Below, piece after piece: positions 1 to 64,000 of a stretch of 64,000 nt of DNA. Origin of the DNA: Candidatus Heimdallarchaeota archaeon. Its GTDB lineage: Archaea; Asgardarchaeota; Heimdallarchaeia; Hodarchaeales; Hodarchaeaceae. The stretch lies in NCBI GenBank assembly GCA_020353515.1, contig CP070695.1:3424050-3488049 (forward strand). The letters are read 5' to 3'. Each line of letters begins with the position of its first letter. Positions within the stretch are counted from its first letter, which is position 1. Both the position numbers and the translations under genes were made by a program. The notes under the pieces were generated by a model. It made no database searches and had not been told where the DNA came from. It worked only from the letters and a program-made list of their open reading frames with translations.

Positions 1-2
1 GG

Positions 3-989
3 TTAAAAAAGTATGATGATCAACTCAAATCTAAGCAGATAATTTCCGTTTTTAATCTGGATATGGTGGGAGAATCTCCAAAGATAATCGGGGCACCTTT
101 GACAATAAATTGTCCTAGCTGTGCCACTCCTTCATACCTTAAGGCACTTCTGAATATTGCTGCAAAATACGTATCTGAACACAAGCCAATTTACGACGAA
201 AAAGGACGAATTTATCAATTAAATTATCGATTGAAACCATTCGCAGGTGGAAGTGATCATCTAATATTTAATGATAAATATTTTTCCATTCCGAGTGTGA
301 TGTTCGGACATGAGGACCCCTTTCATCATTCTAGTGCTGATTCTATTGATAAAGTCGATCCATTTGAATGTAAAAGTGTTGCAACTATAGCAGGATCTGT
401 TGCATTTAGTTTGGCTTCCTGTAATAACCAATTCCTTGAAGAACTACTCTATTTCGTATTTTTAGAAGGAGTAGGTGACATGCTAAAACATGAATTAAGT
501 GTAAATCAAGATAATTGCTTAGTTTTTCAGAAAAAAAGGAAGTTAGAATTACTCGAGAAGTTAATTTTACAACGAATGGAAAGTATCTTAGAATTAAAAC
601 CTGGAAACAATTTCCAAGAAAAATTGGTTTATTTTTCTCAAGCAATTAAAGCTCATTTTTCTCAAATACAGATTAAAACAGAATCGAAGGAAACAAAGGA
701 AGATATAGCTAAAATAAAGATAAAACGAAATTATTTAGGACCAATATCTTATAAGAAGCTAGATAAAGCAGATCGCTCAACAAAAGATAAGAAAATCTTT
801 CAGACCTTAGCAAAGGAATATTGGGGAGGTATTCCTCTAGAACTACTTAACTTGGCAGATGGAGTTTTAACAATAGAAGAAATTTTCCTGATTCTCAACT
901 TACATTACCCAAATGTTGAATTAGATAGTTTGATATCTCTAATTAAACTGTTTCAAAAAGAAGCGATTCTTGTCGAGGTTCTAGATTGA
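3..989 (+). CDS. M28 family peptidase / DUF4910-like protein, 5'-truncated by window edge
   Basis: Frame is open from base 3 (LKKYDDQLKSKQIISVFNLDMVGE), giving the M28 NLDMVG motif; also GGSDH and HHSSADSIDKVD motifs and a C-terminal wHTH-like segment. Confidence 0.75.
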   Translation, partial: LKKYDDQLKSKQIISVFNLDMVGESPKIIGAPLTINCPSCATPSYLKALLNIAAKYVSEHKPIYDEKGRIYQLNYRLKPFAGGSDHLIFNDKYFSIPSVMFGHEDPFHHSSADSIDKVDPFECKSVATIAGSVAFSLASCNNQFLEELLYFVFLEGVGDMLKHELSVNQDNCLVFQKKRKLELLEKLILQRMESILELKPGNNFQEKLVYFSQAIKAHFSQIQIKTESKETKEDIAKIKIKRNYLGPISYKKLDKADRSTKDKKIFQTLAKEYWGGIPLELLNLADGVLTIEEIFLILNLHYPNVELDSLISLIKLFQKEAILVEVLD

Positions 990-1159
990 TTAAGAGAAAT
1001 ATACTGATCGATACCTCCTCGTTCAATCAAATTTTCTTAACCCCTCTCCTTTTCTAAAATAGTTCACAATTGAAAACAATTTATAAATGTTAAAAACCAA
1101 TTATTCATTGAGTATAATATCTTCAGTACAATCTGGAAAATGTAACAGAGGCTCAGCAG

Positions 1160-1969
1160 ATGGCAACCACAGAACAAATTCTTTGGGGATTATCTTTATC
1201 GTTATTTGCTGGACTTTCTACCACTCTAGGAGCAATTCTTGTCTTCATTATCAAGAAAGATGATTCAAAAATTATTAGTTTATCAATGGGTTTTTCGGCT
1301 GGAGTGATGTTAGGTGTTTCTATTTTTGAATTATTGCCTGAAGCAATTCGAAGGTTAGAGATTTTGACAGCAGGTTTCTTTTTCTTGGTAGGCATGATTA
1401 TTGTAGCTGTAATTGACTTTCTGATACCACATGAATACATGCATGAACATTCATGTGAGGATGATAAAGATGACTTCCTTGTCAAAGAAAAAAGAAATCC
1501 AAACTTAATGAGAACAGGTTTCCTTGTGGCAATCGGAATAGGCATTCATAACCTACCAGAGGGTTTTGTTACAATTACTGGCAGCTTATATTCTCTTGAA
1601 TTAGGGCTTATTCTTGCTATTGCAATTGCTTTACACAATATCCCTGAAGGTCTTTCTGTTGCCATTCCAATTTATGCTGCTTCTAATAATCGTCGTAAAG
1701 CTTTCTTAATCTCTTTTATTTCGGGATTAGCTGAACCAATCGGAGCTTTAATTGGATTAGTAATCCTATTAAGCTTAGGGGTCATTAGTGAGGAAATAAT
1801 TATTATGTCATTGGCTTTTGTTGCAGGAATAATGACCTTTATCTCCCTAGACGAATTACTGCCTACAGCTCATGCAACGTGCAATGAATATGGCAACGAT
1901 ACTCACATCGTCACTGGGGGAATCTTAGCTGGTATGGTTGTTATGCTAATTACTCTAATTTTCCTCTAA
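1160..1969 (+). CDS. zupT: ZIP family divalent metal (zinc) transporter
   Basis: HNLPEG and HNIPEG motifs, His-rich loop HEYMHEH, SGLAEPIGA, DELLPTA; 8 TM pattern. Confidence 0.92.
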   Translation: MATTEQILWGLSLSLFAGLSTTLGAILVFIIKKDDSKIISLSMGFSAGVMLGVSIFELLPEAIRRLEILTAGFFFLVGMIIVAVIDFLIPHEYMHEHSCEDDKDDFLVKEKRNPNLMRTGFLVAIGIGIHNLPEGFVTITGSLYSLELGLILAIAIALHNIPEGLSVAIPIYAASNNRRKAFLISFISGLAEPIGALIGLVILLSLGVISEEIIIMSLAFVAGIMTFISLDELLPTAHATCNEYGNDTHIVTGGILAGMVVMLITLIFL

Positions 1970-2095
1970 ATCGAAGATGAATTTTTATTTCTGTATTTTC
2001 AAGAGATAGTACCTTGCTTTTCTTTTCAATGGAATGAGTTTTTTATAAATAGTCAAGAAAATATCACTTATTTATAAACTGAAAACTATTAAGGT

Positions 2096-2641
2096 ATGAA
2101 TGTAAATAACATATGTGATACAACTATGGCGATTAAATCACTCCAAGAGATACTTAAAGACATCCTTAAAGAAGGTCGGAAGACTCCTGGGGAATGGAAA
2201 ACACTTCTCGCTCCAACTTCTGATCGTTTTGGATCAGATCTACTACTTTTTCATCCTACAACTGGGCCTATTTATCAGGTACGGGCTTACGAAAAGAATC
2301 CTTTTCAAATGACAGGAATGGGGACACGGATCGCTCGCAATGTCGATGAGGATTTTTTAAAGCTTATTAGAAGGAAAAAATCTCATGGAAATTTAGGAAT
2401 TCTTGATCTTGATTATCGCATTATTCGAGAGGCACTAACTGAAGGAACAAAATTAGATCAGATCTTTCTTAATGCTTTAAAAGGAAAAAAAGATCAAGGA
2501 ATAGAGTTTGTTAATCTTGGGGACGCTTTTCGATCTCGAAGTGAGAGACCCCTCCCTCTTCTCACAGATAATCAAAAGAAGTTGGATAAGGAATATAAAC
2601 GTCTTCTTAAGAGAGAAGGGAAGACCTCTATGTATGGTTAA
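2096..2641 (+). CDS. conserved archaeal hypothetical protein
   Basis: 181 aa ORF; DLLLFHP..GPIYQVRAYEKNPF..GMGTRIAR resembles an uncharacterised family recalled from haloarchaea. Confidence 0.6.
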   Translation: MNVNNICDTTMAIKSLQEILKDILKEGRKTPGEWKTLLAPTSDRFGSDLLLFHPTTGPIYQVRAYEKNPFQMTGMGTRIARNVDEDFLKLIRRKKSHGNLGILDLDYRIIREALTEGTKLDQIFLNALKGKKDQGIEFVNLGDAFRSRSERPLPLLTDNQKKLDKEYKRLLKREGKTSMYG

Positions 2642-2807
2642 TTAGTAAACCTATTTTTTCATTAGAATTAAAGACAAGCTTAAAGATAATTACTTTTTCT
2701 GTTGTTATTTATGCTGTTTTTTTTCTTTTAAGGGAGAACTATAGTATAGGTGTCATAGAAAAGTATTCATATATTTGCTATCTAATACCAGTCTTTGAAC
2801 ATAGTGG

Positions 2808-3599
2808 TTGAAAATGTCTTGGTACGACGAGTATAACAATCTATTAGATGATTTCACACGCGCTGTTGAAGATGAGCTTCTGCAATATGTTCGTGGACTT
2901 ATTCTCTATGGATCTTATCAAAAGGAACAGGAAGAACCAGGTTGGATTATTCCTGGGATTAGCGATATAGATTTCATCTTAGTAGTTGACATCGATGACA
3001 TCAATGAAGAGAAACCACCACGAAGGTTAGCAAAAATTGGAGAAGCTTTATCAGTTTTCTTTGTTCATCCTGTTTACGCGCCTATTCTCGATTTACGACT
3101 ACTAGAATATACTGACTTACCAGCAAGAATTGGCATGGGTTTCTCCCCCATTCATGCTATCGCAGCTGCTCAGTATGGGGAAGCTATTCTCGGTAAAAAT
3201 GTTCTAGAGAATTTTACCTATAGTGAGAAATTATTGAACCGTTCTGCGAAAATAATCATAAATCAGGGTTATGAAAGTATTAAGCGTGGCTTTTTACATC
3301 ACGAACTTGGAGTAGAACCTGTTTGTTTTGAATTTGCTGATATAGTTCTAGACATCGCTCATGCAGCTCTAGCTGCGTCTGGAATATTTAATCTGGTTAG
3401 GCCAGAAGTTCCAGAGAAATTTGATCTCCTTTTAGGTGACCAAATAGGTAGTGACAGTGTTGATATTGTTTATGAATCTAAGAAGTGGCGTATGGGTAGC
3501 CAAAAAATGGAACCTTCTGAATTTCTACGTGGATCCCTTAAATTTGCCCAAGCTGTAATAAAACATATCAGAAATCCTTTTAATTCGAAGAATCCTTGA
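2808..3599 (+). CDS. Pol-beta-type nucleotidyltransferase domain protein with helical (HEPN-like) C-terminus
   Basis: LYGS...SDIDFILV NTase signature; C-terminal AHAALAASG helix. Confidence 0.65.
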   Translation: MKMSWYDEYNNLLDDFTRAVEDELLQYVRGLILYGSYQKEQEEPGWIIPGISDIDFILVVDIDDINEEKPPRRLAKIGEALSVFFVHPVYAPILDLRLLEYTDLPARIGMGFSPIHAIAAAQYGEAILGKNVLENFTYSEKLLNRSAKIIINQGYESIKRGFLHHELGVEPVCFEFADIVLDIAHAALAASGIFNLVRPEVPEKFDLLLGDQIGSDSVDIVYESKKWRMGSQKMEPSEFLRGSLKFAQAVIKHIRNPFNSKNP

Positions 3600-3626
3600 A
3601 TTAATTTAACATTTCAGGGAGTAATT

Positions 3627-4763
3627 ATGAACCAAGAGAAGGTTTCATCGATTAACAATAATAATGATTCTAAAGATAAACCGTCAATTTCGAAGATCCC
3701 TTGGGTAAGATCTGATCTTGTTCGTCATAAAAAAGGCCAATACTACTATGAAACTAGTGATCTAGTTATTATAGCCCTTTTCTGCGCGTTAGGGGGAATT
3801 CTTAGCACTTTCGTTGGGTACTTAGGTAATCTTATTAATAGAATTCTTGGAATACCATTTGGTGGGGGGCAAATTTTGGCAGGTCTGCACATTTTTTGGA
3901 TTATTTTCATTTATCTTTTAACAAATCGGAAAATCGGGGTAGCGTTTTTTACTGGTATTGTAAAAGGATTTATAGAATTTTTTTCGGGTAGTGCACATGG
4001 TATCCTAGTTCTTCTGATTTCTGGAACTCAAGGTTTGATAATTGAGATCATCTTGATCCTATTTCTCTCCTCAAACAATAAAATGATTATTTCTTTTGCA
4101 TCTGGACTTGCAAGCACTTCTAACGTATTTATTCAGCAATTAATCTTCTTTAACTCACAGATCCCTCCTCTTTTTATTGCATTCATTGGTGGTTTAAGTT
4201 TTATTTCTGGATTTATCCTTGGAGGAATATTTCCGATTGCCATATATCATCTATTCAGTAAATCTACAATTCTAAATTGGCGTAAAACTCCCAGCTCACC
4301 TCATCACTTGAAATACATCCAATTGTTACGGATTAGTATTATTTTCTTTCTTGTAGTCAGTGAGATTGCAATATTTTCCTTTTTATTGTTTCAAAATCGT
4401 TTTTCGGTTCAAATTACAGGAGATATATACAATCCTTATACTTTTTATCCTGCTGATTTTTTAGATCGTCAGGTAACGATAGAAGCGGAATTAATAGGTG
4501 ATGTGTCATATGAACCTCCTAAAAACTATACAGGTGTTCCACTCTATATCATAATTGAAGCTGCACAACCAGTTTCAGAAATTTTCCTAGTAAAAGTAAT
4601 TGCATCAGATGGTTATTTTATTGTACTTAGTTCTACCGAGATACAGGAAAATCCTTCGTTAATACTCACGATGGAGCCTACAGGTCTTCGATTAATCGCT
4701 AAAAATTTACATGGAAGCTATTGGGTTAAAAAAGTCAATCGTATCGCAATCGAGGGAAATTAA
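3627..4763 (+). CDS. ECF transporter substrate-binding (S) component fused to a sulfite-oxidase/molybdopterin-binding-like domain
   Basis: N-terminal hydrophobic S-component (DLVIIALFCALGG), an extra TM, then ITGDIYNP..YTGVPL..ASDGY..LRLI..WVKKV; upstream of ecfA and ecfT. Confidence 0.7.
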   Translation: MNQEKVSSINNNNDSKDKPSISKIPWVRSDLVRHKKGQYYYETSDLVIIALFCALGGILSTFVGYLGNLINRILGIPFGGGQILAGLHIFWIIFIYLLTNRKIGVAFFTGIVKGFIEFFSGSAHGILVLLISGTQGLIIEIILILFLSSNNKMIISFASGLASTSNVFIQQLIFFNSQIPPLFIAFIGGLSFISGFILGGIFPIAIYHLFSKSTILNWRKTPSSPHHLKYIQLLRISIIFFLVVSEIAIFSFLLFQNRFSVQITGDIYNPYTFYPADFLDRQVTIEAELIGDVSYEPPKNYTGVPLYIIIEAAQPVSEIFLVKVIASDGYFIVLSSTEIQENPSLILTMEPTGLRLIAKNLHGSYWVKKVNRIAIEGN

Positions 4764-4871
4764 CTAAAACAATCAGTTATGTCATTAGGTTATTAATGTA
4801 GTGACTTTGAGTTCATAAAAAAGGCTGATTTCTAATGAATCAAAAGGTATAATAATGCCTCGACTGTATTA

Positions 4872-6380
4872 GTGATCAATTTGAACTCTCCCATTATTCA
4901 AGTTCAAAATCTGTCATTTTGGTATCAAGGGTCTAAAATTTCTGTATTAGAAGATATTAACTTAGAGTTCAACAAAGGAGAGATCGTTTGTATATCTGGT
5001 TCAAGTGGTGGAGGAAAAACAACTTTAGCATTAGCACTCACAGGTCATATTCCTCACACTATAGCAGGTAATTTAAAGGGGGAGATTCTTTTCCATGGGG
5101 TACCAAGTTCAGGACTTTCTATTACAGAAATCAGTCAGCTTATGGGTTTTGTACAACAAGATCCAGAAAATCAGTTAGTTACGCCTACAGTTTATGAGGA
5201 AATAGCTTTTGGCCCTGAAAACTTATCTATAAGTAAGGAGGAGATATTTAATCGTGTTCAGTTTGGTTTGAACACAATGGACTTGACTTTACTTGCTTCA
5301 AGGTCCACAAATGAGCTCTCTGGTGGAGAGAAGCAACGTGTTGCTGTTGCATCCATACTTTCTATGTACCCCAAAGTTCTAGTTCTCGATGAACCAACAT
5401 CCTCATTAGATGTTCAAAGTATCCAAAAACTTCTACTCGCGTTACAGGAGTTGAATCAAACCAAAAAGATGACAATCATTATCCTTGAACACAAACCTTA
5501 TTTATTCAAAAAATTAATTGATAGAATAATCGTTCTCGAACAGGGGAGAATTATTGAGGAATTAAGGAAACCTAAAATCAATTTTAACCGTTTAGAGGTT
5601 CCTCGGAAAGTTCTTCAAGATATTCAACACATTCAGACAGAAAAAAAACCTCAAAATATCTTGGATGTTCAGAAGCTCTATATTACGTTGAAAAATCGTG
5701 AAATATTGAAAAAAGTGTCCTTAAAATTAAAGAAAGGGTTAATTTATGCAATTGTTGGTCCTAATGGAGCTGGAAAAACAACATTACTTCACTCTTTCCT
5801 TAATATAGTTCCTAATAATGGAACTGTTTTATTAAATGCCAATAAAATATCAAAAATCCCCATCCATAAACTAGCCAAAGATATCGGGTTGATTTTTCAA
5901 AATCCAAATCATCAGATCTTTGAAAAAACTGTGATTGACGAAATGACTTTTGCTCCCAGAAATTTCAAGCAATCCCTTAATGAGACTCTTCTAAGAGCAA
6001 ATCAACTATTGAAAGATACAAATCTAGATTCTTACGTGAAGGTACCCCCTTTTAGTCTAAGTTTTGGTGAAAAACGACGTTTGAACATTTGCTCAATATT
6101 AATTTACAAACCAGAGCTTCTGTTACTTGACGAGCCATTTATAGGGCAGGATCGCGAAAATATTGAATTTTTACTTCATCTTTTGAAAGAACGGAAGTTA
6201 AAGGGAGGTACAACTGTAATAATTTCTCATAGGAGAGAACTTTGTGATCTAGTAGATTATTTTTATGTTTTGAAAAATGGTGAGATTATCACCCAAGGTA
6301 CACCAAAAGAGATGATTCCTTTTTTGAATGAAAACGAGATTCTCGATTCTTCTATAGATGTGAAGTTTAATGCAAGATAA
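4872..6380 (+). CDS. ecfA: ECF transporter duplicated ATPase
   Basis: Two ABC domains: GSSGGGKT/QDPENQ/LSGGEKQR/LDEP and GPNGAGKT/QNPNHQ/LSFGEKRR/LDEP. Confidence 0.9.
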   Translation: MINLNSPIIQVQNLSFWYQGSKISVLEDINLEFNKGEIVCISGSSGGGKTTLALALTGHIPHTIAGNLKGEILFHGVPSSGLSITEISQLMGFVQQDPENQLVTPTVYEEIAFGPENLSISKEEIFNRVQFGLNTMDLTLLASRSTNELSGGEKQRVAVASILSMYPKVLVLDEPTSSLDVQSIQKLLLALQELNQTKKMTIIILEHKPYLFKKLIDRIIVLEQGRIIEELRKPKINFNRLEVPRKVLQDIQHIQTEKKPQNILDVQKLYITLKNREILKKVSLKLKKGLIYAIVGPNGAGKTTLLHSFLNIVPNNGTVLLNANKISKIPIHKLAKDIGLIFQNPNHQIFEKTVIDEMTFAPRNFKQSLNETLLRANQLLKDTNLDSYVKVPPFSLSFGEKRRLNICSILIYKPELLLLDEPFIGQDRENIEFLLHLLKERKLKGGTTVIISHRRELCDLVDYFYVLKNGEIITQGTPKEMIPFLNENEILDSSIDVKFNAR

Positions 6381-7158
6381 TCTACTACAAGAGTTTTTAA
6401 CAAAAGGTCACATTAGTGGTACAAACCCACTTGTGAAGTTCCTTGCAGTCATTGTTGTATCAATAACTCTTTTTGGAACATCTAATTTGTTTAAAATCTA
6501 TTTTATCGTTCTTATCATCATCTTGGTTTATATTTTTGGTAAATTACCCTTTGAAGTTGCCAAACCACGGTATAAAATGATGTTTCTCTTTTCTTTTACT
6601 ATTTTTTTCGTTCAAATCCTTTTTGTTCACGGAGGGAATTTATTCTTTTATCTAATACCATTACAACTCGGTGAACACGGTCCTTTCTTCCCTATATACG
6701 AACATGGATTCTACCAGGGATTAATTTTAATAGGACGTTTTTGGGGTTTGATTACTATCAGTTGGTTATTTATTAATTCAACTAATCCTTTTGCTTTCGC
6801 TCAATCATTGACAAAAATCGGAATTCCTTATCGTTTTGCGTTTTCTTTGTCTCTTGCACTACGTTTCGCTCCAGTTTTTAGTACAGAAACAAATATTGTT
6901 CAAAATGCACAACAAGCAAGAGGGCTTAATGTTAATCCTAACAATCTAAAAGGAATTTTCAATCTCCTCAAGCATACCTTAATTCCGATGATTGGTTCAA
7001 CATTAAATCGGATTCGTGATATTACAATTAGTATGGATGGACGAGCGTTCGGTAGTTATACAACAAGAACCTATATCAGAGAAATTCCCTTCACTTTACT
7101 TGATGGGTGTAAACTGATAGTTTTACTTTGTTTATTGTTCATTTTAAGCATTCTTTAA
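6370..7158 (+). CDS. ecfT: ECF transporter transmembrane component T
   Basis: LALRFAP, AQQARG and SMDGRAF motifs; overlaps the ecfA stop. Confidence 0.9.
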   Translation: MQDNLLQEFLTKGHISGTNPLVKFLAVIVVSITLFGTSNLFKIYFIVLIIILVYIFGKLPFEVAKPRYKMMFLFSFTIFFVQILFVHGGNLFFYLIPLQLGEHGPFFPIYEHGFYQGLILIGRFWGLITISWLFINSTNPFAFAQSLTKIGIPYRFAFSLSLALRFAPVFSTETNIVQNAQQARGLNVNPNNLKGIFNLLKHTLIPMIGSTLNRIRDITISMDGRAFGSYTTRTYIREIPFTLLDGCKLIVLLCLLFILSIL

Positions 7159-7214
7159 ACAACAAATGACAGAAATAAAGGTTTTTAAAATATTGTAAAA
7201 TTAGTGATTTAATA

Positions 7215-7952
7215 ATGGCTCAAGATCGTTTTTACTCTGAAAAACCGTTGGTTCATCAGCATATCGTTCTTATAAATATCTCAGAGCTATATGGTCATGA
7301 AGAGATCGTGCAAACGCAAGTAGAGTGGTTAAAAGACAACTTAAAAAAACTTGGATATTTTTTCCGTCCGATCTTAGTAGCTAAGCACGAAAAAGTCATT
7401 CTTGACGGTCATCATCGAGTGGTTGCGCTTCAGGAAATAGGTGAAGAAAAGGGGGTAAAAACAATAAAGATTCCATGTGTTGAGATTGAATATGTTGACA
7501 ATCCTGATATAACACTCGGAACTTGGCATCCAATTTATACTGGAAAAGGATCCTTTAGCTTTCCAGATGAAATCAATAAAATTGGGATAGAATGGGAAAA
7601 AGTAGAATTATTTTCCCCGGCTCTATTGAATGTTCCAAAATTCGGTTTTACTCTCAAAACGAATGATGGTTGTTATTTCTGCTTAAAAGGAACTCAACAA
7701 GACATTTACAAGAAGTTTCTCAGCCATTTCGAACCTGAGGCCTTCGATTATGCGAAAACACTTGATTATGCTATACAATCGGTTGAAACTGGTAAAGGAA
7801 CATTTGCGCTTCTACGAACACGAGTCACAAAACAGGATGTCATCAGATCAGCGAAAAGTGAGAAACTTTATGCACCTAAAACAACACGTCATATTCTCTC
7901 GTTTCGATATCAGGATATTAAAGTTCCCCTAGAAAAATTATTTCAGTCATAG
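7215..7952 (+). CDS. serK: free serine kinase SerK-like (ParB/Srx fold)
   Basis: HEEIVQ, ILDGHHR, TWHP, TKQDVI, PKTTRH and KVPLEKLF are colinear with Thermococcales SerK motifs; similar length. Confidence 0.8.
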   Translation: MAQDRFYSEKPLVHQHIVLINISELYGHEEIVQTQVEWLKDNLKKLGYFFRPILVAKHEKVILDGHHRVVALQEIGEEKGVKTIKIPCVEIEYVDNPDITLGTWHPIYTGKGSFSFPDEINKIGIEWEKVELFSPALLNVPKFGFTLKTNDGCYFCLKGTQQDIYKKFLSHFEPEAFDYAKTLDYAIQSVETGKGTFALLRTRVTKQDVIRSAKSEKLYAPKTTRHILSFRYQDIKVPLEKLFQS

Positions 7953-7971
7953 TCCTTTGGTGAGATAAAGC

Positions 7972-8559
7972 TTGGAAATCGAATTAATTCAAATTTCCCC
8001 CGTAACTGGAATTATTGAAGGAATGAAAACGTCTCGTCGAAAAGATCATATTGAAAGAATCCCAGAAAAAGTCTTCAATTGGGGACATTGGTCCGTCCTA
8101 GAGCATTCCTCTATGACGGTACGAATTCGAGAGATTAGTAGAGCTTGTACACACCAGTTAGTACGTCAACGAATCGGAGTAACCTTCACTCAAGAATCTC
8201 AACGCTATTTTGATCCATTAAATGATCCTGATTGGTTTATTATCCCTCCGAGAATTGAAAAGAATGAAAGATTAAAGCAGAAATATACTGAAGCTCGGAA
8301 TCGTGAAGCAGAAGAATACAGGTATTATCGTGAGCACAAGATTCCAAAGGAAGATGCCAGATTTTGTCTTCCTAATGCTTGTAAAACTACTGTGACTTGG
8401 ACATTTAACATGAGCAGCCTTATTTGGTTTTTGGAACAGCGTTTGAAAAAAGATGCACAGTGGGAGATTCGAATGCTCGCTCAAAAGTTACATGATCTAG
8501 TGATGACCACTGATTGGAGGGGATTCATGGAACATTGGAAACTAGAAAGCAGAAGGTAA
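7972..8559 (+). CDS. thyX: FAD-dependent thymidylate synthase
   Basis: GHWSVLEH, ISRACTHQLVRQR..QESQRY, EDARFCLP, AQWEIR. Confidence 0.92.
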   Translation: MEIELIQISPVTGIIEGMKTSRRKDHIERIPEKVFNWGHWSVLEHSSMTVRIREISRACTHQLVRQRIGVTFTQESQRYFDPLNDPDWFIIPPRIEKNERLKQKYTEARNREAEEYRYYREHKIPKEDARFCLPNACKTTVTWTFNMSSLIWFLEQRLKKDAQWEIRMLAQKLHDLVMTTDWRGFMEHWKLESRR

Positions 8560-8593
8560 TTAAAAGGAAAAAGAGGAGGGGGAGAAAAAATGA

Positions 8594-9529
8594 CTAGGTT
8601 CTTCTTTTACCGATAAATCTCAAAGCTACAGTGCTAGAAACAACCGCAAGGATCATTATGGGAAGTTCAAATGCATGAGTGACCCCTGGAATAAGACCAC
8701 CACCCAGAGCGCCAAGACTGACTGCTTTATTTTGTAGAAGATATGAATATTCGAAAGAAAATTTATTTGTATCTTCCCCCTTGGCATCTAGCCTTACTTT
8801 TGAGAGTGTACCCCCTTCTGTGAACTCAATTTCCCATTTAAACTCATAGGAATCAAGCTCTTTATATTCAACATCGTCATTATCCCAATAATGCATAACA
8901 CCATCAAATTTGAATTCGCCAAACCACTTATGAGTAGTATCGGTAAATGCATCCAAACCATCTTGTAAATTATTGTCTCCCATAAGTGAAAAGCTCTCTG
9001 TACTATCTTCAAAATCCTCCATGTCAATTGTCACGTCTCTATCACCATCCCAATAAGTATATTCCCAGTCTTCAATATTTTGGACAAGATCATCATTTAT
9101 ATTGTCCCATTCAGGATCAATAAAATAAAGGCCTGATTGTCCCGATATTGCAGTTAAAATAAGATCATTGTCTTGAGTTCGATAGATAGGTTGAAATATC
9201 AAAACATTATAATCCTCGATGAGATCACTATCATATCGAACATCCCTATAGTCTATTGTATTTCCATCCTCATCCCATTTAGTGTAATCAAGTGTGTCAC
9301 TACTAATATCCTCGATTTCATAATTTCGATTTTCTTGGTCAAGAGAATAATATCCGTCTGTTTTGTCACCAGAAATCTCGACTGTTCTCTTAGATGTTCT
9401 TTGCTCTCCAAAGATGATGAAATCACCTTCTTCGAAGTCACGTTCTTGAGCTCCTATAGGTATCGGAACCATTAAGATTAACAAAAAGGTGACAGAACAG
9501 ATCAATCCTATTTTATTTATTCGTCTCAT
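8594..9529 (-). CDS. secreted/cell-surface acidic protein with C-terminal membrane anchor
   Basis: N-terminal signal peptide; Gly-rich linker, FELP motif, TM helix and KRR basic tail. Confidence 0.7.
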   Translation of the reverse strand: MRRINKIGLICSVTFLLILMVPIPIGAQERDFEEGDFIIFGEQRTSKRTVEISGDKTDGYYSLDQENRNYEIEDISSDTLDYTKWDEDGNTIDYRDVRYDSDLIEDYNVLIFQPIYRTQDNDLILTAISGQSGLYFIDPEWDNINDDLVQNIEDWEYTYWDGDRDVTIDMEDFEDSTESFSLMGDNNLQDGLDAFTDTTHKWFGEFKFDGVMHYWDNDDVEYKELDSYEFKWEIEFTEGGTLSKVRLDAKGEDTNKFSFEYSYLLQNKAVSLGALGGGLIPGVTHAFELPIMILAVVSSTVALRFIGKRRT

Positions 9530-9743
9530 AATTAATCACCTTCAATTTTGAATTACTAATCATTTGAGTAACTTTTTTCGATATAGTGATACAAATTAAA
9601 AAAATTATTGTTATTGTAAAAATTTAGCTAGAAGTGCTAAAACCAACGAAATTGAGATTAAACAAACGCTTCCCTAAGATTATTACTTTATATAATTTTC
9701 ATAATCATTACTTATATTGAAAAGACATATTTTTTCTATTTTT

Positions 9744-11048
9744 TTATTCACTATATATGCCCTTTATGAAAATAAAAGTACCAACAATGAAATATCCCAT
9801 TCCAACTAGAAAAAGCATTATTAGATCTAAAAATATTTGATTAATCTCTAGATTAAGGATCAGAATCTTCCTAAACACCTCTCCAGCGGAGAAAAAAGGA
9901 TTTAAATGCCAAAATTGAATATCGTTAAGTAGTTGGATCCTTGGTAATGGAATGAAACCACCTGTTAAGAAAGAAAGAGGAATAGCAATAAGTCCTGGTA
10001 GATACGTTGCCATTTTACCCCCAAGGAACGCAGCAACCCCTAAACTTATACCAAGCAGCGGTAATACAGCAAAAATACTCACAAGAAATACAAAAAAAGC
10101 CTGATGATTTCCTTGGAAAGGAAAACCTAGAAAATAAATAGTAATGACTACACAGGTCATTGTTAGGAGGGTTGAAATGACTTGGGTAACAGAAAGACCA
10201 GCTAAAAAGGATAACGAGGGGAAGTTACTTAATTTTAATCTATCAATCGTACCTTGCTCTTGTTCGTAACCCACAATACCAGCAACACCAGTACTAGATG
10301 TGATTAACACAAAGATCAAGAATGCAGGTATGTAAATATCAAATTCTGTAAAAACGAGAGTAGATACTGACTTATAATCTATAGTAAATTTTCCTGGTAA
10401 ATTTAATCCTTTAACCCAAAAATAATCGGAGAAAGTAATAAGCATCTCTTCTAGTAGCGTTGTCGCTTCAACAAAACGAGTAAAGGAATAATCTCCTATT
10501 AATTCTATGTCTACTCCAGAATAGATATATTCGGTAGAGGTTAATATGAGTTTTCCTTCAGTTACATTAATCCTATGATTCAATCCCGCAAGTAGCGTTT
10601 GTGAAAAATTATTTGGAATGATAAAGCATAAACTGATAAATCGACTTTGAACTGCTTTACTTGCTTCACCTAAATCAGTATAGGAGATCACAGAGAATCG
10701 TCTTGGATCGTCCTCTTGTAAGAGGTTGTCTGAATTATTTATATTTTCGATGAAACATGCACCAAATCCATCAAGAAGAGGATTCCCCTCCAAACTCTCA
10801 ACCATTAAATACTGACTAAATTGAGACCGAAGTGTTGAATTTAGATTTAAATCCTGATCATGGTTAATTACACCAATTCTGTAATTGTCTCCAGTATCCC
10901 CAATAATAACAAAGGAACTATTTTCTCCATAAAGAAATGCTATTCCTACAATAAATAAAACAGGTATTAAAAATATTATACTCATTCTTTCGACATCTCT
11001 TCGCGTCTGTTTTAGACATTTTATTGTGTAAAGAATAATTTTATACAT
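9744..11048 (-). CDS. ABC-2 type exporter permease
   Basis: N-terminal TM, large external loop, EQEQGTIDRL motif, 5 C-terminal TMs. Confidence 0.85.
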   Translation of the reverse strand: MYKIILYTIKCLKQTRRDVERMSIIFLIPVLFIVGIAFLYGENSSFVIIGDTGDNYRIGVINHDQDLNLNSTLRSQFSQYLMVESLEGNPLLDGFGACFIENINNSDNLLQEDDPRRFSVISYTDLGEASKAVQSRFISLCFIIPNNFSQTLLAGLNHRINVTEGKLILTSTEYIYSGVDIELIGDYSFTRFVEATTLLEEMLITFSDYFWVKGLNLPGKFTIDYKSVSTLVFTEFDIYIPAFLIFVLITSSTGVAGIVGYEQEQGTIDRLKLSNFPSLSFLAGLSVTQVISTLLTMTCVVITIYFLGFPFQGNHQAFFVFLVSIFAVLPLLGISLGVAAFLGGKMATYLPGLIAIPLSFLTGGFIPLPRIQLLNDIQFWHLNPFFSAGEVFRKILILNLEINQIFLDLIMLFLVGMGYFIVGTFIFIKGIYSE

Positions 11049-11054
11049 TTCCCA

Positions 11055-12437
11055 TCAACTCCGTATTTTAAATCGTAGATAATAAAAAACTAAAACAGAA
11101 AAGATTAGATAAATAAACGAAAGAATCAAACTCATGAAAATATCAGGAAAGACAAGGAAAAACTCAAAATCATATAATAGAACCTGACGTAAGGCGTTGG
11201 TAGAGTGAGTTAATGGTAGAAGATCCCACAAGAGAAAATCACGTGGATAACCACTTGCAGTTGGAAAAACCTTGGGAATGAGAATTATTTTTGGAACTTC
11301 AATGAATGCACCACTCATAAAGGCCATAAACGGTGCACCAAAGCCCAGTACATTACCTACAACATCTTCGTTCGATAGAAAAGCGCTAGAAATGTACACG
11401 AGAGATAATGTAAAGGGAAAAATCGTTAAAGCTATTAAAAATCCTAAAAATAGGTTTCCTGCAGGATTGAATCCTAATATTAAGCTGGATAAAAATAAAA
11501 TTAAAGATTGGATTATCATAACTGGGATTTGGATTAAAATTGAACCGATGATATAAACTCCTCCCGAAGAGGGAGCTAATCGAATACGATCGAAAGTTGT
11601 ATTGTTTTGTCGAAATTCCATGCAAAAAAACATTGCTACCAGTGATGGTTGAATAATTATACCAAAAGCAATCAAGCCAGGTATTGATAACTCGAAGAGT
11701 GAGTATTTTGGGATATTTATTGTATATTCTTCTTTCATTTTAATTGAAATACTTCCTCCTGGTCCTTTGAATGCAGTTGTAAGATCTTGATACTGGTGTA
11801 TTATAATTGAGAGTACTGATTTCGCTAATTTAAAGTTCAAGTAACTCTCATCTCCTATCACATGAATTGTATCGTTAATATTTGATGGTAAATCTGGAGA
11901 TTGCGGAAACTGTAGCTGAATCATTTCATGAAAGTACAGTCCATATGTGTTATACCAATATCTATTCAACATAGAAAGAGTTGTATTAGAAAAGTTTGGA
12001 TTTAAAACAATTAGTATGTCTAAATCTCGTTTAAACAATTTATTATTTGCCTCGGATTCCGTGTCAAAGTGAGATATATCAAATATATGCGTAGCTTCGG
12101 TAATGTTACTGTATGTTAAATTCCCAAGAATGTCTATGAATTCACTCCCGAACCCTCTATTAAGTACATCAGAATTATGATATTGAGTTAAAGAAGCATT
12201 CCCCATTATTGTTTCATTTTGAAAGAGAGATTTAATGTCATCAGATACTCCTGTATCTTGATTAATTACACCTAGTAGAAAGGTCTGGTTTATTCCTACA
12301 GGTGAGGTTGAAAATCCAATCCAATATAATCCAATAAAAAATAAAGGAAATATTACTAGATATGGTATTGTCCATTTACTTCGGACTAACTGCAGTCCCA
12401 TTCGTTGTGTAACCCCAAAAATTTGTCTAAACGACAT
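11055..12437 (-). CDS. ABC-2 type exporter permease
   Basis: Same topology as neighbour; TFDRIRLAP, FMSGAF, LPLTHSTNALR. Confidence 0.85.
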   Translation of the reverse strand: MSFRQIFGVTQRMGLQLVRSKWTIPYLVIFPLFFIGLYWIGFSTSPVGINQTFLLGVINQDTGVSDDIKSLFQNETIMGNASLTQYHNSDVLNRGFGSEFIDILGNLTYSNITEATHIFDISHFDTESEANNKLFKRDLDILIVLNPNFSNTTLSMLNRYWYNTYGLYFHEMIQLQFPQSPDLPSNINDTIHVIGDESYLNFKLAKSVLSIIIHQYQDLTTAFKGPGGSISIKMKEEYTINIPKYSLFELSIPGLIAFGIIIQPSLVAMFFCMEFRQNNTTFDRIRLAPSSGGVYIIGSILIQIPVMIIQSLILFLSSLILGFNPAGNLFLGFLIALTIFPFTLSLVYISSAFLSNEDVVGNVLGFGAPFMAFMSGAFIEVPKIILIPKVFPTASGYPRDFLLWDLLPLTHSTNALRQVLLYDFEFFLVFPDIFMSLILSFIYLIFSVLVFYYLRFKIRS

Positions 12438-12448
12438 CTAATCGCCTT

Positions 12449-13405
12449 CTAATCACGTAGAGCTCGCCCAGTTAAGTTGATAAATACATCTTCAAGGGAT
12501 GTACTTCTGATAGCCATATTTTCTACCTCTTGGTCATGAGACTCGATAAAATTCAGAATTCGACTTAAACGGGATACTACATCCAGTGCTCGAATAACAA
12601 TGTAACCACTTGAAGTATAGGCGTCTTCAATTCCCTCAAACGTCCTTAAATCTTGAACTAGATGATCTAAGTTTTCTTTTTCTTTTAGTGAGATTTCCAC
12701 TAAGTCTCCTTCACCAATTGAAGACTTTAGTCTTTTTGGAGTATCTAGAACTAAAATTCTCCCACGATCTATTATAGCTACACGATCACTTAATCGATCA
12801 GCTTCCTCCATAAAATGAGTGGTTAAGATGATCGTCTTCCCTTGGTTTGGAAGATCCTTAATAACTTCCCAAACTGCGACACGAGACTGAGGATCAAGTC
12901 CTGGCGTCGGTTCATCGCATAGGATGATTTTTGGGTCATGAACCAATCCTAAAATCAAGTTCAATCTTCTTTTCAAGCCTCCTGATAAATCTCGGGCTAG
13001 ATGTCCACGTTTTTCGTTAAGGCCAACCTTTGAAATTAAGGAATCTATACGAGCCTTTGCCTCCTTCTTCGGAATATCATAGATTTTTGCTAAGAACCAC
13101 AGATTTTCTTCAACAGTGAGATCTTCATAAAACGTTAAAGACTGGGGAATAATTCCAAGCATTCGATTAAGTTCCTTCCCATTATCATGAGGATTTTGCC
13201 CCATTATTGTAATATTGCCAGCATCTGGTTTCAACAACCCAATTATCATTCGAAGACTTGTTGTTTTCCCAGCACCATTCGGTCCTAGAAACCCAAAAAT
13301 CTCATTTTCGCGAATATCAAGAGAAATACCATCGACAGCTTTGACTAATTTCTCTCCTTTTCCAAAGTATTTCTTCAAATTTCTTACTTCGATTATATTC
13401 GACAT
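12449..13405 (-). CDS. ABC exporter ATP-binding protein (DrrA/NodI-like)
   Basis: GPNGAGKT, LSGGLKRR, DEPTPGLDP, TTHFMEEA, SLEDVF. Confidence 0.92.
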   Translation of the reverse strand: MSNIIEVRNLKKYFGKGEKLVKAVDGISLDIRENEIFGFLGPNGAGKTTSLRMIIGLLKPDAGNITIMGQNPHDNGKELNRMLGIIPQSLTFYEDLTVEENLWFLAKIYDIPKKEAKARIDSLISKVGLNEKRGHLARDLSGGLKRRLNLILGLVHDPKIILCDEPTPGLDPQSRVAVWEVIKDLPNQGKTIILTTHFMEEADRLSDRVAIIDRGRILVLDTPKRLKSSIGEGDLVEISLKEKENLDHLVQDLRTFEGIEDAYTSSGYIVIRALDVVSRLSRILNFIESHDQEVENMAIRSTSLEDVFINLTGRALRD

Positions 13406-13923
13406 TAAATTCCTCCAGTGGGTAACATTTTCGAGAATTCTTCTTTAAAGAAGTTTAATGCTTTTTCAAGGATTTGGTTGTACAAAAGATAACCAAAAAT
13501 TTGTTCTTCGAGGATTTTTTTCAATGTAGGATCCGTATCGTGAGATTTGTCAAGGAGTTGATTTAATTCATTAATGCAGACATCAGTTTTTTCGATGAAT
13601 CCTTCAAAAATTTTTGAAATCATCTCAATACCTGATGTAGCGCTGTAGGTATATCCAGTCTTATGTGAACCCTCTTTCAAAACAGTACCATACTTTTCAT
13701 TAATTTTAATCGCTCGGTTGATTGATGAAACCGAAAATTTCCCATCTGGAAACAAATCAGTTAATTTTTTTGATATAGCTCGTTGAGTCCATTTACTCCC
13801 CTCTGTATCTACAGGTTCAAACAGAAAGAGTGTATCTATTAGCCCACATAATCTAGGGATACCATATTCTTCATAATATTTAGCGAATATATCAAAGAGT
13901 TCTTTACGTAAGTCACTGATCAT
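13405..13923 (-). CDS. GbsR/MarR-like winged-helix transcriptional regulator
   Basis: YGIPRLCG..LF, SVSSINRAI HTH; first gene of ABC operon (1-bp overlap). Confidence 0.7.
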   Translation of the reverse strand: MISDLRKELFDIFAKYYEEYGIPRLCGLIDTLFLFEPVDTEGSKWTQRAISKKLTDLFPDGKFSVSSINRAIKINEKYGTVLKEGSHKTGYTYSATSGIEMISKIFEGFIEKTDVCINELNQLLDKSHDTDPTLKKILEEQIFGYLLYNQILEKALNFFKEEFSKMLPTGGI

Positions 13924-13969
13924 TGAAATTCAGTATAAAGTGATATATTCATATTTTATAAAGATTTCT

Positions 13970-13998
13970 ATTTTATGAAATCCTGAATTTCATAGAAT
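13970..13998. promoter_or_regulatory. inverted repeat, candidate operator of the GbsR-like regulator
   Basis: ATTTTATGAAAT-cctga-ATTTCATAGAAT (11/12 matched arms) in the divergent intergenic region. Confidence 0.55.
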
Positions 13999-14060
13999 TG
14001 AGATCAAAGAAATCACTAAAATGAGATATAGAAAATTCTTAAATACTTGAGGTTTTTAAA

Positions 14061-15569
14061 ATGGACATAAATGATGCTTACGAAAGGCTATTAAAAGAGG
14101 TATATGACTATATTGTTCTCTTACAAATTAAAAATATCCTTGATTGGGATTTTGAAACATATATGCCATCAAAGGGTGTGGAACAGCGCGGTGAAGAATT
14201 AGCGATGATAGCTAAACTACGACATGACCGTATTACTAATCCTAAGATAGGAGAGCTAATTCAGGCCATTAAAAATGATCCTAATTATTCTTCATTAGAT
14301 CTAGTAAAAAGGCGTAATGTCGTCTTAACTGAGAGGGAATATAACCGGGAATCAAAAATTCCCAAAGAATTAGTTGAAAAGATTGCTAAACATACCCCGA
14401 TTGCTATTGATACATGGAAGAAGGCAAAAAAAGAATCTAATTATTTACTTTTTAAACCAGCTTTAGATAAAATGATTGAGTTAACAAAGGAGAAAGCATA
14501 TTGCTTAGATCCTGATAAAGAACCTTTTGACGCTCTCGTTGAGAAATATGAACCAGGGATGTCTTCAGCTCACTATTCAGCGCTTTTCAAAGAGTTAAAA
14601 GAAGGATTAATACCGGTTATTCAGAAATGTATTAGTTCACCCAATCAACCTAATATTACTCTGATAAAGCGTAAGTTACCAATTTCTATTCAAAAACAAT
14701 TATCTGAAGATATTTCACAGTTAGTTCTTTATGATTTAGAACGTGGTAGGATTGATGAAACAGAACATCCTTTTACAACAGGTTATTACGACGATGTTAG
14801 GATAACCACGCATTATTATGAAGAAGATTTCTCAGATTCTTTCTATTCAGTACTTCACGAAGCTGGACATGGTATATATGAACAAAACCTTTTACAAGAA
14901 TATAAATATCAGCTGGTGGGGGAATTCGCCTCATATGGGATTCATGAGTCTCAATCAAGGTTTATTGAGAACCTTATTGGGCGAAGTAGTGAGTTTTGGG
15001 AATTCTACTTACCAAGACTGAAAAAAATGACTGGGAATGTTTTTTCGGATGTTGAGTTAGATCTATTTGTACATGCTCTTAATGAAGTGAAACCCAGTAA
15101 AATTAGGATTACCGCCGATGAAGTAACCTATTCTCTTCATATAATCATACGTTTTGAGATTGAGCGGGATTTACTAGCTGGAAAAATCACTACGGATCAG
15201 CTTCCTGATGTATGGAATGAAAAATATAGAGAATATCTTGGCGTTGATGTTGAAAATGACGCTGAAGGGGTCTTACAAGATACTCACTGGGCTGGAGGAA
15301 GTTTTAGCTATTTTCCATCTTACGCTATGGGTAATATCTATAATGCGCATATGCTAGAAATAATAGCTAGAGATATTCCAGATTATAAAGAACTCATTAA
15401 GAAAGGGGAACTCAACTTCATCATCGATTGGCTTGTTGAGAATGTCCACTCAGTATCTAATCTATATGACCCCCCAGAACTTATAAAGAGAATTACAGGT
15501 GAAGAAATTTCCCCAAAATATTTCATTAAATATTTAGAGGAGAAATTTTCCAAAATTTATGGTTTCTGA
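14061..15569 (+). CDS. M32 carboxypeptidase (carboxypeptidase Taq/Pfu)
   Basis: HPF, DVRITT, HEAGH, HESQSRF, IRITADE, QDTHW, YFPSY. Confidence 0.95.
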   Translation: MDINDAYERLLKEVYDYIVLLQIKNILDWDFETYMPSKGVEQRGEELAMIAKLRHDRITNPKIGELIQAIKNDPNYSSLDLVKRRNVVLTEREYNRESKIPKELVEKIAKHTPIAIDTWKKAKKESNYLLFKPALDKMIELTKEKAYCLDPDKEPFDALVEKYEPGMSSAHYSALFKELKEGLIPVIQKCISSPNQPNITLIKRKLPISIQKQLSEDISQLVLYDLERGRIDETEHPFTTGYYDDVRITTHYYEEDFSDSFYSVLHEAGHGIYEQNLLQEYKYQLVGEFASYGIHESQSRFIENLIGRSSEFWEFYLPRLKKMTGNVFSDVELDLFVHALNEVKPSKIRITADEVTYSLHIIIRFEIERDLLAGKITTDQLPDVWNEKYREYLGVDVENDAEGVLQDTHWAGGSFSYFPSYAMGNIYNAHMLEIIARDIPDYKELIKKGELNFIIDWLVENVHSVSNLYDPPELIKRITGEEISPKYFIKYLEEKFSKIYGF

Positions 15570-15574
15570 AAATT

Positions 15575-16639
15575 CTAAACGGGAATGAAAGTATCAGTTT
15601 CGATTACCGATCTTATGAACTCAACAGTAAGTTTTACGATGTTTTTGACATCATCAAGACATATAACTTCTGAAGCCGTGTGCATATAACGATTAGGAAT
15701 TGAAATCAGAGCTGTAGCTGCCCCTGTGAGCTGAATTGCATTAGCATCAGTCCCAGTTCCTCTATGCCATGCCATTGTTTGATAAGGGATCTTCTTATCC
15801 TTTGCAATATCAACCAATCGTTTGTACAGTACAGGATTGATGTTGGGCCCTCTGACGATTATTGGTCCTCCACCGAGCTTAGTGTCACCAACAAGTTTCT
15901 TCTTCACGTCTGGTGAATCTGCTGCATGACCTACATCAAATGCTATTCCAACATGAGGTTGAATGGCTCTGGCAGCAACTGTGGCACCTCGTAAACCAAT
16001 TTCTTCCTGAACTGTGGAAACGCCATACACTCCTGCATAAAAATCCTTATCTTTTGCTAATTCTTTTACTATCTCAGTAACAATAAATGCTCCAATAGCA
16101 TCATCAAAGCCAGCTGCAACAGCGAATTCATGATCACCCAGTTTTTGGAAACCATAATCAAAAGTAGCAAAATCACCAATGTCAACTAATTTCTCTGCTT
16201 CTTCTTTGCTTGTACACCCTATATCAATGAATAATTTTTCCATTTCGGGAACTTTTTTCCTTTCTTCGGGTTTCATTAAATGAATAGCTTTTTTTCCAAG
16301 AACCCCAGGAATAATTCCTTTCTTTCCACTAATTTTCACTCGTTTTCCTGGTAAAGTAGTGACATCAAACCCTCCTAGGGGCTTGAACCACAGATAACCC
16401 TTTTTATCGATATAACTTATTTGAAATCCAATTTGGTCAATATGACCAGCTAGCATGATTTTAAAAGGACTATCTGGATTAACAACTGCATAGAGATTCC
16501 CCACTCGATCTGCATATATTTTGTCTGCCTCTTTTTTGAGATATTCCTTTATTCCTCGCTGTGCTGTTAATTCGTATCCTGTTGCTCTAGGAGTTGTTAC
16601 TAATTTTTTTAAAAATTCTTCATTCACTTCGTAAGACAT
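15575..16639 (-). CDS. M42 (TET-like) aminopeptidase
   Basis: GHIDQIG, FDDAIG, QEEIGLRGA, GTDA, RYMHT. Confidence 0.93.
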   Translation of the reverse strand: MSYEVNEEFLKKLVTTPRATGYELTAQRGIKEYLKKEADKIYADRVGNLYAVVNPDSPFKIMLAGHIDQIGFQISYIDKKGYLWFKPLGGFDVTTLPGKRVKISGKKGIIPGVLGKKAIHLMKPEERKKVPEMEKLFIDIGCTSKEEAEKLVDIGDFATFDYGFQKLGDHEFAVAAGFDDAIGAFIVTEIVKELAKDKDFYAGVYGVSTVQEEIGLRGATVAARAIQPHVGIAFDVGHAADSPDVKKKLVGDTKLGGGPIIVRGPNINPVLYKRLVDIAKDKKIPYQTMAWHRGTGTDANAIQLTGAATALISIPNRYMHTASEVICLDDVKNIVKLTVEFIRSVIETDTFIPV

Positions 16640-16735
16640 TTATTGTATCACCAATTCAACCTAAATGCAATTAGGAAAGATATTACTTATTATTATTTGA
16701 CAGTTAGGATTAGTCCATAGATTTTAAAGATTGTC

Positions 16736-17149
16736 TTGGAAGATATCTTAGACGACATTGACAATTTAGATATTGGTTTGGGGACAAATTTTGTTTTTTA
16801 TCAGTTAGATTGGGATAATATCTACAGTCTGTATAGAGGCCCCCTCTGGCTTGAGGTTGAAAAACAAAGAGAGATGGAGGATTTCGCGGATGAATACGAA
16901 TCCATCGCGAACCGTATAACTATCGGAGTAACTATAACAACAGTTGCAACAATATTAGCAGCAGCAATGGGTAGTCGCATGGCGGAAAAGAAATCTGATC
17001 ACCATTTTTCTGTTATGCTTGCGGACATGAAGGAAGATTCTTCATTACTTGAAGGGGAATTTGATATTCTCGCGTTCTTGGGGTTAATTTTGGCATTTAT
17101 TCTTTCACTTTTTGGTTTAGCGTTACCTCTTTCCATTCTTTTATCATAA
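16736..17149 (+). CDS. hypothetical membrane protein, possibly N-terminally truncated
   Basis: 137 aa, TTG start, two C-terminal hydrophobic helices. Confidence 0.5.
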   Translation: MEDILDDIDNLDIGLGTNFVFYQLDWDNIYSLYRGPLWLEVEKQREMEDFADEYESIANRITIGVTITTVATILAAAMGSRMAEKKSDHHFSVMLADMKEDSSLLEGEFDILAFLGLILAFILSLFGLALPLSILLS

Positions 17150-17297
17150 TAAACTTCTAATAACAAAAGAAAATAAAAAGCTTAACCCTCGAACCACTAT
17201 TAAGCCGATTCAATTTAACTAGTTTTAAATAAGGGAGTTATTGAATAGTAATTAGTATTCAGTACTAACATATCATGTAAGTCGGGGTAATGAGGTC

Positions 17298-17849
17298 ATG
17301 TGTCCTATTGACAGATCTAATAAGAAAATCTCTTCAAAGCTATTAGAGGAAATGTATGACGAAGCTGGGAAAGAGAAGATCACTGAGCTTGCTAAGCAGG
17401 TTTCTCAATTAAAAAAGCATTTGAAAATTCCTAATGAACTGGCAACTGGCATTATTGCTCAATTTAACCAAAGCTATGAGGATGCTAGGAGTAATATTGC
17501 TTTAGTTGGAGGATCTGAAGATGATGTGGCAAAAATGTGGGGTTATAACTTTGGTGGTTTGATGTACCATTATCTTGAAAGAAGAGATTCTATCGAGGGG
17601 AGACAGGCACTGTCATTCATAAAAATGCAACTAGGACATGAGCTAAATACGAAATTAGGTGGATCAGAGATCCAATATGCAAGTTTTGTACTTGGCCTCT
17701 CTTTAAGGTTCATAAAAGGATTTGAAACCCTCAAGAAGAACCTAATTGAGTTTGAAGATGCTCTGAACAAGTTTGAACAACACCGGTATACTCAACAAAA
17801 TGATGTGAAAACCTCAGGTACCGATCTCTTTGGTAGAAAACGTAAATGA
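17298..17849 (+). CDS. hypothetical helical protein
   Basis: 183 aa ORF with GAGGT RBS; no recognised motif. Confidence 0.6.
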   Translation: MCPIDRSNKKISSKLLEEMYDEAGKEKITELAKQVSQLKKHLKIPNELATGIIAQFNQSYEDARSNIALVGGSEDDVAKMWGYNFGGLMYHYLERRDSIEGRQALSFIKMQLGHELNTKLGGSEIQYASFVLGLSLRFIKGFETLKKNLIEFEDALNKFEQHRYTQQNDVKTSGTDLFGRKRK

Positions 17850-17860
17850 GCTGATTTCTG

Positions 17861-18748
17861 CTAGGTAAATCTTTGTCCATCCCCCAACCATTTTGTTTCA
17901 TAATTCTCCATTATTTTTGTCAAAATATAATACTTTTCTAAGATTGTAGTATCTGGGAAAACCTTAGTGAGTAGATCCCAATATTCCCCTAGATTTCGAC
18001 TAAAAATTCCTTTGTGTTTCATTAAAATTTCTGGATCTTCAAAAGAACCAATTAGATCCTTTAAGTAACCATCTAACTCTTTTAAATTAAGAGATTCAGT
18101 GTTAATTCCTTCATTAATACTCTGATCATAGAAAATTTTAGCTTCATTTGGATATCGAGGCTCATAAACCAATGCCTTCCAAAGATTTTTGACCCCAGGA
18201 TCTTTAATAACTGAAAATATGTCTAAATACTTAATAGCTTTAACTTCTTTATGTTGACTTCTAAGATAATAAATTAATTTCCAGAAGGCATACTCATTCA
18301 TTGGATTTATGTATAAACACTTTTCAGCGAGCTCAAGTACTTCCTCTTTCTTATTTAGTATTTCTTTCACTTCAATCCATTGAAGATACTCGTCTTCTGA
18401 TAACTTAATCCAGTGTTCAAGTCCTTGAAATGCTATATCAAGCTTTTCAGCATTCTTCTGAAGTTTAGAATTGCTTAATGATGGATCATTCAGTAATGGG
18501 GTAACCATTAAGACAATGTCTGTATAAGCTCTAACTTGGGAGCTCTTTAACATCTTTCGAAGTGAGAGATATATCATTACAAAGATAACAATAGAAAGTA
18601 CGAAAGTCCATCCAAAAAATAGAGAAATGTCATAAGATAACAAGAAGTTATGTAAAATCTCCAGTATAATGAAGGCGATGAAGGTAACTAAAAAGGCTGC
18701 TAAGGAGGGAAAATAACTTGGAAGCTGCTTTACATTTATCTCAATCAC
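17861..18748 (-). CDS. membrane-anchored TPR-like protein
   Basis: Two N-terminal TMs; AEKCLYINPMNEYAF TPR-like helix pair; GAGGTG overlapping start. Confidence 0.55.
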   Translation of the reverse strand: MIEINVKQLPSYFPSLAAFLVTFIAFIILEILHNFLLSYDISLFFGWTFVLSIVIFVMIYLSLRKMLKSSQVRAYTDIVLMVTPLLNDPSLSNSKLQKNAEKLDIAFQGLEHWIKLSEDEYLQWIEVKEILNKKEEVLELAEKCLYINPMNEYAFWKLIYYLRSQHKEVKAIKYLDIFSVIKDPGVKNLWKALVYEPRYPNEAKIFYDQSINEGINTESLNLKELDGYLKDLIGSFEDPEILMKHKGIFSRNLGEYWDLLTKVFPDTTILEKYYILTKIMENYETKWLGDGQRFT

Positions 18749-19070
18749 CTCTCTATCTGAATACCTGAGAAAGTTTTATACTTTCGGAATTTTGAGTGTT
18801 TCTATAGATGATCTCATGCAAGATGAACAATTTCTAGGAACGAGAATTGGGGAAATAAAATCAATTTGTAACGATCTTATAACTCTGTGGATAGGTTCAC
18901 TAGAAAGAATCAAAAATTAAACCTAAAAAATCGTGACTTAGGTAATATCGAACGAATCTCTGTTCTACAATCTTTCATGTCTCCTTAAATAGCGAAAGAT
19001 GTGAGAATTGTGGTTCTAAAATATCAACAAAATTCCTTTCACCAAAATAACGGACAAATGGTGAAATCTG

Positions 19071-19841
19071 ATGAAAGTTCCCGATCACTTAGAGGTAGAG
19101 CTCTTTCCCATTCAGGAAACAGGATTAGACATTGTTCTCCAGAGCTCATTCTCGAAAGAGATACGGGGTTCTAATTTTAAGAATCAGGCATTATTCTTCG
19201 TTGATAGTAAGCAACGTATTTGGCTATGGAAAAAAATACCTATTTTTGCGTTAATTCGCGAGTATCTCGCCTCTATATTGGCATCAGAGCTTGGTATTCT
19301 TGTTCCCAAATCAATAATTGCGAAAAAGGGCCAGTCAATTGGTTTAATCCAAGAATGGGTACACAGTGCTAAAGATTTAGCATCATTTTCTGAGGATCAC
19401 CCAACATTAACCAGAACTGAATTACTTGACCTTTTTGTATTTGAAGCTTGGATTGGAGCGTTAGATCGACACGGAGGGAATTATCTTGCTTCTACTGAGG
19501 GAAAAATCTGGGCAATTGATTTTGAAGATAGTTTTTATGAATCAGTTCAAGGTAGTGAGCTTTGTTTATATTATCCATGGATAAAAGAATCAAAAAAAGG
19601 ACTAGAAATAGCAGTTCAGAAACTAGTAGAACAAATTACTGAAAAACAACTACTTGAAAAAAGTAAATCATTTCTTGAACTTACAAATATTTTACAGGAC
19701 TCACGAGCTAAAGAGGCCCTAACTCAGCAGGTTTTACAAATAGTAGAATTATTAAAGAAAAATTTTGCTCAATTAGAGAAAACTGTGGAACTATTCTTAG
19801 AAAGTAGTAGTTCACTACCAGAATTTGTGGCATGTACTTAA
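19071..19841 (+). CDS. HipA-like / PI3K-PI4K-superfamily atypical kinase
   Basis: REYLASILASELGILVP, DRHGGNYL catalytic loop, AIDFE metal-binding motif. Confidence 0.75.
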   Translation: MKVPDHLEVELFPIQETGLDIVLQSSFSKEIRGSNFKNQALFFVDSKQRIWLWKKIPIFALIREYLASILASELGILVPKSIIAKKGQSIGLIQEWVHSAKDLASFSEDHPTLTRTELLDLFVFEAWIGALDRHGGNYLASTEGKIWAIDFEDSFYESVQGSELCLYYPWIKESKKGLEIAVQKLVEQITEKQLLEKSKSFLELTNILQDSRAKEALTQQVLQIVELLKKNFAQLEKTVELFLESSSSLPEFVACT

Positions 19842-20284
19842 AAACAGAGTATCCTTTTTTCAAAAATGGGCTGTATATGGCAAATGAAATTGTTGAAGGA
19901 GATATTTGTCAACAGAACAGTTGTCATCACTGTTGTTTAGAAACAGAGATGCTGATAACAAAAAAAGACATTCAACGGATAGTCACAAAGACCTCAATAT
20001 CAGCTAAAGAATTCGTTACTTTAAATGATGACGGAAATAGGAAATTGAAGAATAAACAGATTGATTCCCAACTCCAGTGCTTTTTTCTTGATCAGAACGG
20101 TCAGTGTTCCATCTATGAATTCAGACCCGAGGGTTGTCAATTCTATCCATATATCTGGGATCTGACAGAACATCGAATCTTTATCGATGATTATTGTTTA
20201 CATCATAATAAATTTCAAAAACCGTGGTTTACTTTGTCAAAAAGACTAGAGGATTTTATTTTCAAATTATTTGGGAAATTATAG
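19832..20284 (+). CDS. YkgJ family Cys-cluster protein (start may be ATG 19877)
   Basis: CQQNSCHHCC, CFFLD..CSIYEFRPEGCQFYP. Confidence 0.85.
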   Translation: MYLKTEYPFFKNGLYMANEIVEGDICQQNSCHHCCLETEMLITKKDIQRIVTKTSISAKEFVTLNDDGNRKLKNKQIDSQLQCFFLDQNGQCSIYEFRPEGCQFYPYIWDLTEHRIFIDDYCLHHNKFQKPWFTLSKRLEDFIFKLFGKL

Positions 20285-20427
20285 GTTTGAAAGTTCCCTC
20301 TATGAGAGTAGAAATATCCGATTCTACGCAGTTAGAAGCATAAATATTTAGTAAGGGGATTTGTAAGATCATTCAGATAAAAATATGATTTTTATCACAA
20401 AAATCTATAACAGGAGATAAAAAATAG

Positions 20428-21486
20428 ATGCTACAGCTGAAAATTAGGAATTTATTCTTGATTATTTCATTATTAGCACTAATTTCCATGGTGTTAGTAG
20501 CTCCAATTGGATCTATTAATGCGGAAATTAATGATGACGATGATAGTGACGAAACTGAAGAACAGGAATCAGAGGAAACTGAGGAAGAGACCGATGACCA
20601 CGAAGAAGAAGATAATGATGATGGTAAAGCTAAGTTAGAAAAAGAAGGAAAAAAAGTATTATTAACCTCTGGTGACTTTCAAATAGAGGTTAATGCAAAA
20701 GGCCAAGTACCATTTTATCACTTCAATACATCAGTTGATGATGTACGATTTTTCTTAAAATTCCAGAGAATAACTCAATTCAAAGACGAAAATGACAATA
20801 GTATCTACGATAAAGGAGAAGAAGTTGGAAATCAGAATTCTGACTTACAATTACCTAGTGTCGATTGGGAACTCGTAATTGTAACAGACACAGATACTGA
20901 TAAGGAATTCATTTTCCGTTCATCTGAGATAAAGGGTCAGGAATTCGAAGATACAACTATAGAATTAATCAATCATTTTTCCGCAGACTCCTCTTACCTG
21001 AAGTTCGATATTAATATAACCAACTGGCCTTTTGAGGAAGAAGCCACTGGTTTATGTTTAGAATTCGAATTAAATTGGTCAAGAGGGGAAAATGAAGGCG
21101 AAGGAATGAGTTTGAAAAAAGAGAGTGATGATACTTCTATCTCTCTTAAAAATGATGATGATGTCCTTCTTGCATATTTTGAATCTGCTAGTGAGGTCGA
21201 AGTTGATGGTACAGTAGTAGATGATGGAGCTCTCCTATATGATACTGCGTCTGAAAATGCTTCTAAGGTAAATATTTTACTCAATTATCCAAGTTTCGAC
21301 GAAACTCTGTTCCATGATCCTGAGATTGGAACATCAGATGAAGCACTGTCAGTGAGTCCTTCCACGATAATCTCTTGGTTAATGGAAACCATAGAGAGCG
21401 TGAAAGATGGATTCTTGGTAGTTACCGCACTAATGACTTTCGTTTTAGCTACTGGTTTGATTTTTAATCGTCGTCGTCAAAAATAA
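20428..21486 (+). CDS. secreted/cell-surface protein with acidic N-terminal tract and C-terminal anchor
   Basis: Signal peptide, D/E-rich run, LKFDINITNWPF and FHDPEIG beta-domain, TM plus RRRQK. Confidence 0.7.
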   Translation: MLQLKIRNLFLIISLLALISMVLVAPIGSINAEINDDDDSDETEEQESEETEEETDDHEEEDNDDGKAKLEKEGKKVLLTSGDFQIEVNAKGQVPFYHFNTSVDDVRFFLKFQRITQFKDENDNSIYDKGEEVGNQNSDLQLPSVDWELVIVTDTDTDKEFIFRSSEIKGQEFEDTTIELINHFSADSSYLKFDINITNWPFEEEATGLCLEFELNWSRGENEGEGMSLKKESDDTSISLKNDDDVLLAYFESASEVEVDGTVVDDGALLYDTASENASKVNILLNYPSFDETLFHDPEIGTSDEALSVSPSTIISWLMETIESVKDGFLVVTALMTFVLATGLIFNRRRQK

Positions 21487-21572
21487 ACATTAATAAATCC
21501 CATCCTTGAATACAATTCAAGGAAAATTTTCTTTTCTTTTTTTTAGTTCGTTCTTGTAAGGAGTATATATCA

Positions 21573-22406
21573 GTGACAAACAGGGAACACAATGAAGGAT
21601 CACAAATTCAAGAACAGGAATTATTTGATATCCTTTCACACACCACAAGACGAATGATCCTTAGGGAATTGAATAAGCAATTATACCTCGCATACTCTGA
21701 ATTACAAATTCTAATACCACAGAGTCCAGGTGTAATTTATCATCATCTGGAGAAACTTCAAGAGAAGGGATTGATAAAACAACGGGAAAGTAAAGAATAT
21801 GAATTAGCACCTTTAGGAGTTCAAGCTGTCTCCTACCTTGAAAAATTAGATGATGACGATGTATCATCAGTAGTAACCTCCCGATCTTCTTTTCATGATC
21901 TTTTCCTAAAAATACCGTTATCGAGATTTATCCTAAAAAATCCCTTGCGATGGGCAATAGAAATTGCTGCGCTAACTGCAGTACTATTTTTTCTTCAATT
22001 AAATTTTCCAGTCTTAATTGTAGGGCCGTTTCTACTTCCAACTACCTTCGAACTACCTCTAAGAATCTTTCTTGAAATTATCATTTTTCTTCTCATGTTT
22101 TCGGGATTGCTAATATTTGATTTAGTGATATCCAAAAAGAGAGATTTCTTGTCGTTATTTGCAGGTCTGTTAGTCTTACCTATGTTATCTTTTATAGCTT
22201 CAGTATTACTCTATGTGGTTTCAATTATCTTTATTACTGTCCCATCACTTCTCTTTTGGGTTTTAACCTTTATTCTCCAATTTTGTTATGCGTATGTTCT
22301 TATTCATCTGTTGAATAAGATATCGAAGCTTTCTTTCGACCGATCAGTTATTGTTACACTCTTAATCGGTTATTTCTTCCTTTTCTGTGTTTTGATTCTT
22401 GGATAA
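21573..22406 (+). CDS. ArsR-like winged-helix regulator fused to multi-TM domain
   Basis: LSHTTRRMIL..SPGVIYHHLEKL..YEL; about 5-6 C-terminal TMs. Confidence 0.75.
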   Translation: MTNREHNEGSQIQEQELFDILSHTTRRMILRELNKQLYLAYSELQILIPQSPGVIYHHLEKLQEKGLIKQRESKEYELAPLGVQAVSYLEKLDDDDVSSVVTSRSSFHDLFLKIPLSRFILKNPLRWAIEIAALTAVLFFLQLNFPVLIVGPFLLPTTFELPLRIFLEIIIFLLMFSGLLIFDLVISKKRDFLSLFAGLLVLPMLSFIASVLLYVVSIIFITVPSLLFWVLTFILQFCYAYVLIHLLNKISKLSFDRSVIVTLLIGYFFLFCVLILG

Positions 22407-22444
22407 TATTTACCATAGAAAGCTTTTTATAACCGTGTATATCA

Positions 22445-22474
22445 TATGTTAACATAACACAACATACATTAACA
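22445..22474 (+). promoter_or_regulatory. palindrome plus AACA direct-repeat array just downstream of a TATA box (candidate RHH operator)
   Basis: Perfect 12-bp TATGTTAACATA (22445-22456); AACA at 22451, 22456, 22461, 22471; TTTTTATAA at about 22424. Confidence 0.5.
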
Positions 22475-22484
22475 AGGGTTAATT

Positions 22485-22643
22485 ATGTATAGATGTCTGT
22501 TAAAACAAGTCAAAGACGATTCATATGATCTCAACTACGTTGATTTAGCTTCATATATTACCATGGCTAGAAAAATTGTTGCAGACCATGAAAATTCTCT
22601 GATTTCTAAGGAGGTAAACACAGACAGAAATGAGGTTGAATGA
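22485..22643 (+). CDS. small 52-aa hypothetical protein not in ORF track
   Basis: MYRCLLKQVKDDSYDLNYVDLASYITMARKIVADHENSLISKEVNTDRNEVE*; stop overlaps next start (ATGA); fills the gap after the promoter. Confidence 0.55.
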   Translation: MYRCLLKQVKDDSYDLNYVDLASYITMARKIVADHENSLISKEVNTDRNEVE

Positions 22644-23527
22644 TAATGAATGATCTACATAAAAAACGAAAGTTTGAAGATTTTGAAAATAATTGGTCTC
22701 CTGAAGAAGATATTGAGGTTGATGACGATACAGTTCAAGATATCGAAGAGGAGAGTGAAGAGGAATATCGAACACCTCACCGTCGAAGACCTCTGAGCGA
22801 GCCTCGTCCACCTCGTGCCCCTCCTCTTCCCCCATTACCTCCATTACCCCCAGATATTGAAATTTTGAAATCGGATAAAGTTATCGGGATTCGGGGTTTA
22901 GATGCCCAGTTATATAAAGATATAAGTCGAATTGCACGGAAGAATGGTGTCAGTGTTGCTGAATTGATTAACCGTATCTTAGCTAAGTATCGGTATACCT
23001 CTATAGGCGAAAATGGTAATACTATTAGTAATATCGATTCTCTTGAGCTCTTTGAGGAGGACCTTACTCATTTAGATGATGAGGGGATTAACATCATTGG
23101 AGTCAAAAATCTCTCCTTAGGAGCAGACGTCACTCATGAGTCTTTCAACAAGATCAGAAATATAGAACACATTGAGCATATCTGGGTTCCCCCACATCTT
23201 TACTTACCATTGGTAAAAAAAGCAAGAAATTGCCACCAAATCGAGAAATACAAAGGAGATAAGATTCCTAGAGTGATTCAAAAAAGTTTTGACTCCGATG
23301 TCCATCTTACTAAATCATTTTTTGAATATTTTCTTGATGAAGAGCAAATGGTAGATTTGACCGTATATGGGGAACTTAGAATCGATACAGATGTTTCTCT
23401 CGATGATTTCAAGAGCGTGATCTACAATCTCCGGGTTGATAATGATATTCAAGCTCCACGGCATTTAATTGGCTTCTTATTTGCGAAATCGAAATGTTAC
23501 GGTGAAATTGAAGAGATCGAAGATTAA
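22640..23527 (+). CDS. ribbon-helix-helix domain protein with acidic/polyproline N-terminus
   Basis: PRPPRAPPLPPLPPLPP followed by IGIRGLDAQLYKDISRIARKNGVSVAELINRIL (RHH pattern). Confidence 0.65.
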   Translation: MIMNDLHKKRKFEDFENNWSPEEDIEVDDDTVQDIEEESEEEYRTPHRRRPLSEPRPPRAPPLPPLPPLPPDIEILKSDKVIGIRGLDAQLYKDISRIARKNGVSVAELINRILAKYRYTSIGENGNTISNIDSLELFEEDLTHLDDEGINIIGVKNLSLGADVTHESFNKIRNIEHIEHIWVPPHLYLPLVKKARNCHQIEKYKGDKIPRVIQKSFDSDVHLTKSFFEYFLDEEQMVDLTVYGELRIDTDVSLDDFKSVIYNLRVDNDIQAPRHLIGFLFAKSKCYGEIEEIED

Positions 23528-23554
23528 TCTCATATAGGGCCTTCGGCTTCTCAT

Positions 23555-23577
23555 TAACCATTCTTTAAGAATGGTTA
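23555..23577. repeat. perfect 11-bp inverted repeat (terminator or operator)
   Basis: TAACCATTCTT-t-AAGAATGGTTA between the RHH gene and the histidine kinase. Confidence 0.6.
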
Positions 23578-23638
23578 TTGGTTCTACTTGTAAAGTGTCG
23601 TTTATAGACATTAATTGTGAATTCTGGAAGGAATTTCT

Positions 23639-25042
23639 GTGATTGATAGTGGAATTGTCGTCGCATCGGGAATAAGCACCATTATGGCTTTTATTTCGGC
23701 CTTTATTTTAATCAGGCATTATTATCATTATAAAAAAGATACTACAACGAATTTCTGGGCGATTGCTATGTTTTTTTACGCGATTGGCCATTTTATTGTA
23801 ACATTACTTTATGCGGAGATTCTTGACAATTCGATTTTAACAATGTTCGTATATGTAAACTCTTCAGGAGCAGTAACTATGTCCCTTTTTCTTTTTGGAA
23901 CATTATCATTATTTACAAATCGAAAATCAATCACAATATCAATCTCAAGCATATATGGTCTGTTTTATTTTGTAGGTTCATTTTTATATGGTTTCATAAT
24001 TCCTGCGAATTCAGTTCTGAATTTCATTAATATTTCAGGTAATTTTACAGCACTAAATAATATGAGTTGGTTTGTTGTAGAAACATTAATACCTGCGTCC
24101 ATCTTTCTTTCAATTCTTTTTTTCAAGGATTATATAACTTCGAGAGACTATAGTTCTTTCTGGGTTTCGTTGCATTTTTTTCTTTACTTTGTACTTTTAC
24201 TCATATGGCCTTTCCCTGAATTAAAACTCCTATTCTATCTTGGACGAACATTAGCAACAAGTTGTCTTCTAACTGGTTTCACCTCATTAACTCAGCAAAG
24301 AAGATTAGAAGGCATAATACATGAAGTTGAAACTGCAGAATCCGATTTTTTCCTTGATTTGTTGTCACATGACATTAAAAATCATCTACAAGGCGTAAAA
24401 ATGATAACTGATTATTATCATATTGATGAAGCAATTTTGGAATCAAGTGAATTTATAGAGAAAATTGAAAATAATGTGAATTCAATTTTTGAATTAATTC
24501 TTAACATCGAAAAATACCGAACAGTTCAGAGAGAGGGTGGTTTTACTCATTTATCAACGAAAAAATTGACGCTTGTAATAAAAGAAACAATTAGTCAAGT
24601 AATTAATAACTTTCCAAACAAGAGTGTTAAGTTTCAAGTAGAAATTGATGAATCAATCTCATACTGGATAAATGCTAATGAATTTATTGAAGATGTTTTC
24701 CTTAATTTATTTTCAAATGCAATAAAACATAGTAACAGAGAGGATGTGGAGATTGATCTCACAATTAGTTCTACTTTAGTAAGAGGAGTTGATTACTGGG
24801 TGGTATCTATTGGTGATAACGGCCTCGGAATCCCTGAAGAAAAGAAAAAATATCTCTTTACGGGAAAATTACGCAAAGATGGATCAGGGATTGGATTATC
24901 AATTGTGAAAAACATCATTGACGGATATAAAGGAAAAATCACTTTTAAAAATATGGAAAATGACAATGGAGAGGTTTGTGGGGCAATTTTCACACTTTAT
25001 TTCCCCAAAGCACGAGCTGTAGAGCAGCTAATTGTTACCTAG
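23639..25042 (+). CDS. membrane sensor histidine kinase (7TM-HisKA-HATPase)
   Basis: About 7 TMs; H-box LSHDIKN, N-box NLFSNAIKH, DNGLGI, GSGIGLSIV. Confidence 0.9.
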   Translation: MIDSGIVVASGISTIMAFISAFILIRHYYHYKKDTTTNFWAIAMFFYAIGHFIVTLLYAEILDNSILTMFVYVNSSGAVTMSLFLFGTLSLFTNRKSITISISSIYGLFYFVGSFLYGFIIPANSVLNFINISGNFTALNNMSWFVVETLIPASIFLSILFFKDYITSRDYSSFWVSLHFFLYFVLLLIWPFPELKLLFYLGRTLATSCLLTGFTSLTQQRRLEGIIHEVETAESDFFLDLLSHDIKNHLQGVKMITDYYHIDEAILESSEFIEKIENNVNSIFELILNIEKYRTVQREGGFTHLSTKKLTLVIKETISQVINNFPNKSVKFQVEIDESISYWINANEFIEDVFLNLFSNAIKHSNREDVEIDLTISSTLVRGVDYWVVSIGDNGLGIPEEKKKYLFTGKLRKDGSGIGLSIVKNIIDGYKGKITFKNMENDNGEVCGAIFTLYFPKARAVEQLIVT

Positions 25043-26248
25043 TTGTGACTTTGAGGATTCAGGATCAGGTGATACTTGGATGTTTAAATAACCAATTAAA
25101 GCTCCCACAAAAGCTGTACTTGAGAATATTAGTCCAATTGTTGAATACCCATAACTAATCCAGATTAAACCGCTTAATCCCGAACCAAGTGCTGATGCAC
25201 TAGCGTTTAGTGCCTGATTTATAGAGAGAACAGTTCCTTTTGAGTTTGATGCTACTTGAGTGAGTAAGACTGGAACTTCAGACATCGCAAAATCAAATGA
25301 AGTACCTAATAGGATCAGCCAAAAGATCACAAAAATGTGATTGAAAGAAAAATGAGACAATAAAATCATACAAGTTGCAGCAATCATTAATCCGGATATA
25401 GTACAGCGTTTTGGGCCGATTCTGTCTCCCAACCAGGTGGCTAAGAGCGTTCCAAACAACGTTCCGACTCCCATAAAAGCTAGGATTACACTTATTGATG
25501 TCTCTTTGATTTGAAATTTGGTTTCCATCCAAATGGGGAAAAATGCAAAAATACCTTGAATAGCTCCAACAGCAAAGAACATTAACAATAATCCTGAAAG
25601 CGCACTTTTATTGGATACTACTCTTTTGAATAATTTCAAACTCTGTTCAACTAGAGCTCCTTGATTAGGTATTTCATCACTAGTAGAGTCTATTAAATAG
25701 ATTAATACACAAGAGCTTAATGCTAGAAGCCCTAGTATTATAAATGGAAATCGCCAACTCAAATGTTCAATCGAATAACCTACTAAAGGTACTCCAAATA
25801 TGAATGTGATAGGCCAAGATAAGCGGACGAACCCCATCGCACGGGACCTTGTTTCATATGTATATTGATCACCCAGTTCAGCTAACAACGCTGGTAAAAA
25901 TATGGCTTTTCCCAGTCCAGCTAACGCTCGTGCAATCAAGATAAATAACCAATCTTGAGCTACAGCCATGAGGCCTGAACTTATCGCAAAAATAACTAAT
26001 CCAATGGTTAGGAAATTTCTTCTTCCATATTGATCAGATAGACTCCCGAAAACTGGACTTAGTAGAATAAAAATTGAATATACAGAGACGAGAAATCCCA
26101 TAAGCCAAATTTGGATATTAAAAGACTCACTAAGAGTACTAAAGTAGAGTGTAATGCTCTGAAAATCGAGATCAAGTGCAATTCGGGCTAATAACAGAAT
26201 TGCTAATTGTGCTGAAGAAGATCTCACACGTCTCATCCTATGTACCAA
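25028..26248 (-). CDS. MFS transporter
   Basis: GSLSDQYGRR motif A, ARALAGLG, LGDRIGPK; 12 TMs. Confidence 0.9.
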   Translation of the reverse strand: MVHRMRRVRSSSAQLAILLLARIALDLDFQSITLYFSTLSESFNIQIWLMGFLVSVYSIFILLSPVFGSLSDQYGRRNFLTIGLVIFAISSGLMAVAQDWLFILIARALAGLGKAIFLPALLAELGDQYTYETRSRAMGFVRLSWPITFIFGVPLVGYSIEHLSWRFPFIILGLLALSSCVLIYLIDSTSDEIPNQGALVEQSLKLFKRVVSNKSALSGLLLMFFAVGAIQGIFAFFPIWMETKFQIKETSISVILAFMGVGTLFGTLLATWLGDRIGPKRCTISGLMIAATCMILLSHFSFNHIFVIFWLILLGTSFDFAMSEVPVLLTQVASNSKGTVLSINQALNASASALGSGLSGLIWISYGYSTIGLIFSSTAFVGALIGYLNIQVSPDPESSKSQLGNN

Positions 26249-26297
26249 CTACATTGACCTAATATTCTACTAAAACAAGTTTACACTGTGTATACCT

Positions 26298-27545
26298 GTG
26301 CATACATTTTGGCCACATAATCTTTTGTACAGATCAAGGGGAGTTTTGCACGCATATTATCTATCTATTGTTGGAGTTTTATCACTTTTGCAAATTAATG
26401 AATCATTTAATGTTAAAGAAAATCTTAGTAAAGACTTTTCATATTCAGGTGGGAAAATTTTAAGCTCTATGAACTGTGAAGCTGATCCATTTGCACTAGA
26501 AGTTTTCCGTAGTAATGTAGAGAAGAATCTTGGTGATCCCGCGTTATTTCCAGGGACTATTGCCGTCGAGACTCGTGTTATTAATATTTTAGGTAGCTTA
26601 TTTGACCTTCCCTCATCAGGAACAGGTGTCATTCTATCAGGGGGATCCGAGGCTAATCTTACTGCTCTTTGGGCCATTCGGAATAATAATGCTAGTAGTC
26701 ATAATCAGCAAAAACCCGAAATTATTGCCCCTGAATCCGTTCATATTTCCATTGATAAAGCTGCTGATTTGTTGCAGCTCAAACTCATTAAAATTCCTAC
26801 AACACCTCAGTATCAGGCCGATCTTGAAGCAATCTCTGATGCCATATCAAAAAAGACAATTGCTCTAATAGGAGTAGCTGGAACAACAGCATTCGGAACC
26901 ATTGATCCGCTGAAAGAACTGGATGACATTTGTCAAACTTATGAATTAGATCTACATATTGATGCTGCGTTTGGTGGACTTATTTTTCCTTTTCTCCCAA
27001 AAATACATTCAAATTTTAACTTGTCTTTCGATGATTTGCAATCATTAGTCTCCATCACAGTCGATATTCATAAAATGGGACGTGTTCCAATCCCTGGAGG
27101 AGGGTTATTATGGCGTGACGCTACCTATCCGATTGCTATCCAATTCACATTGCCATATTTGGCCGGGAAACCGAAACAAATAACAATTACAGGTACAAGA
27201 ACAGGAGCATCTGCAATTGCCTTCGCATCATTATGGGAAAAAAATGGTTTCCAGGGATTTCAAGAAACTGTTATGTCTTGCCTCGAGAATACTCGATATC
27301 TATCCGTCGAATTAGAAAAACGTGGATTATTAATCCCTATTAAACCTGTTATTAACATTCTTGGAGTTACAACCCCCTCAGATTTTCCTTTCAACGTATT
27401 GGAGCTGCATAAAATATTATGGCAGCATGGTTGGACGACAACTATCGTAAATGGGAGACTAAGATTTGTAGTAATGCCTTCAACTACAAAAAATCAACTT
27501 AGGAATCTTATTTTTCTAATTGATCAATTAATTAGTGATGGTTAG
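26298..27545 (+). CDS. mfnA: PLP-dependent tyrosine/aspartate decarboxylase (true start probably downstream)
   Basis: ILSSM, NLGDPALFPG, SGGSEAN, HIDAAFGG, DIHK, GTRTGA. Confidence 0.85.
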   Translation: MHTFWPHNLLYRSRGVLHAYYLSIVGVLSLLQINESFNVKENLSKDFSYSGGKILSSMNCEADPFALEVFRSNVEKNLGDPALFPGTIAVETRVINILGSLFDLPSSGTGVILSGGSEANLTALWAIRNNNASSHNQQKPEIIAPESVHISIDKAADLLQLKLIKIPTTPQYQADLEAISDAISKKTIALIGVAGTTAFGTIDPLKELDDICQTYELDLHIDAAFGGLIFPFLPKIHSNFNLSFDDLQSLVSITVDIHKMGRVPIPGGGLLWRDATYPIAIQFTLPYLAGKPKQITITGTRTGASAIAFASLWEKNGFQGFQETVMSCLENTRYLSVELEKRGLLIPIKPVINILGVTTPSDFPFNVLELHKILWQHGWTTTIVNGRLRFVVMPSTTKNQLRNLIFLIDQLISDG

Positions 27546-27789
27546 GGGACTCCCCGAGTCCAATCTTATCCAATATTCGTTCTTCAGTTATTTCTTTTCC
27601 ATATAGCATGAAATTATTAATTTTAACAGCGGGAAGAGTTCTTAATTCTCCTTTTAGGAACTTAGTTACTGACCCAACTCTTTTTATCTTGACATTAGGA
27701 TAATTATTTTCAATCTTCCTCATTATTTTCCGCACACGAATACATCGTGGGCAAATTAAGGAATGAAAAAAGATTACTTGGTGTTGCAT
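27532..27789 (-). CDS. glutaredoxin/thioredoxin-like small protein
   Basis: CPRC motif, TLPAVKIN cis-Pro loop. Confidence 0.75.
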   Translation of the reverse strand: MQHQVIFFHSLICPRCIRVRKIMRKIENNYPNVKIKRVGSVTKFLKGELRTLPAVKINNFMLYGKEITEERILDKIGLGESPNHH

Positions 27790-27948
27790 TAGTAATTCTC
27801 TGGTTATACTAATAATAAGAAAGTCTTATTATTTTTTTTCAGGTAATTGTCTTTATCAATTGGAGAGATTTAAAAACACAAAGAAAAAGAAAAAAAATAT
27901 AGAATCAATAGGAAAGTAATACCTAGTTTGAAATAAAAGGGAATACTG

Positions 27949-28503
27949 TTGTCAACGAGAGACAAATTATCGCAGCTATCAGATGATGAGTTAGAAAAAA
28001 TCTATCAAGAAAAGAAAGCTGAGTATGATCAAAAAATATTGAAAAATAGGCGAATAAGGGGAATTCTATCAAGGAAAATCAATGAAAAACAAAAATCTGT
28101 AGAAAACCTTCGAAAAGAGGCAGATGATTTCCTTACTTCTCATCCTGAGCTTTCTGTCGCCAAACAAGACTTTGACGACACAGACTTTGATCCAGAGGAA
28201 TTAAAACAATTAATACAAGAAAAACAAACAATCCTCTCACAGCTTCAATCAAAGAAATTAGAGATCGAAAAGAGTATTCCAGAAATTACAAACCACATTA
28301 AGCAACAAAAACTCTTAGAGAATCAATATCAAGAAGAAATTAATTTGTTAATTTCTCAATCAGAAAACTTTTCTGAGTCTGATAGTTTTGAAATGCTGGA
28401 GTTAGATCAACTTTCACATGAGATTAAATCAGCCCAAGATGAGCTTGAGTCCCTCAGTAAAGGGATAGAAGAGCTCCGTAATAAAGTACATCAACAAGGA
28501 TAA
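27949..28503 (+). CDS. coiled-coil protein
   Basis: E/K/Q/L-rich heptads over essentially the full length. Confidence 0.7.
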   Translation: MSTRDKLSQLSDDELEKIYQEKKAEYDQKILKNRRIRGILSRKINEKQKSVENLRKEADDFLTSHPELSVAKQDFDDTDFDPEELKQLIQEKQTILSQLQSKKLEIEKSIPEITNHIKQQKLLENQYQEEINLLISQSENFSESDSFEMLELDQLSHEIKSAQDELESLSKGIEELRNKVHQQG

Positions 28504-28504
28504 G

Positions 28505-29491
28505 GTGCATATGACTACATATATCGATGACATTCTTAATCTTGAAAAGGAGCTAAATCAAGAAACTGATTCACATCTTCAATTGAAAGCAGATCTATCT
28601 GTAGAATTCGCTGAATTATCATCTGAAGAATTACAATTAATAGATCAACTATCAAAATTACGAAAAAAGCTAACTTCTATTGATTTGGTCGAAAAAAACA
28701 CATCAATTGATATTCCCCAACTTATTCAGACTAAAGACGAGTTAGAAGCTGAAATAAAACAGGTTCAATTAGAACTTGATCCATTTGAACAACAACTAGC
28801 TCAATTAAATTCTGAATATAGTGTAATCGATTCTAAAGTTAAAGTTTTGTTACAGGAAAAAAACCAACAGGAAGAAAAATCTCTTGCCTCAAAAAAGAAG
28901 GGAGAGATAAAGACACAGACAAGCAATAAAATCCAGAATGAACGTGAAAAACTTAAAAAGATAAAGAATCGAATTGAAGATCAGAAGAAAATCAAGGAAA
29001 ATCTTGAAGAGTTCTTAGAAACTCTAGAAACTATCCAATTGGTCGTAAGTACTTATTCTCCTCTAGCAAAATCTGATATTTCTTTACCCACAAATGTTAC
29101 AGAAGAAATTCAAGACCTTATTATGGCCTCAAAGACATCTTTCGACGAAGCTCAGACAAAGTTTGATCCAAATGATTTAGTTCCTTTCTTAGTTGATGCG
29201 GACAAGTCATATCAAAACATTATTTCAGTATTCGTCAAACTCTGTGATAATATTCCGAATTCTTTACTAGAATCTGAATTTAACGAACAGATTCTCACTC
29301 TTGTTAATAAAGGACTGATGTTGAATACCCGTCATTTAAATGCAGTCCAAACAATGCTTTTAAAACTAGAGAAAGGTGTTGAAATTGCCCCTCTAGCTTC
29401 TTTTTCAAACGAAATTAAGAAATATTTTGTAGATAATCTCACATATCTGCGTGTTACTGGATGGGTAGTTTTAGAACCTCCCCCCTCTTGA
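28505..29491 (+). CDS. coiled-coil protein with C-terminal helical domain
   Basis: About 180 aa of heptads then a globular helical domain; directly follows the previous gene. Confidence 0.7.
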   Translation: MHMTTYIDDILNLEKELNQETDSHLQLKADLSVEFAELSSEELQLIDQLSKLRKKLTSIDLVEKNTSIDIPQLIQTKDELEAEIKQVQLELDPFEQQLAQLNSEYSVIDSKVKVLLQEKNQQEEKSLASKKKGEIKTQTSNKIQNEREKLKKIKNRIEDQKKIKENLEEFLETLETIQLVVSTYSPLAKSDISLPTNVTEEIQDLIMASKTSFDEAQTKFDPNDLVPFLVDADKSYQNIISVFVKLCDNIPNSLLESEFNEQILTLVNKGLMLNTRHLNAVQTMLLKLEKGVEIAPLASFSNEIKKYFVDNLTYLRVTGWVVLEPPPS

Positions 29492-29521
29492 TTACTGATA
29501 AAAAAACTTTTTCCTAAATCT

Positions 29522-29965
29522 TTACTTTATTGAATTGATTATTTGTTGAGTAGAAGTAACTCCTGAAATAACGATTTCAGTACACTTTTCCCTTCTACCT
29601 GGCATTTTTAAATCTATTTTACCAGATTCATCCCTAAATTCATCTATTAACTCGTAACAGGTGAAAGTTTCAAATTTGTCCTTAAAATCCTTCTTCCAAA
29701 TCTTTACTTTTTTAGCAATTTCTTTATCCTCTAATCCTTTTTCGGCTAGGATTAAACTTAAAGCAGCTAAAGAACCTGTGACAGCTCCGCATACTAGTCC
29801 TTCTCCAAAACCACCCCCCATCGGGAGCATGGCTTTGTAAAACGGATCACACAACGATTCTTTATCATTAAAAGTTAAAATTCCACAAACAGATGCCCTT
29901 GCGCAATTTGCTTTTTTCTCCCAATACTCTAATGATTTTTCTGTAACAGTTTGTTTCCTTTCCAT
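29522..29965 (-). CDS. C-GCAxxG-C-C family putative redox protein
   Basis: NCARAS, GGGFG..CGAVTG, TCYEL, EKC. Confidence 0.85.
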   Translation of the reverse strand: MERKQTVTEKSLEYWEKKANCARASVCGILTFNDKESLCDPFYKAMLPMGGGFGEGLVCGAVTGSLAALSLILAEKGLEDKEIAKKVKIWKKDFKDKFETFTCYELIDEFRDESGKIDLKMPGRREKCTEIVISGVTSTQQIINSIK

Positions 29966-30141
29966 GAATTAGACTCTCCTTTCTAATTGTACAACTTTCG
30001 TCGTGATATTCTAGTACTATTAATGGATTTTTAATCGAATTTAGAAAGAAGTAATTTTGTTTTTAAATTTCATCTCATTGGCATAAAGCGGATGAATGAA
30101 AATAACTTACCTATGTCAAAGGAATGCTATGATTAAAACCA

Positions 30142-31176
30142 CTAAGGTTTTTGAGCACGAACAATTAGAATTCCATCTTCCAATGTTTCTTCTACAACAG
30201 AATGGAAACCTGTTTCTGTAAGACGTTTCTTCCCTTCAGTTATTGTCATATGTGATAATTTAGAGGCAGTCAAAGAATTTTGGAAGAATCTCAGAAGGAG
30301 AGGGAAACTTAAATCTTCTCTGGGATGTGTTTCAAGCCAATCACTATCCATTTCGATATTCGATACTATTATTAGTTGACCACCTTCATTTAAAGCCTTG
30401 AAGAGTTTGTACAAAAGCTCCTGATTAAACCCTCCCGCGTCACAATTCAAGATCATATCAAAACCTGTGGGTAAATCGTCGTGATCGAAGTCCGCTGCTT
30501 GATATACAATTCGGTCTGCAACTGAACTTTTAGCTGCAATTTCTCGTCCAATAACACAAACATTAGGGATATCTATTACAACAGCTGTTAATTCAGGGTG
30601 TTGTTTTAATAAAGCTAGTGACATCACCCCTGATCCTCCTCCCAGATCCATTAATCGCTTCACGCCTTTCATATTTAATGATTGAGCCAGTTTTTCTCCT
30701 GAAGAGTAGTGTATCTCATAAAGTGTATATGTAAATCTTCGGGCATATTCAGGATCTTCTTGTATTCGTTTGAACCAATCAAGAGATTTCTCCCCTTGGG
30801 CAGTCATAACTGATTTTGGATGGGAAATATGTGAGGTTAAATTGTAGCCAGTTAAGTATTGTTCCCTAGCCGCTTGCGCTATAAATGCCCAGGATTCTGG
30901 ACTATATGTTTCTATTATTATAGATTGGGAAAGTGAAGTGAGCTTATATCTCAAGTTTTCCTGCTTTAATAAGCCTAATTCAACTAATAGTTCCAACCAA
31001 TAATGACATCGATCTTGTGGGATTCTAAATTTTTGAGAAATATCTTCAAGACCTACTGATTGGTCGTTAATATACCAAAAGAGATGCAATTCTAAAGCTG
31101 TTGTTATAGCTGCCGGAATGACATGCATTTTCATGAGGATTCTTACATCTTCAGGTGTTTTAATGTTTATTTCCAC
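30142..31176 (-). CDS. class I SAM-dependent O-methyltransferase with dimerisation domain
   Basis: LMDLGGGSG, AADF, N-terminal ALELHLF wHTH. Confidence 0.85.
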   Translation of the reverse strand: MEINIKTPEDVRILMKMHVIPAAITTALELHLFWYINDQSVGLEDISQKFRIPQDRCHYWLELLVELGLLKQENLRYKLTSLSQSIIIETYSPESWAFIAQAAREQYLTGYNLTSHISHPKSVMTAQGEKSLDWFKRIQEDPEYARRFTYTLYEIHYSSGEKLAQSLNMKGVKRLMDLGGGSGVMSLALLKQHPELTAVVIDIPNVCVIGREIAAKSSVADRIVYQAADFDHDDLPTGFDMILNCDAGGFNQELLYKLFKALNEGGQLIIVSNIEMDSDWLETHPREDLSFPLLLRFFQNSLTASKLSHMTITEGKKRLTETGFHSVVEETLEDGILIVRAQKP

Positions 31177-31200
31177 TTTTAAGTCCCCTCTTGTGGAGAA

Positions 31201-32361
31201 TTATTGCCCTAAATACTTCCTGATGCGTTCAAATGCTTCCTTAATCTCTTGAACAGAGCGTGAGAAAGCCACTCGTAAGTATCCCTCAGCTGAGTCCCCA
31301 AAAGCAGAACCAGGAACTAAAGACACATTGGCATTCATTAGGATGTCAATTGCAACAGCTTCAGACGATTTTTCACTGAAATCATATTTGACAAAACCAT
31401 AGAAAGCTCCATCTATAGATTTGAGTGATAAACCATTTGTTTTTTTGACTTCCTCCATTAAGACCTTCCTTCGCTCTGGAAACAATTTATTAATCAATTC
31501 TCTTGCTTGAGCTCTCTCCTTTAAAGCTGTTACACCCCCCCATTGGCAAAAGTTCGTTGGGCATGTTGTAGTTGCCTGAATAATTTTAAGGATTCCCTCT
31601 GCACTTTCTGAGTTGCTGATTGTCCATCCAAGACGGTAGCCAGTCATACTGTATGTTTTCGCAAAACCATTAATTACGATAATATTCTGACGCCAATTAT
31701 CAAATTCTGTTAAGAGTGTTCTTACTGGAGTATCAATGTAAACGTAATCACTATAAATTTCATCACTGATAATATAAATGTGATAATCTTCCACGAGATC
31801 TTTAAGAAATCTAATCTCTTCAGAAGAAAGGACATGAGACGAAGGATTATTGGGAGAATTAATTAAAATCGCTTTTGTCTTGTTTGTTACATTGTTCAAA
31901 ACTTCATCTTTGTTTAAAGAAAAATCTGTAGTCATTGGAATCCTTACAGAAGTAGCTCCTGCTAACTGGGCCATATCAGGATAACTCACCCAAAATGGTT
32001 CAGGAATGATTATATGATCCCCACGGTTTAAAATTGTATAAAATGCGGCAAGAACTCCTTGTTTTCCGCCAGAGGTAATTTTAACTTCATCATTCGGATC
32101 TATCGTTACGTTAAAATCCTCTTGATACAGTTGACTTATACTTTGGCGTAATTCGGGGATTCCAGAACTTACTGTGTAACTTGTTTTGCCTTCATCAATT
32201 GCTTTCTTTGTTGTTTCAATTATTGATGGAAGAGGTTGAAAATCTGGTTGTCCGATCGAAAGATGAATTATTTGGTGACCCTCACTCTCCCTTTTTCTTG
32301 CCATGGAGAGAAAATTCATGGTTGGTGAGCCTTTCAAAATTCTGACTTGATCTGATATCAT
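31201..32361 (-). CDS. class I/II PLP aminotransferase (aspartate aminotransferase-like)
   Basis: GQPDF, NSPNNP, SDEIY, GFAKTYSMTGYRLG. Confidence 0.9.
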   Translation of the reverse strand: MISDQVRILKGSPTMNFLSMARKRESEGHQIIHLSIGQPDFQPLPSIIETTKKAIDEGKTSYTVSSGIPELRQSISQLYQEDFNVTIDPNDEVKITSGGKQGVLAAFYTILNRGDHIIIPEPFWVSYPDMAQLAGATSVRIPMTTDFSLNKDEVLNNVTNKTKAILINSPNNPSSHVLSSEEIRFLKDLVEDYHIYIISDEIYSDYVYIDTPVRTLLTEFDNWRQNIIVINGFAKTYSMTGYRLGWTISNSESAEGILKIIQATTTCPTNFCQWGGVTALKERAQARELINKLFPERRKVLMEEVKKTNGLSLKSIDGAFYGFVKYDFSEKSSEAVAIDILMNANVSLVPGSAFGDSAEGYLRVAFSRSVQEIKEAFERIRKYLGQ

Positions 32362-32549
32362 GACAATTACACCTTATTGGTCTTTCTTAATGAATATAGA
32401 TTTTCGTTATTTGTTAATCCAAAAATAAATATAGTGCAGAAAGCTCTCTAAAAAAAGACTATAAAATTTATGTTATCACCTTGTATTGTAACTATATTTT
32501 ATGGAAGTTACTATATACCCTTTAAAGAAATGAAATTTCCAAAATATGG

Positions 32550-33605
32550 ATGATTCCTATGCGAGTAGACCCAAACTGGGCGCTCTTTGTTGAGGGCAAG
32601 AGTGTTAAATGGTCATTTGGAAGTCCTGATGCCGAGTTTCTTACTTTTGTTACTAATTTTCTTACAGCTCTTGCTCAAATCGGTGAAGAATTATTTGGTC
32701 AGCATGGTATTGCTCAGATTAACTTTGATGTAAAAAGACGTGCAGGATTTCGTTCATCTGAAGTATTTGTTGTTTCACTAGAGAATAAATTCTTCTTGAT
32801 TATGAGCGATCCTAGTACAACTATGAAGTTAATTGATGCGCATGGTGGGATCGCTCATGAAGTCCAAGAGATTATGAGTGCTGTGTTAGTCGGCCAAGCT
32901 GCTATGTTATATGCTCAATGTATCACTGAAGTCGAAGATGATGAAACACGAGAGTACCTCGAATCGATTTGGCAAAACATAATTCTAGATCTCTCTGAAG
33001 AGTATGGCGAAGAAGTAGACAAGATCGTCGGCAGGAGTGCGAGTAATTTTTCTATGCTTACTTTTGCTGATCTATTATTTCTGCATTACTACCTTCGAAA
33101 ACAACCTGAACTAACTCGTCCTCTCTCTCCTAAAGGTTGGGCACTTGTTTCTCATATGTCAGGTGGAGAAATTCCCCTTGATTTTCACGTTGAAAAAGAC
33201 CCTGTCGTTTTAGCTGGTTATTTAGCGATCATTATATCTTTCTTAATGTCATTATTCGATTCAAAACCAAAAAGCTTAGTTTTCGGGACTAATTTTATTC
33301 AAAGTTTGTCTTTTGTTCATGGTGAGGATTACTTTCTTTCAATAGATGCGCCTTTCATTGAATTAGCAATGGATTCGGATTTCTATGACGGTTTTTTTAA
33401 CATGAAAGATATTATACTTCAAGATTTAGGAGTGTCCCTTAAAAGGAGGATTACTGAAGAAATATTGACTTCACAAACTGAAGAATTGGAATCCATGGAT
33501 ATTAAAGCCTTGTTGAATGAATATGTTTTATCAAAATCCATACTAATTCCAAAAAAGGGGATACAAAAGCGTAATTTTCTTGCGAGAATTCTTGGACGAC
33601 TCTAG
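32550..33605 (+). CDS. hypothetical protein with two longin-like domains (paralog A)
   Basis: DAEFLTFVTNFLTALAQIGEELFG and DPVVLAGYLAIIISFLMSLF helices, each in a beta-beta-alpha-beta-beta-beta context. Confidence 0.55.
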   Translation: MIPMRVDPNWALFVEGKSVKWSFGSPDAEFLTFVTNFLTALAQIGEELFGQHGIAQINFDVKRRAGFRSSEVFVVSLENKFFLIMSDPSTTMKLIDAHGGIAHEVQEIMSAVLVGQAAMLYAQCITEVEDDETREYLESIWQNIILDLSEEYGEEVDKIVGRSASNFSMLTFADLLFLHYYLRKQPELTRPLSPKGWALVSHMSGGEIPLDFHVEKDPVVLAGYLAIIISFLMSLFDSKPKSLVFGTNFIQSLSFVHGEDYFLSIDAPFIELAMDSDFYDGFFNMKDIILQDLGVSLKRRITEEILTSQTEELESMDIKALLNEYVLSKSILIPKKGIQKRNFLARILGRL

Positions 33606-33662
33606 TCTTCCAGCAATACTCATTGGAATTTGTATACTCATTAAACCAAGGATTGAGTAATA

Positions 33663-34694
33663 ATGAGAGTAGATGAAAATTGGGCTATGTTTGTAAATCT
33701 GGATTCGGAAGTCGAATGGGCATGGGGTAATCCTGATGACGAATTTCTGCAGTTTACAGTAAATTTCCTACAAGGTTTAAGCAATCTTGGCTCAGAAATC
33801 TTTGGGGAAAATTCTGTAGCGTCCATTGAATTTGAGTATACAGGATTCAAGACTTCAGAAGTATTTATTGTTTCTCTACAGAACAAATTTTTCTTTATAT
33901 GTTCTGATCCTGCAATCACATTGAAGCTAATCTCTGCAACTGAAGGCTTACCTAAAGCAATGGAAGAACATATAGCCGCCGTATTAGTCGGACAGGCTGC
34001 CATCATTTTTGCTGATAGTATTTCAAATACTAAAAATGAGCAGGAGATGGAGATTATTGAAAGAAGCTTTCAAGCTATTATCTTAACTATCAATCCTTCT
34101 CTTAGCGAGAAAATTTCAACAATTTGTAGCAAAGCGAGTTCCAATTTTTCGATGCTTTCCTTTGATGAGTTATTATCCTTTCATTATTATATTCGAAAAC
34201 ATGAAACTCTCACAGATCAACCCACAGGTTTAGCTTTGATTTCACACCTATCAGGTGGAGAATTACCGTTCTCCTGGAACGTGGAAAGGGATGTTGTCCT
34301 TGCTGGTTATCTTGCAGTAATCTTTGGCTTCATTAAGACCTTATTCGGAGGTTCCGCACGACGTCTAATATTTGGTGCTCTTGAATTGAGGAAATTAGAT
34401 TTTATTTATGGAGAGGAGTACTTCATGGCTATCGATTCTTCATTTGCTTTTCTTTGCACAGATCCCCGGTTTTTGTCGTCATTCTTATCAATTTCTTTCG
34501 AGGTTCTGAGAGATTTAGGAGCTAATCTAAAGCGATATATTATCCGTGAAACATTAGAACACGCGACAACCATGTTAGAAGAATTAAGTCTTAGATCAAT
34601 CCTTGAGGCTTATCAAAGTCTCTCTACGGATCCTTATTTATCGTTTAGTGATCAAATACGTAAAATTCTTCAAGAAATTAGTTCTGATAATTAA
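33663..34694 (+). CDS. hypothetical protein with two longin-like domains (paralog B)
   Basis: Colinear paralog of 32550-33605 (MRVD.NWA.FV, SEVF.VSL.NKFF, AVLVGQAA, SNFSML, SH.SGGE.P, VVLAGYLA). Confidence 0.55.
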   Translation: MRVDENWAMFVNLDSEVEWAWGNPDDEFLQFTVNFLQGLSNLGSEIFGENSVASIEFEYTGFKTSEVFIVSLQNKFFFICSDPAITLKLISATEGLPKAMEEHIAAVLVGQAAIIFADSISNTKNEQEMEIIERSFQAIILTINPSLSEKISTICSKASSNFSMLSFDELLSFHYYIRKHETLTDQPTGLALISHLSGGELPFSWNVERDVVLAGYLAVIFGFIKTLFGGSARRLIFGALELRKLDFIYGEEYFMAIDSSFAFLCTDPRFLSSFLSISFEVLRDLGANLKRYIIRETLEHATTMLEELSLRSILEAYQSLSTDPYLSFSDQIRKILQEISSDN

Positions 34695-34925
34695 TAAGCA
34701 TTTGGAACTCTATTAAATAATTGTTGAAAATTTCGTTTTAAACTATTCTTTACCGTTAGTTTTCAATAATTTCTTTCTAGTGTATCAATAGAAAGAAAAA
34801 GTGCTGGTTGGATAAATAACTAAGTGATTTATCATTTGGAACGATCCAATGAAAAAATTGCCTAGATCTATTTATTTTTATACTCAATTTGTGTAAGTAT
34901 TGATTGAATTGATATTAACTACTGG

Positions 34926-35972
34926 ATGATTCATATGCTTTCAAAATTTTTTGATAAAAGAATACAAACTATTCAAATACCAAAACCTATCGAAGCTTTA
35001 GGGATATATGTTATCTGTGCCACAGTTTGTTATATAATACTCATCACTATATTAGGTGGCTTTTACATCCCTGTTTTTTTAGATGATTTCAATCGTTCTA
35101 TTATTTTCCTTACAGCTATTTTAGCAGTAATTTATTACAAGGAGGACCTCAAAGATGTTCTTCTGATATGCTTTGTTGGCCCTTTAGTCACTAATATATT
35201 AGCTATTATCCCTGCTGTTTTGATTTGGTTAGAGACCCCTCCTGAACAAATAGGAATTGATATAATGAAATTCTTCACCTTTTCTAGTGTTTATATTATG
35301 TATGCAGGATTTCTTGGAATTGTAATTTATGCTATCGCTGTTTGGTTATCAGGATTTTTATCAGTTCATTCTCTTGCTCATCCTTCTACGTTAAAGAGGA
35401 ATGTATTTTCTGTTCTTGACAAACGAGCGCAAATTGATGATCCCCCCCTTACAAGAGAAATTTCAAACAAAGTAGATAAACCACATACAAAATATCAGGT
35501 AATTGGATTTTTTATTTCAATTCTGATTTTATTGAGTCTTACCACATTATTACTCCTCCTCCCAGTCTATAGCTACTCCTTTGATCTCCACTTGACCATC
35601 TGGGATCTTGGTTTAATTCCTGTATTTCTTGTTAGCCTGGTGATAATCGGCCTTTTATCTATTATACTAGTTACTCTAGCTTGGAATTTTTATCCCCAGC
35701 TAATTGAAAAATATCCTTCATCACTAATTGGTATCCAGTCTAAACTTGCAGCAATTAGCATATTTTTCACGTCAATATTTTTTCCAAATCCATCAAGTAT
35801 TAGAGTAGGTACATTCGTAGTTAAAAACAGTATTGGAATAGAAATTCTATTTTATGTTATTATCTTAATTATCATCTTTACTCCATCTATATGTGAATAT
35901 CTACAACCATTAAAATCTTTGGGTTACCAATCAGAAAAAAGATCTTCAAGTACTCTCACTAATAGTCTTTAG
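34926..35972 (+). CDS. hypothetical multi-pass membrane protein
   Basis: About 8 hydrophobic segments in two blocks. Confidence 0.6.
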   Translation: MIHMLSKFFDKRIQTIQIPKPIEALGIYVICATVCYIILITILGGFYIPVFLDDFNRSIIFLTAILAVIYYKEDLKDVLLICFVGPLVTNILAIIPAVLIWLETPPEQIGIDIMKFFTFSSVYIMYAGFLGIVIYAIAVWLSGFLSVHSLAHPSTLKRNVFSVLDKRAQIDDPPLTREISNKVDKPHTKYQVIGFFISILILLSLTTLLLLLPVYSYSFDLHLTIWDLGLIPVFLVSLVIIGLLSIILVTLAWNFYPQLIEKYPSSLIGIQSKLAAISIFFTSIFFPNPSSIRVGTFVVKNSIGIEILFYVIILIIIFTPSICEYLQPLKSLGYQSEKRSSSTLTNSL

Positions 35973-36006
35973 TAATTTCTTAGAATTTATTCTTACCAAT
36001 ATCTCG

Positions 36007-36741
36007 CTACATCTGATACAGGTCAATGCAACTCCAAAAAAAGTTCATCGATTCACGGAATACCATATGCCGTGCTACATCAACGGACATTAATGGGCTC
36101 CCCTTCTCAACAATCATGAGTTTTCTCTTTTTAGAAGATACATTCTTAAAGAGATAATGAGCATTTTCAATGTTAAAATCTTTTCTTGCACTTGAATGAA
36201 AAATATAAATTGGTTGATTTACTTTCTTAAGAAGTTTTCTTGTCTCCTGAATTAACCTAAATGTTTCATTCAGAGCTGTTTGGGGAACTTCTTTGTATAA
36301 TTTAATTTTTTCTCTGATTGATTGATTATAAAAAGGTAACAATTTAGATGATGGGCTTCCCCAGCTGACCATGCGAGATTTAGATCTTAGGAAGGTATTG
36401 ATAAGCGTATGCCACTTTGGTAAATTAATAATACCTGAAAGTGTAACAATACCCAAAAGCTCAGGATGGGATGCTGCTAGAAATAGCGCAAGTGGAGCTC
36501 CTGTGATTTGTCCTACAAGAAAATTCACCTGGCAATTTAGATCCATTAATGCTTGTTCACTAGCTCTGAGCCAGTCTTTAAATGTGTACTTTTGAAGGTC
36601 TTTTGGAAAAGTTCCGTGTCCTGGGAGAAGAGGAGAATTAGTTCGAAACCCCTGTTCTTGTAAGTACTCTTCAAACTCTTTAAATTCCAAATTAGTTGAT
36701 CCAAAGGAATGTAGAAAAAGTACTCCGAACATTGGGAACAC
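36007..36741 (-). CDS. Est30/YvaK-like alpha/beta hydrolase, catalytic residues degenerate
   Basis: LLPGHGT and DW motifs intact, but GxSxG reads GQITG and the catalytic His site reads KGSPLMSVD. Confidence 0.75.
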   Translation of the reverse strand: MFPMFGVLFLHSFGSTNLEFKEFEEYLQEQGFRTNSPLLPGHGTFPKDLQKYTFKDWLRASEQALMDLNCQVNFLVGQITGAPLALFLAASHPELLGIVTLSGIINLPKWHTLINTFLRSKSRMVSWGSPSSKLLPFYNQSIREKIKLYKEVPQTALNETFRLIQETRKLLKKVNQPIYIFHSSARKDFNIENAHYLFKNVSSKKRKLMIVEKGSPLMSVDVARHMVFRESMNFFWSCIDLYQM

Positions 36742-36947
36742 ACGATCGAGATTAATCTGAAAATTTTGTTGATGACACTACTTATTTTTAAATGAATGGT
36801 TCCATAGTCTTAAATTTTTAGAAATTAAAAGGAAATTGCAGGGATAATCTTGGTAATTTTCTAAGTGTACACCAAAAGCTTTATGAATATCTTTTTTGTA
36901 TTTAACAGAATGTAAAATTAGGAAAAAATACAAGGAGGACATATAAT

Positions 36948-37196
36948 ATGTCAGAGAAAATTGGAAATATCGAGAATTTCTATTCCAAAATAAGTGTTGC
37001 CGTAGTGGATATTACTTCTGGATCTATGACAAAGGGAGATCAAGTTAAGATCAAAGGATCTACCACCGATTTTGAGATGACTATTGAATCAATGCAAATC
37101 GATCGTGCAGATATAGACTCCGCTTCCGCAGGTCAGAAAGTTGGTCTCAAAGTTCCTGAACGAGTGAGACCAGGAGACGAAGTCTTTAAGATTTAG
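36948..37196 (+). CDS. small translation-elongation-factor-like beta-barrel protein (U32 C-terminal-like)
   Basis: FYSKISVA, IKGSTTDF, SMQI, VGLKV..VRPGD.VF; AGGAGG RBS. Confidence 0.8.
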   Translation: MSEKIGNIENFYSKISVAVVDITSGSMTKGDQVKIKGSTTDFEMTIESMQIDRADIDSASAGQKVGLKVPERVRPGDEVFKI

Positions 37197-37224
37197 AGTT
37201 TAAATTTCCGTTTATTACTTCGAA

Positions 37225-38706
37225 TCAAGCAAAATCTATGATTTTCTCACAAAAACCTGTAATCTCCCTTTTTAATTTATTGGATATTCCGTACAAGTTG
37301 AATATTATCTCATCAATTCTTTCAGCTTCAGGTACAAAATTGTAATTCGGATTGTTCTTAAGGGAATTTATTATATCCTTCACGATAGCAATTACTTCAC
37401 TCTTCTGTTCAATAGAAGGTGTTCGAAAGGGCATTTCTTTGAGAAAGCTTGTGGCAATGATATTTGAACGATGGATTACTTTTCTAGCTAAATATTGAAC
37501 TAATTTACTATTCAAATAGCCAAGTGAATAATATAAATCATCTTCATTGTCGAAAAAAAAGTTGGCATTTACTCCAAATAAATTTCCTGGCGGTAGATAA
37601 GCAGCAGAAAATTTTCTCCCAACACTACTACAGGTGATCCCTTCTTTGAAATAGAATTGTTCGTTCCTAACTAGAAAATTCTTGGGATCAGCTTCAGCAT
37701 TTTTTTGATAGTTTTTTTCAATGAAATAAGGCGTCTTGTAGTAGTAAGGGGTACGTTGGCCAGATTTATAAAATCCAACCCAAGACTCGGGGTCAGATTC
37801 CACTTCCAGAGCAGGACGTAAATATTTATCATCATTACCTGTTGAAATACCAGTACCTCCTTTTGCAATATCTCCGAATCTTGCTGGTGGATTCTGGATC
37901 AGACGAATAATCGAAAGAGGAACTCCTACGAAAAACTTATGATCTGGCATCTTACGATATTCGATTTGTGGAACATTTTGAACTTTAGGTGGGTTTTTAT
38001 ATTCCTTTTCACTAGCTAAACGGTCAATAAGACGCATAATGTGTTTTTTATCTCCATGGTATTCCTGATAATTCTCCTGATCTTTTTTTTTCAATGTCAG
38101 AATAGCTGTTCGTACATCAGCCTGACTTCTGTGAAATAATCGCCATGGAGCTAGTTTTATTTCTAAAATGTAAGTATTATTCAAAATAAATTCTCTAAAA
38201 CGACGATAGTATCGATTTGTAAAGAAAGCGTCTTCAACAATGAAACAAAGAATTCCTTTGCTTTTCATGTGTTGAATAGCATTTACAATAAAAAGAGAAT
38301 AGAGATTATATAATCCTATGAAGTAATATCTTTTCTCTAGTTCTTTACGGTTGATTTTCATATAGATGCTTTTTCGACGGCTTTTATATGGTGGATTTCC
38401 AATAATAATGTCCTTTAATGGATAATCTTCAAGAAGTGTATCAGTACATCTAGCATGAATACCCAACTCGAGTAAACTCTGAATTTTCTCGCTATTAATA
38501 TCGTGACCAGTGATTTGAGATGTGTTCACTCCTCGATCAATGAGTGCTTTAATAAATATACCATCTCCAGCACTAGGGTCTAGAATTTCTGATTTATTCG
38601 TAATAAAAGGGAGTACTAAATCTACCATATGAAGTGCTGTTTTATATGGAGTCCTATAGACACCTTTTTGTCTTTTTATAGTTAAAATCTTACTCTCTTT
38701 AGTTAT
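37225..38706 (-). CDS. gamma-class N6-adenine DNA methyltransferase (TaqI/Eco57I-like), probable ATA/ATT start upstream of ATG 38628
   Basis: In-frame GVYRTP (motif X) upstream of the first ATG, DPSAGDG, GNPPY, NLYSLF, TaqI_C-like tail. Confidence 0.8.
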   Translation of the reverse strand: MTKESKILTIKRQKGVYRTPYKTALHMVDLVLPFITNKSEILDPSAGDGIFIKALIDRGVNTSQITGHDINSEKIQSLLELGIHARCTDTLLEDYPLKDIIIGNPPYKSRRKSIYMKINRKELEKRYYFIGLYNLYSLFIVNAIQHMKSKGILCFIVEDAFFTNRYYRRFREFILNNTYILEIKLAPWRLFHRSQADVRTAILTLKKKDQENYQEYHGDKKHIMRLIDRLASEKEYKNPPKVQNVPQIEYRKMPDHKFFVGVPLSIIRLIQNPPARFGDIAKGGTGISTGNDDKYLRPALEVESDPESWVGFYKSGQRTPYYYKTPYFIEKNYQKNAEADPKNFLVRNEQFYFKEGITCSSVGRKFSAAYLPPGNLFGVNANFFFDNEDDLYYSLGYLNSKLVQYLARKVIHRSNIIATSFLKEMPFRTPSIEQKSEVIAIVKDIINSLKNNPNYNFVPEAERIDEIIFNLYGISNKLKREITGFCEKIIDFA

Positions 38707-38731
38707 ATTTTGGACTTCCTACTTTTTGGAT

Positions 38732-41245
38732 CTAAGGATTGATAATTTCACTCTTTAAAGTTCCTATCTCGGTTTCAATACCATATAATTGATAGACTAA
38801 CATGTCCAGTCTTTTTGATAATTGTAATAATTCATTAGATTCTTTATTAATCTTAGATAAGCCCTTTTTCCCGTATTTAATTAAGAATTGATGGTTTTTC
38901 CTGGTAAGCTTCATTGAATCTAGTATTCTACAAATGCTTTTTGTTGTCGTTGTGATTTCCTTATAGAGTAATTCTTCATCAATAGTTTCTGGTAGTTTTA
39001 ACGGAATCTTTGAGATAGTCTTAGGATAAAGTTCTATTTTTTGAGCATCCATTTTTTTAGCAACAGCATACAGGTAGTATTTAATTAGTTCTGAATTTAA
39101 AACACCTAAAACGAAGTAAATATTTGGAGACTTTGATTCTTTGGGCGTAAGTGAGGTACAATCTATCGAACTATATCGTTGGTTTTTATCAATTGCAAAT
39201 CTTGGAACACGAGATCGGAAGGGGCACATAATCTTAAATTTTGCATTGAAAATTCGAGGATTGCGAACCTGAGCAATTTCATACCATTTTGCCAGATTCT
39301 TTTCAACTTCATATCGTTTCTTAAGAATGTCTTTATAGTTAACTAAATATTGTTTTGTAAGGGGGAAATCATTAATATTGATACCCCGTTTTGTCAGTAT
39401 CACATACTTATCATTCCAAGTGATTTTAAAAGGCAAAATATCTGACGTCTTTACTATCTTCTTAATTACTTCTTTTTCGAGAGGATAAAGTGTGATAGAG
39501 TTTTGTTCCTTAATTTCAGCGAAAAACTCTCCTTGTTTTGCTATAATATGTGGAGAGAATATCTTGTCCTTTCCTGAATGATACCCAGTTCCTATATCGT
39601 ATATCTGGTTTAAAGGAACACCCTGATTTTCAATACGGTTTAGTAAGTGTTTAAGAGTACTTGAAACCAAGATAAATTGGTCATCCTTTACTTCAGCTTG
39701 AATAAGTGAAAAATTCTGTAAGGTTTGGCTTTTCATATGAGTAAAAGCATTAAAACTTGTTTTAAGTTCTCCTAAAAGTGTTCGTAAAGATATTTTAAAA
39801 TTTTTTAAAATATAAATTGGGATAGTTTTGATAAGTTGAGAATATTTAGTCATATATAGAATTACTGAGTTTATTCCCTTAGGGTAAATTTTAAATTCAC
39901 GAAAATCTATAATAATGTCAATGCAATTAGATTTCAAGAGTTGGGATCTTAATTTACGAGCATACCTTGCTTCTAAGAAATATCTGGCTACTGTTATAGC
40001 ACTACTTCCTTTTGGAGCTAATAGTTGATATGTCCTCCAGATAAAGTAATAATAGTAATCATTTAACCCAGTATAGATTTTAGGATAGAGATGTCTTAAA
40101 ATATGTTTTTCTTCTTCACTTATGTAACGATAACCAATATAAGGAGGATTTCCGATGATTATATCAAATCCAATGGTTTCTGATGCCCTAAATACTTTCG
40201 GAAATTCGATAAACCAATTAAAAACCTTCAGTTTTTCAATTAAAGCCTCGTTATTGGATGGACTTTTCATTCCGTTAAATAAAAATCGGTTAAAATCCTT
40301 ATCATAAAAAACTTCATTTACATTTGGGTCTACTATTAATCCTATCAGAGTATTTCCAGATTTTAGGTTAATATTGGTAAGAATCTCAAGTAAATCATTG
40401 ATATGGATAGAGGGACATTCTCTAAGCATTCGTAAAATTAAACGGATTTTACACACAATAAGAACATTTTCATCAATATCTATACCATAAAGGTTATTTT
40501 TCAATATTTTTTTCAGATAAAAGAACTTATTTTCTTCTTCTGGAAATAGACGATTGTTTAATTCCAATAGGTAATCTAGTGCTGCTAAGTAAAAAGCCCC
40601 ACCACCAACGGAAATATCCAAGATTAAAATTTGTGTCACATGTTTTTTTAACTGTTCAATCTTGCTGTAATCTATAAATTCAAGATTATCTAACGAAAAA
40701 GGTGTAATTTTTAAAATACGGGCAAAATGACGTTGAAAAGATGATTGAACCATCCAATAGACAAGAGAATAAGGTGTATAAACAATACCAAGGTTATTTG
40801 AGGTTTCTGATAAGAAAATTAATTCGAAAATTTCAGGTGTAACCGTTTTGTTTTCTATTTGGGATTTCGGATGAATTTCCCATGAAAAAGCTTCAACAAG
40901 ATTTGATAATGTATCATTAACGATGTCTCTATTTTTTTTGTTTAATAACTCAATTTTCTTGGATTCTAAAGGAAAAAAAATGTCAGCAATTTCATTAAAA
41001 GGAGATAGCTCACATATGTCAGATAGAATATCTGATTTGGTATAGAATTGTTTGAATGAATCTGAGGAGGACTCTTGATTTAAAGTTCTAATATAAAAAG
41101 CCATAAATATTGTTCTCTTCAACATATTTCTGCAGAAATGAGTTAGTAGCTCCTTTTCTTCATATTCAGCTGAAAAATAGCTCTGCAGATCTAGTAATGT
41201 TGTGTTGAAAAGGTTCATGAAAGAATTCAACTGCAATATCCTCAT
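38732..41245 (-). CDS. large Eco57I/TaqI-like N6-adenine DNA methyltransferase, no evident nuclease domain
   Basis: GIVYTP, LDISVGGGAF, YGIDID, GNTL, FNWFIEFP, GFDIIIGNPPY, TaqI_C region. Confidence 0.85.
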   Translation of the reverse strand: MRILQLNSFMNLFNTTLLDLQSYFSAEYEEKELLTHFCRNMLKRTIFMAFYIRTLNQESSSDSFKQFYTKSDILSDICELSPFNEIADIFFPLESKKIELLNKKNRDIVNDTLSNLVEAFSWEIHPKSQIENKTVTPEIFELIFLSETSNNLGIVYTPYSLVYWMVQSSFQRHFARILKITPFSLDNLEFIDYSKIEQLKKHVTQILILDISVGGGAFYLAALDYLLELNNRLFPEEENKFFYLKKILKNNLYGIDIDENVLIVCKIRLILRMLRECPSIHINDLLEILTNINLKSGNTLIGLIVDPNVNEVFYDKDFNRFLFNGMKSPSNNEALIEKLKVFNWFIEFPKVFRASETIGFDIIIGNPPYIGYRYISEEEKHILRHLYPKIYTGLNDYYYYFIWRTYQLLAPKGSSAITVARYFLEARYARKLRSQLLKSNCIDIIIDFREFKIYPKGINSVILYMTKYSQLIKTIPIYILKNFKISLRTLLGELKTSFNAFTHMKSQTLQNFSLIQAEVKDDQFILVSSTLKHLLNRIENQGVPLNQIYDIGTGYHSGKDKIFSPHIIAKQGEFFAEIKEQNSITLYPLEKEVIKKIVKTSDILPFKITWNDKYVILTKRGININDFPLTKQYLVNYKDILKKRYEVEKNLAKWYEIAQVRNPRIFNAKFKIMCPFRSRVPRFAIDKNQRYSSIDCTSLTPKESKSPNIYFVLGVLNSELIKYYLYAVAKKMDAQKIELYPKTISKIPLKLPETIDEELLYKEITTTTKSICRILDSMKLTRKNHQFLIKYGKKGLSKINKESNELLQLSKRLDMLVYQLYGIETEIGTLKSEIINP

Positions 41246-41572
41246 CGTATTGATACTAACTTATCAGTAGACTGGGATTTTTGGAGAGAAGAGTACACTA
41301 TATTTTCATTTTTCAAATCGAATTTTTAATATCTTTATTAGTGATATGGATAGATTTTTAATCGGAATCTTCTTTGTCGAATCTAAGAAGTTAAAAGATA
41401 AAAGTCAATTTAAAGCTTTGATTATAGGACTGAAAGAAAGAGCGGTTTGTAATATATTTTTTAACCAAAATTTATTACAAAAAACTATGAATTTAACTTA
41501 GCATCATTTATGATCAATACTAATGCAAAGATGAAGACTGAATTCATAAAATGACTATTTGAATGATGGTTA

Positions 41573-43945
41573 TTGCACATGGCAACACGACCTCATGTTA
41601 AAAAGGCCTTAAAGGAAGCCAAAATACTCGCTATTGATGACGATGAATGGTTTATTCGACTTCTAGTGAAAAAATTCCAGGATGTGGATCCAGGGTTTAA
41701 GATCACACCAGCCCTTACTGCAAATGAGGCAATTGAAAAACTGGAGAGTGATACATTTGATTGTATCCTTTGTGATCATCGTCTTCCTGGTACAATCCAA
41801 GTACAAGGAAGAACTTTTCCTTCTGATGGTATCCATCTTATGCGAAAATTTACAACCATGAATATTGATACTCCTGTTATTTTTGTCACAGGGCAAGGCT
41901 CCGAGGAGATTGCTTCCGAAGCCCTTCAACTAGGTGCTAGTGGATATTTCATTAAGAGAGTACAACCTGGTTATTTCAGTCTAATGGCAACATCTATTCG
42001 ACAGACAATAGATAGATATTGGCTTCAAAAGGAGTTACAAAAATCTGAAGCACGATATAGGGATTTGTTTGAGAATTCTGCAGGATTAATAATAATTCTA
42101 GACTCTGAAGGAAAATTACAGGAAACCAACATCAATTTTCTATCGATTTATGGTTACACTGTTGAAGATAGCCGAAAACTTACTCTTGAAGAGTTAGCTT
42201 ACCCAGAGGATTTTGAGAAATGGCAAGAAATGCTAAAATCTATTTGTAAAGGTAATACTGAAAGTCGGATGCTACGTTCTCGAACAAAGTACGACCAGAT
42301 TTTGCATTTAGATATCACAGCAAGACCTATTTATGGTAAAAAAACAAAAACTGTAACTGGAATCCAAGCCATTGTACGAGATATAACACAACAGGTGAAA
42401 ACTCAACAAGCACTTATTGATTCTGAAGAAAAACATCGAAAAATAGTAGAGGGATCTATTGAGGGTATAATAATAATGGATCAGGAGGGAACTATCTTAG
42501 ACTGGAATCCTGCCGCTTCAACAATCACAGGATTCTCTGCAGAGGATACCTTAGGCCAATCAATATGGACGATTATTGAACAATTAGAACCAACAGAGAT
42601 TGGTACTCCAACTATAAAGATATTAGATGAACTAAAGGATTTTATGGCTCCTGATAGAATCTCTAATATCCCAAAATTCCTTGAATATAGTATAAAAAAT
42701 GCTGAGGATGGATCAAACCGTATTCTTGAAGTTACATTGTTCATTATAGAACATAGTAGAGGTTATCGCATTGCCAAAGTCATGCGTGATGTTACAGCCA
42801 AAAAGATGGCGGAAGAAGAGACCAGATCCTATGCACAGCGTTTCCAGACTCTTATTGAGCAAGCTGCAATTGGTGTTTGGATAACTAACATAACAGATGA
42901 AAGTACTATTTATGTGAATGAGAGTGTTGCTCAATTATTAGATTATAGTCCCCACGAAATGATAGGAGTTTCAGTGCTAGATTTTGTCACACCTAATAGT
43001 GCTGATTTACTCAAAGAAAAAACGAGACAGCGTCTCCAGGGAGAAAAAACAGAAGATAATTATGAATTAGAATTTTATAATCGTTCAGGAACGAAAGTTT
43101 ATGCTCGTGTAACCGCTGCGGCGATTAAAGACGAAAATGGTAATGTTATAGAGACGTATGGGTTTATACGTGATATTACTCAAGAAAGACAACGTGAAAA
43201 AGAACTGAGAACAACTAAAGAGTTTTTAGAATCCATTATTGATTCAATGATTGACGGGTTGTACACTTATGACCAAAACCTCAAGATAACTTCCGCTAAT
43301 CCACGATTAAAGGAAATGCTTGGTTATAAAAAACACACGCTAGAAGGCAAAAGTATCTTTGATATATTCCCATCGTATGAACACACTCGAGTGAAAGAAA
43401 TAACTCAAGAACGAATGGCTGGTAAGAAAAGTGAGGGTCATCTTCTATTGACATATATGACTGCTCAAGGGGAAGAGGTGAAGGCCTCCGTTTCATCAGT
43501 TCCCCTTATAGCGGATGATAAGGTTACAGGGGCTGTTGTTACTGTTTCAGATATCACTGAACAGAGAAGAATTGAGAAATACCTGCGACAGGTGACCAAA
43601 GAATATGAAACATTAGTCACCAATTTGCCTCTAGGTTGGTTAAAAATTGATAATATGGGACGAGTTATTGCTTACAATAGAAGTGCTCAAGAATTGCTTG
43701 ATTTCACTGAAACTATGGATTTAAAAACAATAAATATCATTAATTTTCATCCTTTTCAGGAAGCAGGCTTAGCAACACAATTTCGAGATTTGCTCTATCA
43801 AAAGGATTTGGATGAAAAAGTATTTGATTCAGTTTTAGAAGATTCTCAGGGAATGCAGCATCATCTGAAATTCTATCCGTTTCCAATTTATCATGAACTT
43901 GAACCAAGAATCACAGCATGGTTTTTAATAGTTGAAAAAGTCTGA
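41573..43945 (+). CDS. response-regulator receiver plus five PAS domains
   Basis: IDDD..CDHRLP..DG..TGQG..K receiver; five PAS repeats, four ending DIT/DVT; no HisKA. Confidence 0.88.
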   Translation: MHMATRPHVKKALKEAKILAIDDDEWFIRLLVKKFQDVDPGFKITPALTANEAIEKLESDTFDCILCDHRLPGTIQVQGRTFPSDGIHLMRKFTTMNIDTPVIFVTGQGSEEIASEALQLGASGYFIKRVQPGYFSLMATSIRQTIDRYWLQKELQKSEARYRDLFENSAGLIIILDSEGKLQETNINFLSIYGYTVEDSRKLTLEELAYPEDFEKWQEMLKSICKGNTESRMLRSRTKYDQILHLDITARPIYGKKTKTVTGIQAIVRDITQQVKTQQALIDSEEKHRKIVEGSIEGIIIMDQEGTILDWNPAASTITGFSAEDTLGQSIWTIIEQLEPTEIGTPTIKILDELKDFMAPDRISNIPKFLEYSIKNAEDGSNRILEVTLFIIEHSRGYRIAKVMRDVTAKKMAEEETRSYAQRFQTLIEQAAIGVWITNITDESTIYVNESVAQLLDYSPHEMIGVSVLDFVTPNSADLLKEKTRQRLQGEKTEDNYELEFYNRSGTKVYARVTAAAIKDENGNVIETYGFIRDITQERQREKELRTTKEFLESIIDSMIDGLYTYDQNLKITSANPRLKEMLGYKKHTLEGKSIFDIFPSYEHTRVKEITQERMAGKKSEGHLLLTYMTAQGEEVKASVSSVPLIADDKVTGAVVTVSDITEQRRIEKYLRQVTKEYETLVTNLPLGWLKIDNMGRVIAYNRSAQELLDFTETMDLKTINIINFHPFQEAGLATQFRDLLYQKDLDEKVFDSVLEDSQGMQHHLKFYPFPIYHELEPRITAWFLIVEKV

Positions 43946-43959
43946 ATATTTTTATTTAA

Positions 43960-44970
43960 TTAAATTTGTAAATGAATTACATCTCCCTTTTCAATACTTT
44001 TCCGTGCTGCTTCAACTATCTTTAAAACATTTATTCCATCTTCAATAGATACTAGAGGGTTTGCTTTACCACGAATACAATCCACAAAATTCCATATCTC
44101 ATGAAGTAAGGGTTCACCATAAACTTTTATTTGTTCTCCGTTTGAAAAAGGTATGCTAATCGCGGAGACATCTTTATCTCCTCGTGCGATCTCTAAACTG
44201 CGCATTTCTAAGATCTGAGTAAGTAGATTTGCACAGAGAGTTGCGTGTGTTCCTTCAATATCAATGGTACGTAGTTTTCCAGCATATTCACGACTTGTTA
44301 GGAACGTAACGTTAAATTCTTTGGCTTCAGATGATATTACAAGAATACTCGAATTAGCTAAGCCATTTAACTTAACTGCTGTTGAATAAAGCCTAACTTT
44401 TCCCTTAATAAACAATCTTAATGCGATATCAAAATCATGAACCCCAATATCCTCATAAACATCACCAATTGACTCAATTCTAGTTTCTGCTACAGCACCA
44501 CGGCGTTGGAATAGAACTGAACGAGGTTTTCCTATTAAGTTTTCCTTCCCAAGGATTTCAGCTATCCTAGTGACTACAGGATTGAAAACCTCGATGTGGC
44601 CAACAACTACTTTAGTATCAAATTTTGATAATTTTTCTCTTAGATCAATAGCTTGTTGTACAGATGGCGCGATAGGCTTTTCTATAAGTAAAGCCTTTAT
44701 CTCTGGCATACATGTAATTACCTCGGAGGCCACAGTGGGATGGGTCTCAGTGGGAACGGCAATAATTACACCATTTGGATTTTGATTCTCTACCATTTTC
44801 TCTATGCTTGAAAACCAAGGTTTTTCAAACTGTTTTCCTACAGCTTCAGCAACTTTAGGATTAGAATCAACGATGGAGTCTAAATAACCCAATCGTGAAA
44901 GTAGACGAGCGTGATAATATCCCATTTTGCCAGTACCGACAACAGCAATTTTTATTGGGTCATCAGGCAT
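43960..44970 (-). CDS. Gfo/Idh/MocA oxidoreductase (NDP-sugar 3-dehydrogenase-like)
   Basis: VGTGKMG, EKPIA, GHIEVFNP, DIGVHDFD. Confidence 0.88.
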   Translation of the reverse strand: MPDDPIKIAVVGTGKMGYYHARLLSRLGYLDSIVDSNPKVAEAVGKQFEKPWFSSIEKMVENQNPNGVIIAVPTETHPTVASEVITCMPEIKALLIEKPIAPSVQQAIDLREKLSKFDTKVVVGHIEVFNPVVTRIAEILGKENLIGKPRSVLFQRRGAVAETRIESIGDVYEDIGVHDFDIALRLFIKGKVRLYSTAVKLNGLANSSILVISSEAKEFNVTFLTSREYAGKLRTIDIEGTHATLCANLLTQILEMRSLEIARGDKDVSAISIPFSNGEQIKVYGEPLLHEIWNFVDCIRGKANPLVSIEDGINVLKIVEAARKSIEKGDVIHLQI

Positions 44971-45073
44971 AATTTTACCACCTCAAAGGGAAGAAAAAGA
45001 CAGTAATTACTTCCAGTAATACAGAATAAAAATCGTTCAGTAATATCAACTCCTATGATATCAGCTGAAACCA

Positions 45074-46408
45074 TTAAGCGCGATATACATTTTGAGAGAG
45101 TAAACCCATTATATTAAATGAATGCGTCAATAGAAGTAAACCAACAGCAAGTAAGATTAAATATCCAAATTGATTCCAGCGTTTTAGGACCTTATCAAAG
45201 TAATCTCCAAATGGTAAAAGAAGAATCAACGAAATCCAAGTAGCCCCAAAATAACTTGTAATTATATGGCTGTTTATTGGATGATTCTGAAAGAGTAATC
45301 CAGCAAACACACCTGGGATTCCAATGGTTAAAAGGTTTAAAAGACCTAGAATCAGAGTTCCGCAAATAGTTAATATAGAACCCAACACAATACCCTGTAC
45401 AAATGACCTGTGTACAATAACACGTTCCTGGGGGTCTTTAAAATCACCCAATTGCAAAATAATAGGACCGAAAAATGGAAAGAGTATCCAAAGAAAATTG
45501 AATATTACTGTAATAAAGACCCGAGATGAATCTAGCCTATAATTCATCCTATATCCAGTATTTCGATATAACATGAATGTGGACAACCAGATAGGAACCA
45601 TCAGCAATATTGTCAAGATGACACCTCCGAAAATAAATGTGATTATTCCATCCGTAATAGGATCGACTTGGTCTACAAGATCTGCGTAGCGGCCAGTATA
45701 CCAAAAGATATAGATTAAAAGTAAGAGAATAAATGTTCCTAAGTAATTGAATAAGTTATTACTGTCAAAACCCCCGAAATTCCTAAAAAAAAGGGACGCT
45801 TTTCGTGATTTAGTTACCCCAAAATATTTTGAATGAGATATTGTGCTTTTTAAGGGGAAATCTTTCGATGAAGTCAAACTTTGCCTTAATGCCGATAGAG
45901 GAAATGAAACAGGTTGAAAAAAGTGTGAAAGATCTAGTTGGAATCCTTCAAAAGGTTCCTCAAGAATTTTGGACTCCTTTTTTTGACGATTCAGTCCACA
46001 ATGAATACAAAATTCTGTATTTGGAGGATTAGGCTTCCAACACCTAGTACAAAATATATCTTGCTCTTTTTCACCTTGTTTCTTTTTCAACCTTCCCCCA
46101 CAAAGATGACAAAAATTATGAGCTGAAGGTACCTCTTGACGACAAAGAGGACATTTCATGGATTCGGAAGGAGGGGGTATCGGCTTTTGGGAAATGAGAT
46201 CGAATTTATTTCCACAAGAAATACAATAAGTTGTTTTAGGAACTTCAACACGGCAATGGGGGCATGTTATCAATATTGGCTGATCTAGGGTTCCTAGTGC
46301 ACTAGGGTCAAGTTTGAATCCACAATAAATGCAAAATTGAGTTATAGGAACCATCTTCTGACAATGAGAACACTTAATGGTTTTTATATCGTTTTTATTT
46401 GATTTCAT
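45074..46408 (-). CDS. four zinc ribbons fused to a degenerate M50/site-2-protease-like membrane domain
   Basis: Eight CxxC motifs; C-terminal LLLPFGDYFDKVLKRWN resembles the S2P NxxPxxxxDG region. Confidence 0.6.
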   Translation of the reverse strand: MKSNKNDIKTIKCSHCQKMVPITQFCIYCGFKLDPSALGTLDQPILITCPHCRVEVPKTTYCISCGNKFDLISQKPIPPPSESMKCPLCRQEVPSAHNFCHLCGGRLKKKQGEKEQDIFCTRCWKPNPPNTEFCIHCGLNRQKKESKILEEPFEGFQLDLSHFFQPVSFPLSALRQSLTSSKDFPLKSTISHSKYFGVTKSRKASLFFRNFGGFDSNNLFNYLGTFILLLLIYIFWYTGRYADLVDQVDPITDGIITFIFGGVILTILLMVPIWLSTFMLYRNTGYRMNYRLDSSRVFITVIFNFLWILFPFFGPIILQLGDFKDPQERVIVHRSFVQGIVLGSILTICGTLILGLLNLLTIGIPGVFAGLLFQNHPINSHIITSYFGATWISLILLLPFGDYFDKVLKRWNQFGYLILLAVGLLLLTHSFNIMGLLSQNVYRA

Positions 46409-46504
46409 TGCAGATGTTGATCCTATAAGAGCTGGTACGATTCGAGACTATTTTCTCCGAATTAATAAAAAATGATTCACATCAATAATCTTTCCCTTAA
46501 GAAA

Positions 46505-46993
46505 TCATAAAAGATTGATATAGGAGGATAAAATCCAGGAAAAGAAAATTAGTATTTCACTGAATATTATTTTCCAATCTTTATAATAAAGCTTGAGAAA
46601 ACCAATAATATTTCCCTCTTTGGTTACCTCATTGTAATCTAAATTAAACAATGTAAAAGGTCTATTTGAGAAGGGTGCAAATGGATAAATCTCCCAATCA
46701 ATGACATCTAAGAAAGTATGAATAAGAGCACCAATGAAAAGCCAAAAATAAGGTAATAAACCAAAAATTCCAAGAAGGAAAGCTCCCAAAAAGTATATCA
46801 AAGGAAAATGTGTGGGTAATTGTCTATGACTATTTTTCTTTACTATTAAATTTAAAATATAATCAAAATCAGGAAGAACGGATCCTATAATGAAATATAT
46901 TGAATAAGAAAGATTATTACCTCCAAATACGAAAATATTAGTACCAATTAATCCAACTAAGAGATGAACATGAGGCATCATGATTTCAATCAC
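46505..46993 (-). CDS. YdjM/LexA-binding-like membrane metal-dependent hydrolase
   Basis: H-x-H, GSVLPDFD, HRQLPTH, HTFLD, YPFAPF. Confidence 0.82.
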   Translation of the reverse strand: MIEIMMPHVHLLVGLIGTNIFVFGGNNLSYSIYFIIGSVLPDFDYILNLIVKKNSHRQLPTHFPLIYFLGAFLLGIFGLLPYFWLFIGALIHTFLDVIDWEIYPFAPFSNRPFTLFNLDYNEVTKEGNIIGFLKLYYKDWKIIFSEILIFFSWILSSYINLL

Positions 46994-47264
46994 GACATTT
47001 AAAATGCCTTGTTAAGCAAAAACTTCCAATTGTAAAAGCTCAGAATGAATCTGCATTGATCAAACAGTTTATTAATATTTTATTAAGTATAAACCACGAA
47101 AGATTCCTTTCATATCCTCCTAAACTCCCCTATCACTATATTGGAATCTGAGTTTACCTCGTTTGCCTTCAAAGGAAAGGAACTTTGACGGTTCCTTTTC
47201 TTCTTTCCATTATTAAAGCGAGAAATTACATAATTTTCCTAATTATTGCTATCACTCATGATGT

Positions 47265-48053
47265 GTGATTATGTTTGTTCTTAATCCAGCTGATATTGAA
47301 AAAATAGCAAAATCAAAAGGTGTGACTCTTTCTGAATTGGAAGTTCCATCCTTGATTATTTTGACCTTTAATAAAGCTGTAGTGGAAGAGTTAGAAAATC
47401 TATGCCATGATTTGAAGGATTGGAGTTGGAAAGGAGAAAAATTTAGCCCATACTCGTCTTCAAGATTGAGCCTAAAAGGATCAATTGATGGATTATATGA
47501 TATTGCAGTATTTATACCACCTATGGGAGCATCTCCTTTAATTGCTTTTTCTGAAGAATTATCCTATTTTGGCGCTAAAGCAATATTTCTAATCTGTTCT
47601 TCTTGGGGATTAGGTGAAAAATATCTTTCAAAAGGGCAGATTCACTTACCTAATTTTGCTATAGGTATTGATGGAACATCTATCCATTACGGGAATCAAA
47701 AATATAACGTTTTGAATGAACCTATTGCATATAATGCCCTCGCTACATCATTAAAAGAACTAAAAGTGAATTGGAAAAAAGGCGGAGTAGGAGCGTGTGA
47801 AGCAATATATCGTATTACACAAGAAAAAATAGATGAATTTCGGCAACAAGGATGTTTATCAATCGAAAATGGAGAAGTTGCATCGCTTTTTACATTTGCT
47901 AATGTACATAAAATCCCAATCGGTGTCCTTTTACAGCCGTACATTGACCTGGAGGAAGGTTGGAACCTTTCTTACTTAGATGAAGAATACATTAAAACCT
48001 GTAAAATTCAAGCACAGGTTGCGATTGAGGCTCTAAAAATTCTACAACAATAA
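47265..48053 (+). CDS. purine/uridine nucleoside phosphorylase family protein (divergent)
   Basis: MGASP..EEL..FGA, DGTSIHY, EAIYRIT, SIENGEVA. Confidence 0.75.
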   Translation: MIMFVLNPADIEKIAKSKGVTLSELEVPSLIILTFNKAVVEELENLCHDLKDWSWKGEKFSPYSSSRLSLKGSIDGLYDIAVFIPPMGASPLIAFSEELSYFGAKAIFLICSSWGLGEKYLSKGQIHLPNFAIGIDGTSIHYGNQKYNVLNEPIAYNALATSLKELKVNWKKGGVGACEAIYRITQEKIDEFRQQGCLSIENGEVASLFTFANVHKIPIGVLLQPYIDLEEGWNLSYLDEEYIKTCKIQAQVAIEALKILQQ

Positions 48054-48060
48054 CGTAAGG

Positions 48061-48353
48061 ATGTTAATGAGCTTTGAAACGAGTATAAAACCTTCGGCGG
48101 AAATCCATTTCGAATATTTAAAGGAATATCCTCAATCACTAGCGAAGACTCGGACACTGGTTTTCACGGATACGTTAAGGGAGATGCTACCAAAAGCTCA
48201 GAGAATTCATAAAGATTATTATGATAGGGTAAAATACGATTTTTTTTTTATAATACAGCATTATTGACAGGTATCATAATCCTAGGAGTTATAATATCAG
48301 TAGGAGTGCTGATTTATCGAAAGAGGAGTTTTAAATGCAAGACGGGAAAATGA
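48061..48353 (+). pseudogene. frameshifted or remnant small membrane-anchored protein
   Basis: 68-aa ORF runs into T10 (48240-48249); the -1 frame encodes YNTALLTGIIILGVIISVGVLIYRKRSFK (TM plus basic tail) to TGA 48353. Confidence 0.35.
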
Positions 48354-48625
48354 ATAATTAAAATAGGTGGAGTGGGTTCACTCTAGAAAGAAAAATACTA
48401 CTCATTGGAAAAGTCCTTTGAGAAGGTAATTGAAGTCGAATCTAGAACACTGAGACATTGTTGCAGCTAATTATTTCTTCTTATGAATGAGTACAGCAAA
48501 AGTTATTATATTAGCACTGGAAACATATAAGTACAATAAAATCCTTCCTCACATAGTAATAAAAAAATTTTTTAAACACACCAACACTTTTAGCTAACGC
48601 TTTAGCACACACCAGAGTTGAAGTT

Positions 48626-49000
48626 ATGCCATATCGTACACTTCTTAAGAGACTTATGGATAAGCACATTATTACTGGCTTCATTATTCTTGATCCATAC
48701 GGAAATATATACTATCATACAGGTGCTTTTCCTCAAGCTGGTGAGAAAAGTTTCATTGATGGATACTACTTTTTATCAGAATGGGTTACATTTCCTTCTT
48801 CTATTAAATTTACTGGAGTTAAATATAATTCTATACTCAATGCCCATCCAAATTACTGGTGTTTAACTAGTCCTAAGGGGTATGGATCTATTGTCTTACA
48901 GATCTGTAAAAACAAATACTATTTTCTTTGTTATCTAAAGGACGATGATCCATTGGAAGCTCAAATTGAGATTGCGAAAATGGGCGAGCTTTTTACATAA
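48626..49000 (+). CDS. profilin (Asgard/Heimdall-type)
   Basis: 124 aa; IILDPYGNIYY, SSIKFTGVKY, KGYGSIV, KYYFL and EIAKMG match the Heimdallarchaeal profilin pattern. Confidence 0.8.
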   Translation: MPYRTLLKRLMDKHIITGFIILDPYGNIYYHTGAFPQAGEKSFIDGYYFLSEWVTFPSSIKFTGVKYNSILNAHPNYWCLTSPKGYGSIVLQICKNKYYFLCYLKDDDPLEAQIEIAKMGELFT

Positions 49001-49019
49001 AATAATTGAAGGTTTTACT

Positions 49020-50429
49020 ATGGTTGATTCAATGAATTATGACGAGTTAAAACATATATTCCGAGCTTATGATATTAGAGGAGTCTTTAATAAGGAAATC
49101 ACCCCCCAAAATAACTTTCGGATTGGTTTAGCATTTGGTACTTTTTTGAAACTTGAACAGGGATTAAAAGATGAAATCGTTTTTATATCGTATGATATTC
49201 GACAGACCAGTTCTTTATTAGCACAAGCGTTTGCTGCAGGAGTTATGGTTACAGGTATCTCTATTGAATTTTCAGGAGAACCCTTACAATTTGGAGCGTG
49301 TATGTTTACAGCTTGGAAAAGGGAGGCCTTTGCCACAGCATTTATTACTGCGTCTCATTTACCCCCTGAGTGGAATGGGGTGAAATTTTACTATGGCAAT
49401 GGTGTTGGTTTCTCAGAACATGACAATCTAAAAATTCGTGATTATTTTGTTGAGGGAAAATTTTTATCCCCAAAGTGGGATAAAGTAGGACAAATGAGTG
49501 TTACGAATTTAAAAGAGGAATATAAAGAATTTTTAAAAACTAGATTCTCTTTAAAGCGAAAATTAAAAGTAGTTCTTGATTGTGGAAATGGAGCTTCGTG
49601 TCTTTCTGCCCCTATGATTCTCCGTGGTATTGGAATTGAAGTCATTCCTATATTCTGTAATGTAGATCCCAGTTTTCCTAATCGGAGCTCAGAACCCAAT
49701 GAAAAATCGATGAAAATTCTTGCAAAGAAGGTAAGGTCTGAAAGTGCTGATTTTGGAGTCGGTTTTGATGGAGATGGTGATCGTGCTGTTATTGTTGATG
49801 ATAGGGGACGGATCCTTCTAGCGGATATCACTGGCTTGATTTTAGCGAAATTTATGATCAAAGAATCACCTAAGCTAAACCGTATACTTGCCAATGTTGA
49901 ATGCTCATTAGCTTTAGAAAAAGTATTGTCTCCTCCTGCCATCATTGATCGTATTAAGGTTGGACATACGTTTCTAACGGCTGAGGCCCAGAAAAAAGCT
50001 GACACTTTAATTGGAATTGAATCAAGTGGCCATATGGTTTTTCCAAAAATCTATTTTTTTGATGATGCAATGATCATCCCCTTGAAACTCGCGGAAATTC
50101 TTTCAAACCAAGATCAAGCTTTATCAACACTTGTTGATGAGCTTCCAACCTTACATAAAAGAAAAATTGCTGTTTCTTGTCCCGATAAAGTAAAGTTCAA
50201 AGTTATTTCACAATTATTAAGTAATCTCAAATCAAATTATGATAACATAAATCCTATCGATGGTATTGGTATTCCCATTGGGAATGAATCTTGGGTATTA
50301 ATTCGTGCTAGTAATACAGGTCCTAAAATACGGATCACAGTTGAAGCTGAAACAGAGTCACAAGCTGATGACCTATTATCAGAATTTCAGGGTCATTTAG
50401 AAGCTACAATAAATGAATTTATCGTTTAA
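49020..50429 (+). CDS. phosphomannomutase/phosphoglucomutase
   Basis: FRAYDIRG, TASHLP, DGDGDR, ESSGH, RASNTGP; ATG 49020 avoids overlap with profilin. Confidence 0.93.
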   Translation: MVDSMNYDELKHIFRAYDIRGVFNKEITPQNNFRIGLAFGTFLKLEQGLKDEIVFISYDIRQTSSLLAQAFAAGVMVTGISIEFSGEPLQFGACMFTAWKREAFATAFITASHLPPEWNGVKFYYGNGVGFSEHDNLKIRDYFVEGKFLSPKWDKVGQMSVTNLKEEYKEFLKTRFSLKRKLKVVLDCGNGASCLSAPMILRGIGIEVIPIFCNVDPSFPNRSSEPNEKSMKILAKKVRSESADFGVGFDGDGDRAVIVDDRGRILLADITGLILAKFMIKESPKLNRILANVECSLALEKVLSPPAIIDRIKVGHTFLTAEAQKKADTLIGIESSGHMVFPKIYFFDDAMIIPLKLAEILSNQDQALSTLVDELPTLHKRKIAVSCPDKVKFKVISQLLSNLKSNYDNINPIDGIGIPIGNESWVLIRASNTGPKIRITVEAETESQADDLLSEFQGHLEATINEFIV

Positions 50430-50543
50430 TCAGACAATTGGAAATTGTAAATTTTAAAAATATTATCCTACAAATTGTCTATCTGGAGAAAAACTCTCTC
50501 TTTAGTAAACAAAAGAAAATCAATAAATCAGGAAAGTCATATT

Positions 50544-51242
50544 ATGGCAAAAATAATTGGGATGATCGGTGGAACTGGCCCACAAGGCCAGGGTTTGGCA
50601 TTAAGATGGGGGATGGCGGGAGAATCGGTAATCATGGGATCAAGGCAACAGGAAAAGGCTGATAGAATTTCAGCTGAAGTGAATGAAAAATTAGGAAAAG
50701 ATTTAGTTATTCCCCGAACAAATGAAGCTTGTGTCAAAGAATCAGATATTATTTTGTGTACGACTCCCTTTGACTATATCGTAAAAACTATAACTCCTTT
50801 TATTAAATATTTCACTGCGGATCACATTATTGTGGATGTGACTGTACCTCTGAAACCTTTTGAGAAAGGAAAAATGGTTGATGTTCTACCAGAATTACAG
50901 GATAGTGCAAAAAGTGCAACAGAATTACTACGAAAGGTGATTCCTAGGGAGGTTCCTCTTGTTGGAGCATTTAAAACCTTATCAAACGCAACTTTGCAAG
51001 ATGTTGATCGCTTACCGGTTCTTAACCAAGATGTATTCATTTTTGGCCGTGATAAAGTAGCAAAACACATCATAAAAGAAAAAGCTGCACTAATTAAGAA
51101 TTTAAGACCCGTAGACTCTGGTGGAACACTATCTGCAAGACATGTTGAACGTTTCACCGCTTTCTTAATTGGGCTTAATCGTAGGTACAAAACCCATGAT
51201 TGTGGTTTTAATGTAACAGGTCTTACAGAGCGAGACTGGTAA
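50544..51242 (+). CDS. fno: F420-dependent NADP oxidoreductase
   Basis: IGGTGPQGQGLALRW, GSR, VDVTVPL, VGAF, LIGLNRRY. Confidence 0.88.
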   Translation: MAKIIGMIGGTGPQGQGLALRWGMAGESVIMGSRQQEKADRISAEVNEKLGKDLVIPRTNEACVKESDIILCTTPFDYIVKTITPFIKYFTADHIIVDVTVPLKPFEKGKMVDVLPELQDSAKSATELLRKVIPREVPLVGAFKTLSNATLQDVDRLPVLNQDVFIFGRDKVAKHIIKEKAALIKNLRPVDSGGTLSARHVERFTAFLIGLNRRYKTHDCGFNVTGLTERDW

Positions 51243-51248
51243 TCATCT

Positions 51249-52904
51249 TTAATTGAACGAATTGTTGATTAATTCTCGTTCTTGATTATTAATTTCATAA
51301 ATTTTGAAGATTTCTAGATTTAAATTATCTAAGCACTTCAATTGGTTGGAACTCGCTTCTTGGATACTCCAAGGCATGTTATGAAGATCTTGTACTTTAT
51401 TTAGTATCTTCGTTTCATGTGATGGTATTTTAATTGGTAAATCTTTCAAAAATTTGATAGGAATCTTTGGAAAGATTGATTTTACAGAGGTGAAACGCTG
51501 CATAAGGTAAAAAGACATTAATTTTGAATTCAATAATGCCTCAAGATAAATTAATTCAGATGGTGGTCTATTAGGTTTTAAAATAATTATGTAGACATCA
51601 CAAACACAAAAATGTTGATTAGGGTCATAGACAGCAATTAATTCATGACCTATTCGTCGAAGCATAAGTTTTGGTTGTAGATATTGGTTGATGTCTTTGA
51701 AAATAGCTTTATTATTTTTGTCAAATCTAATATAGCGAATATTTTTATCCAAACGAAATTTTCTAATAGTTCGCCCCGCTACTAAAGGTACGTACTCTGA
51801 ATTTAGCATATTATCGCTTGTAAGTGGGGATGTGAATCCTAATTCAATACCTCGTGAGATACGAACAATTTTTCCTAAAGGAATAGAATTTTTTTGTATC
51901 TTTTCTAAAATTATCTGAATTCTGTTGTCAGGCGTTGGTAATAATAACTCATATGGATTATCCCGAATCGATTTCTGAATGACTACATTGCCCACTAGAG
52001 GATTATATGGAGAATCTAAGGTATTTTTAATTAGCTCAAATTGAATATTGTTATTATCACGTTCATTTTTATGAGTTCTTCGTTGTAAAACGATAATACA
52101 TGTTTCCACATGAAATCCAGGGAATATTTGACCATCAAAATTGACTATCTTAAGGATTTTTACATTTTGCAATAGAAATTGTCTAATATTTCGATAATGA
52201 TAATTCGTTAGTAGGTTATTAGGGATAATCATCCCTAATAATCCCTTATCCCGCAATAAGCTAATTGATCGCTCAAGAAAAAGAATATAACTTTCAAGCT
52301 CTGGATCAAACGCTTGGTACAGTTTACGGAAAAGAATTTTTTCATTATGTGAGAAGTTAACACCGTAAGGAGGATTACCAAGAATAATATCAAAACCATT
52401 ATTTGAAATTACTTCTGGCCACTCTAAAAACCAATGGAAAGCATGTTTAATTCTTTGAAAATTAATTTCCTTAATGTTATGGGTTGAAATAAAAACACTA
52501 TTGAGCTTATCCAAAGTCCAAGATCTATTCCAACCTTTTGGTGAGGAAAGGAATCCTAATAAAGCATTACCAACCTTAAGAGACAAATCTGAAGGTTTTT
52601 TATCTTTTCTTTCATCAAAATTATTGCAAGCTGATTCAATAGAATCAGGATTGATATCTAGGCCATAACAGCACAAAATTTCCTTCAAATCATCTTTATT
52701 AGAACACTTATGGTAGTTTCTGGAGAAATCGATTAAAAACCGTCCGTCTCCAACCGCTGGATCCAGAATATTTAATTTACCTTTGGCTTGTACTGATTCT
52801 CGAAATTCTATCCAATAGTCAAGAAGTACTTGGACAATGTATGAGATAATCGGAGGTGGTGTTGGAACAGCTCCTAATTTACTTATTGAATCTGTAGTTG
52901 CCAT
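51249..52904 (-). CDS. TaqI/Eco57I-like N6-adenine DNA methyltransferase
   Basis: GAVPTP, LDPAVGDGRF, GNAL, FHWFLEWP, GFDIILGNPPY, LLNSKL. Confidence 0.85.
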   Translation of the reverse strand: MATTDSISKLGAVPTPPPIISYIVQVLLDYWIEFRESVQAKGKLNILDPAVGDGRFLIDFSRNYHKCSNKDDLKEILCCYGLDINPDSIESACNNFDERKDKKPSDLSLKVGNALLGFLSSPKGWNRSWTLDKLNSVFISTHNIKEINFQRIKHAFHWFLEWPEVISNNGFDIILGNPPYGVNFSHNEKILFRKLYQAFDPELESYILFLERSISLLRDKGLLGMIIPNNLLTNYHYRNIRQFLLQNVKILKIVNFDGQIFPGFHVETCIIVLQRRTHKNERDNNNIQFELIKNTLDSPYNPLVGNVVIQKSIRDNPYELLLPTPDNRIQIILEKIQKNSIPLGKIVRISRGIELGFTSPLTSDNMLNSEYVPLVAGRTIRKFRLDKNIRYIRFDKNNKAIFKDINQYLQPKLMLRRIGHELIAVYDPNQHFCVCDVYIIILKPNRPPSELIYLEALLNSKLMSFYLMQRFTSVKSIFPKIPIKFLKDLPIKIPSHETKILNKVQDLHNMPWSIQEASSNQLKCLDNLNLEIFKIYEINNQERELINNSFN

Positions 52905-53113
52905 ATCTATTCTCCGAAGGATGTTATATCGAATTTTTTTGCAGTTTTTAGTAATTTGAAAACTAAGCTATTTCAGAATCACTTCTAGGGTCAACTTTAA
53001 AAATTTATTAAGATCCTCATAGAATCCTATTGTTTTTTGTTTTTAGTCAGAAATCATAAAAAAATGATAATGATTGATCACAAATAGGATGAAAGGTTTT
53101 ATAAATTCTTAAT

Positions 53114-54496
53114 GTGAGTAAGATGAAGTTTGAAGAGTTCAGTCTTGCAGAAGCACCAAAAATTAAGGGTGATCTTCCAGGTATTAAGTCTAAAATGATC
53201 CTTAAGCGGCAAAGGGAGATTGAAGGAAGTGCACTCTCTTATCCGCTCGGATTGCCAATTGTTATGGAAGAGGGAAGAGGTGCAACAGTGAAAGATGTTG
53301 ATGGTAATGTATTTATTGATTTTTTTGCCGGAGCAGGGGTTTTAGCACTCGGTCACTGTAATCCTATTATCCTAGAAGCAGTGAAAAAACAACAAAACAA
53401 GATTACACATACCCTAGATTTTCCAACTGAAATTAGACTTGAATTGATCGAAAATTTAAGAAAAATTATGCCTGGTACCCTGAAAGACAGTGTAAAAGTT
53501 CAATTTGGGGGCCCAACGGGATCTGATGCTGTAGAAAGCGCTATTAAACTGGCTAAATACAATACAGGTCGTCATGCTTTGATCGCGTTTGAGGGTGGTT
53601 ATCATGGAATGACTGCCACTGCATGTTCCCTAACTTCTGGAAAATTCTGGAAGGAGAAATACCTTCCTATGATTTCAGAAGTTCATTTTATCCCTTATGC
53701 CTATTGTTATCGTTGTTCTCTTGGTAAAACTAGGGAGAACTGTGAATTTGAATGTGCAGCATTTTATGAACATGTACTCGAAGATCCACATTCTGGTGTA
53801 GTTCAACCAGCAGCAGCAATTATTGAACCTATTCAAGGGGAAGGGGGATCCATTGTACCTCCAGACGAATATATTAAGAGAATAAGTGAAATTAGCAGAT
53901 CTTATAATGTTCCAATAATATTTGATGAAATTCAAGCTGGTTTCTGCAGAACGGGAGAGATTTTCTCTTTTCAACATGCAAAAGCATCTCCAGATATTAT
54001 AACATTGTCTAAAGCTTTGGGTGGCGGATTTCCTCTCTCAGCCATTGCTTATAGAGAAGATCTCGATGTGTGGGGAAAAGCAGCTCATATAGGAACTTTT
54101 CGAGGGAATGTAACGGCAATGGCTGCTGGGGTGGCTTCCATACAATTTTTTATTGAACATAATATCAATAATCATGTAAATGAAGTTGGATCTTACATAC
54201 TTAATGAATTAAAAACATTAGAGATTAGCTCTAATATTGTTGGAGATGTACGAGGCAAAGGACTTATGCTTGGTGTGGAATTTGTTGAAAATAAAGAAAC
54301 AAAAAAGCCTGCAACAGAGATAGCAGCTAGAGTGAGAGAAGAAAGCTTTATTCGAGGTATACTACTAGAAATTGGAGGCCATTACAATAATGTGGCGAGA
54401 TTCTTACCCCCCTTAATCATAACCAAAGAATTAGCAGGAATTGGAGTACAAATTTTTGAAGAAGCAGTAAATAAGGTCGAGAAAGACATCCACTAA
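53114..54496 (+). CDS. class III PLP aminotransferase (diaminobutyrate/4-aminobutyrate transaminase-like)
   Basis: DFFAGAGVLALGH, PTGSDAVE, EPIQGEGG, DEIQAG, SKALGG, HIGTFRGN. Confidence 0.88.
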   Translation: MSKMKFEEFSLAEAPKIKGDLPGIKSKMILKRQREIEGSALSYPLGLPIVMEEGRGATVKDVDGNVFIDFFAGAGVLALGHCNPIILEAVKKQQNKITHTLDFPTEIRLELIENLRKIMPGTLKDSVKVQFGGPTGSDAVESAIKLAKYNTGRHALIAFEGGYHGMTATACSLTSGKFWKEKYLPMISEVHFIPYAYCYRCSLGKTRENCEFECAAFYEHVLEDPHSGVVQPAAAIIEPIQGEGGSIVPPDEYIKRISEISRSYNVPIIFDEIQAGFCRTGEIFSFQHAKASPDIITLSKALGGGFPLSAIAYREDLDVWGKAAHIGTFRGNVTAMAAGVASIQFFIEHNINNHVNEVGSYILNELKTLEISSNIVGDVRGKGLMLGVEFVENKETKKPATEIAARVREESFIRGILLEIGGHYNNVARFLPPLIITKELAGIGVQIFEEAVNKVEKDIH

Positions 54497-55686
54497 CTTT
54501 CTCCCCAAAGTTTAATGAATTGTGAATAGAATTCCATGGCTTTCACTAGGTGTTCAGTAGGAACCTGATCCTCTGTAGTGTGAGCAAATTTATCATCTCC
54601 AGGTCCAAACCCAATAGTAGGAATATTAAAAATTCCTTTGGTAGCTACTCCATTCGTTGAAAAACGCCAGTAATATAACTCAGGACTGCTATCAAATTGC
54701 ACTTCAAAAGTTTTAATTGCGATTTGAACTAAAGGATGGGATTCTTCCATATACCATGAAGGATAGTACGCTTTTACAGGATAGATAATTCCATCCTTGC
54801 TTTGATATTTGTGTTCTGGGACATATACATCTGCCTTAGATCTTCTTACAGAATCTAAAGATTTAATTTCATTGAGAACACTCTCTTCTGAATCTTCAGA
54901 TGTTAATCTTCTATCTATATGAATTGTTGAGCTATCAGCAGTGGCATTAATGGAAGGGGAAGTTGAGCAAATATCAGTAACAGATACATTTCCTTTACCA
55001 AAAATTGGATCAACTTTGAGCCCAGAGTCCATTTTTTCAATGTCCAAAATTATTGGGGCTATCTTATAAATAGCGTTATTTCCGAGTTCTGGAGCTGCAC
55101 CATGGCTTGAAATACCAGTTGCATGGATTTTCACATCGGCTCTACCCCGGTGACCAATAGCAACGTTTAAATTAGAAGGTTCACTGAGAATAACAGCATC
55201 TGGTATCAGTTTGTCTTCTTTAATAATATATTGCCAGTTTAATCCTTCATAAATTTCCTCTTGAACAGAAGCAACAATATAGAGTGTAATATCCTCTGGA
55301 ATTCCAGTTTCTTTTATTATATTTCCAGTGTAGATAACCGAGGCAAGTCCACCTTTTTGATCACATGCCCCTCGTCCGAATATAATGCCATCTTCGAATT
55401 TTCCTTTGAAAGGATTATATTCCCAGCTTTGAGGATCTCCAACTTCGACTGTATCTACATGTCCATCAATGGCTAGGATTTTTTCTCCTGATCCTATTTT
55501 TCCCAGTAAATTACCCATACCATCAACTTGAATATCATCATAGCCAATTTTTTCCATTTCTTTTTTTATTCGTGTAATAACTTTGACTTCATTTCCTGTT
55601 GTAGAAGGGATAGCAATCAATTCCCTGGTAAAGTCTGTAACTGTCTGTTTAAGGGATTTAGCTGCGTTTTTTATCTTAGTCTTCAT
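54493..55686 (-). CDS. ygeY: YgeY-family M20 hydrolase
   Basis: DGHVDTV, GRGACDQKGG, VQEE, GHRGR, WRFSTNGV, GFGPG..AH. Confidence 0.8.
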   Translation of the reverse strand: MKTKIKNAAKSLKQTVTDFTRELIAIPSTTGNEVKVITRIKKEMEKIGYDDIQVDGMGNLLGKIGSGEKILAIDGHVDTVEVGDPQSWEYNPFKGKFEDGIIFGRGACDQKGGLASVIYTGNIIKETGIPEDITLYIVASVQEEIYEGLNWQYIIKEDKLIPDAVILSEPSNLNVAIGHRGRADVKIHATGISSHGAAPELGNNAIYKIAPIILDIEKMDSGLKVDPIFGKGNVSVTDICSTSPSINATADSSTIHIDRRLTSEDSEESVLNEIKSLDSVRRSKADVYVPEHKYQSKDGIIYPVKAYYPSWYMEESHPLVQIAIKTFEVQFDSSPELYYWRFSTNGVATKGIFNIPTIGFGPGDDKFAHTTEDQVPTEHLVKAMEFYSQFIKLWGES

Positions 55687-56095
55687 GATTATTACCTAGA
55701 TAATCCATTCTTCATTAACCTGTTCACATTTCATATTTGTAGAAGTTACACATGCTTTTTTATTGATCGACTTGATAACTTATCCTTTGTACTCTCATGT
55801 ATAATACTATGAATTCTTCTATTAATAGGGAATAGTGCAAGTGACTTTAGATCTACCTATTAAATCCAATAACTATTTATAGCTGATTTAGGTAAAAATA
55901 CCTAGCATAGCCTAGTACTTAGATATTAAGTAAAAATCATATAACAATAGATTAAGATGAACATGAAGAATTATTAGTATAAGATTGAGTATTATCTGTA
56001 TAGAAATACGGGTAATATATCATTAAAGGTATATCAATTCTATAATCTATAAGATAACCCAACTGAAAGGGATTTAATGAATCGAGGTCGAAAAA

Positions 56096-57196
56096 TTGCA
56101 GAATGATGTAATTTTCTCGGTATTTGACCGCAAAAAAGGCCCAGTTATTTTATATTCTTCGTTAGATTCTCCAGACAGCTCGAAGAGGGTCGCTGTGAGA
56201 TCTTTTATAGCTATTGGCGCAATGGAGGAGCAAGCAGATCTAAGCGGTAAACATGCTGTAGTACCTCTACCAGCTCTTAATAAAATAGCATTTTATTACA
56301 TGTTCAAAGTAGATCGGAAAGAAAAGAGTGATGAATCACCTCTATGGGCTACAATCGGATATATGAATGAGAGTACTGAATCGATTGATTTTTATCGCAC
56401 TCTACCAATTATACAAGAAAATATCCAAAAAATTGTTGAATTAATTCAGCTAAACTTTTCGTACTCTGATCAAGACAATACGTTGAATAGAGTAATCATT
56501 GAATCCATTTCATCTCTCCAGACCCTTCAAGAAGAAACAGTAAAACCTACTCCTATCTATGAACCACCTGGAACTGTGCCACAAGAATCAGTTACAGGAA
56601 TTACTTTTGAGGATTTCAAAGTTGGCGATCTTTCCTTTCTTTTTGAGTACTTTCCTGAAGATCTTGACAAAGTGATTTATGCGCTTCTGCTAGAAGAACC
56701 CGTATTAATTATTGGTGATATTAGAGATATAGTCCAGAAGGTCGTTGCGTCTCTTGAATATCTTGTTCCTCATAGGTTACTTACAAAGAAGTATCTGACT
56801 AATTACATTGATCCTAAAGGTAGTGACATACTGATCTGTTCCTCTCATGTTAATTTCTTGAAAAAATACAAAAATTTCGTAAATGTTAATGTCGATAAAC
56901 GTAAGGTAGATTCAAAAATAAAAGGAGTTCCTTCGATTAACGATCTAATTAATACTCTTCAAATTGCCCCTAAAGAAACACAGACTACTCTGATCAAAAC
57001 TTATGTTGACAAGCTCCTTGCTAAAGCAGCTGAACTTATGGAGCTCTGTGAACCGGAGCAAATAAGTAAAGAGGAGATTCGTAGTTTTCGAGGTGACTTA
57101 AAGGGCGATGAACTAAATGTTGTTATTGCTTTAGTGCGAAAATATGCTCCGCAATTTGAAGATAAACTGTTCTATTTTGCTAGATCGTTAATATGA
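56096..57196 (+). CDS. DENN-domain-like protein (uDENN longin plus cDENN), putative small-GTPase GEF
   Basis: FSVFDRKKGP uDENN start; LFEYF..DLDKVIYALLLEEPVLIIG..VVASLEYLVP cDENN core. Confidence 0.7.
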   Translation: MQNDVIFSVFDRKKGPVILYSSLDSPDSSKRVAVRSFIAIGAMEEQADLSGKHAVVPLPALNKIAFYYMFKVDRKEKSDESPLWATIGYMNESTESIDFYRTLPIIQENIQKIVELIQLNFSYSDQDNTLNRVIIESISSLQTLQEETVKPTPIYEPPGTVPQESVTGITFEDFKVGDLSFLFEYFPEDLDKVIYALLLEEPVLIIGDIRDIVQKVVASLEYLVPHRLLTKKYLTNYIDPKGSDILICSSHVNFLKKYKNFVNVNVDKRKVDSKIKGVPSINDLINTLQIAPKETQTTLIKTYVDKLLAKAAELMELCEPEQISKEEIRSFRGDLKGDELNVVIALVRKYAPQFEDKLFYFARSLI

Positions 57197-57455
57197 TTTA
57201 TTTCCTAATAATGATTGATAGAATTGCGAATTTCCTATGATTATATTGTTATTTGTCTTGAATTTCTATTCAGTTATCTGTTTATCATTTTTTAGGACTC
57301 CAAGCTAATTGAAGTAATGTTTATTATTATAGGAGAAGGAAAATTACATCCTACTGGGCTTTTCTTGGAGATATCGTACAATATATAAAATTACATATAA
57401 AGATCAAATTAATTATAAAGAGGAATAATGAAATTAATCAAAGGTTGATTATTAG

Positions 57456-58286
57456 ATGGTAACACCTATTGATGTAATAACTGCTTATATTATCTATTTT
57501 CTCCCAACCATAACGCTTTCATTATTGACAGTATTAATTGGGCTTATTGTTTATTATTTTGGTAAAAAGAGAAACCTTTGGTTAATGGAAAATACGTTTT
57601 CTTCAATTTCTCATGGAAGCGGAAAAAGGATAACCGAGTTAAAATTAGTAGAAGAAAGTACTATGGGAAGAACTTATCTTGCAGAGGTTAAGCCTGACCT
57701 TTCAGTTACAAATTTTCGTATACATTTTACAATGGTTCACCGTCATTTAATCCTTAGTAAGATTGCATCAATTATACGAAAAAGACGTGATTACATCCTT
57801 CTTGAAGCTGATCCAAGTGATAAAGTAGTTAATCGTTACCAGCTTGAGATTCTTCCCCGGAGGGAACATAATAGGATTAAAAAGCTAGTAGACATGCTTG
57901 GTAAATTACAAACCTTAGAAATTAGAAATCCTAGGTTTGAAGAATCTTTCATAGCAAGAGTGAATGATTCTGATTTTTTTGAAGCTATCTTTCAGAAAAA
58001 TAAAAGACTCATTCAAATTCTTTTTAATCAAAGAAATCACATTGTAAGAGTCTCTCTTTATCCTTTGGAATCACCATCTATTCGGGTAGTAGCTGAATTA
58101 AATGAGCAGGTTAACCCTAAGCTACTGATTGACGTTATATTCTTTTCAGCAGCTGCAATCACTTCTGTTGCAAAAAAAGGATTTTTTGCTAAACAAAAAG
58201 CTGGTCTGCGCGTTGTACCAGATAAAACATTGGAAAAAGACAAAGAACGATTTGCAAAACCATATGAAAAGAGAATACTAAAGTAA
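57456..58286 (+). CDS. CCDC47/DUF1682 (PAT complex)-like membrane protein
   Basis: N-terminal TM then [26 protein letters not shown] and colinear downstream blocks resembling CCDC47; basic C-terminal tail. Confidence 0.55.
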   Translation: [276 protein letters not shown]

Positions 58287-58301
58287 GCTACCAGCTAATA
58301 G

Positions 58302-58811
58302 TTAATTCTTTGTTGCTAAAATTTTCTGTTCAATTTGGTTTCTAAGATCAAAGACATCAATTTCTTTAGAAGAGAAACGATATATTGGTAAATCAACATA
58401 GTCTCCCTCTAAATCCTCTTCATATAATTTTATCATGAATCCTTTGGCTCCATAATGCGAATATGAAACTGAAAGTGATACAACAGAAAAATCAGACCAA
58501 GAATATTCGAAAGAACGCTTACCAACTGTTAAAACAAAACCATCTGGTTTAAGAACTAGGGTCCTCTTTACATAACGAGTGAAATATAGATAACTCATCA
58601 TAGCTGCTCCAATGATTAGAACTATTATTGACCCGAGATCTATAGCGATGAAAATTTCTCCAGTGTACCGAGCGAGAATTACCCTAATTACTAGAAATCC
58701 AAGTGTTTCTATAGTTAAAATGACAGCAAAGGTGAATATTACTGAGAAGCCAATCTTGCTTCGAAAAATGGTCTCTTCTTCATCTATTAACTCCTGTTTT
58801 AGCTGAGAAAT
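58302..58811 (-). CDS. two-TM membrane protein with bacterial-PH-like C-terminus; probable ATT start
   Basis: Frame is open 70 codons upstream of ATG 58601 and adds two TMs; GAGGT 7 nt before ATT at 58811; EYSWSDF motif. Confidence 0.6.
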   Translation of the reverse strand: MSQLKQELIDEEETIFRSKIGFSVIFTFAVILTIETLGFLVIRVILARYTGEIFIAIDLGSIIVLIIGAAMMSYLYFTRYVKRTLVLKPDGFVLTVGKRSFEYSWSDFSVVSLSVSYSHYGAKGFMIKLYEEDLEGDYVDLPIYRFSSKEIDVFDLRNQIEQKILATKN

Positions 58812-58814
58812 TTT

Positions 58815-59402
58815 CTAAACCTCATTAGTCTTTTGCCAAAATTTTATACTAAACCCTTTTCTATCTAGATTCTTTGGATGAAAGAGTTTTTCTCCACGTC
58901 TAGCAATGAAGCTATCAGAATGAACTATCTGGATATTTTTGAGATCTGCATAAAGCAATGCTGTATCTCGTTGATTGAATCGCTCAAGATGTTTTTTGAC
59001 TTTCTCGGGAAGTCCTCCCTCTCCAAAAAATAAAATCCACAACCATTCCAGTTCTAATTCAGATCGAAAGGAAGTTATTTCCCGAACCCAATCAACAAGA
59101 GTTGACCACTTAATTTTCGCTGTATTCTCTATATGGATGGCTGCGCACCCAACAATATATGTTGGTGAAGCCAAAAATGCAAAAGCTCTAGATAGGAGGA
59201 ACCCTTTACCTTTTACTCCTCCGTAGACAAATAGATCTACATCATTTTTTTGAAGTACCTTTGATTTCTTCAATGCTCTTGAAATGTTAAATCCTCTAAA
59301 TGACCTATCAAAGTTCGCAATCCAACGCCCTCCTTTAATCATTAACTCATTTTCGATGTATCGAAGGTATTTCTCTTTAACAGAAAGATTCTGAGAAATC
59401 AA
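58815..59402 (-). CDS. hypothetical protein (alpha/beta)
   Basis: 195 aa, TTG start; GRWIANF, VDLFVYG, FLLSR motifs. Confidence 0.6.
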   Translation of the reverse strand: MISQNLSVKEKYLRYIENELMIKGGRWIANFDRSFRGFNISRALKKSKVLQKNDVDLFVYGGVKGKGFLLSRAFAFLASPTYIVGCAAIHIENTAKIKWSTLVDWVREITSFRSELELEWLWILFFGEGGLPEKVKKHLERFNQRDTALLYADLKNIQIVHSDSFIARRGEKLFHPKNLDRKGFSIKFWQKTNEV

Positions 59403-59448
59403 TATTTTTCGTTATTCCTGTAAATCGAGAATTTTTAAAAATTTTGGG

Positions 59449-59458
59449 AAAAAAAAAA
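59449..59458 (-). terminator. oligo-T terminator of the APC permease gene
   Basis: T10 on the minus strand about 15 nt after the stop codon. Confidence 0.5.
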
Positions 59459-59472
59459 GGGGAGGGATGGAT

Positions 59473-61287
59473 TTATTCTGGGGGGATTGAAGCATAGATC
59501 GTAGAAAAGTCCACACCACGTGCTGTGTAGTACCTTTTCATAACAATGTAGATCACTGCACCTATCACAATCAAGAATATATACCACCAGAACCACCAAT
59601 TGATGGTTCCAATTGGATCAGCCATATCAGGAATCAATCCGCCACCTACTGCGAGATCAGGGATAAATGGCGGTATAAATCCTAGGAATCCTGTCAAACC
59701 TTCCAGGGGTAATAGTACTCCTGCACTAGCCGGCCCTAGAATTATCAGGTCAATGTATATATTCAAGATCAAGGCGATAATACCAATGACTACAACAGCT
59801 TCTCTTCCTGTTATCTTCGGACGCCAAGCACTCCGTTCATAAACATCTTTCAGCTTACTCGGGAGAATAATGGCAGAGACACATGCTGCTGTGAAGAACA
59901 CAGCGTCAAGAAGGTCAGTTCCACCGATTGATCCACCAGGATTGAAAATATCACCTAGAATTGTTCCAATGACTGGGATATCGCCAATGAATGTTTTTTG
60001 AATAGCATCAGCTTCTCCAACGCAACCAAGACATGCAACCACCGCACAGAATATGATAGCGTTCGTGGGAGAATGCCATCTCTCATCTACTTTGGCAAAG
60101 GCTTCGGGTAGAGCTCTATCGAACGACATTGCGAAGACTATACGGGACGATGTGGTTATGAAGGGTGGTAAGTCGTTTGCGAGCCATAAAATGGCGGCTA
60201 TTGCGAAAAAGACGTTTAATATATCAAGTCCCATACCAGTTGCAGAATACATTGCTATAATTGGCATCCAGCCATGACCAGGATACCCTGGCTGTCCCTT
60301 TCCAGCTCCTTGGCCTAAATAAGCTAGGGCTTGGAAGAAGGTCCAACCACCGCCACCACCAGTAGAGTGAGGGATACTACTTGCTAGGCTGAGGAATGTG
60401 CTGATTGTGATGTATACACCTAGGATTATAAATCCTGCTGCAAGATGTGATATCGGTAATGATCGATTTGCTTCCTTAACTTCACCTGCGGCGAATGATA
60501 TTGCTGCGTATCCAATCCAAGACCAGTAAGCACCCATGATTGAAGCATTCACTGCATCAACATAGGTATCTGCTCTCACACCATCGATTCCGACTTCAAC
60601 AGCTTTTTCAATCCAATTATCAGTTGTGTGTCCAGTTATTTTTACAACTCCTCCAGTTGTAGGGTCTGATAGAAGCGTTGGATCTAAAACTGCTAGAAAG
60701 AGGAAGAGGTAAATGAGGAGAGTAATCGCTGCTGGGATCCAGAACATTAGGTGAAGGAACTTTCCAGTCATAGAGGTACCGAAATAGGCTAGACCAGCAA
60801 ATGCAAAAGTGAAGACAACACCTAGTACTAGTAGTACTAATGGGTCTGTCAAAAAGTCAAGTCCTGTAACTCCTGCTACTGGGAGGAAGATAGCTGCAAA
60901 TTCAACGCATAGTACAGCAATTAAACCATATGATAGGGCAATACCCATAAATTCTGCCCATGCGCATACGAAACCGACTCCTGGGCTAATAGTTCTTGAA
61001 ATATATACATAACCGCCACCAGCTCGGGGCATTGCTGTAGCCATTACTGCAAAGACAAAAACAGTGGCTATAGATGCTGCACCTGTGATTAAGAATGCAA
61101 TAACGAGAGGATCGACTGGTAACATCATGTCTGATGGGTGCAAGGGTGCTGTTCCCGTTGTTTTAAAGACTCTTTGTTGCCAACCACCACCGATAACATT
61201 GCTTAGGATGAAAATAGTAGCAGTTACTACCCCTATCTCTCTGACTAGTCCGGTTGCGTCTCGGACATAGGTTTTTGATTCACTCAT
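59473..61287 (-). CDS. APC family amino acid permease
   Basis: YVRDATGLVREI, MPRAGGGYVYISR, AGEVK, SRIVFAMSFDRALP, C-terminal IPPE; AGGTGA RBS. Confidence 0.9.
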   Translation of the reverse strand: MSESKTYVRDATGLVREIGVVTATIFILSNVIGGGWQQRVFKTTGTAPLHPSDMMLPVDPLVIAFLITGAASIATVFVFAVMATAMPRAGGGYVYISRTISPGVGFVCAWAEFMGIALSYGLIAVLCVEFAAIFLPVAGVTGLDFLTDPLVLLVLGVVFTFAFAGLAYFGTSMTGKFLHLMFWIPAAITLLIYLFLFLAVLDPTLLSDPTTGGVVKITGHTTDNWIEKAVEVGIDGVRADTYVDAVNASIMGAYWSWIGYAAISFAAGEVKEANRSLPISHLAAGFIILGVYITISTFLSLASSIPHSTGGGGGWTFFQALAYLGQGAGKGQPGYPGHGWMPIIAMYSATGMGLDILNVFFAIAAILWLANDLPPFITTSSRIVFAMSFDRALPEAFAKVDERWHSPTNAIIFCAVVACLGCVGEADAIQKTFIGDIPVIGTILGDIFNPGGSIGGTDLLDAVFFTAACVSAIILPSKLKDVYERSAWRPKITGREAVVVIGIIALILNIYIDLIILGPASAGVLLPLEGLTGFLGFIPPFIPDLAVGGGLIPDMADPIGTINWWFWWYIFLIVIGAVIYIVMKRYYTARGVDFSTIYASIPPE

Positions 61288-61465
61288 TTATGTCACCTTT
61301 AAAATCTAACAAAATTTTTCGAATTTTTTTATCTTATCACTGAAAACTCACTGTACATGCCTTTGAGAATAACACTATGTCTTCTCTAAGGCGAATATCA
61401 ACGTATAATTCATTGTGATGCTTACAAGAGTTTAGATTTGACCTACAATGTAAGCATTCCGCACG
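61288..61465 (-). promoter_or_regulatory. long structured 5' leader of the APC permease (candidate cis-regulatory RNA)
   Basis: TATA-like TTTATAAT at 61496-61489; hairpins 61418-61457 and 61359-61392, both extended by G-U pairs only on the minus strand. Confidence 0.45.
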
Positions 61466-61856
61466 AAAATTTACGCGCTTAGAATCAAATTATAAACGTT
61501 TCGCATATTACTCATAAATTCTGACTGGTTAGAAAAGATGAAATATTCATGATAAATTTTTATTCATAATCTGACGTAACCCGATTGGAATGTTTCTTAT
61601 TTAATAGAAATCTTAACTATTTCAAACATATCGCTTGAAAAATCTTCCCTATCACCTCTTGATTATCAGATAAATGGTAGGCAAAATTATAATTAATATA
61701 TCATATAATTTTCTTTTCACTACTTTTGATTAGCTTAAGATATATATTCGAAAAATTAATAATTAGTTTGATATCAGAGTGTTGATCGTATTTCTTGTTG
61801 GAATTCATAGAACAAACGAATATGATTAACAAGTTATTAAATCAGATGGTGTAAAC

Positions 61857-62867
61857 ATGGTAAGATTCTTTTTCTGTACAGATATACATGGTTCCGAAGC
61901 AGTTTGGAGAAAATTCTTGAATACTGCAAAATATCTCAAAGTAGATACATTAATTATGGGTGGGGATATTACTGGTAAGAGAATTGTACCAATAATTCAA
62001 CAACCAGATGGAACATGGAAAGGGAGTATTTATGGTGTCGATGATCAGCAAGTAGGAATGAGAACCGAAGAAGAGCTTTTGGATTTTGAAAGAAGAGCAA
62101 GATTTGCTGGTTGCTATACTCATCGCTTAACCCCTGAAGAAGACGCAATATTATCATCCTCAGATTCTATCTCTGAGGATAACAAAATGATCAAAGGAGG
62201 AGCTCTCGACCAATTATTTGACAAGGTTGAAGCTGAAGGTCTTCAGCTCTGGATTGATATGATCGATGATGTTATGAATGATGGTGAGAAACGGGTACCA
62301 GAGGGAACAAAAATTATTATTTGTCCTGGAAATGACGATAAATTTGCTATTGATGAAATTATAGAAAAAGATCCACGAGTTATCTTCGGAGAAGGAGCTA
62401 AAGTTGATCTTGATGATGATCACGAAATGATATCCTATGGATGGACAAACCCTACTCCTTGGCATACCTATAGGGAGTGTGATGATGAAACAATAGGGAA
62501 AAAGATTGAAGAATTAATCTCACTCATTGATAATATGAATAATGCTGTTTTTTGTTTTCATTGTCCCCCACATGATTCAATTATTGATGAAGCTCCATTG
62601 CTAAATGAAGATCTTACTTATGTTGGGTATAGTGGTGGAGAACCGATTAGAGGACCTGTAGGTTGTAAAGCCGTTAGATCAGCTATCGAAAAATATCAAC
62701 CTCTTATGGGTCTCTTTGGGCATATTCACGAGTCTGCTGGAAGTATGAAAATCGGAAGAACATACTGTTTAAATCCTGGGAGTGAATATACGGAAGCTAT
62801 TCTCAAAGGATTCTTAGTAGAGCTCAAGAAAGGTAAGATAAAGAGAATGCAGAGAGTAGAATCCTAA
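61857..62867 (+). CDS. calcineurin-like (Icc-type) metallophosphoesterase
   Basis: TDIHGS, GGDITGK, PGNDD, HCPP, GHIHES, NPGSEY. Confidence 0.88.
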   Translation: MVRFFFCTDIHGSEAVWRKFLNTAKYLKVDTLIMGGDITGKRIVPIIQQPDGTWKGSIYGVDDQQVGMRTEEELLDFERRARFAGCYTHRLTPEEDAILSSSDSISEDNKMIKGGALDQLFDKVEAEGLQLWIDMIDDVMNDGEKRVPEGTKIIICPGNDDKFAIDEIIEKDPRVIFGEGAKVDLDDDHEMISYGWTNPTPWHTYRECDDETIGKKIEELISLIDNMNNAVFCFHCPPHDSIIDEAPLLNEDLTYVGYSGGEPIRGPVGCKAVRSAIEKYQPLMGLFGHIHESAGSMKIGRTYCLNPGSEYTEAILKGFLVELKKGKIKRMQRVES

Positions 62868-63033
62868 CATCATTCTTCATTAAATGAACTATAAAGTATT
62901 TAGAGGAAAATACTTAAAGTAGGATTTAGTGATAGACAAGAGTTAGAAATCATCATCCATATCACTAAAAAAACCTTATAAGTATTTACATCTCTCAACA
63001 CTAATGGTATAAAATGAAAAGAAGGAGAAAAAC

Positions 63034-63894
63034 ATGGACAACTCAATGAAAGCGCACAACGATTCTTTGATGAAAAATGGCTATGAAATATTGCAGCAAT
63101 GCAAAGAAAAATCAATTCCATGTTTTCTTTGGGGTGGTGGTGCAATCTATCACCTACTTGGGGGAAGATTGGATTATCGAATAATGAGTGATTTAGAATT
63201 CTTTATTCCTAAAAAAGCTGATAAAGCGATGCAGAAAGTCCTAACGGAGATGGATTTTTATCCAAATAGACCTTTCAATATGATGCAGAATATGTCAAGG
63301 ACACCAAGAAGAGAGTTTTATCGTCCTAATCGTGAGCTTTCGAAATCAGAAATTGAAGAGTTGACACAAGGTCGGAAAAATAACATTGAAGAGGTTGAAT
63401 ACCAGAAAATAGAATTGTTTGTTGATGGTATTCGAATGTGTTGGACTTTTAAATTTTCTGAACTACCACCAAGTTACTCTGAAACTTTAATTTGCCCGCC
63501 AGGGTTCCAAATAGCGCTTAAAGCAAATGCTATCCATCCTGATGATTTCGACTTAAAGGATATCCAAGACATTTCTAGTATATTGAACGCAAATGGTCAG
63601 ATCGGTCCAAAAGACTCAATCTTTTCTGAACCAAAGTTGGATCCTCATCTAGGCTTTTCTATCGGTACAGAAATTTTCGGGCTTTTAGCAAAATCTAAAT
63701 CGCAATTTCCTTCAACTATGATCAGGAATTTTCAAGAAACTTTGAAATATACTGGGCCTATTTGTTGTAATGAGGATGGAAAAGGCAAATTAGCAAAAAT
63801 CGTTGAATTTTTACAACCTCTTGATTCAAAAAAAGGATTCTTAGCAAAAGTAAGAATGGAAAAACCTGAACGAGTAGATGCGCGCCATATCTGA
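63034..63894 (+). CDS. nucleotidyltransferase-fold hypothetical protein
   Basis: LWGGGAI..RIMSDLEF, IELFVD..RMC, KDIQDI. Confidence 0.6.
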   Translation: MDNSMKAHNDSLMKNGYEILQQCKEKSIPCFLWGGGAIYHLLGGRLDYRIMSDLEFFIPKKADKAMQKVLTEMDFYPNRPFNMMQNMSRTPRREFYRPNRELSKSEIEELTQGRKNNIEEVEYQKIELFVDGIRMCWTFKFSELPPSYSETLICPPGFQIALKANAIHPDDFDLKDIQDISSILNANGQIGPKDSIFSEPKLDPHLGFSIGTEIFGLLAKSKSQFPSTMIRNFQETLKYTGPICCNEDGKGKLAKIVEFLQPLDSKKGFLAKVRMEKPERVDARHI

Positions 63895-64000
63895 TTAAAA
63901 AGATAAGATTTTCCATTAAAGATATCGAATGGAAAATATTTCAGCATAAAAAGGAATTAATCTTTGGGTTTTTCAAGGAGATGCTTTCCACTAAAGATTC

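Follow-up and report, generated by a model that had tools for sequence, protein, structure and literature searches.

A divergent, lineage-restricted relative of the CCDC47 core in a Hodarchaeales archaeon

The protein encoded at positions 57456..58286 (plus strand) of a 64,000-nucleotide stretch of Asgard archaeal DNA, hereafter the window, is genuinely related to the CCDC47 core, though divergent from it, and the evidence from fold, sequence profiles and conserved motifs agrees on this point; homology over the transmembrane-plus-globular part of that protein is in our view highly probable. CCDC47 (calumin; PF07946, formerly DUF1682) is a subunit of the PAT complex that is found in the metazoan multipass translocon and in the fungal SND3 translocon, and it acts as a ribosome-docked scaffold of the eukaryotic machinery for multi-pass membrane proteins. 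The archaeal gene is a lineage-specific paralogue, i.e. the more derived of the two CCDC47-family copies in its genome, and the best explanation of its product, which we rate as somewhat better than an even bet, is that of a CCDC47-family single-pass protein that would serve, by analogy with CCDC47, as a docking or scaffold protein tethered to the membrane.

The literature regards CCDC47 as an ER protein of eukaryotes, no paper among those that we searched pairs it with an archaeal homologue, and papers on the Asgard translocon list homologues of Sec61, OST and TRAP, not of CCDC47 (PMC11417166). A real archaeal relative of the transmembrane-plus-globular unit would imply that the multipass/PAT machinery, in its scaffold at least, is older than the eukaryotes, and would thereby lay its ancestral job open to experiment. 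It raises the questions whether the archaeal domain binds to ribosomes, to SecY or to the DUF106 insertase, and what the latch helices and Asterix added later.

Gene, protein architecture and orientation

The source organism is a member of the Hodarchaeales (Asgard archaea) and its genome is closed, with a size of 4.94 Mb. The open reading frame is real and has exactly the extent that an earlier note on this DNA had given; it starts with ATG on the plus strand and encodes 276 amino acids followed by a stop codon. Its product (paralogue 1 of the genome) is built from an N-terminus of about 7-8 residues, one transmembrane (TM) helix, a GKKRN motif, an alpha/beta domain of about 200 amino acids and a basic tail of 36 residues, all features being encoded on the plus strand. 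The single N-terminal TM helix, as noted before, appears as a hydrophobic run in the translation (residues ~8-35; 57477..57560), lies within an unbroken helix (4-54) in the AlphaFold2 model and aligns with the TM helix of CCDC47 (chain residues 135-160). The homologues start at the same point as the window protein and have no longer N-terminus. The predicted orientation is N-out/C-in, because according to the positive-inside rule the net positive KKR that follows the helix should lie inside, while the flank before the helix is slightly acidic.

The juxtamembrane motif G36-K-K-R-N40 (57561..57575) is a family signature held in common with CCDC47 (G156-K-N-K-N160), and both G36 and N40 are invariant in the alignment of 27 close homologues. 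The globular domain, predicted to be cytoplasmic (residues 41-240; 57576..58175), was recognized as being of the CCDC47 type by structural alignment and holds R96 and D112, the only invariant residues other than the start across 34 diverse family members. The tail (residues 241-276; 58176..58283; net charge +7) contains a motif that is kept within the subfamily (KG-aromatic-aromatic-AK ... DKTLEKDK) and is modelled as a low-confidence helix (257-274). It sits where CCDC47 has its latch helices and is far shorter; the description of the tail as shortened and basic was thus apt, 36 residues following the globular domain as compared to roughly 90 in human CCDC47.

Structural evidence for kinship with CCDC47

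In the structural comparison suggested by the earlier note, the best fold matches of the predicted model were the chains of CCDC47. The AlphaFold2 model of the window protein has a pLDDT of 82.8, and a Foldseek search against the PDB returned only three chains at E<=1e-3, all of them CCDC47 (7tm3_4 at 3.9e-11, 9i78_4 and 6w6l_7). Structures of CCDC47 are available as chain 4 of 7TM3/7TUT, chain 7 of 6W6L and chain 4 of 9I78; 7tm3_4 and 6w6l_7 bear the name coiled-coil domain containing 47 and 9I78 includes ctCCDC47 (PMC12572126). The alignment made with VIA-align extends over about 230 residues and includes the TM helix: the model superposes on 7tm3_4 with a Z of 18.1 and an rmsd of 3.2 A over 230 residues (model 15-252 versus chain 135-410), and on 9i78_4 with a Z of 17.7. 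A scan of 48,161 representative PDB chains that was independent of Foldseek again put the same two CCDC47 chains at the top, at Z 17.9 and 17.7, and the next chain, that of TtfA (Z 11.9), was the sole match other than CCDC47 above Z 8. Predicted model, Foldseek, VIA-align and PDB scan therefore all place the CCDC47-fold domain in the window protein; the TM helix and the G-K-x-K-N motif precede it directly, and its assignment to the cytoplasmic side follows from the positive-inside rule.

Sequence evidence for kinship with CCDC47

At the sequence level the relationship is transitive, i.e. it runs via more conserved relatives, since the window protein alone and profiles of its close relatives do not match CCDC47. 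The profile search against DUF1682/CCDC47 that had been put forward as a check consequently had a divided outcome. The window protein did not match PF07946 (profile length 326; gathering cut-off 27.7 bits), a search of the whole genome with this profile gave no match either, and scans of the protein against Pfam, NCBIfam and PADLOC yielded nothing relevant. Among the 27 close homologues five matched PF07946 below threshold (best E 9e-4). The 34 diverse family members, on the other hand, included 15 that match the profile and three that pass the cut-off, and no other Pfam family was matched by more than one of them. The passing sequences comprise members of a sister family from the same class (35.0 and 32.6 bits, covering profile positions 8-314 of 326) and one member from another family (27.9 bits); they are tied to the family of the window protein by profile, with E-values of 1e-19 to 1e-25. 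As some relatives are already above the Pfam threshold, databases may tag them.

The PDB profile searches gave a similar picture. No CCDC47 chain was found with the alignment of close homologues, with the same alignment after addition of a few distant members, or with the single distant member P0037; only the broad alignment of 34 members reached CCDC47, which was then the top match among all PDB sequences (chain 144-282, E 0.003, HMMER). A comparison with hhalign of the family (query 21-234) with vertebrate CCDC47 (144-394) produced 209 colinear columns at an E of 9.8e-5 and a probability of 58%, with a template of low diversity, because the search that collected it, for which a 79-residue stretch of CCDC47 was used as the query, returned only vertebrates. 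A word-indexed homologue search with the alignment of close plus a few distant members returned no eukaryotes. The four best-conserved archaeal positions align with residues that are invariant in 18 vertebrate CCDC47 sequences, namely (archaeal/CCDC47) G36/G156, N40/N160, R96/R227 and D112/D243, within an overall identity of 10-14%.

The identification made in the earlier note, which drew on four blocks of human CCDC47, is hereby sustained by the AlphaFold2 model, the family profile, hhalign and the shared invariant residues. The blocks were quoted correctly: the one of 26 residues corresponds exactly to residues 220-245 of 6w6l_7 and 7tm3_4, and the other three blocks are likewise present in the CCDC47 sequence. 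Their colinear pairing with the archaeal protein is not a matter of chance, the first two being in the same register in the HMMER alignment and all four in that of hhalign.

Paralogy, distribution and tail variants

A total of 31 close homologues of the window protein was found, in MAGs of the Hodarchaeales type, and a locus search with their alignment gave 11 loci, all in Asgard MAGs that are mostly labelled Hodarchaeota, Hodarchaeum or Heimdallarchaeota. The window paralogue is present in 13 of the 24 genomes of its order. At a higher hierarchical level, a member of the CCDC47 family occurs in 101 of the 400 genomes of the phylum and is nearly universal in the class to which the window belongs, a distribution that we read as vertical inheritance within the phylum. 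In the family tree, whose root is arbitrary and which, with a vertebrate branch length of 3.6, cannot place the eukaryotes, the window paralogue falls within a Hodarchaeales-type clade together with the second copy of the genome. That copy (genome position 1386427-1387140) was recovered with the profile of close and a few distant members at an E of 1e-73; it is the more widespread of the two, and none of the 21 other genomes of the genus lacks it.

The tail varies among the Asgard lineages, with lengths that range from 0 to 74 residues. It measures about nine residues in the second copy and 29-36 residues, with a conserved motif of its own, in the intermediate window-type copy, and it extends to 67-74 K/E-rich residues, resembling the coiled coil of CCDC47, in the sister-family form that passes the Pfam cut-off. 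Together with the Hodarchaeales paralogy, this range provides natural variants with which the question of the ancestral function may be addressed; being a derived paralogue, the window copy tells less about the ancestor than do the long-tailed forms.

Translocon partners in the genome

The partners of CCDC47 that the earlier note had proposed to look for were for the most part not detected: neither Asterix nor a Nicalin-type protein gave a significant match in the genome, and the TMCO1-type match is that of a generic archaeal EMC3/TMCO1 insertase. In the case of Asterix, PF03669 gave a noise-level E of 0.56 on the closed 4.94-Mb genome, inside a 428-aa frame, and reached the same level in four control bacteria, a search which a short and divergent protein with three TM helices could escape. 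The Nicastrin model (Nicalin-type) remained below the cut-off (E 0.016), the search for Pho88/SND3 was not significant (E 0.17), TRAP-alpha had no significant match, and TMEM147 was found neither in this genome nor in any control genome. The EMC3/TMCO1-type (DUF106) insertase had one match of 67.7 bits, which is not specific, as the family passes the cut-off in three control genomes as well (the methanogen and haloarchaeal controls matched). The genome also encodes two copies of SecY and a homologue of ribophorin I. An association of the second SecY with the window paralogue was considered and rejected, as one or two SecY genes occur in genomes of the order whether or not these carry the paralogue. 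No genes for SecY, SecE, Sec61-beta, SRP or insertases were found near CCDC47-family genes in the 33 loci examined. The suggestion that the protein represents a minimal archaeal precursor of the multipass machinery is therefore not upheld: the gene is a divergent, lineage-restricted paralogue with a stub of the latch region, and the partners were not detected.

Neighbouring genes and alternative roles

Two neighbours of the window gene are co-inherited with it. The first (58302..58811, minus strand) is convergent and encodes a protein of about 170 amino acids of no known family, with two TM helices and a soluble domain of about 95 amino acids; its frame is open from 58811, with no ATG, GTG or TTG before 58601, and it had no match in Pfam or PADLOC. 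It adjoins the CCDC47-like gene in all 12 related loci and is found in exactly the same 13 of the 24 genomes of the order. A prediction of its complex with the CCDC47-like protein, made without controls, scored 0.00, which speaks neither for nor against binding. Directly upstream of this gene lies the second neighbour (58815..59402, minus strand), which encodes a soluble protein of 195 amino acids, also of no known family, and occurs, invariably as an adjacent gene, in the same 13 of 24 genomes. Its AlphaFold2 model has a pLDDT of 79. Its likeness to folds of the restriction-endonuclease type is weak and not significant (best Foldseek match E 8e-3); inspection of the alignment by eye revealed no evident catalytic motif in canonical placement, and a PDB profile search returned nothing.

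The alternative that fares best against a docking role is that of a client-specific membrane-tethered chaperone or adaptor without a role at the ribosome, which like TtfA would serve one particular membrane complex by holding or assembling it; we consider it unlikely, yet worth weighing. Its partners would most plausibly be the 2-TM and 195-aa proteins, or else the adjacent APC permease. The three genes are jointly present in exactly 13 and jointly absent from 11 genomes of the order and adjoin one another wherever they occur, TtfA is the second-best fold (Z 11.9, 158 residues) with secretion chaperones at Z 5-7, divergent members in two other Asgard families adjoin CstA transporters, and the window paralogue has no long latch region. 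However, the neighbours are transcribed convergently and hence not co-transcribed, CCDC47 is far closer than TtfA (Z 18 versus 12) and alone has sequence-profile evidence, and the co-presence within one genus can stem from the block having been gained or lost just once, so that a functional tie is not demonstrated by it.

It is improbable that the protein acts as a membrane adaptor for a pathway of small GTPases or of membrane remodelling, recruiting GTPases of the Ras/Arf type or their DENN-like regulators at the membrane or coming under their control. Such a role finds some support in the 366-aa upstream neighbour (56096..57196, plus strand), which is separated from the CCDC47-like gene by a gap of 259 nt, is retained upstream in six of the 12 related loci and shows a faint C9orf72/DENN-like signal (E 0.026 with Pfam C9orf72-like, short of the cut-off). 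Moreover, three ORFs resembling small GTPases, of which two match Pfam Arf, lie 0.7-6.2 kb from the second copy, which also adjoins a ubiquitin-like/E2/JAMM set, and in three genomes of the sister family a Ras-like GTPase gene is found directly upstream on the same strand, the chance of a GTPase within 1.5 kb being about 4% (~70 such ORFs in 4.94 Mb). Nevertheless, the small-GTPase ORF nearest to the window paralogue is 243 kb away, the DENN-like call is sub-threshold and missing in half of the related loci, such genes abound in Asgard genomes, and the biology of CCDC47 is not known to have a link to GTPases.

That the protein is unrelated to CCDC47, the resemblance being due to convergence or a very ancient shared fold combined with chance motif matches, is already disfavoured and very improbable, for although the identity is just 10-14%, the protein itself has no Pfam match and unrelated bacterial proteins have the same basic fold, its relatives do pass the Pfam threshold, CCDC47 is the top PDB sequence match of the family profile, the hhalign alignment (E 1e-4) is fully colinear, the TM helix and juxtamembrane motif match besides the domain, and the family-invariant residues coincide with those invariant in CCDC47.

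Proposed function

According to the docking or scaffold reading that we prefer, the window protein would cross the membrane once, with hardly any residues on the outer side, and expose its globular domain and 36-residue basic tail at the cytoplasmic face. At this membrane surface they may bind a large partner, either cytoplasmic or embedded in the membrane. If CCDC47 is a guide, the partner could be the large ribosomal subunit beside SecYE-beta or the EMC3/TMCO1-type insertase, and the outcome could be that multi-spanning proteins are helped to insert or assemble; action at such a ribosome, translocon or insertase site is possible, although we would sooner bet against it. One point against it is that eL6, which CCDC47 touches with its globular domain, is a eukaryotic ribosomal protein. 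The latch of CCDC47, a long and conserved coiled coil with positive charge, extends as far as Sec61 and the exit tunnel of the ribosome (PMC7505659, PMC12572126) and its helices brace Sec61 closed (PMC12572126). The window protein would have to act without these long helices, and as the action of CCDC47 on Sec61 and the tunnel needs them, the 36-residue tail counts against the translocon reading. The paralogue is restricted to part of its order and is inherited as a block with two genes of no known family. A bolder scenario is a long shot: Heimdall-group Asgard archaea would have possessed a pre-eukaryotic, CCDC47-based, ribosome-associated scaffold for making membrane proteins, which was duplicated in the Hodarchaeales, after which the window copy and its 2-TM neighbour came to form a PAT-like intramembrane chaperone with the neighbour replacing Asterix.

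Comparison with known systems

The second-best structural counterpart of the globular domain is TtfA, the mycobacterial trehalose monomycolate transport factor A (PDB 6T84; Z 11.9, 158 residues). The likeness is much weaker than that to CCDC47 and is limited to the soluble domain, there is no sequence-profile signal, and TtfA belongs to a bacterial family with a different role. The class I chaperones of type III secretion (SycT, SycH, Spa15 and others) and YbjN-like proteins share the basic alpha/beta fold at Z 5-8, a range that is common among unrelated proteins, but they are soluble proteins of about 115-135 residues that have no TM anchor and cover about half of the domain. TtfA and the type III secretion chaperones share the fold and yet bind other kinds of clients, which counts against the translocon reading.

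CCDC47 itself differs from the window protein at both ends. The archaeal protein has neither a signal peptide nor an acidic luminal domain, with about seven residues before the TM helix versus about 135 in the human protein, and its tail counts 36 instead of about 90 residues, so that it is without the full latch helices, the structural alignment stopping at model residue 252 (chain ~410). In addition, it has no detectable Asterix partner, it is one of two paralogues in its genome and its sequence is below the Pfam threshold. Between these ends the two proteins are alike: one TM helix leads via G-K-x-K-N into a domain with a shared fold (~230 residues aligned at Z ~18) that is predicted to lie in the cytoplasm in both, the conserved blocks follow in the same order with invariant G, N, R and D, and a basic extension forms the C-terminus. 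The other Asgard proteins of the CCDC47 family have the same architecture as the window protein and belong to the same family, and within its own genome the window copy is set apart from the second copy by its surroundings, a pair of co-inherited neighbours of its own versus ubiquitin-system and Arf-like genes.

A conserved, membrane-anchored protein with the fold of CCDC47

The genome is a single contig (C1) of 4,943,496 bp with an estimated completeness of 96%, and the window, positions 3,424,050-3,488,049 of that contig with a G+C content of ~34%, has an ATG-started frame of 276 codons at 57456-58286 on the plus strand. The first seven residues of the translated protein are polar or small; after them come a hydrophobic run (~residues 8-35), i.e. 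a TM helix with its positive flank on the C-terminal side, the motif G36-K-K-R-N40 directly after that run, a soluble region of ~200 residues and an end rich in lysine and arginine; a luminal domain is absent. Since the positive flank follows the helix and the short N-terminus is not positively charged, most of the protein should, by the positive-inside rule, face the cytoplasm. Asgard MAGs, most of them submitted as Hodarchaeota, Hodarchaeales or Hodarchaeum mangrovi and a few under other labels, supply 30 close homologues (46-62% identity, 211-283 aa). These homologues have their start and end points in common with the window protein, and their alignment contains 25 invariant residues: the gene is real and conserved. 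No precomputed Pfam domain is present on any of these homologues.

An AlphaFold2 model based on a 27-sequence alignment of close homologues has a mean pLDDT of 82.8 and a pTM of 0.77, and is poor only at residues 245-276. Searched with Foldseek against the PDB, it matched three chains at E<=1e-3, every one of them CCDC47: 7tm3_4 (E 3.9e-11), 9i78_4 (E 9.7e-8) and 6w6l_7 (E 6.4e-6). Entry 9I78 shows the SND3 translocon of Chaetomium thermophilum, with ctCCDC47 among its components (PMC12572126). The superposition on CCDC47 that the earlier note had proposed is borne out, as VIA-align places model residues 15-252 on residues 135-410 of 7tm3_4 (Z 18.1, rmsd 3.2 A, 230 residues) and gives a Z of 17.7 for 9i78_4; the match thus takes in everything from the TM helix through the globular domain. 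In a Foldseek-independent scan of 48,161 representative chains the top two were CCDC47 (Z 17.9 and 17.7), the sole further chain above Z 8 was the mycobacterial factor TtfA (Z 11.9), and many type III secretion chaperones and YbjN-like proteins appeared at Z 5-7. Judged by these ranks and gaps in Z, CCDC47 is by a clear margin the closest known structure to the modelled protein, and the predicted globular domain is a member of a wider chaperone-like fold class.

The sequence link to CCDC47

By itself the window protein has no match to PF07946, the Pfam family of CCDC47, in a Pfam scan or in a genome-wide search, and PDB profile searches from its close relatives returned no matches; the link emerges only with wide family sampling. 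Twenty diverse loci were fetched and the family genes in them identified with an HMM. The layout is the same in all fetched members: a short N-terminus leads into a single TM helix, which is followed by a basic juxtamembrane segment and a domain of ~200 residues. PF07946 is matched by 15 of 34 diverse members, and any other Pfam family by at most one. The profile match expected by the earlier note fails for the window protein but is found for relatives that pass the curated cut-off of 27.7 bits, i.e. two sister-family members from the window's class (35.0 and 32.6 bits, PF07946 positions 8-314 of 326) and one member from another family (27.9 bits).

A profile of the 34 diverse members had CCDC47 as its best match among 177,635 distinct PDB sequences (E 0.003), and hhalign against 18 vertebrate CCDC47 sequences, a low-diversity template used without the secondary-structure term, gave an E of 9.8e-5 and a probability of 58%. 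The four blocks that the earlier note had paired with human CCDC47 are all colinear in the latter alignment (21-234 versus 144-394, 209 columns), and the first two pairings are reproduced by HMMER (profile 19-147 versus CCDC47 144-282). The human sequence given in the note is accurate: the 26-residue block is exactly residues 220-245 of 6w6l_7 and 7tm3_4, both named coiled-coil domain containing 47 by their depositors, and the remaining three blocks all occur in CCDC47 sequences returned by the searches. Start methionine aside, only R96 and D112 are invariant in the 34-member alignment; G36 is nearly so, and N40 is invariant solely among the 27 close homologues. G36, N40, R96 and D112 pair with G156, N160, R227 and D243, four residues without variation in the vertebrate CCDC47 set. 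Together, the fold, profile and conserved-residue evidence makes homology of the window protein with CCDC47 highly probable.

A literature search retrieved no publication joining CCDC47 and Asgard and no citation of the Pfam/InterPro accessions of the family; where CCDC47 and 'archaea' do co-occur, the archaeal mention concerns the Oxa1 superfamily and not any CCDC47 homologue. The main text of two structure-based surveys of Asgard proteins makes no mention of CCDC47. Relatives may already be tagged in databases, since some exceed Pfam's own cut-off.

Distribution, paralogy and tails

A profile search of 400 genomes from the phylum found family members in 101. Within the window's class the family is nearly universal (21/21, 2/2, 1/1, 26/31, 3/3, 8/12 and 11/12 in tallies by taxonomic family), and several other taxonomic families have members too; some large groups had no match with this query, e.g. 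one family with a single weak match in 135 genomes. The genome itself encodes a second copy (1,386,427-1,387,140; 266 aa, 29% identity to the window's protein), of a type that every one of the 21 other genomes in the genus carries. The window's type is found in 13 of the order's 24 genomes. In an ML tree the window's type forms a clade (support 99) that is nested, with a moderate support of 87, among Hodarchaeales-type sequences including the second copy, and this nesting suggests a duplication within the Hodarchaeales-type lineage. Vertebrate CCDC47 has a branch length of 3.6 in this tree, and its placement is impossible. Tails comprise 29-36 residues (net charge +4 to +8, with a conserved motif of their own) in the window's subfamily, ~9 basic residues in the second copy, a variable 0-19 residues in many other lineages and 67-74 K/E-rich residues, resembling the CCDC47 coiled coil, in the sister family above the Pfam cut-off.

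Genome context

Upstream of the CCDC47-like gene, at a distance of 259 nt, lies a gene for 366 aa (56096-57196, plus strand) with a sub-threshold C9orf72-like/DENN-type Pfam match (E 0.026), which is retained there in 6 of 12 related loci. Downstream, convergent on the minus strand, are a gene for a ~170-aa protein that combines a pair of TM helices with a small soluble domain (58302-58811) and, directly before it on that strand, a 195-aa gene (58815-59402); neither has a match in Pfam or PADLOC. Both stay adjacent in all 12 related loci, and each is present in exactly the 13 genomes of the order that have the window's paralogue while the 11 that lack the paralogue lack it too. This adjacency and co-presence show that the three genes are co-inherited as a block. 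Partnership is not implied, because for adjacent genes in closely related genomes a single gain or loss gives the same pattern. The main rival to the docking role discussed below, namely a client-specific chaperone or adaptor tied to these two neighbours and comparable to TtfA, draws on that constant adjacency and on the TtfA match; given the margin held by CCDC47 and the sufficiency of co-inheritance, we regard it as rather unlikely.

At the start of the 2-TM gene (58601-58817, minus strand) the frame is open from 58811 but offers none of the start codons ATG, GTG and TTG ahead of 58601, and the N-termini of the homologues extend ~80 residues further. At 58783-58781 an ATG in another frame precedes a run of five Ts, where one extra T would connect it to the conserved frame. 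A sequencing error in the homopolymer, a genuine frameshift or initiation at a near-cognate codon (ATT, 58811-58809) might each account for the anomaly. The confident model of the 195-aa neighbour (pLDDT 79) has restriction-endonuclease-type proteins (MspJI, BstEII, NucS/EndoMS) as its best fold matches, none significant (E 8e-3 to 6e-2).

The loci examined across the wider family have no translocon gene that recurs as a neighbour; the genes that do recur encode a YjeF-type NAD(P)HX repair enzyme, small GTPases, Ras-like or Arf-like, and CstA transporters. The GTPases would fit a weaker third option, a link with a small-GTPase pathway; the genome has ~70 small-GTPase-like ORFs, the nearest 243 kb from the window's gene, and we consider such a link improbable.

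In three sister-family genomes (fetched loci L016:2325-3894, L017:2308-3897 and L018:2800-4397) the long-tailed member has a gene for a Ras-family small GTPase immediately upstream on its own strand, 68-97 nt away, and the two may form an operon. The second copy (L014:5917-6717) resides in a eukaryote-like gene cluster (L014:2910-7863, i.e. C1:1383336-1388289) that encodes a GG-ending ubiquitin-like protein, an E2 ubiquitin-conjugating enzyme, a protease of the JAMM/MPN type and a pair of Arf-family GTPases, which give a score with the SRP receptor beta model as well; next after the cluster comes a gene resembling threonyl-tRNA synthetase. The two most divergent fetched members (L024:3822-5582 and L032:310-2094), on long tree branches, adjoin CstA carbon-starvation transporter genes and have a second conserved neighbour in common (~210 aa, no Pfam match). 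The archaeal EMC6 model weakly matches (E 0.025, below the cut-off) a 2-TM protein of 160 aa (L034:4444-4926) that is encoded two genes downstream of the family member in a distant Asgard family; the gene in between, which adjoins the member in L033 too, encodes a 4-TM protein that carries a zinc ribbon at its C-terminus.

Translocon partners

Searches of the closed genome with Pfam models gave no significant match for Asterix (PF03669, E 0.56), Pho88/SND3 (PF10032, E 0.17) or the Nicastrin-type family (PF05450, E 0.016) and no match for TMEM147 (PF09767) or TRAP-alpha (PF03896); there was one match each for EMC3/TMCO1 (PF01956, 67.7 bits) and ribophorin I (PF04597, 55 bits), and two for SecY (PF00344). 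Among the partners named in the earlier note, Asterix and Nicalin (the latter by the Nicastrin-type model) gave no significant match to these models in this genome. TMCO1 does have its match, but not a specific one: on a control panel the EMC3/TMCO1 model gives signal in seven genomes, including a methanogen and a haloarchaeal one, and exceeds its cut-off in three, so that the match is the generic archaeal insertase.

The two SecY/Sec61-alpha genes (219 and 208 bits) are full-length and located in the region C1:2746504-2766299 and at C1:3223078-3224298; one of them has a ribophorin I homologue at 1.6 kb and the EMC3/TMCO1-type insertase at ~18 kb. Two or three SecY matches per genome also occur in many members of the genus. 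A tie between the second SecY and the window's paralogue was rejected, as the two are not co-distributed across the order.

A possible role in docking

Architecture, fold, family relationship and conservation are what the analysis establishes for the window protein. In CCDC47, the globular domain touches eL6 and rRNA helix H25. The latch helices of CCDC47 clamp both Sec61 halves shut and constrict the mouth of the tunnel, in fungi and metazoa alike (PMC12572126). CCDC47 has Asterix as its partner and TMCO1 as a contact (PMC9630114). The archaeal protein would be a membrane-tethered docking domain, with a basic tail that could strengthen its binding to RNA or acidic lipid. Its place would be the contact sites of ribosomes with SecYE-beta or the DUF106 insertase, and there it might aid multi-spanning proteins. 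We offer this docking role as a tentative reading, the likeliest of those considered yet possible rather than probable. Gating of SecY in the manner of CCDC47 and Sec61 is unlikely for a protein with a tail of only 36 residues. Non-homology with CCDC47 would agree with the missing PF07946 match of the protein alone, but would have to set aside the concordant fold, profiles and conserved residues, and is very improbable. Compared with CCDC47, the window protein has the core without the luminal domain, carries a stub of a tail, is duplicated and stands in a three-gene block.
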